DNA of 62,892 bases, from assembly GCF_000315625.1 (NCBI RefSeq), contig NW_005434633.1:392310-455201 (forward strand). Reading direction: 5' to 3'. This DNA is from Guillardia theta CCMP2712 (taxonomy: Eukaryota; Protista; Cryptophyta). A program made the translations under genes and the position numbers. Below the pieces are notes generated by a model. It was not told the DNA's origin. It did not search any database and saw only the letters and a program-made list of their open reading frames with translations. Below are positions 1-62,892 of this stretch, one piece after another; position 1 is the stretch's first letter, and every line of letters begins with the position of its first letter.

Positions 1-2259
1 CACTCGTCGGCTCCAGTCGGAAAGTCGCAGCATGCAGCCAGGAGGCTCTAGAGGTGGTCAGGGTGATCAGTAGCAGCGAGCCGCCGGTCACTCGCTCGAT
101 CGTGCCGAGCTCGCTGGCAGACATCGCAAGTCTGGCGGGAGGGTACGATGTGGTCGAGCATGCTCTTGGGACGCTGCTAGTTTCTCATGCCGTTGGTCGC
201 AGGTCCTGATCGGGGAGGTTCACGACGACCCCACGGCGCATGAGCTTGAGCTGGGGATCCTGCAAGAGTGCTTCCAGCGAATGAGGGCCAGTAGGAGCCT
301 GCACCTGTCACTGGAGATGTTTGAGACGGACGTCCAGGTGAGGAATGTTGTTGAGGCAGAGTAGGAGCGAGTGGTTGGGTGGGTGGGCGAGTGAGTGAGA
401 GCATGCGCAGAGGGTGATCGACGAGTACACGAGGGGCATCATCAGCGAGAGAGACATGATGGTAGACGGTAGAGCATGGATGAACTACCCGAGTGACTAC
501 AGGAAGATGGTAAATCTCTTGTCCACTCCTCCTCTACCTCCACCACCATCTCCCTCCTCCTGTCCTCCCTTTCTTCCTCTCTTCCTGTCCTCCCTCAGCT
601 TAATCCTCTCGATCGTGCACTTGCACTTCCTCATACTTATTTCCCTCCTCCTCCTCCTCCTCCTCCTCCTCCTCCTCCTCCCCACCCCCTCTCCTTTTGT
701 TCCTCCTCCTCCTCCTCCTCCTCCTCCTCCTCCTCATCCCAATCGGCTTCAACCCCGCATGCTTTCGTCGACTCCGTCCTGACGTCCCTTGTCCTCCTTT
801 CTTCCCTATCCTCGTGACAGGTGGAGTTTGCCAAAGAGCATGGTATCCCCGTGATTGCTGCTAACGCACCGAGAAGGTTTTACGAGCAATCTGACTTCCT
901 TTCATCCCTCATTCTCGCCTTCAGGTACATCTCAGTGGTTGGCAATCGAGGCATGTCCAGCCTTGACCAACTCTCCTCCTCCTCACGCTCGTTCCTTCCT
1001 CCTCTCCCAGTGCCCCCGGCTTCTGGACCATACCAGCTCAAGTTCACCCAGCAGATGCAGTTGATGCAGCAAGAGGTAGCTGCTGAGGGCAAACGAAACA
1101 GTGAAGGAAAATCTTCCTCCACGTCCTCTCTCTCTCGGCAAGACAAGGGGGCCCAGGGGCAGGCGGCAGGGGAGGAAGGAGCTGCATGCCCGTACATCGG
1201 GTGGAGCGCGGAGCGGAGCCGATTCATGCTGGAAGCTCAGGTTCAAATGCAAACTCCTGCTCCTGCTCTTGCTCCTGCCCCTGATGCCTGCTCCTGCTCC
1301 TGCTCCTGCTCCTGCTGCTCCTACTCCTCATGCCGTGTTGAACTGCCTGAGCAGAACCTTTGGGACGCGACCATGGCACACAGCATCGCGCAGATCTTGA
1401 ATGGGGGGGGCGATCTGAGTGGTGGTGGTGGTGGTGGAGGAGGAGGAGGGGAAAAGCTCACCAGAGGCGGCGTGAAGGATGGGAAGGCTCCCCTTGTGAT
1501 TCATGTCACTGGGAAGTTTCACTGTGAGGAGCGTTTGGGAATTCCCGAACACGTGGGTTTATCTCCCTGGTCTTTCACCTCCTCTCGTTCCTTCTCTATC
1601 ACCCTTAGCAGAAACGTCCTCTCCTCTGGTTTCTCTTTTACTCCCTCCTTCCTCATCCTTCCTGTTTCATTCCCTCCTCCTGCTCCTCCTCCTGCTCCTC
1701 CTACTGCTCCTCCTACTGCTCCTCCTACTGCTCCTCCTCCTGCTCCTCCTCCTGCTCTTCCTCCCCTTCTCACTGACAATTTCCATGGTGGCTGCAGCTG
1801 CACCGATATGCTCCGCATGCCAAGGTCATGGTAGTCGGTGAGACTTAGAGGAATGCTCATCGGCTGGTACGCTGACCTTGCGTGCAGTCTGTGCAGGGGA
1901 GGACGAGCTCAGCTTTATGAATGAGGCGATGGTACGTCAAACTCCTGTCCTGCTTCTCTTCCCCAGCAGCAGCAGCAGCTGCTGCTGCTGCTGCTACTGC
2001 TCCCATCACCATCACCACTTCCTGTTACCTCTGCCCCTGCTCATCCTCTTATCAAAACTCACTCTCGCTTCACTTCTCGTTGTCACGCCCCGCTGCTTCT
2101 CCCAGCTATCGATCCAGCTCTCCTCCCCCCTCCCTGTTCCTCTTCAGCTGATCTCACTCTCGTGGGCCCACCTCGGCGCCGCAGGTCTCGCAGCTCGGAG
2201 ACTTCGTGGTGATCTCTAGGAACAAGGAGAGGAGCTTTGAGGGCAAGCATCCCGTGTAG
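1..2259 (+). CDS. ChaN-like (haem-binding uptake/Tiki superfamily) protein, multi-exon, 5' partial
   Basis: Spliced motifs LSLEMFETDVQ, IDEYTRG, WMNYPSDYRKMVEFAKEHGIPVIAANAPRR, QNLWDATMAHSI, VIHVTGKFH and C-terminal LGDFVV; stop at 2257-2259. Confidence 0.8.
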
Positions 2260-2413
2260 CTTCAGTCTTGTCCTACCACCCCTCCAACTTTTTTCCTTCA
2301 TTACTTCGTCATATATACAGCCCTCTCTTCCTCTTCCAACTTCGTTTCCAGTCGGAGTTTCCCTTTCCGCCTTCGTCAAGCGCATGTCTCCTTCCTGTCG
2401 CTGGCTTCATCTC

Positions 2414-4244
2414 CTAGTCTCTGTCCATGTAATCCTGCTTCTCTTGCTCTGCGTGTGTTTCCTGCTCCTGCTCCTCCTCCAACGCCCCTTGCAAGAATCG
2501 AGGGTCCGGCCTTGGGTTCCCCATCCAAGAATCGACCTCTTCCCAATTCCCTGGCTTCGTGAGCCAGCGGAACGTCTGCGGTTTTCTCTTCAGCTTCTCG
2601 TCATAAGTCCAGGCCTGCACATGTCAAAGTCAGACTGGAGCCGCGAACTCAACGCTTCCTTCACACAAGGACGAACAATCCCACTGCTCCTTCCACGTCG
2701 CCCTCCCTCCTCCTCCCTTCTCCCTCTCCTCACGTCCTCCCTCCCCTCCTACTGACCTGATCCCCCGGTGACCACTTGGTGGCAATTCCACGATTTCTCC
2801 TCCCAGGAGGAGCCAGTGGAGCGTACACGCTCACCTGGTACGCGTTCGTCGAGCCCTCAGGCGCAGCGTATGCTTCTCCCTGGTAGATCTCTGGCACTTG
2901 CTGAGCTGCGATAGGCTTGCCTTTGGCGAAAGCTTGACCCCAGTCTCTGTGCCCGAGATCCACTTGTGCTGATCCTGCCTCCTCCTCCTGGCCAGTGCTT
3001 GCAGCGACGGGAGGAGAAACGGCTTGGGGAGGAGGTGCGGGTGCGGGTGCAGGTGCGGGTGCGGGTGCGGGTGCGGGTGCGGGTGCGGGTGCGGGTGCGG
3101 GTGCGGGGGCAGGAGGGAGAAGAGGAGGAGGAGGAGGAGGAGGAGGACGAGGAGGAGGAGGTGGTGGTGGTGGTGGAGGAGCAGCAGCAGCAGCAGGTGA
3201 TGGAGGTGGTGGCGGTGGCGAGACAGGAGGAGGGGGTGGAGGAGTTGGAGGAGACGAGTTGGTGTTGGCGGCAGCATCCGTAGCATTCTGTTCTGCGACT
3301 GCCGTCTGGACTGCATTCTGCACCGCCGATGTCACCGCCGACGCCACCGCATCAGCCAGGCTGCCTGCCAATTCCATCCTCCTCCCCGCTTCCTTCAACC
3401 TCCTCCTTCCCGCCGGAAGTTTCCCCCTTGCACTCAAGGACGGTGCCACTGCTTGCTCTCTCGCCATGTAGCGAGTCTGAAGCCTTCGGAGCGCCTCCTG
3501 CTTCACAATGCTGGTGCCCGCCTGCTGCCGCAGCCTGCTGGACGCCAGAGATTGTCTCCTGCTCTCCTGTTTCGCTTCTGCTGGGGCTGGCAAGGTGAAC
3601 TCGAAAGTATCGCCGGTCGTCATCCCTTGTGGGATCCTCACCATGAAACCTCCTCGCCCTGGCACGTTCACCAGCAGGTCTTGACCTCCATGGTATCCCA
3701 CAGGAACCCGAACCTGGAAAGCCCCAGTCCCAGGTGTAAAACTCTCGTGCTGTTCCTGCTGCTGCTGCATCTGCATCTGCTGTTGCTGCATCTGCATCTG
3801 CTGCTGTTGTTGCTGCTGCATGAAAGTCTGGACAGGAAGGTCGTCACGACCTTGCGCTCCGGTTGGGATCGTCACTCTCAAGTAACCACCCTGCTGGCTA
3901 GCAGGTGCGCGAGCTTCGAAGTAACCCCTACCAGGAACGAGGAACTCGAAGCTTTCCCCAACTCTCAATCCTTGTGGAACTCTTATAAGAAAGGTCTGTC
4001 CAGTAGAGGCTAGGGAGACCCCTCGGCTCCCTGTCAAGTTGAGCCTCCATGACACAAGGGCAAGAGCAAAAGCAAGCGCAAGAAATGGAAGAGAGTGCGC
4101 GAGAAGGCTGCGATATCTGCTTGAACGTTGGGGGACAGCATGTAGTTCGGATCTTGAAAACGCGTTCATCCTTGTCCTCCCTTCCTCAGTCTCTCCTCCC
4201 TCCCCTCCATCTTCCTCCCCCCTTCTCTCCGCCGCGTTCGCCAT
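2414..4244 (-). CDS. Hypothetical membrane-anchored protein with two VRVPxG..G..F repeats and a Pro/Ala-rich linker
   Basis: Long ORF 2730-4280 with one N-terminal hydrophobic helix, plus a 3' exon at 2414-2620. Confidence 0.55.
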
Positions 4245-4655
4245 TACCCCCGATTTAGAAACCGAGATCGATACCCGCATCCCCTATCAAGCACAACCTC
4301 ATCTTGTCCCTCATCCCATCTCATACCCTACTCATCGCCCTCATCGCCAGCCTCATCGCCTGAATTCTAAAAATTCATCACCCTCATTCTTGCGCATGCT
4401 CGCTTGCGCCGTCAGCATGACGACGATGGCGAGGGAAAGAGGAGGAGGGGGGGGCGGGGAGGGAGGAGAGGAATGGATGGTTGAGAGGGAGGACGGAGAG
4501 GGGGACTAGGTGGAGGAGGCAGATGGAGAACAGGAGGAGGAGGAGAACCTGAGTATGAGGGGAGCGAGAATCAGCAAAGGAGGTGGAAGGGCGGGTATAC
4601 GAAGACTATTCTCATTTTTGACGGGACGAGGAGGCAGCTGGACAGGACAGGCGAG

Positions 4656-5087
4656 ATGAGAGCGATGATAGCAGACGTTTTGCCCTGTCCGTTTGCGCCG
4701 GGATGGAACAGCCTGACGATTCTGGCAGGACCAACTGAAGTTGCATGGATGACTTACGAAGAGGATCGAGTCGCAGCCTTTGAGGCCGCCAGTAGGCCGA
4801 GCAAGAGATTGGGCAGCGCTGTGCTGGGAGGGATGGGGGTGGGGGTCCTGGCCTCTGCTCTGGGAGGAGCGGTGTACTCTCTGGTAACTGCGAGTGCCAT
4901 CAAGGGGGTTGGTTTCATGCGCCGATCGTTCCCCTTGCTGGGAGCCGTGGGGATAGCGTTGAACCTGCCGACGATCCAACATGCACTGCAGGACATGAGC
5001 AACGAGACTGTTCAGGAAGTGAGCCAGCAGAGGAGCAGCGAGGAGCGCGGCGTCAGGACCATGGATGCATCCGGTAAGAACGGGTAG
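4656..5087 (+). CDS. Small hypothetical membrane protein
   Basis: ORF with two Gly-rich hydrophobic segments; no family recognised. Confidence 0.4.
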   Translation: MRAMIADVLPCPFAPGWNSLTILAGPTEVAWMTYEEDRVAAFEAASRPSKRLGSAVLGGMGVGVLASALGGAVYSLVTASAIKGVGFMRRSFPLLGAVGIALNLPTIQHALQDMSNETVQEVSQQRSSEERGVRTMDASGKNG

Positions 5088-5218
5088 CTGGACAGGCGGG
5101 GGAGCATGGAGGACGTCGGGACCAGCTGAGGTCACTTCGGGTGGTGGAGGAGGACGGAGTACGAGGACCAGCATGGAGTCGAGATATCCAGCGAGAAATC
5201 AGAGCTGTAGAGGACGAT

Positions 5219-9290
<4,072 letters not shown>

Positions 9291-9498
9291 AGTCAGGAAG
9301 AGCCAAGTGGGTGGGTGAGAGGGTTGGCGGGATGGTTCAAGGAGGGAGGAAGGGGAGGAGGAAGGGAGGGGAGGGGAGGAGGAAGGGAGAGGAAAGGAGG
9401 GGAGCGGAGCGGAGAGGAGCGGAGAAGGTGGAAGAGGGGGAAGGAAAGGAGGGGAGGGAGGGAGGGAGGGGAGGGGAGAGGGGGAAGGAAAGGAGGGG

Positions 9499-9598
9499 NN
9501 NNNNNNNNNNNNNNNNNNNNNNNNNNNNNNNNNNNNNNNNNNNNNNNNNNNNNNNNNNNNNNNNNNNNNNNNNNNNNNNNNNNNNNNNNNNNNNNNNN
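9499..9598. other. Assembly gap (100 N)
   Basis: Run of N. Confidence 1.
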
Positions 9599-9957
9599 CC
9601 TGCTGATGCCTATGGGAAATAGGCTTGGGGGGGAGGGAGAACGAGCTAGCAGGAGAAGAAGAGAGGAGGCGGAGAGGTTGGGGAGAGGAGAGGAGAGGAG
9701 AGGAGAGGAAGGGAGAGGAGAGGAGAGGAAGAATATGATGAGCGGAGTAAACGTTAATTATTTTATCAGCATATGAACAAGGTTTCTCTAAAAATGAACA
9801 TCTCACGTCCTCCCGCCTACTCCCTTCCCCTTCCTCCTACCTCACACCTCTTCCTGCCCTCCCATCTCTCTCCCCTCCCCCTCCCTCCACTCCATCCAGT
9901 CTCATCCCGCTTCTCTCCTTCGCCTCTCCCTCCCCCCCCCCATTCCCCTTGCCGCTA

Positions 9958-11073
9958 TCACTTCTTGGTTGGATGCATCTGATAAGCATGCAAGTACTCG
10001 TTCAGCGGCTGGTTGTACACCTCCATTCCCAGCTGTCTCAGGGCCCACCTGCAACATGCATGAGGAGAAGAACGTTGCGCATGCAGCGCCGACAGGATGT
10101 CCTCTGCACGGATCGCCCTCCTGCTCTCATGTCAGGGAGACGCGATGTGGCATGATATGGCAAGTCTAGACAAGAGAAGGCAAGGCAAGACGAGATGAGA
10201 GGAGAGAGGAGGGGGGAGGGAGGAGAGAGGAGAGAGGAGAAAGGACAGGAGAGGGGAGAGGAGATGGGAAGAGAGGAGAGGAGAGGAGAGGAGAGGAGAG
10301 GAGAGGAGAGGAGGGACGAAGAGAGGAGAGGAGGAGAGAGGAGAGAGGAGGAGAGGAGGAGGAGGAGGGACGAGAGGAGGCGGGACCCCATCAGCGTTCG
10401 ACCTGTTCTCATCCAGGGAGTGTTGCGTTGCTTCCCCGACTACAACCATGACCTGAAGAGTAGCTCTCAACGGAGCTCGCAGGAGGGCAGCAGCGGCAGG
10501 TACCATTTCAGAGAGGAAGACCTGCCAAGACGGAGAGTCAGCATGGCTTGAAAGCCTCGGGGCATGAGGAGTGAAGATGAGGGGGGAGGTGTGATAAATG
10601 CCTGTTGAGGATGCGCAAAGTTGATACGGGATGAACCAATTGTGATGAAAAGTTGTTCACATGATGATGTAGATAATGCTCATTGTTCAAGGACATGATC
10701 AGTACTCAGTGATGGAAGATGAAGCACCACGAAAGCCACACGAGCAACGAGGAAAGACAACAGGAGTGAAAAGATACCAACACAACATGGTTCCCTTCCC
10801 TCACCTGGACAGCCTCAATAGTCTCTCTGGCAACGACCGTGTCGCTGTGCAGCGCTTTCTTCATAACCTTCACGCAGTCATGTCAGCCAGGAGCAACCAT
10901 GGCGCCTCAACAACCCTCGCGATGTTGGAGACTGGCAGGAATGTGTCCTCTGCTTCTTCTGCATTGTCCCTCCGTCTCTTCTTCTCCTTCTTCTCTGTAG
11001 CGTTCGCCTGTTCTGCACCTGCCATGGCATCTGTTAGGACAACGACCATCGTGCAACTCTGGTTGTCACCCAT
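9958..11073 (-). CDS. NF-YB/CBF-A-like histone-fold protein
   Basis: Spliced EDTFLPVSNIARVMKKAL..VARETIEAVQVFLSEMVMVVVGEATQHSLDENRRAIRAEDILWALRQLGMEVYNQPLNEYLHAY matches the NF-YB histone fold. Confidence 0.85.
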
Positions 11074-11198
11074 GTTGGAGGCGGTCCCCTCCTCTAGCTC
11101 CCCTCCTCTGCATCAGCGGTGAGATAGTATACGTAAAAATGTCTTCACGTGTCTTAACGATCCTTGCTCCTCGCTCTTATCGCTTCCTCCCCTTCCTC

Positions 11199-11345
11199 CT
11201 CCCTGCTCCCTGCTCCCTGCTCCCTACTCCCTGCTCCCTGCTCCCTGCTCCCTTCTACCTGCTCCCTGCTCCCTGCTCCCTGCTCCCTGCTCCCTGCTCC
11301 CTGCTCCCTTCTACCTCCTCCCTGCTCCCTGCTCCCTGCTCCCTT
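11199..11345 (+). repeat. (CTCCCTG)n 7-bp tandem repeat
   Basis: Seen directly. Confidence 0.9.
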
Positions 11346-11736
11346 CTACCTCCTCCCTCCTCCCCCGTCCCTCTTCTCTCCTCTCTCCTCCTCTCTCTCC
11401 ATATCCCTCCCTCATGGTTCTCCGACCTTCGTGTCTGTCTTTTTGCTACCTCACCCATGTCTTCTCGTCCCCCCCCCCCCCCCCACCCTCCCACTCCTCC
11501 TGCCTCATGATGCGCATTTTTCGTTCTTACCCTGGATTGTGCGCCATACGGTCTACCAGCTTTTGTGGTTACCTCCTGTTTGTGGGGGTGAAGCGATTCC
11601 ACGGAAGAGCAGGAGGGAGGGAGGGAGGGAGGGAGGGAGGGAAGGAGGGAGGGAGGGAGGGAGGGAGGGGGTTTGTTAGAGCACGAGGAGGAGGAGGAGC
11701 TCATGTATCATAAGTCAGTGTCTGATGGTACTGTAG

Positions 11737-12476
11737 ATGCCGGAAGAGAACGTCGTCGTGCTTCAAACCGTCGAAGAGTACGAGGAGGAGCATGGAGTGA
11801 GTCTTCGGGGGAAGAAGATTCGGAGCAAGGTGAAGAAGACGGAGAAGGAGAAGAAGAAGATGTTTCTTGAGAGACTGGATGACCGACGAGCAAAGCGAGG
11901 TATTAACACGATCTCCCGAGCTGAGGTAGCGAGACACAACAAACAGCATGACGGATACATTATTATCGATGGAGTAGTCTACGATGTTACCAATTTCCTC
12001 GATCACCATCCCGGCGGTCCGAATATTCTCATGGAGCATATTGGGAAAGACGCTACAGTCAAGTTCGAAGGTATGTTGTTGGTTCATGCAGAGGTTGCGA
12101 TGACGTTGTTGGTAGACATCGGACATTCTCTGCTCGCTAGGTATCAGCTTGCCGACTTGTATGTCGGGGAGCTGCCGATGATTGAGAAAGTTCCTTATGA
12201 AAGCTCTGATGAGGAGGAGGAGATCCAACAGAGGTTGCTCCTTCCCTCCCTCTCGTTCCTTCCTCACTCGTTTTCTCCTCGTGCTCCAGCGAGGCGGATA
12301 GTGATTCGAGTGACGAGGTCAGTTGCAACAAACCCTCTCCTCTAGAGCACACCTCTCAACTCCACAGCAAACCCTCTCCTCTCCTCCTTGTCGCTGGCTG
12401 TCAGCTGTGACATGATCGTCGATGTTGTCTTGATCAGGAGAGCTCGACGTCGAAACGTCGCCAGCAGGGAGATAAG
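11737..12476 (+). CDS. Cytochrome b5-like haem-binding domain protein (5' exons uncertain)
   Basis: EVARHNKQHDGYIIIDGVVYDVTNFLDHHPGG...GKDATVKFE, then DIGHS in the next exon. Confidence 0.85.
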
Positions 12477-13051
12477 CAGCTCAAGGCAACTCAGGCCAAC
12501 TCAAACTCACTGCGGGTTCTGTTTGAGATGTTCAGAGATGTGCCGTTGTTGACGCGTACGACCAGACAAGGTTGAACAGAAGACCGAACAGATATGACAA
12601 GAAGATCTCGCAAGGAGGTCGCCGACTCGAACACTCTGCTGTAGTTTCAAGTGACTGTCAAGACAGGCGGGAAGAATCAGGGAGGAGGAGTGAGGGAAAC
12701 GAGCGCGGACGATTCTGACGAAGTGAAGGATCAGAACGATGGGGGGAGGTGAGGGGGAGGGGGAGGGGGAGACGGGCGGGTGAAGTTGTGTGCAGAGTGA
12801 ATGTATGGAACTACATGCTACACTTGGAGTTTGTCAAGGTGAGGGAGGAAATTAGACTCGCGGTGCTGTGGAGGTGACAGGCTGGCAGCTGCTGCTGCAA
12901 GCTGCGTGGGGGGAGATGAAGAAGAGGAGATCGCAGGTCAGAGCTTGTTCGTGATCGACCGAGCTGCAAGCAATTTCATCATCTTCCCGTGAAAAATTTC
13001 ACCTTCCCCAAGAAATTTTCATTTTCCTCTCGTTGAAAAGACTCAACTTGA

Positions 13052-14246
13052 ATGGACGATTCAGATCTCTCCCACTTGCGATTCCGTTTGAGAGAAAATG
13101 ATGAGGAGGCATGGGAGGAGATGAATTCTTTCCTTCCTGATGTACTTGTAGTGATACTGAAACTTTCTCTTCCTCGTCCTCTGCGTTTGCAGGTCTTCAC
13201 TGTTTTGGCTCTTTTGGTCCTGGCTGTTGTCCTGGCGATGGTGCCTGTCCCTCATTTCTCTCAGCTCCCTCCTGAAGGTGAAGATTTTGACTGACACGGA
13301 AAGAGGAAGGAGATGAGGAGAAGGAGGGAGTGAGGGAGAAGGAGGAGGGAGGGAGGGAGGGAGGGGAAGGGGAGAAGAAGGGAGAGGCGGACAGAGGGAC
13401 GGATGGCGGGATAGGGAGGGAAGGGGGGAGTGGAAAAATCAGCGAGAGGAGGAGGAGAAGGGAAGGTAGAGCAGGAGAGCAGGACACGGGAGTAGAGAGA
13501 GAGGTTTCAAGGAAGGAAGGAGGGGTTGACGAGGAAGGAAGGAGGGGTTGACGAGGAGGAAGGAAGGAGGGGTTGACGAGGAGGGAGGAAGGGAGGGGAG
13601 GGGAGGGGAGGGGAGGGGAGGGGAGGGTGGGTGGGTGGGTGGGTGGATGTTTGTTTTCATCGAGAAGAGATCGGAGTGGAGAAGGCTTTTGAAATAACCT
13701 GCAGACCCATCTTCCATACCTTGGCTCCCTACGGAGAAACTGCATACAGAAATCCTGACGAAGAAATCGGTAGGATGTTTGTCCGTTGGAAAACATCAAC
13801 ATGCGTTTGTATTTTGCTCTTCCTATTTCCCCTTTCTGTCCCCTGCCTTCCCTTTCCTTCCTCGTGATCTTCTCCTCTCCTCTCCTCTCCTCTCCTCTCC
13901 TCTCCTCTCCTCTCCTCTCCTCTCCTCTCCTCTCCTCTATCCATTCCTTCCCTTCCTCCTTCCCTCCTTGTCCTCCTCCTCTCCCCTCCATTCATCCTCC
14001 TCTCCCCCCCCCCTCCTCCTTTTCCTACAGTTCTCAGTTCTCGTTTTGCCTTTCATGTTTATTTCTCTTCACAACTCTTCATCCTCTCACTTGTCCTGCA
14101 GCCGCACCACGGCAGTGAGAAAACTCCGGAAGGGCATGACGCGCAATCGTTTCTTTATTTCTGATTGCAGCGCAATGACGGAGCCGATGACAGACGAGAT
14201 CTTGTACAAAGTGGGTGAGGGTGCAAACAAGAAACGAAAGTTGTAG
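13052..14246 (+). CDS. Hypothetical multi-exon protein
   Basis: Non-repetitive exons (13052-13280, ~13665-13770, 14102-14246) bounded by GT/AG and separated by simple-repeat introns. Confidence 0.4.
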
Positions 14247-14323
14247 ATCGAAGTGACTGCTTGCTCTTGCTGTTTTCCTTCTCCGTTCAGCAACAACCTC
14301 CTTCTCCTCCTCCTCCTCTCCCT

Positions 14324-14423
14324 NNNNNNNNNNNNNNNNNNNNNNNNNNNNNNNNNNNNNNNNNNNNNNNNNNNNNNNNNNNNNNNNNNNNNNNNNNNNN
14401 NNNNNNNNNNNNNNNNNNNNNNN
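14324..14423. other. Assembly gap (100 N)
   Basis: Run of N. Confidence 1.
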
Positions 14424-16171
14424 AGGAGAGGGCCCTACGTCTCTCTCCTCCTCATCGAAGACCTCGCAGTTGTCCTCCCTCCTAATACACTGGACTGACT
14501 GGTCCACCCGCACCGCTACGACTGCCTTGCATCTCGCCGTCTTCCTCTCCTTAGAGAAGTAGTCCCCCGCGGCCCCTGACCTCCACCTCCTGATTCTCTC
14601 TGTCGTCGGCTCGATGTCGTAGTTGTACACTTGGTACTCCACCACGGTGAAGGCAGGACGGTACTCCGGCAGGCTCCTCCTGATCATGAGGTCCACTGAC
14701 GCCTCCGCCCCTTCGAACGTGTAGCCCTTCCTCTCGAGCTCCTTCACTGACTTGAGGATCTCTCCGCTCCTCTGCTTCCAATCCTCATCCTTGCCCTGCC
14801 TCTCTCCGCTCTTCAGCGCTCCTCCCTGCTGCCCGAGCATCCCGAACTCCTCAACCTTGCTCATGATATTCCCCCTCCCCGACAGCTCACTGATCAGCAC
14901 CCTCCTCTGGTTCCCGACCAGCGTCGGGTCGATGTGTTGGTATGAGTCTTCGTTCTTCAGCACAGCGGCAACGTGGATGCCTCCCTTGTGGGCGAAGGCC
15001 GAGTTCCCGACGAAGGGCTGGTTCGATCGGTGAGGAAGATTCATCTGCTCGTTCACGGTCCTCGACAGCCTCGTCAGCGTCCTCAGCGCCTGTCCCTCGA
15101 CCAGCTCCAGCTTCATTTTCAGCTGCAGCACAGGGATCACCGTAGTGAGGTCCGTTGTCCCATCCAGCCCGTTCACCGTGCCTGTCACCAGCTCCATCCC
15201 CTCCTTGGCCGCGTACAGGGCGCTTGCTGCCGCGAGCTCCAAGTTGTCACTGCAAGAGACTCCCAGCCACGTCCCGTGCTCCTGCGTTCGCTTCCTCTGA
15301 AGCATCTCCTTTGCCATGGCCGAGATCTCCCATGGCGTTCCGATCCCTCCGCTGTCCACCACCACCAGGGCATCGGCTCCTGCCTCCTGCAGCGTCGACA
15401 TGATCTCTAGCAAAGCGCTGCTGTCTTGCCTCCAGGCATCGAACCCGTTGTGAAGGTGCACGAAGGTCTTGAGTTTGCCTTCAGCCGTCCTCTCCCACTC
15501 CTTTATGATCTTGATCTGACCAACAAGGCGGGCGAGGCAACCCTTGCTGACCCACTCCCCGTCAGCTCCCAGAACTGTAAACGCCAGCCCGAAATTCCGG
15601 ACGTTGAGAGCTAACGAGTCTCTTGCTCGCTCGCGATCCTCCTCCTCCCTCCCTCCCTCTGCGAACGGCAGCATGGCAACAAGCTTGTGGAAGCATGAAG
15701 GCGACAGCTCTTGCCTCGCACGCTTGAAAAACGCCTCGTCCACCGTGTCCACCGACGGCCATCCGCCTTCGATGAAGTGCATGCCGAAGGTGCTGAGCAT
15801 GTCAGCGAGTTTCAGTTTGTCTTCCGTGTTCCTGCACGCCATGAAAGAATGCATCAGTGCTCGATCATACATCAACAGCATGCGCACCACTCAGCGTTTC
15901 GTTGCGAAAGCGTCGAGTCGTAGAGGAAGACGTCGCGTTTTGCTGACATGCTTGTTGCAAGTCCTTTCCTTGCATGCTGTCGAATCTTGATAGGATCGGA
16001 AACTTGCAACCTTGTTCTCGGCCATGCCAGCACGCCCCTGCTCGACTGCATGTGACGAACATGAAGCATGTTCGACCTGTATGGACAGAGAATCTGAGGA
16101 CACCATCCGTAAACCGGAGCCAGGCACATGACAAGAAGGGAAAACTGCTGCATGGCGCGTTTTGGGGCCAT
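14424..16171 (-). CDS. Citramalate synthase (CimA)/isopropylmalate synthase family protein with a degenerate active site; probably plastid-targeted; 3' end lost in the gap
   Basis: EDKL..IEGGWP, PFVGNSAFAHKGGIHV, YQHIDPTLVGNQRRVLISELSG, GYTFEGAEAS; N-terminal signal peptide plus transit-like segment; intron ~15834-15889. Confidence 0.85.
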
Positions 16172-16616
16172 GTTCGATGCACCTGACCCTCAATCTCTCC
16201 TTCCCTTCCTCGCTCCTCTTTGACACAGCCCCGCCCCTGTCCTCTTGCAAGCTCTTCGGGGACAATTCGGTCAGCCGCGCCGAACACCTGTTCTGCAGGA
16301 TCAGGAAAAAATGTCCATCGATGTCTTCATGACGACATCCTTTTCTCTGTCGTCCCCCCCCCGCCCCCGCCCCCTTTTTTCCTGATCCTGCCTCCCTCAA
16401 AATAACCTTTCCTCCCCTCTGTTTCCTTTTGCGGTTCCTTTCTCCTTCCCTGTATCCATCAGACGATTTTCTACATCCTCACTAGAGCACGCGACATCTG
16501 ACCATTGAGAAATTCAAATTTCTCCTCTCCTCCTTAATCATTGACACTGGTGTGACTTCAAGTCTTCGTGTTCATCGCTCCAGCTTCTGCCCCGCCCCTC
16601 CTAAACCCTAAACCCT

Positions 16617-16784
16617 TCTGCTCCTGCCCCTGCCCCTGCCCCTGCCCCTGCCCCTGCCCCTGCCCCTGCCCCTGCCCCTGCCCCTGCCCCTGCCCCTGCC
16701 CCTGCCCCTGCCCCTGCCCCTGCCCCTGCTCCTGCTCCTGCCCCTGCTCCTGCTCCTGCCCCTGCCCCTGCTCCTGCTCCTGCC

Positions 16785-16829
<45 letters not shown>

Positions 16830-16830
16830 C
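16617..16830 (+). repeat. (CCCCTG)n/(CTCCTG)n hexamer array
   Basis: Seen directly. Confidence 0.95.
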
Positions 16831-17254
16831 CCCAATTCCGCATGCGGCGTATTGACCAGATGATTTCCCCGCTTATTCAATTCCAACATAGAATAAAATT
16901 ACACAGAACATTTTGAAATTATGATATATGACTCATTCTGATTTGAAATTTCCATGGACGCTCATGCACTGCAAGAGACGCAACGTGGGAACGTGTGGAT
17001 TGAGAGAGGAGGAGGAGGAGGAGGAGGAGGAGGAGGAGGAGGAGGAGGAGGAGGAGGAGGACAAAGGGTCTGAGATCAGGGAGGGATGGAGGAGAGTGCA
17101 TGCGAAGATGGGAGAGACTAAGATGATTTGAGGATGAATCCTTGCAGTCATGGAACCGGTGCTCCTCCTCTACCATTGCGGATCACAACTGCATTGCCAT
17201 CAACCAAGCTGCATGCGTCGTTCTGTTGATGCCGTAGCCTCGTGAACCTGCGCC

Positions 17255-18292
17255 ATGACTCGTAGGGTCATGTTGCTCGCGTCTATCTTGGTCTTCTCGC
17301 TAAAGGCTGAATCCTTTATCGCAAAACACGGGGATTTTCGCAACGACAGGCGCAAAATGCTGGATAGTCCTCGTATCCTTCCTGTCTCCTACGTCCAGAG
17401 AATGTCGGGAGGAGCTGCTCACCCATGGGAGAAAACTCGCATGGTCCCGGACTATTACGCCATGCTCGGAGTCAAACAAGATGCGAATCAGGAAAGCATT
17501 AAAAAGGCTTACAAGAAGCTCGTGTTAAGGTATCATCCTGACAAGAACACCAAGAACCAGAACGCGAAAGAAATGTTCATCAGGGTGCAGGTACGCTGTG
17601 TCTGCTCTGCTCCGCATGGTTCTTAGACGCCGTCCAGGAAGCGTACTCGGTCCTCTCGGACCCGAAGCTGAAGATCGAGTACGACGAGGCCAAGTTGGGT
17701 AGCAAAGTATCGTCGATGTTCCAAGACAACATCTTCCAGCGTCAGGGCGCTGCCAGTCCTGGGCATCAGACACCAAATGTCCCTCTCAACAAGCAGAGCG
17801 CGTGGGCTCGGCAGCGAACTCAGGAGGCCAAGTGGGAGTTCGGGGGTTCTTATGCCGACATGAGGGCAAAACAGATTCTGAGGTGCGAGTGGAAACCTGA
17901 CGTGTGTTGAGAATTCTTCTTGATACTGAAGTTTGTTGGGCCTTGCTGAATTCTTCTTCGTACCGATGATCCCAAACGTGTTTGAGAGTGTGGAGAATTC
18001 TTGAAAACGCTCATGTGTATTGTGTGAGAGAGATTGTTCCTCTGTACTGTTGTTCGCATTTCCCGTGATCAAAGTCTGGCAGGCGGCAGGAGAAGATTCG
18101 GGCAGAGGCAGCAGCTCGTGCGCGTCAGGCTTTGAACTCGCAGTGGAAGGAGAAGAACGGACCTGAGCCAGAAACTACCGACGATCAAAAAGCTCGACCC
18201 CCCCCATCCAAGGGAAGATCTTTTTTTTTCAAGGTTTGCCGCCTTGCGATCTTCCATGCCCCTGATAGCGGCATTTGCGCAGGACAAGATGA
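17255..18292 (+). CDS. DnaJ/J-domain protein with signal peptide (3' end approximate)
   Basis: DYYAMLGV...[17 protein letters not shown]...VQ|EAYSVLSD; hydrophobic N-terminus ending AES-F, typical of bipartite plastid targeting. Confidence 0.85.
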
Positions 18293-19671
18293 AGAAATCT
18301 CCAAATAAAGAAAACGAGGGACTAGACGTGAAGGAGATGATTGCTACCGTGTCGCTCAAGAAAGCAGAAGAAAAGATCAAACTTGACATGGCCAACAAGG
18401 CGAATGATGTACCACCTGCCTACTTAAGGTGGTGACTGGCTCGTTATAGGCTGATGATTGAGCAAACCCGCAGACTGCAGCTTGAAGACATTCTTTGGGA
18501 CGACATACTTCCCTCCATGGTCGATGTCAGTGATGCCAGTAGGGCGATCAAGGTAAGGCCACAAATGTGGACTCATTCACTCCGACTTGACTTACCTCTA
18601 GTTCATGTGGCATCCGCCGTTGTCCAATATGAAGAAATCGGTCGTCACGTCGACTTTTGACATCGTATTCGTGCATCACAAAGTCAGAGATCTTCCTTCT
18701 TGTTCCTGCTTCTTTCTCCTCCTCCTGCCTCTCCTCTGCCAATCTTCCTACTTCACCTCTCTTACTTTTCCTTCCTCTCTTCTCCCCCTCTTCCTACTTC
18801 TCCTCTTCTCTCATCCTCTTCCTGCGTTTCTCCTTCTGAATGCTTGGGATAGGTGCAGAGTCTGTCTACAGTGAATAATCGGGCTGGTGTTGTGATCTTT
18901 GTACAGAGAATCGATGAATATTTTCATAACAAGAGAGATTTCAACGCCTCGGAATGTGCGCTGAAGATCCGAAGATACCTGGGCGTCCAGTTCTTTCGAA
19001 TGGACCTCGTCAAGGACGTTGGAAATGATAGCGAGGATGAATCAAAGTCGGAGGCAGCGGCAGCACAGAGATCATGGTGGGAACACCCAGCCGACAAGTC
19101 CCAAGGCGGAGGGTTGGGGAGCGGGGAGGAGAGCGAGGAGGAGGAGGAGGAGGAGGCGGATGAGAGTTCTGAAGTGCATGGCTACGACATCTCCCGGAAG
19201 CTGCTGATGAAGGAAGAAGACGACCTGCGGAAAAAGGGAAACTGCTTCGCCTGCGGTCAGCGCATAGCAGAGCGAGAGGACGCGTTGAAGAACGGGGACG
19301 AGCGCTGGCATCGCAAGTGCTATCAACAGGCGATGCAGGAGCAGCGAAAGCAGACAGCTCCCATGCACAGCCCCCAGCACCCCAAGACGGCAGAGGACAG
19401 GAGGGAAAGGGTCTCCAGCCACAGTGCTGCTTCACATAAGGAGGAGGACTACCGCCAGAGGGTTTCCAGCATGCCGACGGGAACAGAGCCGAGGGCACAC
19501 CGTGAGAGAGAGGAGGGAGAGCCCCGATCCTCTTCGCCCCCATCGAACGATTTTCTCTCTGATGTCTTGAGCTCGGACACTGACGTCACGAGGTCGGTCG
19601 AGGTTGACTCCGACGAGTACCTCCGCCTCAGGCAACGTGCGTCCTTGCAGCCTCTCTCAGCTCCGCACTGA
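18289..19671 (+). CDS. Hypothetical protein with a LIM-like zinc finger (ends approximate)
   Basis: CFACGQRI...WHRKC in ORF 18853-19671, with upstream exons. Confidence 0.5.
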
Positions 19672-19862
19672 CACCCTGCCCGCAGAGAGATCGCGAGCCT
19701 CCTCGCAGGGCCATCCTGCTCCACCCCCAGCTCCATCTCCTGGCCCAGCTCCTGCTGCCCCCTCTGATGGGAACCAACATGCCACATCTCTGTTGCGCGT
19801 GCTTGTCAGGGAGCTCGAGAGGGTCGGGAACAGCACGCGTACGAGGATGCAGCAGGCATGAC

Positions 19863-22800
19863 TCAGCTCGTCTCCTCTTCGCTACCGTAGGAGGAGACGG
19901 AGGACGAGTCGTCCCCGGCACTGGTCGTCTCCCTCGCCCCCTTGCTTCTGCCCCCCCTCCATCGCTCCGCCTCCTTCCCCATGTCCAGCAGCGAGTCGAC
20001 AATCCTGCCTTTCACAGCCTCCAGGTCTTCCTTCCTCGCCGGCTCTATGGTTCTGACGAGGTTCACAGTGTTCTTCGGGGCCCAGCCCCTGTCGATCGAG
20101 AGCGCGGCGTTGCCTCTTACCAGCTGCTTCCCAGCTGCAAAAGTGGAGGCTGGGCTCCTGGTGGGGAGGAAGTTCAGCTGCTCGACGACGTGGAGGGTGC
20201 GGAGAGCTTCGGTGGTTCGCTGGGTTGAACTCTCGATGACTTCCTTGACGATCTTCCCAGCTGCCCTCTTAGAGATCAGGTGGCTCTCGAGCCTCTCCAG
20301 CTCCTCCCTGCCAAAGTTGTGCAGGACGGGAGGCAGGACGATCACTCGCTCCCCCTCCTTCACGCTCGACTGCTCCTGCTCCTCCTCTTCCTCCTCCTGC
20401 TTGCTCTCGTTGAGCTGGTTCAGCGATTCTTCTGCCCGCCTCCTTGCTCCCTTCCCGCTCATCAGCCACATGGAGAGCGAAACCCACGGGCTGCCCATGA
20501 CGTTCAGGAAGGTGGGAAGAGGCACTTCGGCCTCCAGCCTCTTGTGCCATTCCCCCCCCAGCAGCATCTGCATCACTTCCGCCTTCTCAAAGGGTTCGTA
20601 GCCGTAGTTTGACAAAGCCACGTCAAGCTCGCTCACGCTGAGGGTCCCCCCATGGTCAGTGTCGAAGAGCTCAAACAGCAGCCTGAGATCCTCCTGCTTC
20701 TGCTTGAAGTAGGAGCGCAGCAGCAGCACGTTCACCGAGACGTACCACAGCACGGACAGGGCAAGGAAGGCATTGGAACCTGCAATGACCTGGTGAGACT
20801 GATCGAAGTACACGATCAAGCTCCGCTGCAAGATGCCCAGGTGAAGCACGGGGAACGCTGCTCTGACGCTGAGGTCGACGAGGTCGACGATGAGAAGGAT
20901 GCGCTTGTTGTAGTCCTGCTGCCTGCGTGATGGAAACCCCTCTGCCATCCTTTTGAGCAGCAGGCAGGTGACGACGAACGCGTGCAGGAGCAGGAGAAGA
21001 GTCATTGTCATGTTGACCTGATAGGCAGACATCGGTCAGAGGAGGAAACGACGGGTTAGCAGCGCTTACGATGATCGGGTCCGTTGGGACGCTCTCTCCT
21101 TCCTTCCTCCAGGCCGCTTGCAGGATGCAGGGGAGCGCCAGGAAGCAGGCGAGGATGCGATCAACGAGGATAGGGGAGAGCTGCTGGTCCTTGCGCGTCC
21201 TCGGGTCGATCTGCGTGGGGGGAAGGAGGAAGGTGCACCAGGACAGAAGCACGGGGAAGAAGCTCGCGAAGATTGGGAACCAGAGCTGGAAGTCGTCGAA
21301 GCCCAGCAGGAGGATAGGGGAGTCCCACCTTGTCATGCTCGACTGGTTCAACGCAGGGATCGACCGCCTCAGCTGGAAGCCAGCCAGTGGCAGGCTCGGC
21401 GAGCTGACCCTTGACGAGTCCACCGAGAGTCGTAGGCCGTAAGTCGACCTGCCGTCACCACGCTCAGCTCTTCCCCAGCTGAAGTCTATCTCACATCTGA
21501 CCTGGAAGAGAGCGACAGGCTCATCACGACATCAAGCTTCCCAGCTGAGCTGACGTTCAAGTCCGTGGGGATGAGCTGCCCAGAAGACGATAAGTAGGTG
21601 GTGGAGCAGCAAACGGACTCATTCCTTTTCCCCTTCCTCTTCCTCTTCCTCTTCTTCTTCCTCTTCCTCTTCCTCTTCCTCTTCCTCTTCCTCTTCCTCT
21701 TCCTCTTCCTCTTCCTCTCCTTTCCCTCTCCTCTTCCCTTCCTTCTGCCCTCCCCTTCCTCTCCCACCCTCCATTTCTCTCCTCACCTTCATGCTAAATT
21801 TTCCCTGGCAAACAAATGTCCTTGTGATAGATTGGTTGGCAGCTTGATAGTCCGACTGCAGTGTAGCACATCGGTCCATCCTTACTGCATTGCTAAACAC
21901 CCTCCCATCCATCGCCGATACAGCGTTCCAGACCAGACCTCCTCCTCGGCACTTGCATGCTCCTGCGCTGCTCCTGCTCCCCAGCGCCGTTGCAAAGATC
22001 ACCTCGTCGCAAGCTCCGCATACCTCCCTCTCCACCTGGACACACTCCCCTGTCAAGTTGAAACTACGACCTTACATACCATCACCTGCATCCAGTCGCT
22101 ACCGCAAGGGTTCAGGAAGCTGTCAGCTAGCCTTCTGTCCGACCAAGACAACGAGAAAGTGACGGAGGAGTCGAAGGTGTGAGCAGTGAGGTCGATCTAT
22201 ATCAAGTCAGCCCTCAACGCACCATAGGGAGCAGGCCAAGTCAAAGTCGGCAGCTAAAAAAAATGCATACCCCTCTCACTCTCAAGTCCGAGATCACGAC
22301 CGAGATCACAGAGTCTCTCAGAGGGATTAGCATTTGACTGCTTTCAGCTGTCAGCATGACGACCCAACGGCCATCGAACAGCTCACGGAGCGATCTTGGG
22401 AGCACAGAGGCTTCCAAGGTAAGCAATATCGTTCCGCTGCTGCCCTCCATAGCAGTCGTCGACGTTGTCGATGTACCTTGGGACGTGCTCGGAGCAAGAG
22501 TCCTGAAGCAGAAAAGTCAAGGTCCTTGCAGCATCCTCCTCCCTCACCGTTTCCAGCCTGGAGCTGCACAAGTATCCGCCAGGATCGTAGAAACACTGTG
22601 AGCGGTTCGAGATGGACACGTTGGTGTGGGAAAGATTCCCTGGAAAGAGAAGATCCCAGCTGCTCTCCCCGACAAGCTTCTTGCTCACAAAGCAGTAGCC
22701 GCATCCTTGCATTAGGCAATACTTGCACTGCAAGTTGGTGCCGAAGTTCGCCAACGCAACCTGAACCCATGTTCAGCAAGTGCAGCAGACAACAGGTAGC

Positions 22801-23209
22801 TTCTCCTCCTCCTCTCAATGGAACCAACAAGGTTGATCAAAAACGGTGACCAAAACATCCTCTTCCTGCTCCATTCTTGCCTGCGTGTCGTCGCCCTCCT
22901 CCTCTTTGAGCTGATACCCCTTCGAGGTTTCCCCGCATGCGAGGAACTTCGCCTCACTGAATGGAACCTTCTCGAAGGACTCGTAGGCAGCTCGGTATAC
23001 CTGCTGAGAGGTCAACCCCCGGCGACAAGACACGTTGAGCCTACCGGAGCGTTCTGAGTCGTGGGGGAGGTGAAGCCAGGGTCACCTCGGAGGGCAGGTG
23101 AACTGCATGGAGCCGACAGGGCGCGATGAAAGCAGAGGAGAGAGGAGCAGAGGAGTAAGAACAGCTGCGCTGACGGCATCGCTGACTCCGCCATGGCAAA
23201 TATTCTCAT
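19863..23209 (-). CDS. Divergent pentameric ligand-gated ion channel-like protein with a C-terminal EF hand
   Basis: Signal peptide; spliced VISVVISDLRVRG|IDLTAHTFDSSVTFSLSWSDRRL; M1 PVLLSWCTFLLP; M4 VDLSVRAAFP; EF hand DTDHGGTLSVSE. Confidence 0.6.
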
Positions 23210-23444
23210 GGCATTCCGCCCGAGTCAATCTGAAATGTTGCTCCAGTATTTCCTGCTCTCCAGGCAGAGATGCACTCGACAAATTGCCTTATTGTATTCT
23301 TGTGGATCACTCTCCCTGAGACTGTCCAGAGCTCTCCCTCGTGCTCTTCCCCTCTTCTTCTCTCCCTTCTCCCCTTCACTGTCTCCCTTCTTCTCTCTTC
23401 CTCTCCCTCTCCCTCCCTCTCCCTCCCTCCGCTTCAACTGCAAC

Positions 23445-26400
23445 GGACATCAATTTGACCGCACATGGTAATTCTTGCCTTTTCTTTTTTTAGTCAATAA
23501 AATAAGTAATTCTGAAGGCTTTTATATATTATTAATTCGTTTTAGAAACTAGTTCAATGTTTGTAACACACAATTATTGCAAAGATTATAAATATTTTTC
23601 TTAATAATAACTTTAGTTACATTTGGAAACAACAAAGATTTATTAACGCTGTACCGTAGCAAGACCTGGTACAAAGTGCTTAAAACCCTGGTACTAATTC
23701 CAGCAATAATTCTAGTTGACGCCGCCCATGGCAGGACCGAAGTCCACATCGTTCATGCACCATGTTGAAACAGTCCGCTCTCAGCTGGGGCTTTCCTCGA
23801 ATCTTCGTATTGGTGAAGTTATCTCGAAAGCATATCAAATCGTGGGATGGAGTTTTCAAGGGAACCTTGTAGAAGCGGCTAGTCGTCTTTATGAAGAATT
23901 GGCAGGCGAATCTCAGCTGGATGACTCTCCCGCATCGGTCACTGTCAGCAACACAATGGTGGTGTCAGAGAAAAAGCTAGGGGATGTTGATGCTTCTGAT
24001 CATATACCGTGCGATGGTAATGCTGGTCCGGTTGATCGCAATACCATGTCAGACGACGATTTTCAGCAATGTTCTCATCGTCCTGTTCTGTCTGGCCCGT
24101 GTAAGAAACATGCCCCTATTGCGAGGCATTCCGTTCTTCCTGGCCCTGCCTCGCCCCTTTCGGATGTCGACACAATGCTAGACGACGCAACTTCCTTCGC
24201 CAATGCTCCCGCCGATTGTCATGCTGCGAAGTTTCGGGGCAAATATTTCCAGTCACGGAAAGAGTGTACGACTTACGTACAAGAAGTAAACTTTCTCGAT
24301 GGGAATAAGGGTGTTCGTGTGCAAACTGCGCCATCAGGATTTAAATCATATCTGATCCTGTGTAAGTGTGATGGATGCAGGTAAGGTTTTTAGAAACGAA
24401 GAGGTTTCTCCTGTGATTCCAGGTGGTCAGGTACCAGTTACTTGCAAAGAAATCTGTCAGCGACCGACAGAGATATAAGAGTTACTGGTACATAGATGTT
24501 GCGAACAGTGTTACTGAGCATTGCAAAGCCCTGTGTACATCTTTGGGAAAGGGTACTATACGATTCTTGGTGAACAACGAATACTTCCGTTCGTTGCTAT
24601 CAACTTCGATTGGTGATGGCGGTGGTTTGCATCAAACCCGCATGACTGCTAAGGAGCTGCAAGTTGCGGTCAAGTCTGAATTAGGAGTAGATGTTAGTCT
24701 TGCTAATATTTTCAAAGCCCGTTCCCAGGTTGAAAATGGATTATGGGACGATTATCGCAATTCCTTTCTTCTTCTGGAAAAGTGGATGGAGCGATATACA
24801 TCATTGAATAAGGGGAGTCGTGGAATCGTAATGGCGCCCGTGCGGTCTAGCAGTGGTAATTCATTTCGTGGAGCATTTCTTGCCAATGGAACCATAATCC
24901 ATTTGCTGAAAACTGTTGGTCTGCGCATTCTTGGGCATGACTACTGTAACATCGCACACAAGTATACATTCCTCACTGTTCTATGCTTTGTTCTCGAATG
25001 ATTCTGCACAGGTGGTATTGTGGTAAAATAATGGTTATTGAAGCAAGGTTGGGAACTAATACCATCATCCCCCTCGCAGTTGGTACATGCTAATGCTTGT
25101 TGAATTCATTCAATTTGTTCATATGCATGCAGGGTTATTCGCTTCGTCGCAAGGAGATGACTCTACCGTCGGTGACGAGACAGAAGAAAATACTGCTTTC
25201 ATGTGGGAACAATTGAAGGCTACTGGATTGAACCAATGGTTGTCTCGCAAATCTGGTGCTTTGACAGTGATAACCGATCGGGAGAAAGCAATCTTGGCCG
25301 GTGTGCAACGGGCTATGCCTGATGCTGATGTTATCTTTTGTTGCTTTCACTTGCTCTGTAACATCAATCAACATTGCAAAGGTATCTTCCTGTGCTTCGA
25401 TTGAAACAGAGATGTCACTTATGATCGCAGAAAGACATGCCCCTTGCCTCACCAAAAATGGTAAGGGCACTTGTCCTGCAACTGAACCATTCTTCTGGAA
25501 AGCACAGGTGTGATTTTTCATGATGACTCGTCCTAAACACGTTTCAGTCTGCAGTGAGTTTGCGCCAATTCGAAGTTGCTATGGCAAATCTGAAAAAGCA
25601 CAACGCAGTGGCACATGATTACCTGTATAACATTGATCACAAGCGTTGGGTAAGAAATTGGTACTGTGCATGCGTGAAATTTATTGTGTGTAGGCGAGGT
25701 ATGCGCAATGTAAAGAGACATTGGATTCCTCTGGCAACGGATGTTCATATATCAGGACTTATGGAATACGATGCAACAACAATACAGAAGATGAAAATGC
25801 ACTACTTCGTCATAATCTGTCTGGATCATCCAACCCATTGAGATTTTTCCAGATTCTCGCTGAGCGTTGGATGGAAATACTTCAGAAATTATACCATGAT
25901 TACAACCCCCCCCCTGGTGAAGAAGCAACTCTGTTCCTCTGTAAGAAAGTATTACAGGCCCATGAGAAGGCATGCACTGCAAGCAAGAGATGTGTAATAC
26001 TAGATGATGTTGGGAACGAAAAAATGACGACAGTCACGGTACGGAATGCCGAGTCGAAGAGATTTATGTCATTCGTCAGTTTGAGCAAACAACAGTGCAG
26101 GCCTTGCTGGCAATGGGAACAGACAGGCAGAGCGTGTGTGCATGCTATAGCTGTTTATAACAAGATACACAAGGGAAATGTAACTGGCAAACAGCTGATC
26201 ACATCTCTTTACGACCGAGTCTGGTTGGGCGATACTCTCCATGCCGCTTTTCAACATGAAGACTTCGAATTTGGAGAGTTGATACCTCATGAAGACGACA
26301 TACCGTTCCCACGAGATGAGGAGGTAAAGCTGGATCCTCCCCCCTTTACAGCCAAGCGTAAAGGACGAGGCAGTGGTAGAATATCGAAGAAAGGATTAAC

Positions 26401-27900
26401 GGAAAGGAACAACCATGGTTCTTCCAGCAGAAGATCCTTGCCTGATACAAGTATGAGTGATGATGACACCGGCAAAAGAGACGGACAGGGAGAACCTCGA
26501 CCCAAACGACAAAGAACTTGTGGCAATTGTGGACTGCAAGGACATAACTCACGGACGTGTGAGAAGATGCATACAACTACCGATGAACTGAAAGGAGATC
26601 GTGATATTCACGACACACAATCTGTACCGTCAACCGGGAGAGTTGAAGATGACAATGTGCAGGATGGAGATGATACAGGACAACAAGGACCGTCAATGTT
26701 GATAGATCAGGATGATGAAGATGATACGGGACAGGAAGGACCGTCAATGTTGACACATCACGATCATGGAGATGGAAGATGTGAGTATCTGAAGAAGTGG
26801 ATTGGAACAGAGCAGTACCGCAGGAAAGATGTAATCCAATATCTGACACAGAATCGTGTTTTTGTTATTTCACACACTGCATTGTCAAAGAATGATTTCA
26901 AAGCATTGCAACCTGGTCAATCGGTGCGAGACGAGGCGATCAATGCATTTTTGCAGTTGCTGATGATACGCGAAATGAACACTCGTCCAATGAGAGGAGA
27001 TCAGAGGGATCGTGGACAAGGAAACATCTTCATCATCACAACATTCTTCTTCACAAGGTTGAGGCTATGTCACGAGCTTGGGAAGGTAGCACGGCATTGC
27101 CAGTTTTAAATCATTCTGATGTGCAATCACAGGCGAATGATGAAATCACAGAGGGTTACAACGCCTTACGACGATGGTTTCCTGCAGGGACGTGGTCAGA
27201 TCACGAGCGAATATTCATCCCAGTGAACACGGGGCACCTAAACAAGGACAGCAAGGGGCAGATTGAAGGCGTGCATTGGAGTTTGATGGTTGTAGAACCA
27301 TTTACCAAGATGATAAGGTGAGTGTGGGTAAATTGTACGCTGCATGGAAATATTCATCATGGGTAATGATTGCATTTCGTGGTAGGTTGTACGATCCTAG
27401 ACACGATACACCTTCGACGTATATGCAAATAGTCGCAGGTGTGCGCATCGGATGAGGAAACAAAACGACTTGTTCTGATCGGTGAAATAGATTTCTTGCG
27501 ATATGAATGGAAGCAACAGGGATTTCAAGGAGGAGAGACCTGGCAGCAGGAATACGTTCCTTCCAACAAGGTTAGTAGAGAAAATCCACATCCCTGATGA
27601 TATTCACCAAGGTTGCCTGATACAGATCCCCAAACAAACTGATTCCGTGTCATGTGGCATATTTCTGTGTGCGATAGCTGACTGCCTGTCTGGTAACATG
27701 GAAGTGAATTCGTTTGGCCAAGGAGACATCGACGAGATCCGCAAGGCTATAGAAACTTTATTGAGAAACGTTTATTTATGCAAGAAGTGAACGTAGAGCA
27801 ATGATACCCAATCATGATTTCGCAGTGTAGGCGACTGATACATCCTATAATGACCTCAGAATGTGGAGTGATGGATGGACGATGACCTTTCAATGTCCAT
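23445..27900 (+). mobile_element. Mutator-like element (MULE) carrying a Ulp1 protease domain; ends uncertain
   Basis: Transposase gene inside, abrupt loss of microsatellites, AT-rich 5' flank; no convincing TIR or TSD. Confidence 0.75.
23728..27790 (+). CDS. MULE DDE transposase + SWIM finger + CCHC knuckle + Ulp1/C48 protease, multi-exon
   Basis: GHDYCNIAHK|WYCGKIM..IIPLAV, VITDREKAI, FCCFHLLCNI, NNNTEDEN, CRPCWQWEQTGRACVHAIA, CGNCGLQGHNSRTC, RDEAINAFL, IFIPVN, HWSL, LYDP, PKQTDSVSCG. Confidence 0.9.
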
Positions 27901-28534
27901 TGTGACATTAAACAGCGAGAAGAGAAAAGACAGCGAGAACCAACCCTAATCCTGCCGACTGCTGTCCCCCAAACTGAACTGATACCTTCACCTTACTGTA
28001 CGCAGGACCATTCTCCCGCGCCATGCCAGCGATGCCAGTCGCTGTGGCCGCCGCCGAAGGAATGAGGCTCGGACGCATACCGGAACGCCCCCGCGATGAT
28101 GGCAGCGAAGGATAGGGAGGCCTTCACTGAGTCGGATCACCTCCAGCGATCCGCCAGCCAGCACAGAAAGCGCAACGCATATGGCAAGACTTGAAGGCCT
28201 TTGGCGACGATACCCTCCGATCTTCCTCTGTGCTGTTGCTTTCAGCTTGGTGTGGGTTGGTAAGCTCGCCTCAGTTGTTATAAAAAGTTCACTGGACACC
28301 CGGCGGGCCCGGAGATTCACTTGGAGTCGCCGGCGGCAGCGCGTCAAGTGCTGGGGCCCTGATTGTATGATAAGAAACCTCGTTTGCGTCGGTTGGTGAA
28401 ATCTTTCAGATACAGCTGACATTCGACTGCCAATTTTGAGATACGAAAGGAGAAGTTTTCAAAAGGGTAGTTTTGGTCCCTTGTCTCCTTTTTGTCTCCT
28501 TGCCGTCCCGTCGCTGGACTTCTATTCCTCGCGC

Positions 28535-29089
28535 ATGTCGACTGACACCAGACCTCGCGCCCGCATCTCCGACCGCATCGCCTGCGAGATCTACCTCTTC
28601 CGCCTCTCCCAGCCCTCTGATCAGCTCTGGTTCCCTACTCCCGCCAGCGTCGCTCTCGGCAGGAGGTACGGCATCACGCCCAAGGCCGTGCGAGACATCT
28701 GGAACAGGCGGACCTGGGCGCGTGCGACCCGCCACCTTTGGAAAGACAAGGCAGGACAGACCATGCCCCTGAAACAAGAGAGACAGGAGGGCGCTGGATC
28801 AGATAGGATGCTCAACGAGGAGGAGGAGGTCGTATCAACACTGAAACCTGAGCTGCGTATGGAAGAACAAATTCCATCTCCGTTGTCACCGCCTTCGAGG
28901 AGTCCTGCAAGCATACCAGCAACGGATGATATTGGAAACGAAGCAAACATCGTCGAGTCTCAAAGCAACGAGGCTACAGGCCTTGGGGACAGAACGGCAG
29001 ACACGCACTGCGAGGGATGGCTGGTATGTCCTACACGCATATTACTGTTCATATCCGCGCAAGAGACGTCCGAGGACGATATCTGGTGA
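28535..29089 (+). CDS. Small HTH-domain protein, copy 1
   Basis: ALGRRYGITPKAVRDIWNRRTW helix-turn-helix followed by a low-complexity tail. Confidence 0.7.
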   Translation: MSTDTRPRARISDRIACEIYLFRLSQPSDQLWFPTPASVALGRRYGITPKAVRDIWNRRTWARATRHLWKDKAGQTMPLKQERQEGAGSDRMLNEEEEVVSTLKPELRMEEQIPSPLSPPSRSPASIPATDDIGNEANIVESQSNEATGLGDRTADTHCEGWLVCPTRILLFISAQETSEDDIW

Positions 29090-29782
29090 CGCATTTGATG
29101 CGCTACAAGACAAGGATGTGCGAGATGATAGGGCAATAATTCAGCAACATATACCTCTTGTTAGATCAAATCAGACTTGTGTCGATGTATTGAAGGTGGA
29201 CTTACAGTGAGTCAGGTTTGCTTGAATAAATCAATCTTTTGTGGTGAGTTTTTAATGGATCGAGTGTGCTGCAATCTCTGCACAGCTTTTACGAGTACTT
29301 GTGTCAAAATATTTCTGCTTCCAACTTGCCCTAATGCAACCAACTACTGTTACTGCAAGGTCCGCATTCATTGGAGTAGCTTGTTCATCGTCAAACTGAA
29401 CTTAAATGCAACAAGTCGTTGTCATAACCAGCAACCCGAGCCCAACGCAGTAATGAACCTGGATCAGTACAAGGAGACAGAATGGATAACGCATGTTGTC
29501 TGTCACAGACACATACAACTCGGAGGTCGGAAGCATCTGACTTCGTGAAGCTTTACACGGGTTGCCAACGTCCACAGCGAATGCTCAAAGCTCCCGCGCT
29601 CCTTCTAGCTGAAGGAGCCCTAGCTTCTCTCAAGCTTCTGCTCCTCTCCTTACCTGGAATAAAGACTTGAGAAGCTGTCTCTGCCACCAGGGTCATCCTT
29701 TAGAATGCATCTAGCTAGTGTATGCTTGCAGTCGTTGGAGACAGGGTCCTTTTCCTGACTTTGTTGACGATTCTGATCCAGG

Positions 29783-30265
29783 CTAATCCTCTGGTCCAAT
29801 CTGAGATGAGCTCGATGTACTAGAGCTCAAATAGACTTGCACATAGCTGTTCTCTTTCTTTAATCTCCGTTCTTCCCTCCTCAACATCCCGCTGCTCCTC
29901 CGTCTAGCTCCTCTTCCCCCCCGCTTGTCGAGATGAAGAGCATGATCCGCTCCGGGCACACCAGCCACCCCTCCCCCGTGTGAGTAGCCGACGACCCCCC
30001 GCTGCTCCTCCCCTCCTCCCCTGACCCCTGCCATGCCCCGCGCAGGGGCGTCGGCGAGAGGGAGCCAGAGGTGGCGGGTCGCGTGCGCCCAGGTCCGCCT
30101 GTTCCAGATGTCTCGCACGGCCTTGGGCGTGATGCCGTACCTCCTGCCGAGCGCGACGCTGGCGGGGGTAGGGAGCCAGAGCTGGTCGGGGGGCTGGGAG
30201 AGGCGGAAGAGGTAGATCTCGCAGGCGATGCGGTCAGTGATGTGGGCGCGAGGTCTGGGAGACAT
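29783..30265 (-). CDS. Small HTH-domain protein, copy 2 (inverted paralogue)
   Basis: N-terminal ~65 aa nearly identical to copy 1; tail unrelated. Confidence 0.7.
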   Translation of the reverse strand: MSPRPRAHITDRIACEIYLFRLSQPPDQLWLPTPASVALGRRYGITPKAVRDIWNRRTWAHATRHLWLPLADAPARGMAGVRGGGEEQRGVVGYSHGGGVAGVPGADHALHLDKRGGRGARRRSSGMLRREERRLKKENSYVQVYLSSSTSSSSQIGPED

Positions 30266-31127
30266 CGACCAGGCGAGGGCGAGGTAGTACACCCCCGAGT
30301 ACTCCCACGTCAAGATCGAAGAAAGGCCGCAGAGAGGAAGTAGAAGATGCGCAGGGGAGCTATGAAGGTGGAGAAGGGGAGGGGGGAGGAGGGGAAGAAG
30401 AGGAAGAGGGGAGAAGGGGAACAGTTCTTGCCATGGAGGTCATGGAACCGGCATGATCTGCTATGACAATTTTTCGAAAGGGACCATATCTCACGCACCC
30501 CTGCGCACGGATCTGCGGGTGCTGAAGGAGTCGCATGCTGAAAAGACTCGTTTTCCTATCTCTCTGATGCCTGCCGCACTCCGAGTCGAATACAAGAACT
30601 TTACTACTCGCCGCCCGGTCGTGAAAGACACCCGGCGGGCCCGGAGATTCACGGCGGCCGGGCGGCGCGTGACACTCGGAGTGCTGGCGGTGAACCATTC
30701 ACGATCGGAAACTGTACGTGACAGTTTTTTGCCAACCCTCTCGTTTGACGGGCTTGTGGAACAAGAGATTATCTGCATCTACAAAACTTGTCACGGTGAT
30801 GACTATCAACTTGTGTATCTTTCCCGCTGGTGTGTGGAATCGTCATTTCCCCAGACACGTATGCTCGAAGTAATGCTCCAAGCCCGCATGCCACTGGGCA
30901 TCAATCGCCTTGACGAAACCCATGGGATGTGCCACAGTACAAGGCTGAACGGGGTGGACGCGTTCCTGTCCTAGAATGTTTTGGGATGCAGACGGGGGAC
31001 AGGGAGGAGAAGAATGAGAGCGATGGGAAAGAGGAGGTTCCACTGCCACTAAAGGTAGTGACATGGAAGCACGCATGGTAGAGGCTGACGACTCGCAACC
31101 TGCGATCGTCGTCGAAGGGCGCTGTTG

Positions 31128-31453
31128 GCAACATCTATGTACCAGTAACTCTCATATCTCTGTCGGTCGCTGACAGATTTCTTTGCAAGTAACTGGTACC
31201 TGACCACCTGGAATCACAGGAGAAACCTCTTCGTTTCTAAAAACCTTACCTGCATCCATCACACTTACACAGGATCAGATATGATTTAAATCCTGATGTC
31301 ACAGCTTGCACACGACCAGCATTTGTGTCGACATACGAAAGGGGCGAGGCAGGGCCAGGAAGAACGGAATGCCTCGCAATAGGGGCATGTTTCTTACACG
31401 GGCCAGACAGAACAGGACGATGAGAACATTGCTGAAAATCATCGTCTGACATG
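31128..31453 (-). pseudogene. Inverted, internally deleted fragment of the MULE transposase gene
   Basis: Reverse complement of ~24045-24502 including the first intron, with ~135 bp missing. Confidence 0.9.
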
Positions 31454-31779
31454 GACTCTATGGATATATCATTAGTCGCGCCTCCCCCTAGCCTCTCATC
31501 ACTTGTCATTCGCTCCTCTGCTCCCTCGTTTGTTCTCCCTCCTCCCTCCTCCCTCCTGTCTTCCTTCTTCTCTCCTCTCTCTCTCTCCCTCCCTCCCTCC
31601 CTCCCTCCCTCTCTCCTCTCTCCTCTGAACCTTCCTGTAACCATATCCCTACCAAACTTTGGAGGGATCTGATGCGTTAACGCTCCTCTCCTCTGGTCCA
31701 GCAATTGCAGCAAAAGCTCGATGCGGATAGTTTCTTGGCGGATGCAAGTTATCGATTAGAAGGCCTTTGTGTACTTGCA

Positions 31780-31828
31780 TTGTCCAGATCTGATATCATA
31801 CAATCTGTGTGATATCAGATCTGGACAA
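31780..31828. other. Perfect 19-bp-stem hairpin
   Basis: TTGTCCAGATCTGATATCA-tacaatctgtg-TGATATCAGATCTGGACAA. Confidence 0.95.
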
Positions 31829-32131
31829 GTTGGTGCTGTTCTGGCCATCCAATGCTGCTACCTCTATCTGGGCCGGATAGGCCTGCGCATCTTACTCGGT
31901 AGTTAGACATGTAATCTGGTTTCCTTCCCAACAAGAGTTACTCTCCTCGTCACGGTGCTGCATTCCTTGTTGGACCTTTGGCCGCTACCGCTGGCTGCCC
32001 GGTCTGCAGCTTGTTGTGGAAGTAGAACTTCATTCTTTATCCCTTAACTTTGTCATACATGTATTGATGTATTGACGTCATTGAAGATCCGCCTTGACAG
32101 CTGTCGCTTATACAACCATGTAGCATGGCCA

Positions 32132-34144
32132 TTAGAACCTTCCAATCTCCATGATCATCAGAATTTTCCTAGGCTTGACCGTCTCAACCGCTCCGCTGCT
32201 GCCTGCCTTCCGTTTCTGCTTACTCACTCGTGGGGCTTCTATTGAAGCCTCCCATCCACCCGATATCAGTTGCAACACCAGCCACTCTGTGTCATGATTC
32301 CTCTCTCTGATGCAGGCTTTGGGGTTGTATGTTGATATCGAGTGCACCATGCACACATTGACATCCAGATCTTGTTCCAGCAGCTCCGAGACCACTTCTG
32401 ACATCTGCTTCGAGGTCAGAGGAGACAACGAGCTCTTGAACTTCGCTCCTCCTTTCCATCCTGTCTTGCTTGAAGAAGCTGGCCCCCCGAAAGTATAGTC
32501 TCTACCTTGCGTATCCTTGGCGGGAGCGTAGAAGCCCAGGGCCGTGGCAAGGGCGTGCTCTTGCTCGCTCTCTTTGACAGGGACCAGGTTGCACATGCAC
32601 GAGGCGAGCATCTCCACGAAGCTTTCTTTGTTGGCAACAGAAGCAAGGATCTGATCCGCGCTCCTTGAGTCTGTCATGCCGCAGTGGTGAGCGAGATTTG
32701 TCAGAAGCTCCTGAGAAGGAGACCAGCTGCTGATCATCAAGACCACTGAACCGAACGACTCCAGCATGCTCCCAGCTCGCTTCCACGCATCCACGCTCAG
32801 AGGATTATCCCCCATCTTCGTCTTGCTGTGGATCTGCTTCAAGACCTCAAGTGCTGATTCCGATTTTCTTCCTGAGAAAGGCCGTCCCCCTCCCGCACAA
32901 GAAGCATACGAGATGGGGTCCAGCAGAGCAGAGGCAAAGCTCGAGGTCAGCTCAGCAAGATCTTTGTCACCTCTTCCGTTTGAGACTTCAACGGATGTCT
33001 CGTAAATGCCTCGGGGTGGTATTTCTGCTGAACGATCGATATTCAACAGGGCAAGCCCCTTGGAGATCAGAGACTGAGGGAAAGCTTCGTTCGGAATCGG
33101 CTGAAACATGCAGTAGATAGACTCGTTGGTCAACCTCAGCATTATTCTATTGATATCTGATTGTATATGATCCGAGATCTTTCGAATCAGCTTGGCAGGA
33201 TCGACTTTCTTCGAATCCCTCAAACAGCGCAAGAAATGGGAGCACAGCCACGGATTGACATGGTCCAGCAGCTTGGGTACCTGCGCCTCGCCGAATACCC
33301 TTTTCAGGGCTTCTTCGGCATCGTCTGACGGCAGGATGTATCCAGGAAGACAGCGATGTGAGCAGCAAAGCAACTCATACCCCTTTTGCCGACTGTGTAC
33401 AAAGGGCTGTGGTGGAGGTTGTACGAGATTCAAGATCGCAGTGTTTGTCCCCAGCATGATGCATTGTATGTTCGCATTCCTCAGTATCCTAATCAAGAAA
33501 ACCAGCTTTGCCATGGGTGAGATGAGGTAGGTGTTGTCTTGCTCAGGAGGGAACACATCATCCAAAAGTACCCACCGCCTTCCCCAAGTCCTAGCTTCAT
33601 CCACAGTGACTGGATCAACGGTAGTCGACTTGTTCCACAGGAATTTGAGGGCCCCTAGCACATACCAACCTTCCTGTCTATCGATATTGACATCCCAAAC
33701 TCCCAATCGACATGTCTTATCTGATCCAGCAGCAAGCGAAATCACCCTGCTAAGATCACAGTCCAAGGCCTTGTTCAGAAGTCTCGTGACCGGTAATAGG
33801 CGAAAGTAAATGTCGTGCGCAGAATGCTCGTACACAGGAGAAAAGCGGAAGTACATGCTGTGGTTTGCATTCCGAACAAAGTAATCAGCAGCACAAAGCG
33901 ACTTCCCGCTCCCAGCACAAGCTGCAATCAGGCTCAAGTAATCAGAGTCATGGTAATGTGATTTCTTTATCCTTTGATCGATTGGATTCATAGCACTCAG
34001 TTGCTTGCTCGGTTGCACCCGTGATGACGTTGAGTCCCATTCATTGTCAAGACAGCGATCAAGGCATTGCTTCAAGGACTTCAATACATCATCCAGGTTG
34101 ATGTCTCTTGCGACTTTGGCCAGAGCTAGCAAGGGAGTGATCAA
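32132..34144 (-). CDS. Crinkler/RHS-type P-loop NTPase with a putative C-terminal REase-fold domain (5' exons upstream)
   Basis: 670-aa single exon; Walker A ACAGSGKS, Walker B WVLLDD, IMLGTN motif; C-terminal RDY...AKFKS resembles a degenerate PD-(D/E)xK. Confidence 0.6.
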   Translation of the reverse strand: MITPLLALAKVARDINLDDVLKSLKQCLDRCLDNEWDSTSSRVQPSKQLSAMNPIDQRIKKSHYHDSDYLSLIAACAGSGKSLCAADYFVRNANHSMYFRFSPVYEHSAHDIYFRLLPVTRLLNKALDCDLSRVISLAAGSDKTCRLGVWDVNIDRQEGWYVLGALKFLWNKSTTVDPVTVDEARTWGRRWVLLDDVFPPEQDNTYLISPMAKLVFLIRILRNANIQCIMLGTNTAILNLVQPPPQPFVHSRQKGYELLCCSHRCLPGYILPSDDAEEALKRVFGEAQVPKLLDHVNPWLCSHFLRCLRDSKKVDPAKLIRKISDHIQSDINRIMLRLTNESIYCMFQPIPNEAFPQSLISKGLALLNIDRSAEIPPRGIYETSVEVSNGRGDKDLAELTSSFASALLDPISYASCAGGGRPFSGRKSESALEVLKQIHSKTKMGDNPLSVDAWKRAGSMLESFGSVVLMISSWSPSQELLTNLAHHCGMTDSRSADQILASVANKESFVEMLASCMCNLVPVKESEQEHALATALGFYAPAKDTQGRDYTFGGPASSSKTGWKGGAKFKSSLSPLTSKQMSEVVSELLEQDLDVNVCMVHSISTYNPKACIRERNHDTEWLVLQLISGGWEASIEAPRVSKQKRKAGSSGAVETVKPRKILMIMEIGRF

Positions 34145-34227
34145 GAGCTATCGGAGATGACACACAGCGACTCACCACGAGTGAAACGTTCTTCCATGGC
34201 TCAGATTTGCTACAGGAGATCACTGTC

Positions 34228-34264
34228 AGCATCATCGTCATCATCATCATCATCAACATCATCA

Positions 34265-34321
<57 letters not shown>

Positions 34322-34341
34322 TCATCATCATCATCATCATC

Positions 34342-34383
<42 letters not shown>

Positions 34384-34492
34384 GACAACATCATCATCAA
34401 TGACATCATCATCATCATCATCATCATCATTAACAACAACAACAACAGCATCATCATCACCACCACTACCACTACCACCACCACCACCACCG
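34228..34492 (+). repeat. Mixed (CAT)n/(CAA)n/(CAC)n microsatellite; counterpart at ~42790-42935
   Basis: Seen directly; length differs between arms. Confidence 0.9.
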
Positions 34493-35215
34493 CTCTACCT
34501 CTCTTCCCCCCCTCTCCCGCCGACTAGCGGCTAATGCTGATGCTCTGATCCAAGTGTCGGCCCATGGAGCCATCAGGATCCGTCAGATGCTGCCGGCATC
34601 GCATGTGCTGACCGAGCGAGCTCTTCTTCCCCTGCCCCTGCATCTCCTCTGGCGCCGCCGTTGCACGCAGAAGCAGCCAACTCGTGGTTGAACCAGCCTG
34701 GTAGGCTCAGCGGTTCCCTCACACGCCTCGACTATAGGGCTCTGAGACTCTATTTGAGCCTCTATGATTTCTACCCCAAGTAAGAGACTAGTGCTTCATC
34801 GGAACTCAAAACCCTCTGTCTCCCATCCCGGGTTGGCGGACATGCACCACCCACCCGTACCGTAGAGCCCCGGTCAGCGATAAAAGAACGGGTGCAGACC
34901 ACGAAGCTGCGATGAAACCTTGTTAGGCCCTAGAAAGAAGACAAGCTCGGCCCCTCACACTCGCCCAAGCAACATCCGCCACGCTGCCGCAACACGTCAC
35001 ACAAGACAGCTGCACGCATCATGCCATCCTCGGACAGCTGCTCGCATCACGGAGTTCCGGCATGCGTGGATCACCACTGTGCTTCGTTGCTCATTAAACC
35101 AAAACTAGCTTCACTTGTTATTTCGAATACATTGTCCTGATCTTCCAACCTGAGAAGCAAAGAACACAACCGAAAACAAGAGGTAGAATTCCCAGTCGTT
35201 TCCATGAGTGCAACT

Positions 35216-35263
35216 TGTCAGTCTTGACACCTGGCAGTCTTGACACCTGTCAGTCTTGATATC
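35216..35263 (+). repeat. 3 x 16-bp direct repeat TG(T/G)CAGTCTTGA(C/T)A(C/T)C; mirror at ~42005-42052
   Basis: Seen directly. Confidence 0.85.
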
Positions 35264-36187
35264 CGGGACACAAGAGACATTCAACGAATGGACATGGGCA
35301 GAATCCGCATTCAGAACAACTTCAAGTTGCCATACATAGCTTTTACATCTTTGTTTCAATAAATCTCCAATTGCAATGCAGTGGGTTACCTTAACGTGAC
35401 AGCTTGGTGTAATACGGGAAACATGGCTGCCAACAAAACCTGCCAAGAGGAATCATTCAAATCAGCTCGACAGGCCAAGGGCAAGAAGGCTGTGTGGTTT
35501 TATTGACATGGAGCTTACCCGAACCCTGATGGGCATCAAGCGGAGTGCTCTGCGGGTGCGAGAAAGGGCAGCGGGAAATGAGACGACATAGCCAGCTCGG
35601 AGAGCGGATGGAGGCAGCTTGCCTGCAGCGAGTGAGTGCTGCGTGTATATGGGCGAGAAGCAGCTCCTCCACCTGTTCTCCTATACGTTGCTGGACTCTG
35701 AGGCGCAGCATGCGGGCCTCAAGGTCTGATGGCGGCGGGTCAGTGTCATGCATCCATTGATGTCTGGCCTCACTGTCGTGCCACTCTACAGATTATGCAG
35801 ATCATCTGAGTTCATAGCCTCGTGCAAGTCTGTGTCTGAAGCAATCTTCAAGCTTCTCCTCGTCCTCTTTCCGTCTTTGCCTTCTTCCATTACTCATGCA
35901 GAACGCTGTTTCAGTCGCAAAAGATGGAGACATCCAAGCTCTTATGAGATCTTCTGTGATCTTCTGTACGCTGCTGACCTTCTGGAACTGGCATCGGGCA
36001 TTCATTTCTTGCATACCACCGTTTTCCATACTCTTGCTTCGGCTACAACTACCCTCCTACGACTAGTAGCTTTGACCCAAAAACGCTCCATCCAGTCTGC
36101 ATTGAAGGAAGCTCTGCTTGCACACAAAACCTTAAACTCGTTGCATTCGTGACCTGTCGCATCACAACATTTACTTATACTTTATAC

Positions 36188-36685
36188 TTAGTCTTGGTTT
36201 TCTAGCCATTCTTGATATTTGCGGTCTAAGTTGACTTCTTCAACAATATCTTGAGGCAGTTTGTCCCGCCACTTCGGGTCTCTGAAGTCATATCGAAATG
36301 ACCTTTCACGTCCATTGGCATAGCGTCCAAGAAACATCCGGCCAGGCTCATGGTAAATCCCATCAACACGCCAGCCGCCATCATATTCAATGAACCTGTA
36401 GAAATCGAGGGGTGGAGCCCATGCAGTCTCAAACTCGAGATGAAAGGATAGGTCCTCGCGTTTCCATACAGGATCCGGAACATCCCATTTGGTGCCCCAG
36501 TGTTTATTGCTCCATTCGATAGGGCAATAATCTTCACGAGCTGGACGTGGCTTGAAATGCGAAAACACTCCCTTCCCATCTTGGGCGCCACGGATGTCAA
36601 GGTCCTTAAGACAGGCTTCAAACAAGTTTGCTGCAGCAGGAGTTGAAGCACACATCAACACTCTGTTGTAGCACATGTTGGGCAT
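36188..36685 (-). CDS. YubB/DUF1281 (Api92-like ferredoxin-fold) protein, intronless, copy 1
   Basis: MPNMCYN, W..HWGTKWDV, FETAWAPP and YHEPG.MFLG motifs. Confidence 0.8.
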   Translation of the reverse strand: MPNMCYNRVLMCASTPAAANLFEACLKDLDIRGAQDGKGVFSHFKPRPAREDYCPIEWSNKHWGTKWDVPDPVWKREDLSFHLEFETAWAPPLDFYRFIEYDGGWRVDGIYHEPGRMFLGRYANGRERSFRYDFRDPKWRDKLPQDIVEEVNLDRKYQEWLENQD

Positions 36686-37527
36686 GATGTCTGTCCTATG
36701 AGAGCACGGAGCTACAACTCGCTTGATCGCCTGTCCTCAGGCTGCCGCTTTGACAAACAGGCTCGTGCGAGCCCGAGAGGCCCGTAGGCAGGTAGGGCGC
36801 GACTGGGGGGGGGGGGGGGGGGGGGGTAGTCAGGACTGTGGACAAGGGGTGGGTTGTCTCAGTCTACGTGGTGGGTCGGTACCAGGTCCGTCAACCTGGA
36901 GGGTACGGTAACGCTAGGCGTGGGGCAGCATGGCTACCGGTAGGAGGGCCGCTACCGCCAACATCGCTGTCTTTCTTGCTGGCGTGGGCGCCTGCCAGGG
37001 ACCAGAGGGGGTCAGAAATGAAGCGTGGGGGTAGTCTCACTACGGGTGTTTTAATCAAATGAAATATAGGGTGTTCACTACCCATTGATAGGTGGGGGTA
37101 CTAAATGGTGCGCCGCCATGCTCCATGAGGAGGGCCATTGGTGCACTTCATGCAACATCAGATCATGTTTCTCTGCATAGAATGAAAGGAAAACTGTTTT
37201 GATACTCATGTATCTTGCAGACTGTAAAAGATTTCATGATATATGTGACTTTGTGAGTTTCTGTTCAATTTTCACTGTATGGCATAACGCCAACATGTTG
37301 TTGGAGATAAATTCAGCGATCTGCTGCGTGCAAAATCACAGAGGCAAAGGAAGATGTATATTGAGTTGTGTATCATACTATCCATGTATCATACTAAGCC
37401 TGTGCTTGGCTGCTCACTTAAGGGGGAGCCTTACTGTCTTCGTACTGATTTTAACTTAACTTTGAGTAAACAACGGGAGCCAGCTTCTGATTCTCAGACT
37501 GAGAGAGAGAATAATTCACTGACAAGA

Positions 37528-37671
37528 CGAGCAGCTCTTGCCGTGAGAGTCGAGCAGCTCTTGCCGAGAGTCTCGAGCAGCTCTTGCCGAGAGAGTTGAG
37601 CAGCTCTTGCCGAGAGAGTCGAGCAGCTCTTGCCGTGAGAGTCGAGCAGCTCTTGCCGTGAGAGTCGAGCA
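37528..37671 (+). repeat. 6.3 x 23-bp tandem repeat CGAGCAGCTCTTGCCG(A/T)GAGAGT
   Basis: Seen directly; no spacers. Confidence 0.95.
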
Positions 37672-38039
37672 TTTTGTTTTGCATTCTTTTTCCGAGAACC
37701 TGCTCAAGATCTTGCTGTTTATGTTTCTCACCCTCAAGTATTTGTCAGAAGGAGTTCAATTTCATGAGAAGCAAAGGGGTTCAGTTTTAATCAATTTTTC
37801 TCGGAATATCTTTCCGTGCTCTGAGAGATGCATTACTGACAAACAACGTACATGATATCCTTCCATCTCTCCAACATATCCTCTCATCTCTCTCATAACC
37901 TCCGCTGTTCATTGATAGCTTCAGCAAAATACCACCTATTCGTTCAGAGGTCACGAACGCTCATTGATGCCATTAATATTACACCCGAGCGCATGTAGTC
38001 AACCTCTTAGTCAGACGATTTGCTGTACAGGTAAGCAGG

Positions 38040-38175
38040 AGCGATACAAAGCTCTTGGATCCACAGCGTGGGGATCAGCGAGGACGGCAAGACGGCTGTC
38101 AGCGGGAACTGGGACAACACAGTGAGGGTGTGGGACCTGGAGGGGATGAAGGAGAAGGCTTGTCTGAGGGGTCCT
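38040..38175 (+). pseudogene. Single WD40 repeat fragment
   Basis: IHSVGISEDGKTAVSGNWDNTVRVWDLEGMKEKACLRG. Confidence 0.8.
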
Positions 38176-38429
38176 AGGAATACGGTATCGCAACATGATC
38201 GCCTCATCGTCTACCTTCGTCCCAGTCGCATGCTCACCACTGAAAGGTGTCGCTCGTCTGCTCTTGTCTGTGCTGCCTTCTCTCCTCCTCCTCCTCCTCC
38301 TTTATCTCTTGTTGCGTATTCACGATTGGTGCTTTCCCTCCCCCCTTTCCTCCCCATCTCCCCATACAAGAAATGCCAGGATCTCCCGCCTCCTTCTCCT
38401 ACCTCACGTTGTCGTCGGATCGACCTCGA

Positions 38430-38645
38430 CGACCTTGTACCTCCCTGTACTCCGGGAACACAGACAGCCTTTTTTTCGACATGAACGCCAGCTCTGTCCC
38501 TCCCTTCGACGCGAGCTCGTCGGCGGGGAGTCTCCCGTCCCCTCCCGCCTGCTGGCATGACGCAGCCGCCTCCGACGTCGGCACGGTGAGGTTCCTCATC
38601 CCTCGCCACAGTACCATGGACCTTTCGGAAGCCTCGATGCTGGTG
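38430..38645 (-). pseudogene. R-S-E clade mono-ADP-ribosyltransferase fragment
   Basis: VLWRGMRNL...GGTELAFMS...LSVFPEYREV; segment between the STS and ExE motifs is missing. Confidence 0.6.
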
Positions 38646-39529
38646 TGAGAGAGAGGCAAAACCGCCAGGATGGTCAAATGCCAGTGATGCCTCATGTTAA
38701 TCGCCCAGATATGACAGCACAACATACAAATAGATCAACGCAGCAGGTCCCAGTGGACATGACTGCCCAGCAAATTCCCCCAAAGCGTGGAAAGAAAGCT
38801 CTTTTCACACCCCGGTCATCACCGAAGGGAGAGAAATTTTCACCGGGATGGACTCGTCGTTGAAGAGGATGGTGACGACGTTCCAGAGCCCCACCCAGAT
38901 GAGGATCAGGCTGGGCTCCTCTAGCAGCTCCCAGATCATCCTGGCATGGATTTCCTGTGGAATTATTTAAGCCATCTATATACGGACAGGCTTCCGGAGC
39001 CTGAGCACAGGCCATACGCCCGCGGACTCGATGATCATGATAGCAGTAGCCTAGCCACTCAGTATCACATAAGCGCTGTCAGAAGTTCCATAGTTTATCT
39101 AGTGATCTAACTCATACTCTATGATACCTAAGAAGCCTCGATAAAGATCGTCTAATGAGCTGAAACGATTACAAATTAGTGTCATCTCAAGGCTTGTGTT
39201 CAACAGCGCTCCCCTTCTATGAACAGCATCGGCTGGTTGAAAGTCGTCCTGGTGGTGATGAGGATATTTGCGTCCGGTTCCGTATGAAGGGGCCGTCGAA
39301 TATGCTGCGAAGCCTCAGGAGCGAGGAGGGTAGCACAGGGTCAACCTTGAATCTCCGAGAAGGTGATAACCGATGGCGGTGTCTTCGTTTCTGCTGTGAA
39401 TGTAGAGCGCTCTTGTCTACCCCCCGAGACCTTGATACCCTCTTTGAGGTCATGGGTGATATGCAAGCGAGCAGCACATCAACTGGGAAGAGAAGCGAAA
39501 GGGCGAAAGCTGATACATACAATGCGACT

Positions 39530-40202
39530 CGATTCTTCCCACTGCTGCTGGTAGAGCACCGGGCAGTCCTCCGCGTCGCACCCTGTCACGAGCCGCATGC
39601 TCCCTACACAACTCACGCAGATCCGGCAGATCCGAGCAATATCTCGCTCCACCCTCCCCCGACGATACTGCATCGTGCACAGAGCCACTTGAGGAAGAGA
39701 AGTGCACTCCGCACAGACAGCCGTCCTGCAGCTAGCTGAGATGAACAGGGAGAGCAAGAGGGGAGGAGGAGCTCGGTCATGGGAGGAGGAGCGTCACCTG
39801 GAGAGCTGGTCGCAGAGGATACAGTGCATGCTCTGGAAGTGACTGCGGATGCTGTCTGCCTGAGAAGCGTGGTCCCTCAAGCTCCGCGCGTTCATCCCTC
39901 CCTGTCATGGTCTCTGCCATGGCACGTAGACAGTGTCTGCCATGCAGGAGTCACGAAGGGAGGGAGGGGAGGGAGAGGAGGGAGAGGGGGAGGGAAGGGG
40001 GAGGGAGGGCAAGAAAGGGTGGAGTTGAAGAAGAACTTTGCGCGGCTGTAGCGCGGCAGCTCGAGGAACCTTCGCCGTATTTCGACACCAAAGAAGGAGA
40101 GGAGGCGCGCGAGGCAGGGGATCAGAGCCTTGGTGATGTAGAACTGCGCGTTGATCCGAAGAATCCCAGACGAGGAGCTCCAGCCCGGGGGTCTCGGCGC
40201 AC
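39530..40202 (-). pseudogene. REV3: C-terminal fragment of DNA polymerase zeta catalytic subunit (REV3-like), with introns
   Basis: RRDPRA, LRINAQFYITKALIPCLARLLSFFGVEI..FLELPR, HCILCDQL, CRICVSCVG..CDAEDCPVLY (CysA/CysB). Confidence 0.75.
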
Positions 40203-40706
40203 CTTGGTAACGTTTACAGTGGCAGCAGGGGGGAGGGTGGAGGAGGAGCTGCTTGACTCTCTCGGCAAGAGCTGGTCGAGCAGCCCAGCACATGGCAACC
40301 CAACCTCGCAAAGAGGTCAAGCCTCCTCTACTCTCCTTATTGTCCTCGTACTGATTTTAACTTAACTTTGAGTAATCCCTGGCAGGCGCCCACGCCAGCA
40401 ACTCTACCGGGCAGAAAGACAGCGATGTTGGCGGTAGCGGCCCTCCTACCGGTAGCCATGCTGCCCCACGCCTAGCGTTACCGTACCCTCCAGGTTGACG
40501 GACCTGGTACCGACCCACCACGTAGACTGAGACAACCCACCCTTTGTCCACAGTCCTGACTACCCCCCCCTCCCCCCCCCCCCCCCCAGTCGCGCCCTAC
40601 CTGCCTACGGGCCTCTCGGGCTCGCACGAGCCTGTTTGTCAAAGCGGCAGCCTGAGGACAGGCGATCAAGCGAGTTGTAGCTCCGTGCTCTCATAGGACA
40701 GACATC

Positions 40707-41210
40707 ATGCCCAACATGTGCTACAACAGAGTGTTGATGTGTGCTTCAACTCCTGCTGCAGCAAACTTGTTTGAAGCCTGTCTTAAGGACCTTGACATCC
40801 GTGGCGCCCAAGATGGGAAGGGAGTGTTTTCGCATTTCAAGCCACGTCCAGCTCGTGAAGATTATTGCCCTATCGAATGGAGCATTGATCACTGGGGCAC
40901 CAAATGGGATGTTCCGGATCCTGTATGGAAACGCGAGGACCTATCCTTTCATCTCAAGTTTGAGACTGCATGGGCTCCACCCTTCGATTTCTACAGGTTT
41001 ATTGAATATGATGGCGGCTGGCGTGTTGATGGGATTTACCATGAGCCTGGCCGGATGTTTCTTGGACGCTATGCCAATGGACGTGAAAGGTCATTTCGAT
41101 ATGACTTCAGAGACCCGAAGTGGCGGGACAAACTGCCTCAAGGTATTGTTGAAGAAGTCAACTTAGACCGCGAATATCAAGAATGGCTAGAAAACCAAGA
41201 CCAAGTATAA
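40707..41210 (+). CDS. YubB/DUF1281 protein, copy 2
   Basis: Near-identical to 36188-36685, intact, 2 aa longer. Confidence 0.8.
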   Translation: MPNMCYNRVLMCASTPAAANLFEACLKDLDIRGAQDGKGVFSHFKPRPAREDYCPIEWSIDHWGTKWDVPDPVWKREDLSFHLKFETAWAPPFDFYRFIEYDGGWRVDGIYHEPGRMFLGRYANGRERSFRYDFRDPKWRDKLPQGIVEEVNLDREYQEWLENQDQV

Positions 41211-42825
41211 AGTATAAGTAAATGTTGTGATGCGACAGGTCACGAATGCAACGAGTTTAAGGTTTTGTGTGCAAGCAGAGCTTCCTTCAATGCAGACTGG
41301 ATGGAGCGTTTTTGGGTCAAAGCTACTAGTCGTAGGAGGGTAGTTGTAGCCGAAGCAAGAGTATGGACGAGATAGGGGTGCTGCAGCTTCTCATACGGCA
41401 AAGCCACAACAGTGATGGTTGCGTATTGCCTGTTGTCGAGTGCTGCCGATACAGTCATAAGAGCTTGGATGTCTCCATCTTTTGCGACTGAAACAGCGTT
41501 CTGCATGAGTAATGGAAGAAGGCAAAGACGGAAAGAGGACGAGGAGAAGCTTGAAGATTGCTTCAGACACAGACTTGCACGAGGCTATGAACTCAGATGA
41601 TCTGCATAATCTGTAGAGCGGCACGACAGTGAGGCCAGACATCAATGGATGCATGACACTGACCCGCCGCCATCAGACCTTGAGGCCCGCATGCTGCGCC
41701 TCAGAGTCCAGCAACGTATAGGAGAACAGGTGGAGGAGCTGCTTCTCGCCCATATACACGCAGCACTCACTCGCTGCAGGCAAGCTGCCTCCATCCGCTC
41801 TCCGAGCTGGCTATGTCGTCTCATTTCCCGCTGCCCTTTCTCGCACCCGCAGAGCACTCCGCTTGATGCCCATCAGGGTTCGGGTAAGCTCCATGTCAAT
41901 AAAACCACACAGCCTTCTTGCCCTTGGCCTGTCGAGCTGATTTGAAGTTGTTCTGAATGCGGATTCTGCCCATGTTCATTCGTTGAATGTTTCTTGTGTC
42001 TTGGATATCAAGACTGACAGGTGTCAAGACTGCCAGGTGTCAAGACTGACAAGTTGCACTCATGGAAACGACTGGGAATTCTACCTCTTGTTTTCGGTTG
42101 TGTTCTTTGCTTCTCAGGTTGGAAGATCAGGACAATGTATTCGAAATAACAAGTGAAGCTAGTTTTGGTTTAATGAGCAACGAAGCACAGTGGTGATCCA
42201 CGCATGCCGGAACTCCGTGATGCGAGCAGCTGTCCGAGGATGGCATGATGCGTGCAGCTGTCTTGTGTGACGTGTTGCGGCAGCGTGGCGGATGTTGCTT
42301 GGGCGAGTGTGAGGGGCCGAGCTTGTCTTCTTTCTAGGGCCTAACAAGGTTTCATCGCAGCTTCGTGGTCTGCACCCGTTCTTTTATCGCTGACCGGGGC
42401 TCTACGGTACGGGTGGGTGGTGCATGTCCGCCAACTGAGTTCCGATGAAGCACTAGTCTCTTACTTGGGGTAGAAATCATAGAGGCTCAAATAGAGTCTC
42501 AGAGCCCTATAGTCGAGGCGTGTGAGGGAACCGCTGAGCCTACCAGGCTGGTTCAACCACGAGTTGGCTGCTTCTGCGTGCAGCGGCGGCGCCAGAGGAG
42601 ATGCAGGGGCAGGGGAAGAAGAGCTCGCTCGGTCAGCACATGCGATGCCGGCAGCATCTGACGGATCCTGATGGCTCCATGGGCCGACACTTGGATCAGA
42701 GCATCAGCATTAGCCGCTAGTCGGCGGGCCCTGAGAGGGGGGGAAGAGAGGTAGAGCGGAACAGCGTCAGAAGGGTATCGAGAGACGAATAGTAGTGGTG
42801 GTGGTGGTGGTGGTGATGCTGTTGA

Positions 42826-42935
<110 letters not shown>

Positions 42936-43020
42936 CTGACACTGATATCCTGTAGCAAATCTGAGCCATGGAAGAACGTTTTACCAGAAGTGAGTCGCTG
43001 TGTGCCATCTCCGTTAGCTC

Positions 43021-45033
43021 TTGATTACTTCCTTGCTAGCTCTGGCCAAAACCGCAAGAGACATCAACCTGGATGATGTATTGAAGTCCTTGAAGCAATG
43101 CCTTGATCGCCGTCTTGACAATGAATGGGACTCGACGTCGTCACGGGTGCAACCGAGCAAGCAACTGAGTGCTATGAATCCAATCGATCAAAGGATAAAG
43201 AAATCACATTACCATGACTCTGATTACTTGAGCCTGATTGCAGCTTGTGCTGGGAGCGGGAAGTCGCTTTGTGCTGCTGATTACTTTGTTCGGAATGCAA
43301 ACCACAGCATGTACTTCCGCTTTTCTCCTGTGTACGAGCATTCTGCGCACGACATTTACTTTCACCTATTACCGGTCACGAGACTTCTGAACAAGGCCTT
43401 GGACTGCGATCTTTGCAGGGTGATTTCGCTTGCTGCTAAATGAGATGAGGCACGTCGATTGGGAGTTTGGGATGTCAATATCGATGGACAGGAAGGTTGG
43501 TATGTGCTCGGGGCCCTCAAATTCCTGTGGAACAAGACGACTTCCGTTGCTCCAGTCACTGTGGATGAAGCTAGGACTTGGGGAAGGCAGTGGGTACTGT
43601 TGGATGATGTGTTTCCTCCTGAGCAAGACAACACCTACCTCATCTCACCCATGGCAAAGCTGGTTTTCTTGATTAGGATACTGAGGAATGCGAACATACA
43701 ATGCATCATGCTGGGGACAAACACCGCGATCTTGAATCTCGTACAACCTCCACCACAGCCCTTTGTACACAGTCGGCAAATGGGGTATGAGTTGCTTTGC
43801 TGCTCACATCGCTGTCTTCCTGGATACATCCTGCCGTCAGACGATGCCGAAGAAGCCCTGAAAAGGGTATTCGGCGAGGCGCAGGTACCCAAGCTGCTGG
43901 ACCATGTCCATCCGTGGCTGTGCTCGCATTTCTTGGACTGTTTGAGGGCTTCAAAGGAAGTCGAGCCTGCCAAGCTGATTCGAAGCATCTCGGAGCATAT
44001 ACAATCAGATTTCAATAGAATAATGCTGAGGTTGACCAACGAGTCTATCTACTGCATGTTTCAGCCGACTGTCAACGAAGCTTTCCCTCAATCTATGATC
44101 TCCAAGGGGCTTGCCCTGTTGGATATCAATCGTTCAGCAGAAATGCCACCCCGAGGCATTTACGAGACATCCGTTGAAGTCTCAAACGGAATAGGTGACA
44201 AAGATCTTGCTGAGCTGACCTCGAGCTTTGCCTCTGCTCTGCTGGACCCCATCTCGTATGCTGCTTGTGCGGGAGGGGGACGGCCTTTCTCAGGAAGAAA
44301 ATCGGAATCAGCACTTGAGGTCTTGAAGCAGATCCACAGCAAGACGAAGATGGGGGATAATCCTCTGAGCGTGGATGCGTGGAAGCGAGCTGGGAGCATG
44401 CTGGAGTCGTTCGGTTCAGTGGTCTTGATGATCAGCAGCTGGTCTCCTTCTCAGAAGCTTCTGACAAATCTCGCTCACCACTGCGGCATGACAGACTCAA
44501 GGAGCGCGGATCAGATCCTTGCTTCTGTTGCCAACAAAGAAAGCTTCGTGGAGATGCTCGCCTCGTGCATGTGCAACCTGGTCCCTGTCAAAGAGAGCGA
44601 GCAAGAGCACGCCCTTGCCACGGCCCTGGGCTTCTACGCTCCCGCCAAGGATACGCAAGGTAGAGACTATACTTTCGGGGGGCCAGCTTCTTCAAGCAAG
44701 ACAGGATGGAAAGGAGGAGCGAAGTTCAAGAGCTCGTTGTCTCCTCTGACCTCGAAGCAGATGTCAGAGGTGGTCTCGGAGCTGCTGGAACAAGATCTGG
44801 ATGTCAATGTGTGCATGGTGCACTCGATATCAACATACAACCCCAAAGCCTGCATCAGAGAGAGGAATCATGACACAGAGTGGCTGGTGTTGCAACTGAT
44901 ATGGGGTCGATGGGAGGCTTCAACAGAAGCCCCACGAGTGAGTAAGCAGAAACGGGAGGCAGGCAGCAGAGGAGAGGCTGAGACGGTCAAGCCTAGGAAA
45001 ATTCTGATGATCATGGAGATTGGAAGGTTCTAA
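43021..45033 (+). pseudogene. Second Crinkler-type NTPase copy with an in-frame TGA
   Basis: TCA in the left copy is TGA at 43441-43443; reading frame otherwise conserved. Confidence 0.8.
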
Positions 45034-45408
45034 TGGCCATGCTACATGGTTGTATAAGCGACAGCTGTCAAGGCGGATCTTTAATGACGTCAATACATCA
45101 ATACATGTATGAGAAATTCAAGGAACAAGAATGAAGTTCTACTGCCATAACAAGATGCAGACCGGGCATTCGTAGATTAGTCAGAGGCCAGCGGTAGCGG
45201 CCAAAGGTCCAACAAGGAATGCAGCACCGTGACGAGGAGAGTAACTCTTGTTGGGAAGGAAACCAGATTACATGTCTAACTACCGAGTAAGATGCGCAGG
45301 CCTATCCGGCCCAGATAGAGGTAGCAGCATTGGATGGCCAGAACAGCACCAACTTGTCCGGATCTGATATGATACAATCTGTGTGATATCAGATCTGATA
45401 TCAGAGAA

Positions 45409-45457
<49 letters not shown>

Positions 45458-45999
45458 GAGGAGAGAGTGAGAGTGAGAGAGAGTGAAAGAGAGTGAGAAA
45501 GAGAGACAGAAGAGAGAGAGTGGGTGAGAGAGCGGGAGAGAAGAGAAGAGAGAAGGAGGAAGACAGGAGGGAGGAGGGGGAGGGAGCAAAGGAATGAATG
45601 AGAAGTTAGGGGCTAGAGGGAGGCGCGAAGTGCAAGAAGCAGGAAGGAGATGATGGAGAAAAATGTGAATACGAAGAAGATGAAGAATGAAAGGTCTCAA
45701 GCGCAAGCGCAAGGCAATGAGTGGAGAGATAGGCACAGACAGGTTGCCGAGATCAGAATGAGGTGGAGGTTGAGATGGTGGAAATATTTTGACTTGAATG
45801 GTCTAGAGTAGAGAGGAGATCAGAAAAATCACAAATCAAAGATAACATGTGAGGCGAAACAAGAGGAGAGGAGAGCGAGAAGGAGTAGGCAAGAAGAGGA
45901 GGGGAGAGACTTGTATGGTTTGACAAGAGGTCACGAAGTTGCAGGAGGGAACCCGGCAGAGGACGGAAGGTCTCAAGATGACTCGCGCTCATGCAGAGC

Positions 46000-46380
46000 G
46001 AGCGCAGCCCTTATCGACGCTTGGGTGAGGGCTGGAGGCGTCTGACTTGCTGCTTGCCTTATGCTCCCTTCCTCCCGTCGACGCCTCCAGCTCGCATGGT
46101 GACGTGAAAGACGTGCTAGACGTGCTCTGGTGGGAGCAGCTGGCTGACATTGCTTCAGGTCTGCAGGAACATCTTCTTAGGAAGGAGAGAGGGCGGAGCT
46201 GCTGGAGGCGATCGAGAGAGGAGACGATGTAAAGAGAGTGTGGGACCTGGAGGAGATGAAGGAGAAGGCTTGTCTCGAGGGACATGGTCATACCGTCAAC
46301 AGCGTGGGGATTGGCGGGGGTGACGACGATACAGTGAGAGTGTGGGACCTGGAAAAGATGAAGGAGAAGGCTTGTTTCAC
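46000..46380 (+). pseudogene. Decayed WD40-repeat gene fragment
   Basis: RVWDLEEMKEKACLEGHGHTVNSVGI..DDTVRVWDLEKMKEKAC; same repeat family as 38040-38175. Confidence 0.7.
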
Positions 46381-46699
46381 ATGTCTTGGGCTCGATGTTG
46401 CACGTGGCGGCGTCGGGAGGCGTCTGGTCTGTCAGTCAAATGCTGCTGGAGGGGGAGCTGAGAGACTCGCTCGGACGGACAGCAGGGGAGGTGGTGTGAA
46501 AGAGGCTGTAGGCATCGGTGCAGCCCTGCCTGGATTCATATTTGCTGCTGGATTCATGCTTGCTCCCATGTTAGCAGTCGGCGCATGCCACGTCATCTGG
46601 TGACTATGCCCCTGGGTTGTTGGAACAGTTGGACTCCACGGGCATAGCTTGAGCTCACCCAGCACTCGATTTTCGTTTGCACTTGTGTTGCTCTGGCTG

Positions 46700-48436
46700 T
46701 CACCATTGCCGTTCGCGGGCCCTATGTTGCTCTTGCTTGTTTCTGTCATCAAGGTGAGTGGATAACACTCCTGCAAACTCCAATCTCAATGCTGTACACT
46801 GCATCGACAGCAGCTCCTTTACCTCAGCCTGGACGCTCTGCGCCATCCAGGAATCGCCGTGTGACACAGGAAGAGCCCATCGGAGATGCAAGGGACTTTG
46901 CGCTGCTGTTCCGATGTTACCTCTTCGCTCGTGAATTCCACTCTTAGTGGAGGGAGCGCAGAGCTGGGAACCATCGGTAATGGTCATTCACGATAAGCAA
47001 GTGTGCGTCTCGGGCATCAAACCTCAGCGAAGCTCCCAGACTTTTGCAGGATCTGCAATGCTCTGGCAAACTCCTCAAGAATATCTTGTACGGTGTAGTC
47101 GTTGACGTATCTCCCCAAGTCAAGGTTGATGTCGAAAGGATCCTCTATGCAAAGAATATGCCTGTGACCCGTGAGCAAGTTGAAACGTTTTGAATGAAGG
47201 GCTCTTACCTGTTTCTGAAGTCTTCCGGGGTATCCCATCCCTTCGCCCTCTTCCTGAGAAGCCTTCCGCTTCGTACACTCACAACTCCTTGATCAATCGA
47301 ACAGACTGAAAACATGCTTTAGTCGGCGTTGCTGCATCCATTCCGGTGTACCATTGGAGTAGAAGTGGAAGAACCCAACGAGAAGAAGCCCCAGCGATGA
47401 ACGCTTGTTCCTTTCACCGAAACCTGGAGAACGTTCATCGAAGAAGCGAGCCTTGCACTGTTACTCGCTAATGTCTCAACGTTTCTATAGAAGTAGCAGT
47501 CGTACAAATCTCCGTCACTGGAAACAGCAAACGATGGATCGTTGTTCAGCTTGGCCTGTACGCGCCGCAGACTTTGCAAGCACGGCAGCACTCGTTCATA
47601 CTGCAGGTATTGGATTACCATCAACGTATACGTGTAAGAACTCAGATAGCCTCTGAAGGTATTGTGAATTTGACGTTGCTTCACCCAGTGCTTGATGCAC
47701 ATGATCAGCGGCCTGACCCTCTTGTCCAGCATGGTGTATGTGAACAGCAAGTCGGTATTGATACAGGCAAGGACATTGTTGACACTCAGATCGCAGTCAA
47801 AGGCAAATCCCTTGAACTTGATGATAGGAAGTCGGGCATTGGGCCGAGCCTCAACATTCAACATTCCTTGCCTTTCCAGCAGCCTAGCAAGACCAATGAG
47901 AAAAGATGTAAATTTTTCTTTCTTTGAGTTTTCCGTCATCCTGCGACTGCTCCTTGATTCTTTTGAATCTCATCTTCAGGAATAACAAGACACATGTCTA
48001 CATCTGAGCCCTTGGAGCCAAGGTTGCTCCCAGATGAACCAAACATCTGTACTGTAGAATTTGGATAAGTGCTAGCAATGATCGTGTTCAATGCTGTGCA
48101 GGCGCTAATCTTGCGATCGATTTCTTCTCTAGGAGGACAGATCTCCGCCACAAAACTCATGCAATCATTAGAGAGGAGATCCATATGTTTGGCTTTCACC
48201 TTGGGCTTCACAATGCTCGTACACAAAGTTGGCGGATGTGTGTCGAGACTGGTCGTGAGGTGCTCATAACTGACCCCTGCAGCACCCCTGTAATAGGCTC
48301 CTTGCTCAATAATCGCGCTATCGGATTCATTAAGACGCCTGCCAGCACTTGGAGATGGAGGTGGAGATGGAGTTGGAGATGGAGAAGAGATTTCGTCGTC
48401 GAGTAAAGAAAATGGGTTGATAGGTTGCCTGCTCAT
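46700..48436 (-). CDS. Terminal uridylyltransferase / non-canonical poly(A) polymerase (Cid1/TUT family); 3' end uncertain
   Basis: MFGSSGSNLGSKGSDVDMC, ARLPIIKF, DCDLSVNN, GYLSSYTYTLMVIQYLQ, LCIEDPF. Confidence 0.9.
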
Positions 48437-50128
48437 TGCCGTTGGAAATCTCCTCCAAGACATTTTCAAGAAAAGAATGCAAACAACAGGGCAAGCTCAG
48501 CAAAAGATACCTCTTCCTAAAAAGACATGAATATGTTTCTTTTCCTCCTCAATCTCCTAGTACGCTAACTTCCATCTCTTGCACTATCCAGCTTAGATTT
48601 GTGGTCAAAGAAAAAGAAATCCTTCTTTTGGACTGAAAGCAACATGTAGAGGGGAAACGTTTCGATCAAAGAGCTGTCGACATATGCAGGGGGGGGGGGG
48701 GGGGGGTAGGTAGATTACGCGTCAAAACTGATCGTTGGAAATCAGATGGAAAGGAAGCCTAGGTTGTATGATAGCCTCTAAATACTGGGATACTTATTAT
48801 GAAATATCGACCCTTGACACGAGCTGTACATGATCATTTTAGCTTCGTATACATGTACCCACCCCTCTTGTGAAGTGACAAGTTAGCAGCGAGCTAGAAA
48901 CTGGGGAGAGGTCTTTGAAACTTGTTTATAAATTTGTACCACGAGAAGTCTTTACAAATTTGTTAGCAGACTACCCCACGATCTGACTGTAACTTCTGGG
49001 GTGTAGCCCTACTTCCCTATGTGTTCGTAATGCTGGGATCTGTTGACTGGTTGCGGGCGGAACTGAAGTCATTCTTAGAGGCTTTGGGTGAGCAGCACCA
49101 ATTAGCGTAGCATCGGAAGTTCATTGACTTTGTCCTCACATATGAAAGTCTCTGTCTCTGTCCCTTGGTATCGAGAAAGAATACTCAGTGCAGCATTGAT
49201 GTCACGAGACACAATGCGAGTTTTGAAAAATTTGGTGGACCCACACCATGCTCGAAGTGAAATTGAAATTGAGTCACATCAAACACGCGTTTGAAAGTTT
49301 TGTTCGATCCATTTAACGGTCCTAACGCCCTATTCATTCCTTCCACAGCACTGCAAGAGGCACTTCCATAGGCAATGATTGCCTCAGATAGACTCCTTTC
49401 TTTCTTCCCTTCATGGTTTGAAAGAAACGATCGGCAGCCTTCCTTTGGTGAATGTAGTTGTCCATTCTCATCATCCCGGGCCACATTTCCTTTTGCCGCT
49501 GTAATGGATGTGCACGACATCGAACAACCCAACACCGCAGTAAGTGACTGTTCAAACTGATGTTGCACCCGCATGACGTTACGTCAGTAACGGACATGGC
49601 AGCATCATGCGAGTAGTCGCAAGAGGCTACGTACGCTGGCGAGGTGTATAATGCTAGAATCGAAGATGTGTACTGGACGTAGACGTACGTACAACACATT
49701 GGTATGATGAAAGCATGAGGCTGGTATAAACCGATACACATGTTCACTCATTGCTGTATTACGGGTTAAAGCCTGACCTCGACATATAAGCAACCCATCT
49801 AGACGTTGGCCACGTCACCGGAATGGGATTGCACGAACATTGACGTGTGTTCTCTTACTGCTGTACATAAACAAATCTAGCTTCATTCCTCATCTGTTCT
49901 ACTCCTAAGTGCACTATCGCTCAGTTGCTGGACTATACCCGCATCACAAACAAGTCGATGAGACTTGTCTTGAAAGTGAATTCTTCCATTACAGTCCACA
50001 CAACTCCTGCGCACATGTTGGCCGGGGCCCCATAGGGCCGGGCCCGACTAAGACTGGGCTGGAAGTGGACTGCGGCCCGTACAGCATTCTCCGATCTTAT
50101 ACGTGCAACCACTAAACCAATCAGACAT

Positions 50129-51939
50129 ATGTGCATGCGAGTCCAGGATCTCAAAACCTGCAGGCCCGGGGCACCGAGTAGCATGCGCGTCAACAGCCAG
50201 CTCAGCACCGACGTGCAGCTTCCAAGTCGGCATCACTGTGAAAGTACTTCGATGTCTGGGTGGACGGCTCCTTTCAAAGCAGGCGCCTGCAGACGGGCGG
50301 GTCTGAAGGCCAGTATGACAGGTTCGAGCGGGTGCAGGTGCCTGCGACTGCGAGGAGCGTCGGGTCTGTCATGGCTGATAGCTTCGAGCGAGGTCAACTG
50401 CTGTGCCTACCAGGGCTACTACCTCTATGCTGTCATGGATGCCGAGCTCTGTCAAGCCTGCCCCATTGGATCGTACAAGAGCGCCCCCGGGTCTGCCAAC
50501 TGCTCTGCCTGCCCCCGCAACATGGACACGCCCGCGACAGGGTCGACCGACGCGTCAGCCTGTCCGTGTAGGGTAGGAACGTACAGGAACGGGTCGGGGG
50601 CGTGCGAGCTGTGTCCAGGAGGGTCGGGATCAGCGGCAGGCGCGTCGTCGCTGTACGAATGCTCTTCGGTTCATACTCCTGTTGTACAATCGTCTCTCCA
50701 CGCAAGCGTTGAAACGACGCCTTCAGTGGGTTTTCAAGGACAGTTAGCAATTTGTCTATCACGACCAAGACTCTCGAAGCAGTTGCAACGATCATCACTA
50801 CCTCCACCATCATTGCATCCTCAACTGTCATTACAAGTTCCGTCGTGACGATGGCTCTTCCTGCCCTTGCGTCGGTTAGTGGAACCACAGCTTCAGATTC
50901 TGTTTCGGCATCGGCCACGTCATCAGTCACGGCATCAGCATCAGCGTCGTCAGGTCGCGAATTACGGCGATGCCATGGCCTCGAACCAGGAGTTGCTGTC
51001 TACCTTGGTCTCATGCGTCGCCTCGCTGGCTGTCGCCTCGCTGGCTCGCGTTTCTCTCAGCAAGCTCTACATGATCGGGAAGCGTCGCGCGCCCTCCGAC
51101 TCCGACGTCCTCTTCCCTCCGTTCCTCGCCTGGGAGCTGCCGATAGCAGTCACTCAGGTACAAGGCTTGTCATTGGCGATCTTCCTCGCGATCAGAAGTG
51201 GGTGCGTGGTCTGTGTTGGGATGGGCTGCCTGCTGCTGCCGCTTGTGAAGGCCGAGCTCGATTTGTTTTGCTACTACGCCCACCGAGGGCACAGCACTTT
51301 GATCTCATGGAGAGCGTGGGAGGAGGCGAAGGGGATAGGAGACAAGATAGGAGCTGTAGGAGCTGTCTTTGCGCGAGGGGAGTGGGTCATCGACGACAAG
51401 AGCGACAAGTTCATGGCGTCCTGGCTGTATATGAAGCGTTTCAGAGTGCTGCTGGAGGAGGTTTGCGCGCACGCCTGGTGGTATGGGGTGTACTCGATCG
51501 TGATGCGGGCCTTGTACTCTTGACGGTCTCTATCCCCTTGTTCTCGGATGTCGTCAGGACCTCGATCATGTCAGCCTTTGTGTTGGTGGACCTCCTGCTC
51601 GTCATCGCCTTCACACCTCAGATCGACTGGCTCGCATGGCTATCGCACTTATTGGCAGCTCTGGGTAATCTGGGCATATGTCTGTCGTTGTTGACATCCG
51701 CGGTCTTTGCGCTGAGACCTGACTTGCTCAACATGACGTACCTGGTCTGTTTGCTCCTTGCCATGTTGCCCATGACATGTATCAGTACGTGTCGGGATGG
51801 GTACAAGGCGCTCAGTGCGTTGTCTTGTCTGTCGAGTCGAAGAAAGAAGCATGTTCAAGTAGCTGCCAGTGAGCACCTGCAACATGAAGCTTCGACCGCT
51901 GCCTCTCTCCAGGTCATCGTTAGTGATGAACAATCTTAA
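50129..51939 (+). pseudogene. Cys-rich (GCC2/GCC3, ephrin-receptor-like repeats) multi-pass membrane protein, apparently frameshifted
   Basis: CQACPIGSYKSAPGSANCSACP..CELCPGG; the TM region is split over several frames with no clear introns. Confidence 0.6.
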
Positions 51940-51988
51940 CACCTTACAACGTATGTACAACAAAAGCTATAGCCAATGGCACCAACTT

Positions 51989-52356
51989 CTCTACCCGCCT
52001 CCGTCTCTACATGCCTCCGTCACTACACGTCCTCGTCACCACATGCCTTCGTCTCTACACGCCTTCGTCTCTACACGCCTCCGTCTCTACACGTCCTCGT
52101 CACCACATGCATTCGTCTCTACACGTCCTCGTCACCACATGCCTTCGTCTCTACACGCCTTCGTCTCTACACGCCTCCGTCTCTACACGTCCTCGTCACC
52201 ACATGCATTCGTCTCTACACGCCTTCGTCTCTACACGCCTTCGTCTCTACACGCCTTCGTCTCTACACGCCTTCGTCTCTACTAGGCTACACGCCTTCGT
52301 CACCACACGCATTGACGTCTCTACACGTCCTGGTCTCTACACATCCTCGTCACCAC
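51989..52356 (+). repeat. 16-bp-unit minisatellite (CGTCTCTACACGCCTT variants)
   Basis: Seen directly. Confidence 0.95.
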
Positions 52357-52807
52357 AAGCTTCGTCAATTTACGTGTCAGTACACAATATCCTACACACC
52401 GACCTACTCAAGCTAACAAGACTTCTGCTTTACCTGATCGGATCACACCGTTCAACACCGGCCCTGGCCCGGGCTCAGTGTCACTTCACGGACAGCCTGC
52501 CGGGCTTCGCCCGGTGCCGGCCCGGCCCGGCCCGGCAATGTGACGGTCGGACTCACAGGGACTTGCTGGCTGGAGGCACGTGAAGATCTTGAGCGGGGCT
52601 CGCACCCGTACCTCAAGGCTTCAAAGTACCGGTGGTCGTGGAACTCTTTCCCCTCTCCAAAGTTCCATTGCTCCGCTTGCTGCTGTTCCTGCATAAACCA
52701 TTACCCTCCTACCCCTCCGCTTCTCTGCCCTCCTCCTGCTCCTCCTGCTCAGCAGCTCCCCTGTGCTGTCCTCCATCTATACCTCTTGCCATCCCCGAAG
52801 AGTCGCC

Positions 52808-54219
52808 ATGTCGGAGAGCACCAGCAAGGCCGAAGAAGCAGTCTTGATCCAGTCAGTGCCGATGCCTGCTGGCTCGGTGAAAGTGAGGGGATACGACTTC
52901 AACGAGGGTCTCGACTACGATCGTCTCCTTGGAAGCTTTCTGAGCAGTGGTTTCCAAGCGACCAACTTCGGGCTGGCGGTCGAGGAGGTCAATAAGATGC
53001 GCCAATGGCGCCTCAGGTGAAGTTGCGTAGTGACTGCTGTGTTTGCTGCTATCCCTCCTCCTCCTCCTCCTTTCCTGTTGAGATGGCGACCAGATCGATC
53101 GCTTGCTCACTCATAATCCGATTGATTGTTTCGCAGCGACGAGCCTGTTGCTGAGGACGAGGACGAGGAACTGAAGAGTATCGAGGCGAGAAGCAAGGTC
53201 AAGTCAACTATCTTCTTGGGGTACACGAGCAACATGGCGTCTTGCGGAGTGAGGGAGACGATCCGATATCTGTGCCAACACAAGATGGTCGACGTGGTGG
53301 TTGCCACTGCTGGAGGGGTAGAGGAGGATTTCATCAAATGCCTGGCCCCGACGTACATCGGAAGCAAGTATGGAGATGGAGGCTTGCGGTTGTTGTATGA
53401 TTCACGAATTATGATGATGTTGACAATGTCATTGTCTTGGTCCCTGCGCAAAGTTGACAACAGCAACAGGAACCCCCTCCACCCTGAAGTAGCCAGCGGG
53501 TTTGACCTCGACGGCAAGACCCTGAGGAAGCAAGGTCTGAACAGGATCGGCAACATGCTGGTACCCAACGAGAACTACTGTCGCTTCGAGGAATGGTTGA
53601 TGCCCATTCTCGACAAGATGCTCGATGAGCAGGTGAAGACAGTCTCCTTCCCTCTCAGCTGCTCCTCCTCCATTCTTTTCGTCTCCTTCGCACTTTCTGC
53701 AGCTTCCGCTCCCCTTCCACCCTCCGCTTGCAGTTTTTGTTCTCTTTACTTCTTCCACTCAGCTCGCAACCGGAGAGCCCTGGACTCCTTCCAAGTTCAT
53801 CAAGAGACTGGGACTGGAAATCAACAACCCTGAGAGCATCTACTACTGGTGACTCGACCCTCCTCCCGCCCTCCTCCCGTGTTCCCAGAAACCTCTTGTT
53901 CGCCTTGTTTCCTCCCTCCCTCCCTCCCTCCCTCCCCTCTCCCTCCCTCCCTGCTTCTGCCCGTCCCAAGACTTCTCCATAGCTCTGTTCTTCCCATCCT
54001 TTTCCTCTTCCTCTCGTCCCTCTCTTCTCCCTCCTTCTCAAGACGCTTTCTCCAGGTGCGCCAAGAACGATATCCCCGTGTTTAGTCCGGCTCTCACCGA
54101 CGGGTCCATTGGCGACATGCTCTTCTTCCATTCTTACAAGGTGAGCCAGTCGAACGACAGGGTAGTGCTGAGATACTGCTGGTGGTGGTGGTGTTGCTGC
54201 ACCTGCTGCACCTGCTGCA

Positions 54220-54255
<36 letters not shown>

Positions 54256-54609
54256 ATTGTTGTTGTTGTCATTGTAGATGATGATGTGCTGCTATTGTTG
54301 CTGGTGGTGGTGCTGCTGGAGTCATTGCGATGAGCATCATTGAAGGAAGTAGGGAGGACGCTGATGCTCTCCTGCAGCGAACTGGACTCGTGCTGGATCT
54401 AGTTGGCGACATCCGCGAGATCAACATGAAGGCGATGAAAGCAAGGCACACGGGTGCAATCATCATCGGTGGAGGTGAATTCTCGTGTGCATTTGGCAAG
54501 AGAGTAGATGGAGAAAATGGAGAGGAAATCGATGATGGCGATAATGATTACGATGAAATCGATGATGATGACGACGCCGACGATGACGACGATGACGACG
54601 TGTATGATG

Positions 54610-54681
<72 letters not shown>

Positions 54682-55498
54682 CGACGACGACGATGATGAC
54701 GATGATGATGATGATGATGACGATGATGATGATGAGGAGGAGGAGGAGGAGGAGGATGGTGGTGGTGGTGGTGGTGAGGACGATGATTGCGACGATAGTG
54801 ACGATAGTGACGATGGTGACTATGATAACGACGATGATGGATGTGGTCGATGATGGTGACAAGAATGCAGGCGTCGTAAAGCATCACATCATGAACGCAA
54901 ATTTAATGCGAAATGGATGCGACCATGCTGTCCTGATCAACACAGGTGATGCTGTGGAAATCGAGAACGTTGTTGAGGAGAAAGTGGTGGTGAAGAGGAG
55001 GAGGGTGAGGAGGAAGAGCAGGAGGAGGAGGAGAAGGAGGAGGGGGAGGAGGAGGAGGAGGAGGAGCAGGCGCAGGAGGAGGAGGGGTTGGTAGTGAAGA
55101 GGAGGAGGAGTGGGGTCAGAATGACGATGACGAGGAGAGGTGGTGATGAGGAAGAGGTGGAGAAGATATTCATACATTCCGTGACATGTGGAGCTTCAGG
55201 TCAGGAGTACGACGGCAGCGACAGCGGCGCAAAGCCGGACGAGGCGATTTCATGGGGAAAGATTAAGATGAACGTGACGCCTATCAAGGTAGAGGATCGG
55301 GACGACTATCCTCCTTCCTCCCCTGCGCTCTCCTACAGTCAGAATCTGTATCTCCCTCCCTTTGCATCCCTTCCTTCCCCCTGCTCTCCTCGTTGTCGTC
55401 TGACCATGATGCCGCAGATCTACGCAGAGGCCACCATCGTGTTCCCCCTGCTAGTGGCGCAGACGTTCGCGAAAGATGGCCCACGCGAGAAAGTTTGA
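52808..55498 (+). CDS. DHS: Deoxyhypusine synthase
   Basis: [73 protein letters not shown] (catalytic Lys present). Confidence 0.97.
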
Positions 55499-55654
55499 AG
55501 TATCGTTTCATACAGGAGTGTACCTCTCTTCTCTAGAAGGTTGAAAAAGCGAGGGAAGAACTACTAGACGAGGAAGTTGAGAATGAGGTGGAGACTAGGT
55601 CGACTCTGGTTGTCCCATCCCCAACTCACCTTCCCTCCTCCCTGCTTGCATCGT

Positions 55655-56827
55655 TCACTTCCTGCGGCTCAAGCTTCGCATTCGGGCGAGATCAGCCTGG
55701 TACTCCCTGTAGGCATCGAGTCCTCTCTTGTACGAGCTCATCCTCGACTTAGGTGTCCGAGCCGCACGGGAGGGAACCTGATGGAGAGACACGCGCTGGG
55801 ACTTGTAGTCCATGGGGTCGCCCATGTCGTCGGGGATCCTGCTCTCATGCTGACCCAGGCAAGAGTCAGACAAGAAGGCAGAGAAAAGGAGAGAGATGGG
55901 CGGTGGTGGTATTGGGGGGTTGGGAGGTGAAGGAGGAGAGGGAGGGAGGGAGAGGGAGGGAGGGAGTGAGAGAGGAGAGGAGAGGGAGGAAGGGAGTGAG
56001 TGAGTGAGTGAGTGAGGGAGGGAGGGAGGGAGGGATAGGAGGGGAAGAAGCAAGTCATAACAAGATCTCACATAGCGATAGTCATCTTCGTTGTCCCACG
56101 GCATTCCATCGAGCTTCACCCCGAGCCTGCTCAGTCGTTCCTCGGGAGTAGTTCGGTTCTCCAGCTTCTGCATGATCCTCTCTACCTCCTCGTCCGCTGC
56201 CTCTTCCGCGGCCGAAGTCTCATTGCTGTTGGAGGATTCATCGTCGATACCATCGTCCTCGTCCTCCCAGAACCACCTTCCGACATGGACCCCGGCACGC
56301 TGGAGAGGCCTGCGGTTGTACAGGTCGTAGTCAGCCACATCGTCGGGTATCTCAGTAGCGCTGCTGTTTTCGTCTGCCTCCGCGCCTCCTCGTCCTCCTT
56401 CCGGAGGGCTGACGTATCCGGGGAGGGTCGGGATCTCATGGTAGTGGGGCCAGTTGTCCAGGTTTACACCATGGCACTCCAGCACGTCGCCTGTGCACTT
56501 CTTCTTGGACGAGTCAGTTGCGTTGCCCTCGAGCATCGAACCCTGGAACACGTTCCCTTCGATCAGCTGCGCCATGCGGAGATCCGCCTTGCCCGCGTCC
56601 ATGAGGTCCTTTCCCTTCATGATCAGAGCCTGCGCGAGCTGAGCCCTGCGACTCGGGCGAGTCTGCAAGAGCACGTTAGCCCTCGGGCGGTGATCGGAGA
56701 CGAGGAGGAGGGAGGATACAGCGATCAGTCCGATCCCAGCGAGCAGGTACATGGTAAGATTGTTTCCCCTCAGCCTCCTGCTGAGGAGGGGAGCCGATTC
56801 GTTGGCTGCCATTGAAACTGCCACCAT
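55655..56827 (-). CDS. Hypothetical single-pass membrane protein
   Basis: Long ORF with ESAPLL and a TM helix; one simple-repeat intron. Confidence 0.55.
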   Translation of the reverse strand: MVAVSMAANESAPLLSRRLRGNNLTMYLLAGIGLIAVSSLLLVSDHRPRANVLLQTRPSRRAQLAQALIMKGKDLMDAGKADLRMAQLIEGNVFQGSMLEGNATDSSKKKCTGDVLECHGVNLDNWPHYHEIPTLPGYVSPPEGGRGGAEADENSSATEIPDDVADYDLYNRRPLQRAGVHVGRWFWEDEDDGIDDESSNSNETSAAEEAADEEVERIMQKLENRTTPEERLSRLGVKLDGMPWDNEDDYRYVRSCYDLLLPLLSLPPSLPHSLTHSLPSSLSSPLSLPPSLSLPPSPPSPPNPPIPPPPISLLFSAFLSDSCLGQHESRIPDDMGDPMDYKSQRVSLHQVPSRAARTPKSRMSSYKRGLDAYREYQADLARMRSLSRRK

Positions 56828-58334
56828 CGCAAGCTCCTTGGACGAAGCTCACGACCTGAAGAGACGAGTCAGTGGAAAAGAAGGAAATCAGAGCATGGTG
56901 GAAGGGGATGCATGTGTGTGGAGTGAGGGGTGTGAGGGGGAAGGCGTGGGGCTGAGGGAACGACTGAAATGAAATGTCGCCTCAAACGCCGAGATTTGCA
57001 ATGCTGCGCACAGCTGATTGTTATACCACCTCATTCGGTTGTTTCTACCAAGAAATGAAACTGATCGGTTCTACCAGAAATGAAACTGATCGGTTCCAAG
57101 TTTTCGCAACGCTACGGAAAACTGAGTTTGCTTTCCTCCTTCTTTCTACCTTTCTCTTCTCCTGTGACCCTGCTATTCTGATCTCTCGATGGCCCGGGTT
57201 CTGCTGACGAACTGCACTTGAACCCCGACTCTCACTGTCTCTTTGGACCTCATCGATCTTTGAAGTCACTCTGCTAGATCCATGTACAAGGCTACTCTGA
57301 TCCATCAATTCTTTTTCATACAACAGCTCTTCAGCTCAATCTAGTCCTCCATTACATTCGAACTCAAACTCTAAAACAACAACCTCCCCTCCCCTCCCCC
57401 TCCCTCCCCTCCCCTCCCCTCCCTCCCTCCCTCCCCCTCCACTTGTCTGATCTGCTTTCACCTGAACTTCTGTCTGTCTCTTGCTCTTGGTTTGTGCTCT
57501 CCTCTTCTTCTTCTCTTCCTCTCCTCCTCTCTCCTTCATCCCTCCTCCCGTCTCAGCATGTCGGCTGGAACGGGCGGTCCGAAGAGTCAAGATTGTATAA
57601 GACTCTGGACAAGTATAAAGATTCCTTATACATGTATAAGACCTTTATGATCCAATCTTTGTACTTTAAAAAGAGTAGTATATTTTGGAGCAGGGTGGTA
57701 ACAAAATTGCTACACCTGGGTGGTCTTACGTTAGGGGTAGGGTCACATTACCAAGGGGGGTAGTCACATACCCTTTTAGTACCCGTCTAAATCACTGGAT
57801 TTGCATGGGTCCATCTGGTATCAGGTTGCTTTCCCATAGGTAGTGGTGATGTCGCAGGGAGATCAGGGGGTCAAAGGGTGGACAAATGTGGAGGTGGGTT
57901 ATCGGATTGTTTCGGTCCTATTGCAACCTAGGGTTCCTATGGATATCCTAACCCTTTCATGCGTCTGCAAAGCCCTGGCAGGGATAAACAATTGGGTGGG
58001 GTAGTCATTTGGAGGGTACCGGTATTTTGCACCCACCCACCTCTCTAAATTCATGGAAGTACCCACCCTAACGTCTGTGCTTTACACGGTAGAGAGTACC
58101 CTTTTGTTCATCGTGCGCTCCCCACCCCCGTCACCCGTTTGAGTTCAGATCCGCCGAGGCGGAGGTGAAAGGGATCGACAAATCAAGAGTTCTACAAGAG
58201 TACCAAAAGAAATATTTCTTTTTTCAATCACCCCTCATTTCAAGCAAATATTAGCTCGAATATGGGGTGGGTCCAAAGGATGGCGTAAGATTGTTCTTCA
58301 ACCTTGAACCAGACACGTGTCTGAGAGCCGCACC

Positions 58335-59368
58335 ATGCCCACCGTGAGTGAACATGGCGACTTGATGCTTGTATCATGCACCAGAGCGCTTGCTGCTTCT
58401 GCAAACATGATATCTCAACCCCTGCAATGCATGAAACATACTGTTGTATGTTTCCTTCCTACTGTTTTGTTCAACCCATGGCCTTGTTGCCTACTGGACG
58501 TATTGCTTGTCTTTACGGCACTTGACTGGCTCTGATGCATGCATGGCTGGAATTGGACCTGTTGTTCGGATGATCATGATAGACATTCTATTGTGATGTT
58601 TGGTGTTCGATGTTCGATGTTTGATATCATCGTGATTGCATGTCGACAATTGATGTTGTGATTAGTTCTGACCCCGGGGCAGAAATGCTTTTTTGATGTC
58701 ACCATCGGCGGAAGCCCTGCCGGCCGTATCACCATGGAGTTGACTGACAAGTGAGATGTTATGCACGGACCATGTTCCTCTTCTGACTTCATGCCGACCA
58801 GCACCCCCAAGACCTCAGAGAACTTCCGTGCCCTCTGCACTGGAGAGAAGGGATTCGGCTACAAGGGCTGCCCCTTCCACCGCATCATCCCCAACTTCAT
58901 GATCCAGGTTCTCCATGATGCAGCGCGATGCTCCTGGAGGCTCATGGTGTGGGCAGGGAGGAGACTTCACCAACAAGAACGGAACTGGTGGCAAGTCTAT
59001 CTACGGCAACAAGTTTGAGGATGAGAACTTGTAATTGTCATGATTGACCTCTGTTGTGAAGTTGGCTCATATTCGTGCAATCAGCATCAACAAGCACACT
59101 GGACCCGGCATCTTGTCCATGGCCAACGCTGGACCCAACACCAACGGATCCCAGTTCTTCCTCTGCACCGTCAAGACTGACTGGTGACGGCTGAACTTGT
59201 GAGCATCCTGTCCATGAGTTGTAACCATCTTGCAGGCTTGACAACAAGCACGTTGTCTTCGGTAAGGTTGTTGATGGCATGGATGTCGTCAAGAAGCTCG
59301 AGGCTGTCGGCTCCCAGAGCGGCAAGACCAGCGCCGAGGCTGTCATCAGCGACTGCGGCCAGCTCTAA
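58335..59368 (+). CDS. Cytosolic cyclophilin (peptidyl-prolyl isomerase)
   Basis: [59 protein letters not shown]|LDNKHVVFG. Confidence 0.97.
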
Positions 59369-59885
59369 GCAGGTGTCTATCCGAGTGCAGGAATCATTAG
59401 GATCAGAGACATGTCAGAGATACCGCAATGTTGATAAGCTAATTAAAATTTCGGTGGAGGAAGTTGGCAATGTGTGGAATGATCGATGGATTGGACATGC
59501 CAGGGGTGCGCAGTTAGAGTCACTGATGATCTACATTCTTGTTTCTTCTGACTCAGCTCTCTCTCGTTTCTCTTCCTTGCAGCGATGATGCATCTTACAA
59601 CGACCAGCGCCATCCTACCTCCTCCTCCTCCTCCTCCTCCTCCTCCTCCTCCTCCTGGCTGCCTTGTAACTCCTGGCATGTCCGTTTGATGGCAGACTCG
59701 CCATACTCCACCCCGTAAGCTTTCCTAGTACCCCCAATATTTTCACCCCCACCTACCTAAAAGGTGGGAAACGTTGGGGTACATGGCTCATATTGTAGTA
59801 CCCCTGACCCACCCCTGACGAAGAAATACCCTCATTTTTGCTTACCCACCTTGTCAATTGTGCAGGAGCGCTTCAACTTTCAACC

Positions 59886-61133
59886 ATGATGCGGCGAGCG
59901 GCGAGGTTGGGGCGATGGATGAAGAAGAAATGGCGGGAAGAAGTGAAGCCAGCAGCTCTTGACGCCATGTACTGGATCAGACACAACATGACAAACTCGA
60001 CCAAGAGAGTGGTGAAAGATGGTGAAGATTGGGAGGAGAGGGAGGAGGAGGAGGAGCAAATGGCGCAGGGGACTGGAATGCAGTATCAAGAGAAGATAGT
60101 TGCAAAGTGGAGCCAGAAAGACGTCAGTATCACATTAACATGTTTTGAGATGTATGAATGTGTGAGATATCGACGAATGTGAACGTATCAATGCATGCAG
60201 TCCTATTTGAGATGTGCGAAACTTCTTGTTCTTCTAATCAACTCTCGTTCTACTGTAAACCATCTTGATCCCAGGTCATTGACTTTATCCTACATGAAGT
60301 TACAATGGGAGATGCGATGGAGTTCAGGTAGATTGCTCTCCTGCCTCTGTTCGCGGATGGATGATGCTTGTTCTTTGCTCTGCTCCTGACTCCTCCTCTA
60401 GGATCTGCCGCTTGTTGACTGAGAATGAAGTTGATGGCTCTGCATTGACGACGGCAACAGAAGTCGATCTGATAGACCTCGGCTTCGACCGCGTCCTCTG
60501 CCGCAAGCTCTTCATGAAGCTCAAGGCGTTCGGCAAGGACACAACGGCTGAGAGAAGGCTGGAGCGGCTCAAGACGTTCCTGCGGAAGAACAACCTCATG
60601 TTCATCAAGCATCGCCTAGTGGACGAGCTAGGGGTGTACGATCTTGATGAGCTCCCGACGTTGGTGACGAACAAGGGATGGGTCCGCTCCCTCAACCTGA
60701 ACGTTGAGGACGAGATCCGGTTCAAGACGATCGTGCGCGAGTACTCGCTGGCGCTTGTGGCGCAGGAAAGCTCGGCGCTGGGAGAGGAGGGAAGAGCAAG
60801 AAGAAGAAGTCGATCAAGCTCAATGAGAAGATGTACAAATCGCACTCGCTAAGGGCAAGAGAGGATCTGAACAGAGCGCTCAAGGAGCAGAGAGCTTCCA
60901 AAATGCCGGCGGCGATTGGCCAGCAGCAAGTACGGTTGCCTCCTGCTGTCAAGCTAGACACGACCTCGAGGAAAGGGAGATGGGAGAAGACGATCCATGA
61001 TGCGGTGAAGAGCAGCGCTGGAGGAGGAGTGCAGGAGGTGGCGCTGGAAGACAGCTTGGGAGGAGGAGGCCTTCCTCCTGGGTACAAGACGCAGCAGCTG
61101 CTGGGGATTGTGTCCCCGCGGAAGAAGGGGTAG
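59886..61133 (+). CDS. SAM-domain-containing protein
   Basis: VAKWSQKDV ... ENEVDGSALTTATEVDLIDLGF. Confidence 0.6.
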
Positions 61134-61474
61134 TGGACGACGACGATGAGGACGATGACGAAGTTAAAAAGAGGACAACAACTGAAAGAAGGATGATGAT
61201 GATGGTGACGATGATGGTGATGGTGATGGTGATGATGATGATGATGATGGTGATGGTGATGAAGATGATGATGAGGAGGGGGATCAGGTCAAGTGAGAGC
61301 AGGAGGATGAGGAGGGCGAGGACGATGAGTATGCTCTGTTCATGCAGCTCTGTAGGATTGATAGTGCTGGGTTTCAACATTCTCGCTGTAAAGGTTTGTA
61401 CATAATGTTAGAAACAACAATAAATCTTGATGTTTTCATATCTAAATCTGGATCTCTCAGCCCAATCTGTGATG

Positions 61475-62892
61475 CTAAGGTTGTCTTATCACAAACAACA
61501 TGGTCATCACATTCAGCACGAAGCTGATCGTAACGTCGAACACGAGCTTCGGCGCAAAGATGGCCCAGACCTTCGGGGGGGTTTCAGTGACAAGGTGTAT
61601 GGGAGTGAATTGACTGAAAGCACATGAAGGGAGAAAGCAAGTGAAAGGAGAGCGGAAGTGAAGGGAGAGAGAGAGTTTGAGAGAGAGGAGGTAAACAGAG
61701 TGAGAGAGTGAAGGAGGGCAGGGAGTGAGGAGATGAAGAGATGAAGCAAACGTGAGAGAAAGGGAGGATGCTGTTGTGACTTACCATGAGGTGACGTCGC
61801 TCAATGGCGACGAAGATTGATGTAGCCACGAGGTTGAAGGATGCGAAGACTTGGAGGAAAATGCCGTTGAGAGGAAGGCAGCTGAGAGAGGAGAAGGGGG
61901 CTAGGATAATCCACGAGCCCTGTGAAAAAGTAAACTCTTGTCAAGAGAAGTACCGAGGAAAAGAAGGAGAAGGGAGGAGGAGGAGGAAGGAGGAGGAAGG
62001 AGGAGGAGGAGGTATTGAAAGTCAGAGGGAGGAGAGGAGGAGAGGAGGAGAGGAGGAGGAGAGGAGGAGAGGAGAGGAGGAGAGGAGGAGAGGAGGAGAG
62101 AAGGAGAGAAGGAGAGAAGGAGAGGAGGAGAGGAGGAGAGGAGGAGAGGAGGAGAGGAAAGGGGATATGGAAATGAATCAAGACATATAGAAAGACAAGG
62201 AGGGGGCAGGAAGAGAAAGTGCAGGGGAGGTAAGGCGAGTATGAAGATAAGGAGCAGGAGAAGAGGGTGAAGGAGGTAGAGGCCGTGGAGGAGGAGAAAG
62301 AGAAAAGGAGGACGAGGACAGGAAGAAAGAAGGAGGGCAGGGAGGGAGGGAGGAGGGACCCTTCTACGATGTCACCTGTGACGATGGGTGGGCTGTCAGG
62401 CCCGAAGATGAGGGAGAATGGAGGAAGCAGCGAGCAGAGACGTTCGAGCCTGGCCTCCCGCTTCTCCTCCTCGCCCGCTGGACTGTGCCGTCCTAGGGAG
62501 AGGAGGAAGCGAAGAGCTGCAAACATGTAGATTGTCCGCGGGATCCCTAGCCGAAGGAGAGCTGGACTTGCCTGCAGGAAGTTTGTGAGGAGGGAGAGAG
62601 GAGGAGATGTCCAGGAAGGAGGTGTGGGGCCGGAAGGAAGAAGGTGGAAAATGATGCGGGGGGGAGAGGAAGCGTAGGAACTGGGTGGAGAAGCAGGAGG
62701 AGGACGGAGAAGCAGGAGGTGGACAGAGAAGCAGGAGGAGGACAGAGAAGCAGGAAGGAGGACAGAGAAGCAGGAAGGAGGATAGAGGGGTGGTGGGAGG
62801 AGAAAACCGGCGTTCTTTCTCCTCTCCTCCCTAACTCCATTCTTTTGTCCCCTCCTTATTCTCTCCCATTTCCGCACTCCCCCCCCCCCGGT
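61475..62892 (-). CDS. GPI ethanolamine phosphate transferase (PIG-O/GPI13-like) C-terminus, 5' partial
   Basis: Spliced IERRHLM|VWAIFAPKLVF signature near the stop. Confidence 0.75.

What the first reader, a model, noticed from the sequence alone, without database searches (positions are those of the whole stretch)
14424..16171. CimA-family pseudoenzyme: TIM-barrel catalytic motifs lost, dimer-linker region conserved
Seen: DTTLRDGxQ has become DSTLSQRN, LCDTNG is VVDSGG, metal-binding HxHND is SCSDN, and GERxGN is absent (GLDGTTDL). In contrast SAFAHKGGIHV, YQHIDP..VGN and GYTFEGAEAS are near-canonical, the frame is open and a bipartite plastid-type leader is present. Known: in IPMS/CimA dimers, His and Tyr from this linker subdomain complete the partner subunit's active site. 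Inference: a selected non-catalytic or regulatory subunit of a heteromeric citramalate/isopropylmalate synthase.
Basis: partly seen in the sequence, partly recalled or inferred. Interest (0 to 1): 0.7.

Follow-up and report, generated by a model that had tools for sequence, protein, structure and literature searches.

The report
Half-dead citramalate synthase needing a partner
This cryptophyte alga (Guillardia theta) has a citramalate-synthase-like gene that lost its own catalytic pocket but kept the arm that completes a partner's pocket, while a second gene shows the opposite loss, so the two probably work only as a pair.

Summary
On the minus strand at 14424-16171 lies a CimA-family gene (TIGR00977, 253 bits against a cut-off of 450). 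It has lost the RDG motif, the catalytic Glu, the T and N of CDTNG, both His of HxH, and GER. Every family-invariant column in the accessory linker and in the regulatory part is kept.

Corrections:
- It is not one open frame. Exon 1 (16171-15888) and exon 2 (15831-14424) are joined across a 56-nt GT..AG intron.
- Position 14424 is only the edge of a 100-N assembly gap, which hides the C-terminus.

The losses are shared by a monophyletic clade of 13 sequences, including Hanusia phi and Baffinella frigidus. That clade is under purifying selection: dN/dS is 0.20 in the barrel, 0.10 in the linker and 0.03 in the regulatory domain.

The new result is a reciprocal partner. The plastid-type paralogue on contig C6 (GUITHDRAFT_64472, here "alpha") and its cryptophyte orthologues keep every barrel motif. 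They have replaced accessory subdomain I, which carries the trans-acting His and Tyr, with variable junk, and Pfam HCS_D2 is not detected in them. A complex prediction places the window protein's linker on alpha's active-site loops (ipSAE 0.83, best control 0.00).

Best reading: an obligate alpha/beta heterodimer with one composite active site. This is inferred, not assayed. The papers I searched do not describe it.

The parts
15888..16171 (-). Exon 1 of the beta gene. It holds the start ATG (16171), a signal-peptide-like and a transit-peptide-like leader, and the first barrel strand with the degenerate motif YDSTLSQRNAE(W).
   Evidence: No Pfam hit was found, as expected for a leader. In the Hanusia phi transcript ORF (P0002), the differences over this stretch fall on synonymous positions of this frame; I worked this out by hand back-translation.
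15896..15922 (-). Degenerate substrate/metal motif YDSTLSQRN, in place of YDTTLRDGxQ. Both the Arg and the metal-binding Asp are lost.
15832..15887 (-). 56-nt intron (GT at 15887-6, AG at 15833-2).
   Evidence: An in-frame stop follows exon 1. The spliced junction matches the orthologues without a gap. This segment is poorly conserved against Hanusia, while both flanks are conserved. There is no RNA evidence in G. theta.
14424..15831 (-). Exon 2 (469 codons). It holds the rest of the degenerate TIM barrel, the intact accessory linker, and the start of the regulatory domain, and is cut off by the assembly gap.
   Evidence: TIGR00977 scores 252.8 bits against a cut-off of 450. Pfam finds HMGL-like at 50 bits and HCS_D2 at 52 bits. 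The AlphaFold model has barrel pLDDT above 90. Foldseek matches MAM, HCS, IPMS and LiCMS structures.
15435..15458 (-). HLHNGFDA in place of DAEHFFDG. The catalytic Glu is replaced by a His that is invariant within the clade.
   Evidence: (columns 125-132)
15345..15362 (-). VVDSGG in place of LCDTNG.
15243..15263 (-). GVSCSDN in place of GIHCHND. Both metal-binding His are lost.
15147..15173 (-). NGLDGTTDL in place of NGxGERxGNxxL, with a 3-residue deletion that removes Glu-Arg.
14838..15011 (-). Intact accessory subdomain I (Pfam HCS_D2). It carries AFAHKGGIH (His at 14988-14990) and SYQHIDP (Tyr at 14940-14942).
   Evidence: Searches give the same coordinates. The columns are invariant in all 12 clade members and in the canonical enzymes. 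In the complex model, residues 269-300 touch alpha's active-site loops.
14697..14726 (-). GYTFEGAEAS, the conserved helix of accessory subdomain II.
14324..14423 (.). A run of 100 N, i.e. an assembly gap. The remainder of the LeuA_dimer regulatory domain, which the orthologues have, should lie here.
   Evidence: The gap is seen. The C-terminal 141 residues of the Baffinella orthologue give no credible hit anywhere in the assembly.

Best explanation
The window gene (here 'beta') encodes a plastid-directed paralogue of (R)-citramalate synthase. Its own TIM-barrel active site is dead. Its accessory subdomain I, and in the orthologues its regulatory domain, are fully preserved.

In this enzyme family the dimer is domain-swapped, so the accessory domain of one chain caps and completes the active site of the other. 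A second cryptophyte paralogue ('alpha'; G. theta contig C6, GUITHDRAFT_64472) has an intact barrel but a destroyed accessory subdomain I.

I propose that alpha and beta form an obligate heterodimer with one composite active site, made of alpha's barrel and beta's His/Tyr-bearing linker. The other half-site (beta's barrel and alpha's junk linker) would be permanently dead. The two regulatory domains would pair as in the homodimeric enzymes to give feedback control.

Shown here: the reciprocal residue and domain losses, their conservation across cryptophytes, purifying selection on beta, and co-occurrence of both genes in three named species.

Inferred: physical pairing (predicted only), catalytic dependence, plastid co-localisation, and citramalate as the product.
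For: Beta's own site is dead, and the rest is kept:
- Beta lacks the RDG motif, the Glu of AEH, both His of HxH and GER. It scores 252.8 bits against the 450-bit cut-off of TIGR00977.
- From exon-2 residue 228 onward, nearly every column that is at least 93% conserved in the 33 canonical sequences is also kept in the 12 beta sequences. The few exceptions are positions 393, 398 and 465, and three C-terminal columns at 71%.

Beta is a selected lineage, not decay:
- The beta clade is monophyletic (SH-aLRT 100) and deep. It includes Hanusia phi and Baffinella frigidus.
- For P0003 against P0006, dN/dS is 0.20 in the barrel, 0.10 in the linker and 0.03 in the regulatory domain.

Alpha shows the mirror-image loss:
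- Alpha orthologues (P0131, P0132, P0134, P0135, P0137-P0140) keep YDTTLRDGAQ, DAEHF, LCDTNG, HCHND and GERTGN. In place of AFAHKGGIHV...YQHIDP they have variable low-complexity sequence.
- Pfam gives alpha 142-159 bits for HMGL-like, a LeuA_dimer match, and no HCS_D2 at E<=1. Beta gets 50-71 bits for HMGL-like and 52-56 bits for HCS_D2.
- In the whole G. theta assembly HCS_D2 hits only C155 (LeuA), C30 (the fusion CimA) and C41 (beta), and not the alpha locus.
- One alpha (P0139) is a single uninterrupted ORF on Tara metagenome contigs, so the degenerate linker is not a splicing artefact.

Co-occurrence: both genes are present in G. theta, H. phi and Baffinella.

Predicted pairing:
- Alpha 15-321 with beta 1-395 gives ipSAE 0.83 in three runs, with a best control of 0.00. 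Partner pLDDT is at least 72 and the runs agree in at least 78% of contacts. The tool's mark was reached by 51 of 78 solved complexes and 2 of 108 mismatched pairs.
- In that model beta residues 269-300 touch alpha loops 35-37, 128-135, 167/170, 200-206, 230-237 and 258-262.

Literature:
- IPMS is a domain-swapped dimer in which the accessory domain of one chain caps the other chain's active site. That domain is essential for catalysis, and His379 and Tyr410 lie in subdomain I (PMC9860122).
- Paralogous IPMS Leu4 and Leu9 preferentially form heterodimers in yeast (PMC7418496).

Leaders, by eye: alpha orthologues read ...ASA|F and beta orthologues ...DA|W or ...YG|W, both typical of red-lineage complex-plastid stromal signals.
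Against: - There is no biochemical or pull-down evidence.
- The complex pass may only reflect the family's known homodimer. The tool itself warns that a pass does not tell which family member binds. I could not compare alpha-beta with alpha-alpha or beta-beta.
- I obtained no RNA reads for G. theta. The only Hanusia transcript retains the intron.
- G. theta and H. phi alpha leaders show no obvious aromatic residue after the putative signal peptide, and the Baffinella beta leader reads ...TQA|A. Co-localisation is therefore not secure.
- The beta barrel keeps clade-specific invariant residues (Met53, Gly81, Ala83, His127, Asn128, Val158) and has dN/dS of 0.2. It may therefore do more than act as a scaffold.
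- Whether alpha and beta are sister duplicates is unresolved. In the tree alpha's position was unsupported, and the follow-up tree was lost with the script machine.
Confidence: 0.6

Rival explanations
1. Beta is a stand-alone non-catalytic protein. For example, it could be a homodimeric amino-acid sensor or regulator that uses its LeuA_dimer domain, with no functional link to alpha.
For: The regulatory domain is the most constrained part of the protein, with dN/dS of 0.03. The catalytic residues are dead.
Against: This does not explain why the trans-acting catalytic His and Tyr, and the whole of subdomain I, stay invariant. It also does not explain why the only plastid-type intact barrel in the genome has lost exactly that subdomain.
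Confidence: 0.12
2. Beta is neofunctionalised. Its remodelled barrel would catalyse or bind something new, without the DRE-TIM metal site.
For: The barrel has clade-specific invariant substitutions (E to H127, H to N128, F to M53, T to G81, C to V158). It is under purifying selection, with omega about 0.2. The barrel is modelled confidently, with pLDDT above 90.
Against: All three metal ligands, the substrate-binding Arg and the GER loop are gone, with no conserved replacement at the HxH positions. The barrel is the least conserved domain, at 40% identity against 81% for the linker between G. theta and P0003. A need to keep the fold and the dimer interface would explain the residual constraint.
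Confidence: 0.12
3. Beta is an optional regulatory subunit that modulates a self-sufficient alpha homodimer, in the way Leu9 tunes Leu4 in yeast.
For: Paralogue heterodimers with altered feedback sensitivity are known in yeast IPMS (PMC7418496). Both alpha and beta carry LeuA_dimer domains.
Against: Alpha lacks accessory subdomain I. In IPMS that subdomain is needed for catalysis (PMC9860122). An alpha homodimer should therefore be severely impaired.
Confidence: 0.1
4. The gene is a decaying pseudogene or an assembly or annotation artefact.
For: There is a frame break between 'exon 1' and 'exon 2' and an assembly gap at the 3' end. No RNA reads were obtained.
Against: The exons are open. The same substitutions occur in 12 orthologues, several on transcript-length contigs with untranslated flanks at both ends. 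dN/dS is well below 1 in every domain. The frame break is resolved by a canonical short intron.
Confidence: 0.02

Closest known systems
Canonical (R)-citramalate synthase CimA, TIGR00977 type, as annotated in red algae, ochrophytes and Chloroflexota. Related structures are LiCMS (3BLE/3BLI), IPMS (1SR9, 3RMJ, 4OV4), HCS (6KTQ, 3IVS) and MAM synthase (6E1J).
   Same: The fold and domain order are the same: TIM barrel, then accessory subdomains I and II, then the LeuA_dimer regulatory domain. The accessory and regulatory columns are identical to the family consensus.
   Different: All barrel catalytic residues are lost. The score is 253 bits against the 450-bit cut-off. The protein cannot be a stand-alone synthase.
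Yeast Leu4-Leu9 isopropylmalate synthase heterodimers (Lopez et al. 2015, as cited in PMC7418496).
   Same: Two paralogues of the same superfamily, in one organelle, preferentially assemble as heterodimers with altered properties.
   Different: Both yeast subunits are complete, active enzymes. Here each paralogue has lost a different, complementary part of the shared active site.
Trypanosomatid 'prozyme' systems: deoxyhypusine synthase with its dead paralogue (PMC3663545), and AdoMetDC with its prozyme (PMC5201418).
   Same: A catalytically dead paralogue, kept under selection, forms a hetero-oligomer with an impaired catalytic paralogue and is required for activity (abstracts listed).
   Different: The enzyme family, lineage and compartment all differ. 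Here the dependence is predicted to arise from a domain-swapped active site that is split by reciprocal loss. Activity dependence is not yet shown.
GT4-membrane-CimA fusion on contig C30 of the same genome
   Same: It is a CimA-family paralogue in the same genome.
   Different: C30 keeps both the barrel motifs and the accessory motifs. It lies on a very long branch, and the same 830-codon ORF carries a long N-terminal extension, so it is probably self-sufficient and located elsewhere.

Membership tests
TIGR00977 citramalate synthase (equivalog) | Whole-protein score at or above the curated cut-off of 450 bits. | tested here: not met
   The score is 252.8 bits over model positions 22-403, or 250.8 bits in the genome scan. 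Part of the shortfall comes from the C-terminus missing in the assembly gap.
DRE-TIM Claisen-condensing synthases (CimA/IPMS/HCS) | Barrel catalytic set: Arg-Asp of the RDG motif, the catalytic Glu (AEH), the HxH metal ligands and the GERxGN loop. | tested here: not met
   All are replaced or deleted in the window gene and in every clade member.
DRE-TIM Claisen-condensing synthases (CimA/IPMS/HCS) | Accessory subdomain I (Pfam HCS_D2) with AFxHKxGxH and Y-x-x-I/V-x-P. | tested here: met
   HCS_D2 scores 52.5 bits against a cut-off of 27, or 56 bits in the genome scan. The motif columns are invariant.
DRE-TIM Claisen-condensing synthases (CimA/IPMS/HCS) | C-terminal LeuA_dimer regulatory domain. 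| tested here: inconclusive
   The G. theta copy is cut off by the 100-N gap and the remainder was not found in the assembly. The domain is present in orthologues P0003, P0005 and P0125.
Pseudoenzyme partner of a catalytic paralogue (prozyme-like) | Catalytic residues lost, but the gene is under purifying selection. | tested here: met
   The losses are shown. dN/dS is 0.03-0.20 by domain for P0003 against P0006.
Pseudoenzyme partner of a catalytic paralogue (prozyme-like) | A catalytic paralogue co-occurs with it and is itself impaired in a complementary way. | tested here: met
   Alpha occurs in G. theta, H. phi and Baffinella. Its barrel is intact and HCS_D2 is absent.
Pseudoenzyme partner of a catalytic paralogue (prozyme-like) | Physical hetero-oligomer. 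| tested here: inconclusive
   This is a prediction only. ipSAE is 0.83 against a best control of 0.00, a mark reached by 51 of 78 solved complexes and 2 of 108 mismatched pairs. The pass may reflect the family's known homodimers.
Pseudoenzyme partner of a catalytic paralogue (prozyme-like) | The partner's activity depends on the dead subunit. | not testable with these tools
   This needs enzyme assays of alpha, beta and alpha+beta.

The most novel reading that the evidence does not exclude
Cryptophyte plastids make citramalate, the entry step of a pyruvate-derived isoleucine route, with an obligate heterodimer. It arose by reciprocal degeneration of two paralogues across a domain-swapped active site: one keeps only the barrel chemistry, the other only the trans-acting accessory arm. 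This would fix genetically the 'one site closed, one site open' asymmetry already seen in homodimeric IPMS. It would be a natural case of complementary loss (constructive neutral evolution) inside a single active site.
Probability: 0.55. Interest if true: 0.8.

Novelty: new variant of a known kind. Interest (0 to 1): 0.72.

Why it matters
Dead-paralogue partners are known mainly from trypanosome polyamine and hypusine enzymes. I found none described for the citramalate, isopropylmalate or homocitrate synthase family, or for algal amino-acid synthesis. Full-text searches for 'citramalate synthase' with 'pseudoenzyme', 'Guillardia' or 'cryptophyte' returned nothing relevant.

If the pairing is real, three things follow.
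- It gives a clean, sequence-defined example of how a domain-swapped homodimer becomes an obligate heterodimer through complementary losses.
- It explains why genome annotations call one gene a truncated 'hypothetical protein' and the other a '(R)-citramalate synthase' that would in fact be inactive alone.
- It offers a natural system for asking whether the asymmetry of IPMS-type enzymes is functionally required.

It is directly testable by co-expressing two genes.

Tried and rejected
- **Single open frame 14424-16171.** Rejected. The two ORFs are in different frames and need the 56-nt intron.
- **Second 'YD..L' reading.** A second YD..L-like string inside the intron frame (LLMYDRALMHSF) aligned with the orthologues in tblastn. 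I rejected it as coding because that stretch is not conserved in Hanusia, whereas the exon-1 frame is.
- **Missing C-terminal exon.** I looked for it in the window and in the whole assembly and found no credible hit.
- **RNA reads.** Expression and splicing in G. theta are therefore untested.
- **Tree of alpha plus beta plus canonical sequences, with an AU test of alpha-beta sisterhood.** The script machine was lost. Sisterhood and dN/dS for the alpha linker are therefore not available.
- **Papers on the family's structures.** The LeuA and HCS structure papers (PMC420388, PMC2791007) are not held. One paper search timed out and two were uninformative. The catalytic Glu-His dyad role of the trans His is therefore from my own knowledge of the HCS/IPMS literature.
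- **Sample co-occurrence of alpha and beta.** Uninformative, because the two came from different samples.
- **Joined spliced protein.** Each exon was searched by reference, and the joined step is left out.

Full report
**What is there.** The window is G000:C41:392310-455201 of an 87.1-Mb, 669-contig assembly. The nearest proteins are from Hanusia phi (83% identity) and carry Guillardia theta CCMP2712 names, so this is the G. theta nuclear genome. The gene lies on the minus strand.

- An ATG at 16171 opens a 99-codon ORF that ends ...VFLYDSTLSQRNAEWCACC-stop.
- A second ORF, in another frame, runs from 15890 down to a block of 100 N at 14324-14423.
- A GT at 15887-6 and an AG at 15833-2 define a 56-nt intron. 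The spliced junction reads ...SQRNAEW|NTEDKLKLA.
- That junction has exactly the length of the orthologues' ...TQRQAEF|SVEDKIKVA.
- A Hanusia transcript ORF (P0002) runs through the equivalent segment in the wrong frame. Over the last 13 codons of exon 1, its differences from G. theta fall on synonymous positions of the exon-1 frame. The intron segment itself is poorly conserved. I worked this out by hand.
- The existing gene model (P0001, 413 aa) starts inside the intron and stops early. It therefore misses the leader and the first motif.

I searched each exon by reference and never submitted the joined model.

**The observation.** The exon-2 ORF matches TIGR00977 citramalate synthase at 252.8 bits against a cut-off of 450. 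Pfam finds HMGL-like at 50 bits and HCS_D2 at 52 bits. I aligned it with 59 relatives and again with a 45-sequence set.

- The window protein lacks the Arg-Asp of RDG, both His of HxH, the T and N of CDTNG, and Glu-Arg of GERxGN (a 3-residue deletion).
- It also lacks the Glu of DAEHFFDG, which is now an invariant His.
- From exon-2 residue 228 onward, nearly every column that is at least 93% conserved in 33 canonical CimAs is kept in the clade. This includes AFAHKGGIHV, YQHIDP..VGN..R, SELSGRGN and GYTFEGAEAS.
- In the orthologues the core of the regulatory domain is kept as well.
- The AlphaFold model has a confident barrel (pLDDT above 90). Its best Foldseek matches are MAM synthase, homocitrate synthase, IPMS and LiCMS structures.

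**It is a lineage, not an accident.** Twelve other sequences share the same substitutions. Together they form one clade (SH-aLRT 100) with a long stem and deep internal branches. Named members are Hanusia phi and Baffinella frigidus. The rest are transcript-length contigs from metatranscriptomes and sequencing runs.

Nei-Gojobori dN/dS for the unsaturated pair P0003 and P0006 is 0.20 in the barrel, 0.10 in the linker and 0.03 in the regulatory domain. Between G. theta and P0003, the barrel is 40% identical and the linker 81%. The whole protein is therefore under selection. The barrel is relaxed but not free.

**The surprise: a reciprocal partner.** The G. theta assembly holds four loci of this family:

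| Locus | What it is |
|---|---|
| C30 | Fully canonical CimA inside an 830-codon ORF with a long N-terminal extension; noted earlier as a GT4-membrane fusion (s1-450869) |
| C155 | Bacterial-type LeuA |
| C41 | The window gene, 'beta' |
| C6 | 'alpha', GUITHDRAFT_64472 |

- Alpha has every barrel motif. However, I could not find the AFAHKGGIH...YQHIDP segment in any frame of its locus. The sequence reads AAYVGSMSFATQ... instead.
- Searching with alpha returned its cryptophyte orthologues: H. phi (P0132), Baffinella (P0135), and P0133-P0143. All of them, unlike every other CimA in the list, lack Pfam HCS_D2.
- The full-length sequences show YDTTLRDGAQ, DAEHF, LCDTNG, HCHND and GERTGN intact. 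Subdomain I is replaced by variable low-complexity sequence, for example AFKVELCFPGANPTNDVVEFRVRPATVGN. [quoted passage not shown]
- An explicit hmmscan gives alpha 142-159 bits for HMGL-like, a LeuA_dimer match, and no HCS_D2 at E<=1.
- A six-frame scan of the whole genome finds HCS_D2 only at C155, C30 and C41.
- P0139 is a single 705-codon ORF on Tara metagenome contigs, so the degenerate linker is genomic and in frame.

**Why this points to a heterodimer.** IPMS-type enzymes are domain-swapped dimers. The accessory domain of one chain caps the active site of the other, and it is required for catalysis. His379 and Tyr410 of MtuIPMS lie in subdomain I (PMC9860122). From my own knowledge of the HCS and IPMS literature, which I could not verify here, the equivalent His forms a catalytic dyad in trans with the barrel Glu.

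- An alpha homodimer would lack that arm at both sites.
- A beta homodimer would lack both barrels' chemistry.
- An alpha/beta dimer would have exactly one complete site.

The complex predictor was given alpha 15-321 and beta exon-2 residues 1-395.

- It scored ipSAE 0.83 in three runs, against a best control of 0.00.
- Partner pLDDT was at least 72 and the runs agreed in at least 78% of contacts.
- The tool's mark was reached by 51 of 78 solved complexes and 2 of 108 mismatched pairs.
- Beta residues 269-300, which include His281 and Tyr297, touch alpha's loops after RDG, around AEH, CDTNG and HCHND, and at GERTG.

The tool warns that such a pass can come from memory of homologous homodimers, and that it cannot say which family member binds. 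I take it as consistency, not proof.

Yeast Leu4-Leu9 shows that paralogue heterodimers do form in this superfamily (PMC7418496). Trypanosome DHS and AdoMetDC show the dead-paralogue principle.

**Localisation.** This was read by eye only.

- Beta leaders read ...VYG|W in G. theta and ...VDA|W in P0003 and P0006.
- Alpha leaders in four orthologues read ...ASA|F or ...AGA|F. These are typical of stromal import signals of red-lineage complex plastids.
- G. theta and H. phi alpha, and Baffinella beta, show no obvious aromatic residue at that position.

Co-localisation is therefore likely but not secure.

**What remains open.**
- The C-terminus of the G. theta protein is hidden in the assembly gap.
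- It is not known whether alpha and beta are sister duplicates. In the tree alpha was placed without support, and the follow-up tree was lost with the script machine.
- The beta barrel keeps clade-specific invariant residues, which may mean it has an additional role.
- The product is inferred only by homology to TIGR00977-type CimA.

**Verdict.** The gene is most likely one half of a two-gene, reciprocally degenerated citramalate synthase conserved in cryptophytes. The papers I searched do not describe this arrangement for the family.

Noticed in passing
L002 (G000:C6:575998-579858), minus strand: This is the alpha paralogue, GUITHDRAFT_64472. The public model P0131 appears to translate intron sequence through the degenerate linker (...ALLMSEAGPSKSGNIETGKQVLPEAVKKK...) and starts downstream of a signal-peptide-like leader present in the ORF. 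The gene model needs revision.
   Followed up: partly
L001 (G000:C30:428328-432872), ORF 556-3048: A fully canonical CimA domain (548 bits, above the cut-off) sits at the C-terminus of an 830-codon open frame. The N-terminal part of that frame has hydrophobic, membrane-like segments. It lies on a very long branch in the tree.
   Followed up: partly
L004 (G000:C155:82589-86683), ORF 1429-2670: A bacterial-type LeuA (IPMS) with intact GHDDLG, GIGERAGN and AFAHESGIH motifs. The N-terminal half of the barrel must lie in upstream exons.
   Followed up: no
window 14324-14423: A 100-N scaffold gap lies inside the gene. The ORF list reads through it as X residues, which gives a spurious 603-codon ORF (14079-15890).
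   Followed up: yes
window 16568-16889: A long hexanucleotide microsatellite just upstream of the gene. It reads as (Cys-Pro)n, (Gly-Ala)n or (Arg-Ser/Gly)n depending on frame. Similar Glu/Leu/Ser-coding trinucleotide runs lie at 16919-17176.
   Followed up: no
window 17255-17626 (+): An ORF beginning with a signal-like leader and containing a J-domain start (YYAMLGV...[14 protein letters not shown]). It is probably the first exon of a DnaJ-family gene, transcribed divergently from the beta gene.
   Followed up: no
L014 (JGI 3300050183 contig), 982-3199: A genomic copy of a beta orthologue (P0126/P0011). It is split into separately called ORFs and has a short duplicated AINEQV segment, which suggests a retained intron. 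The LeuA_dimer part is called as a separate gene.
   Followed up: no
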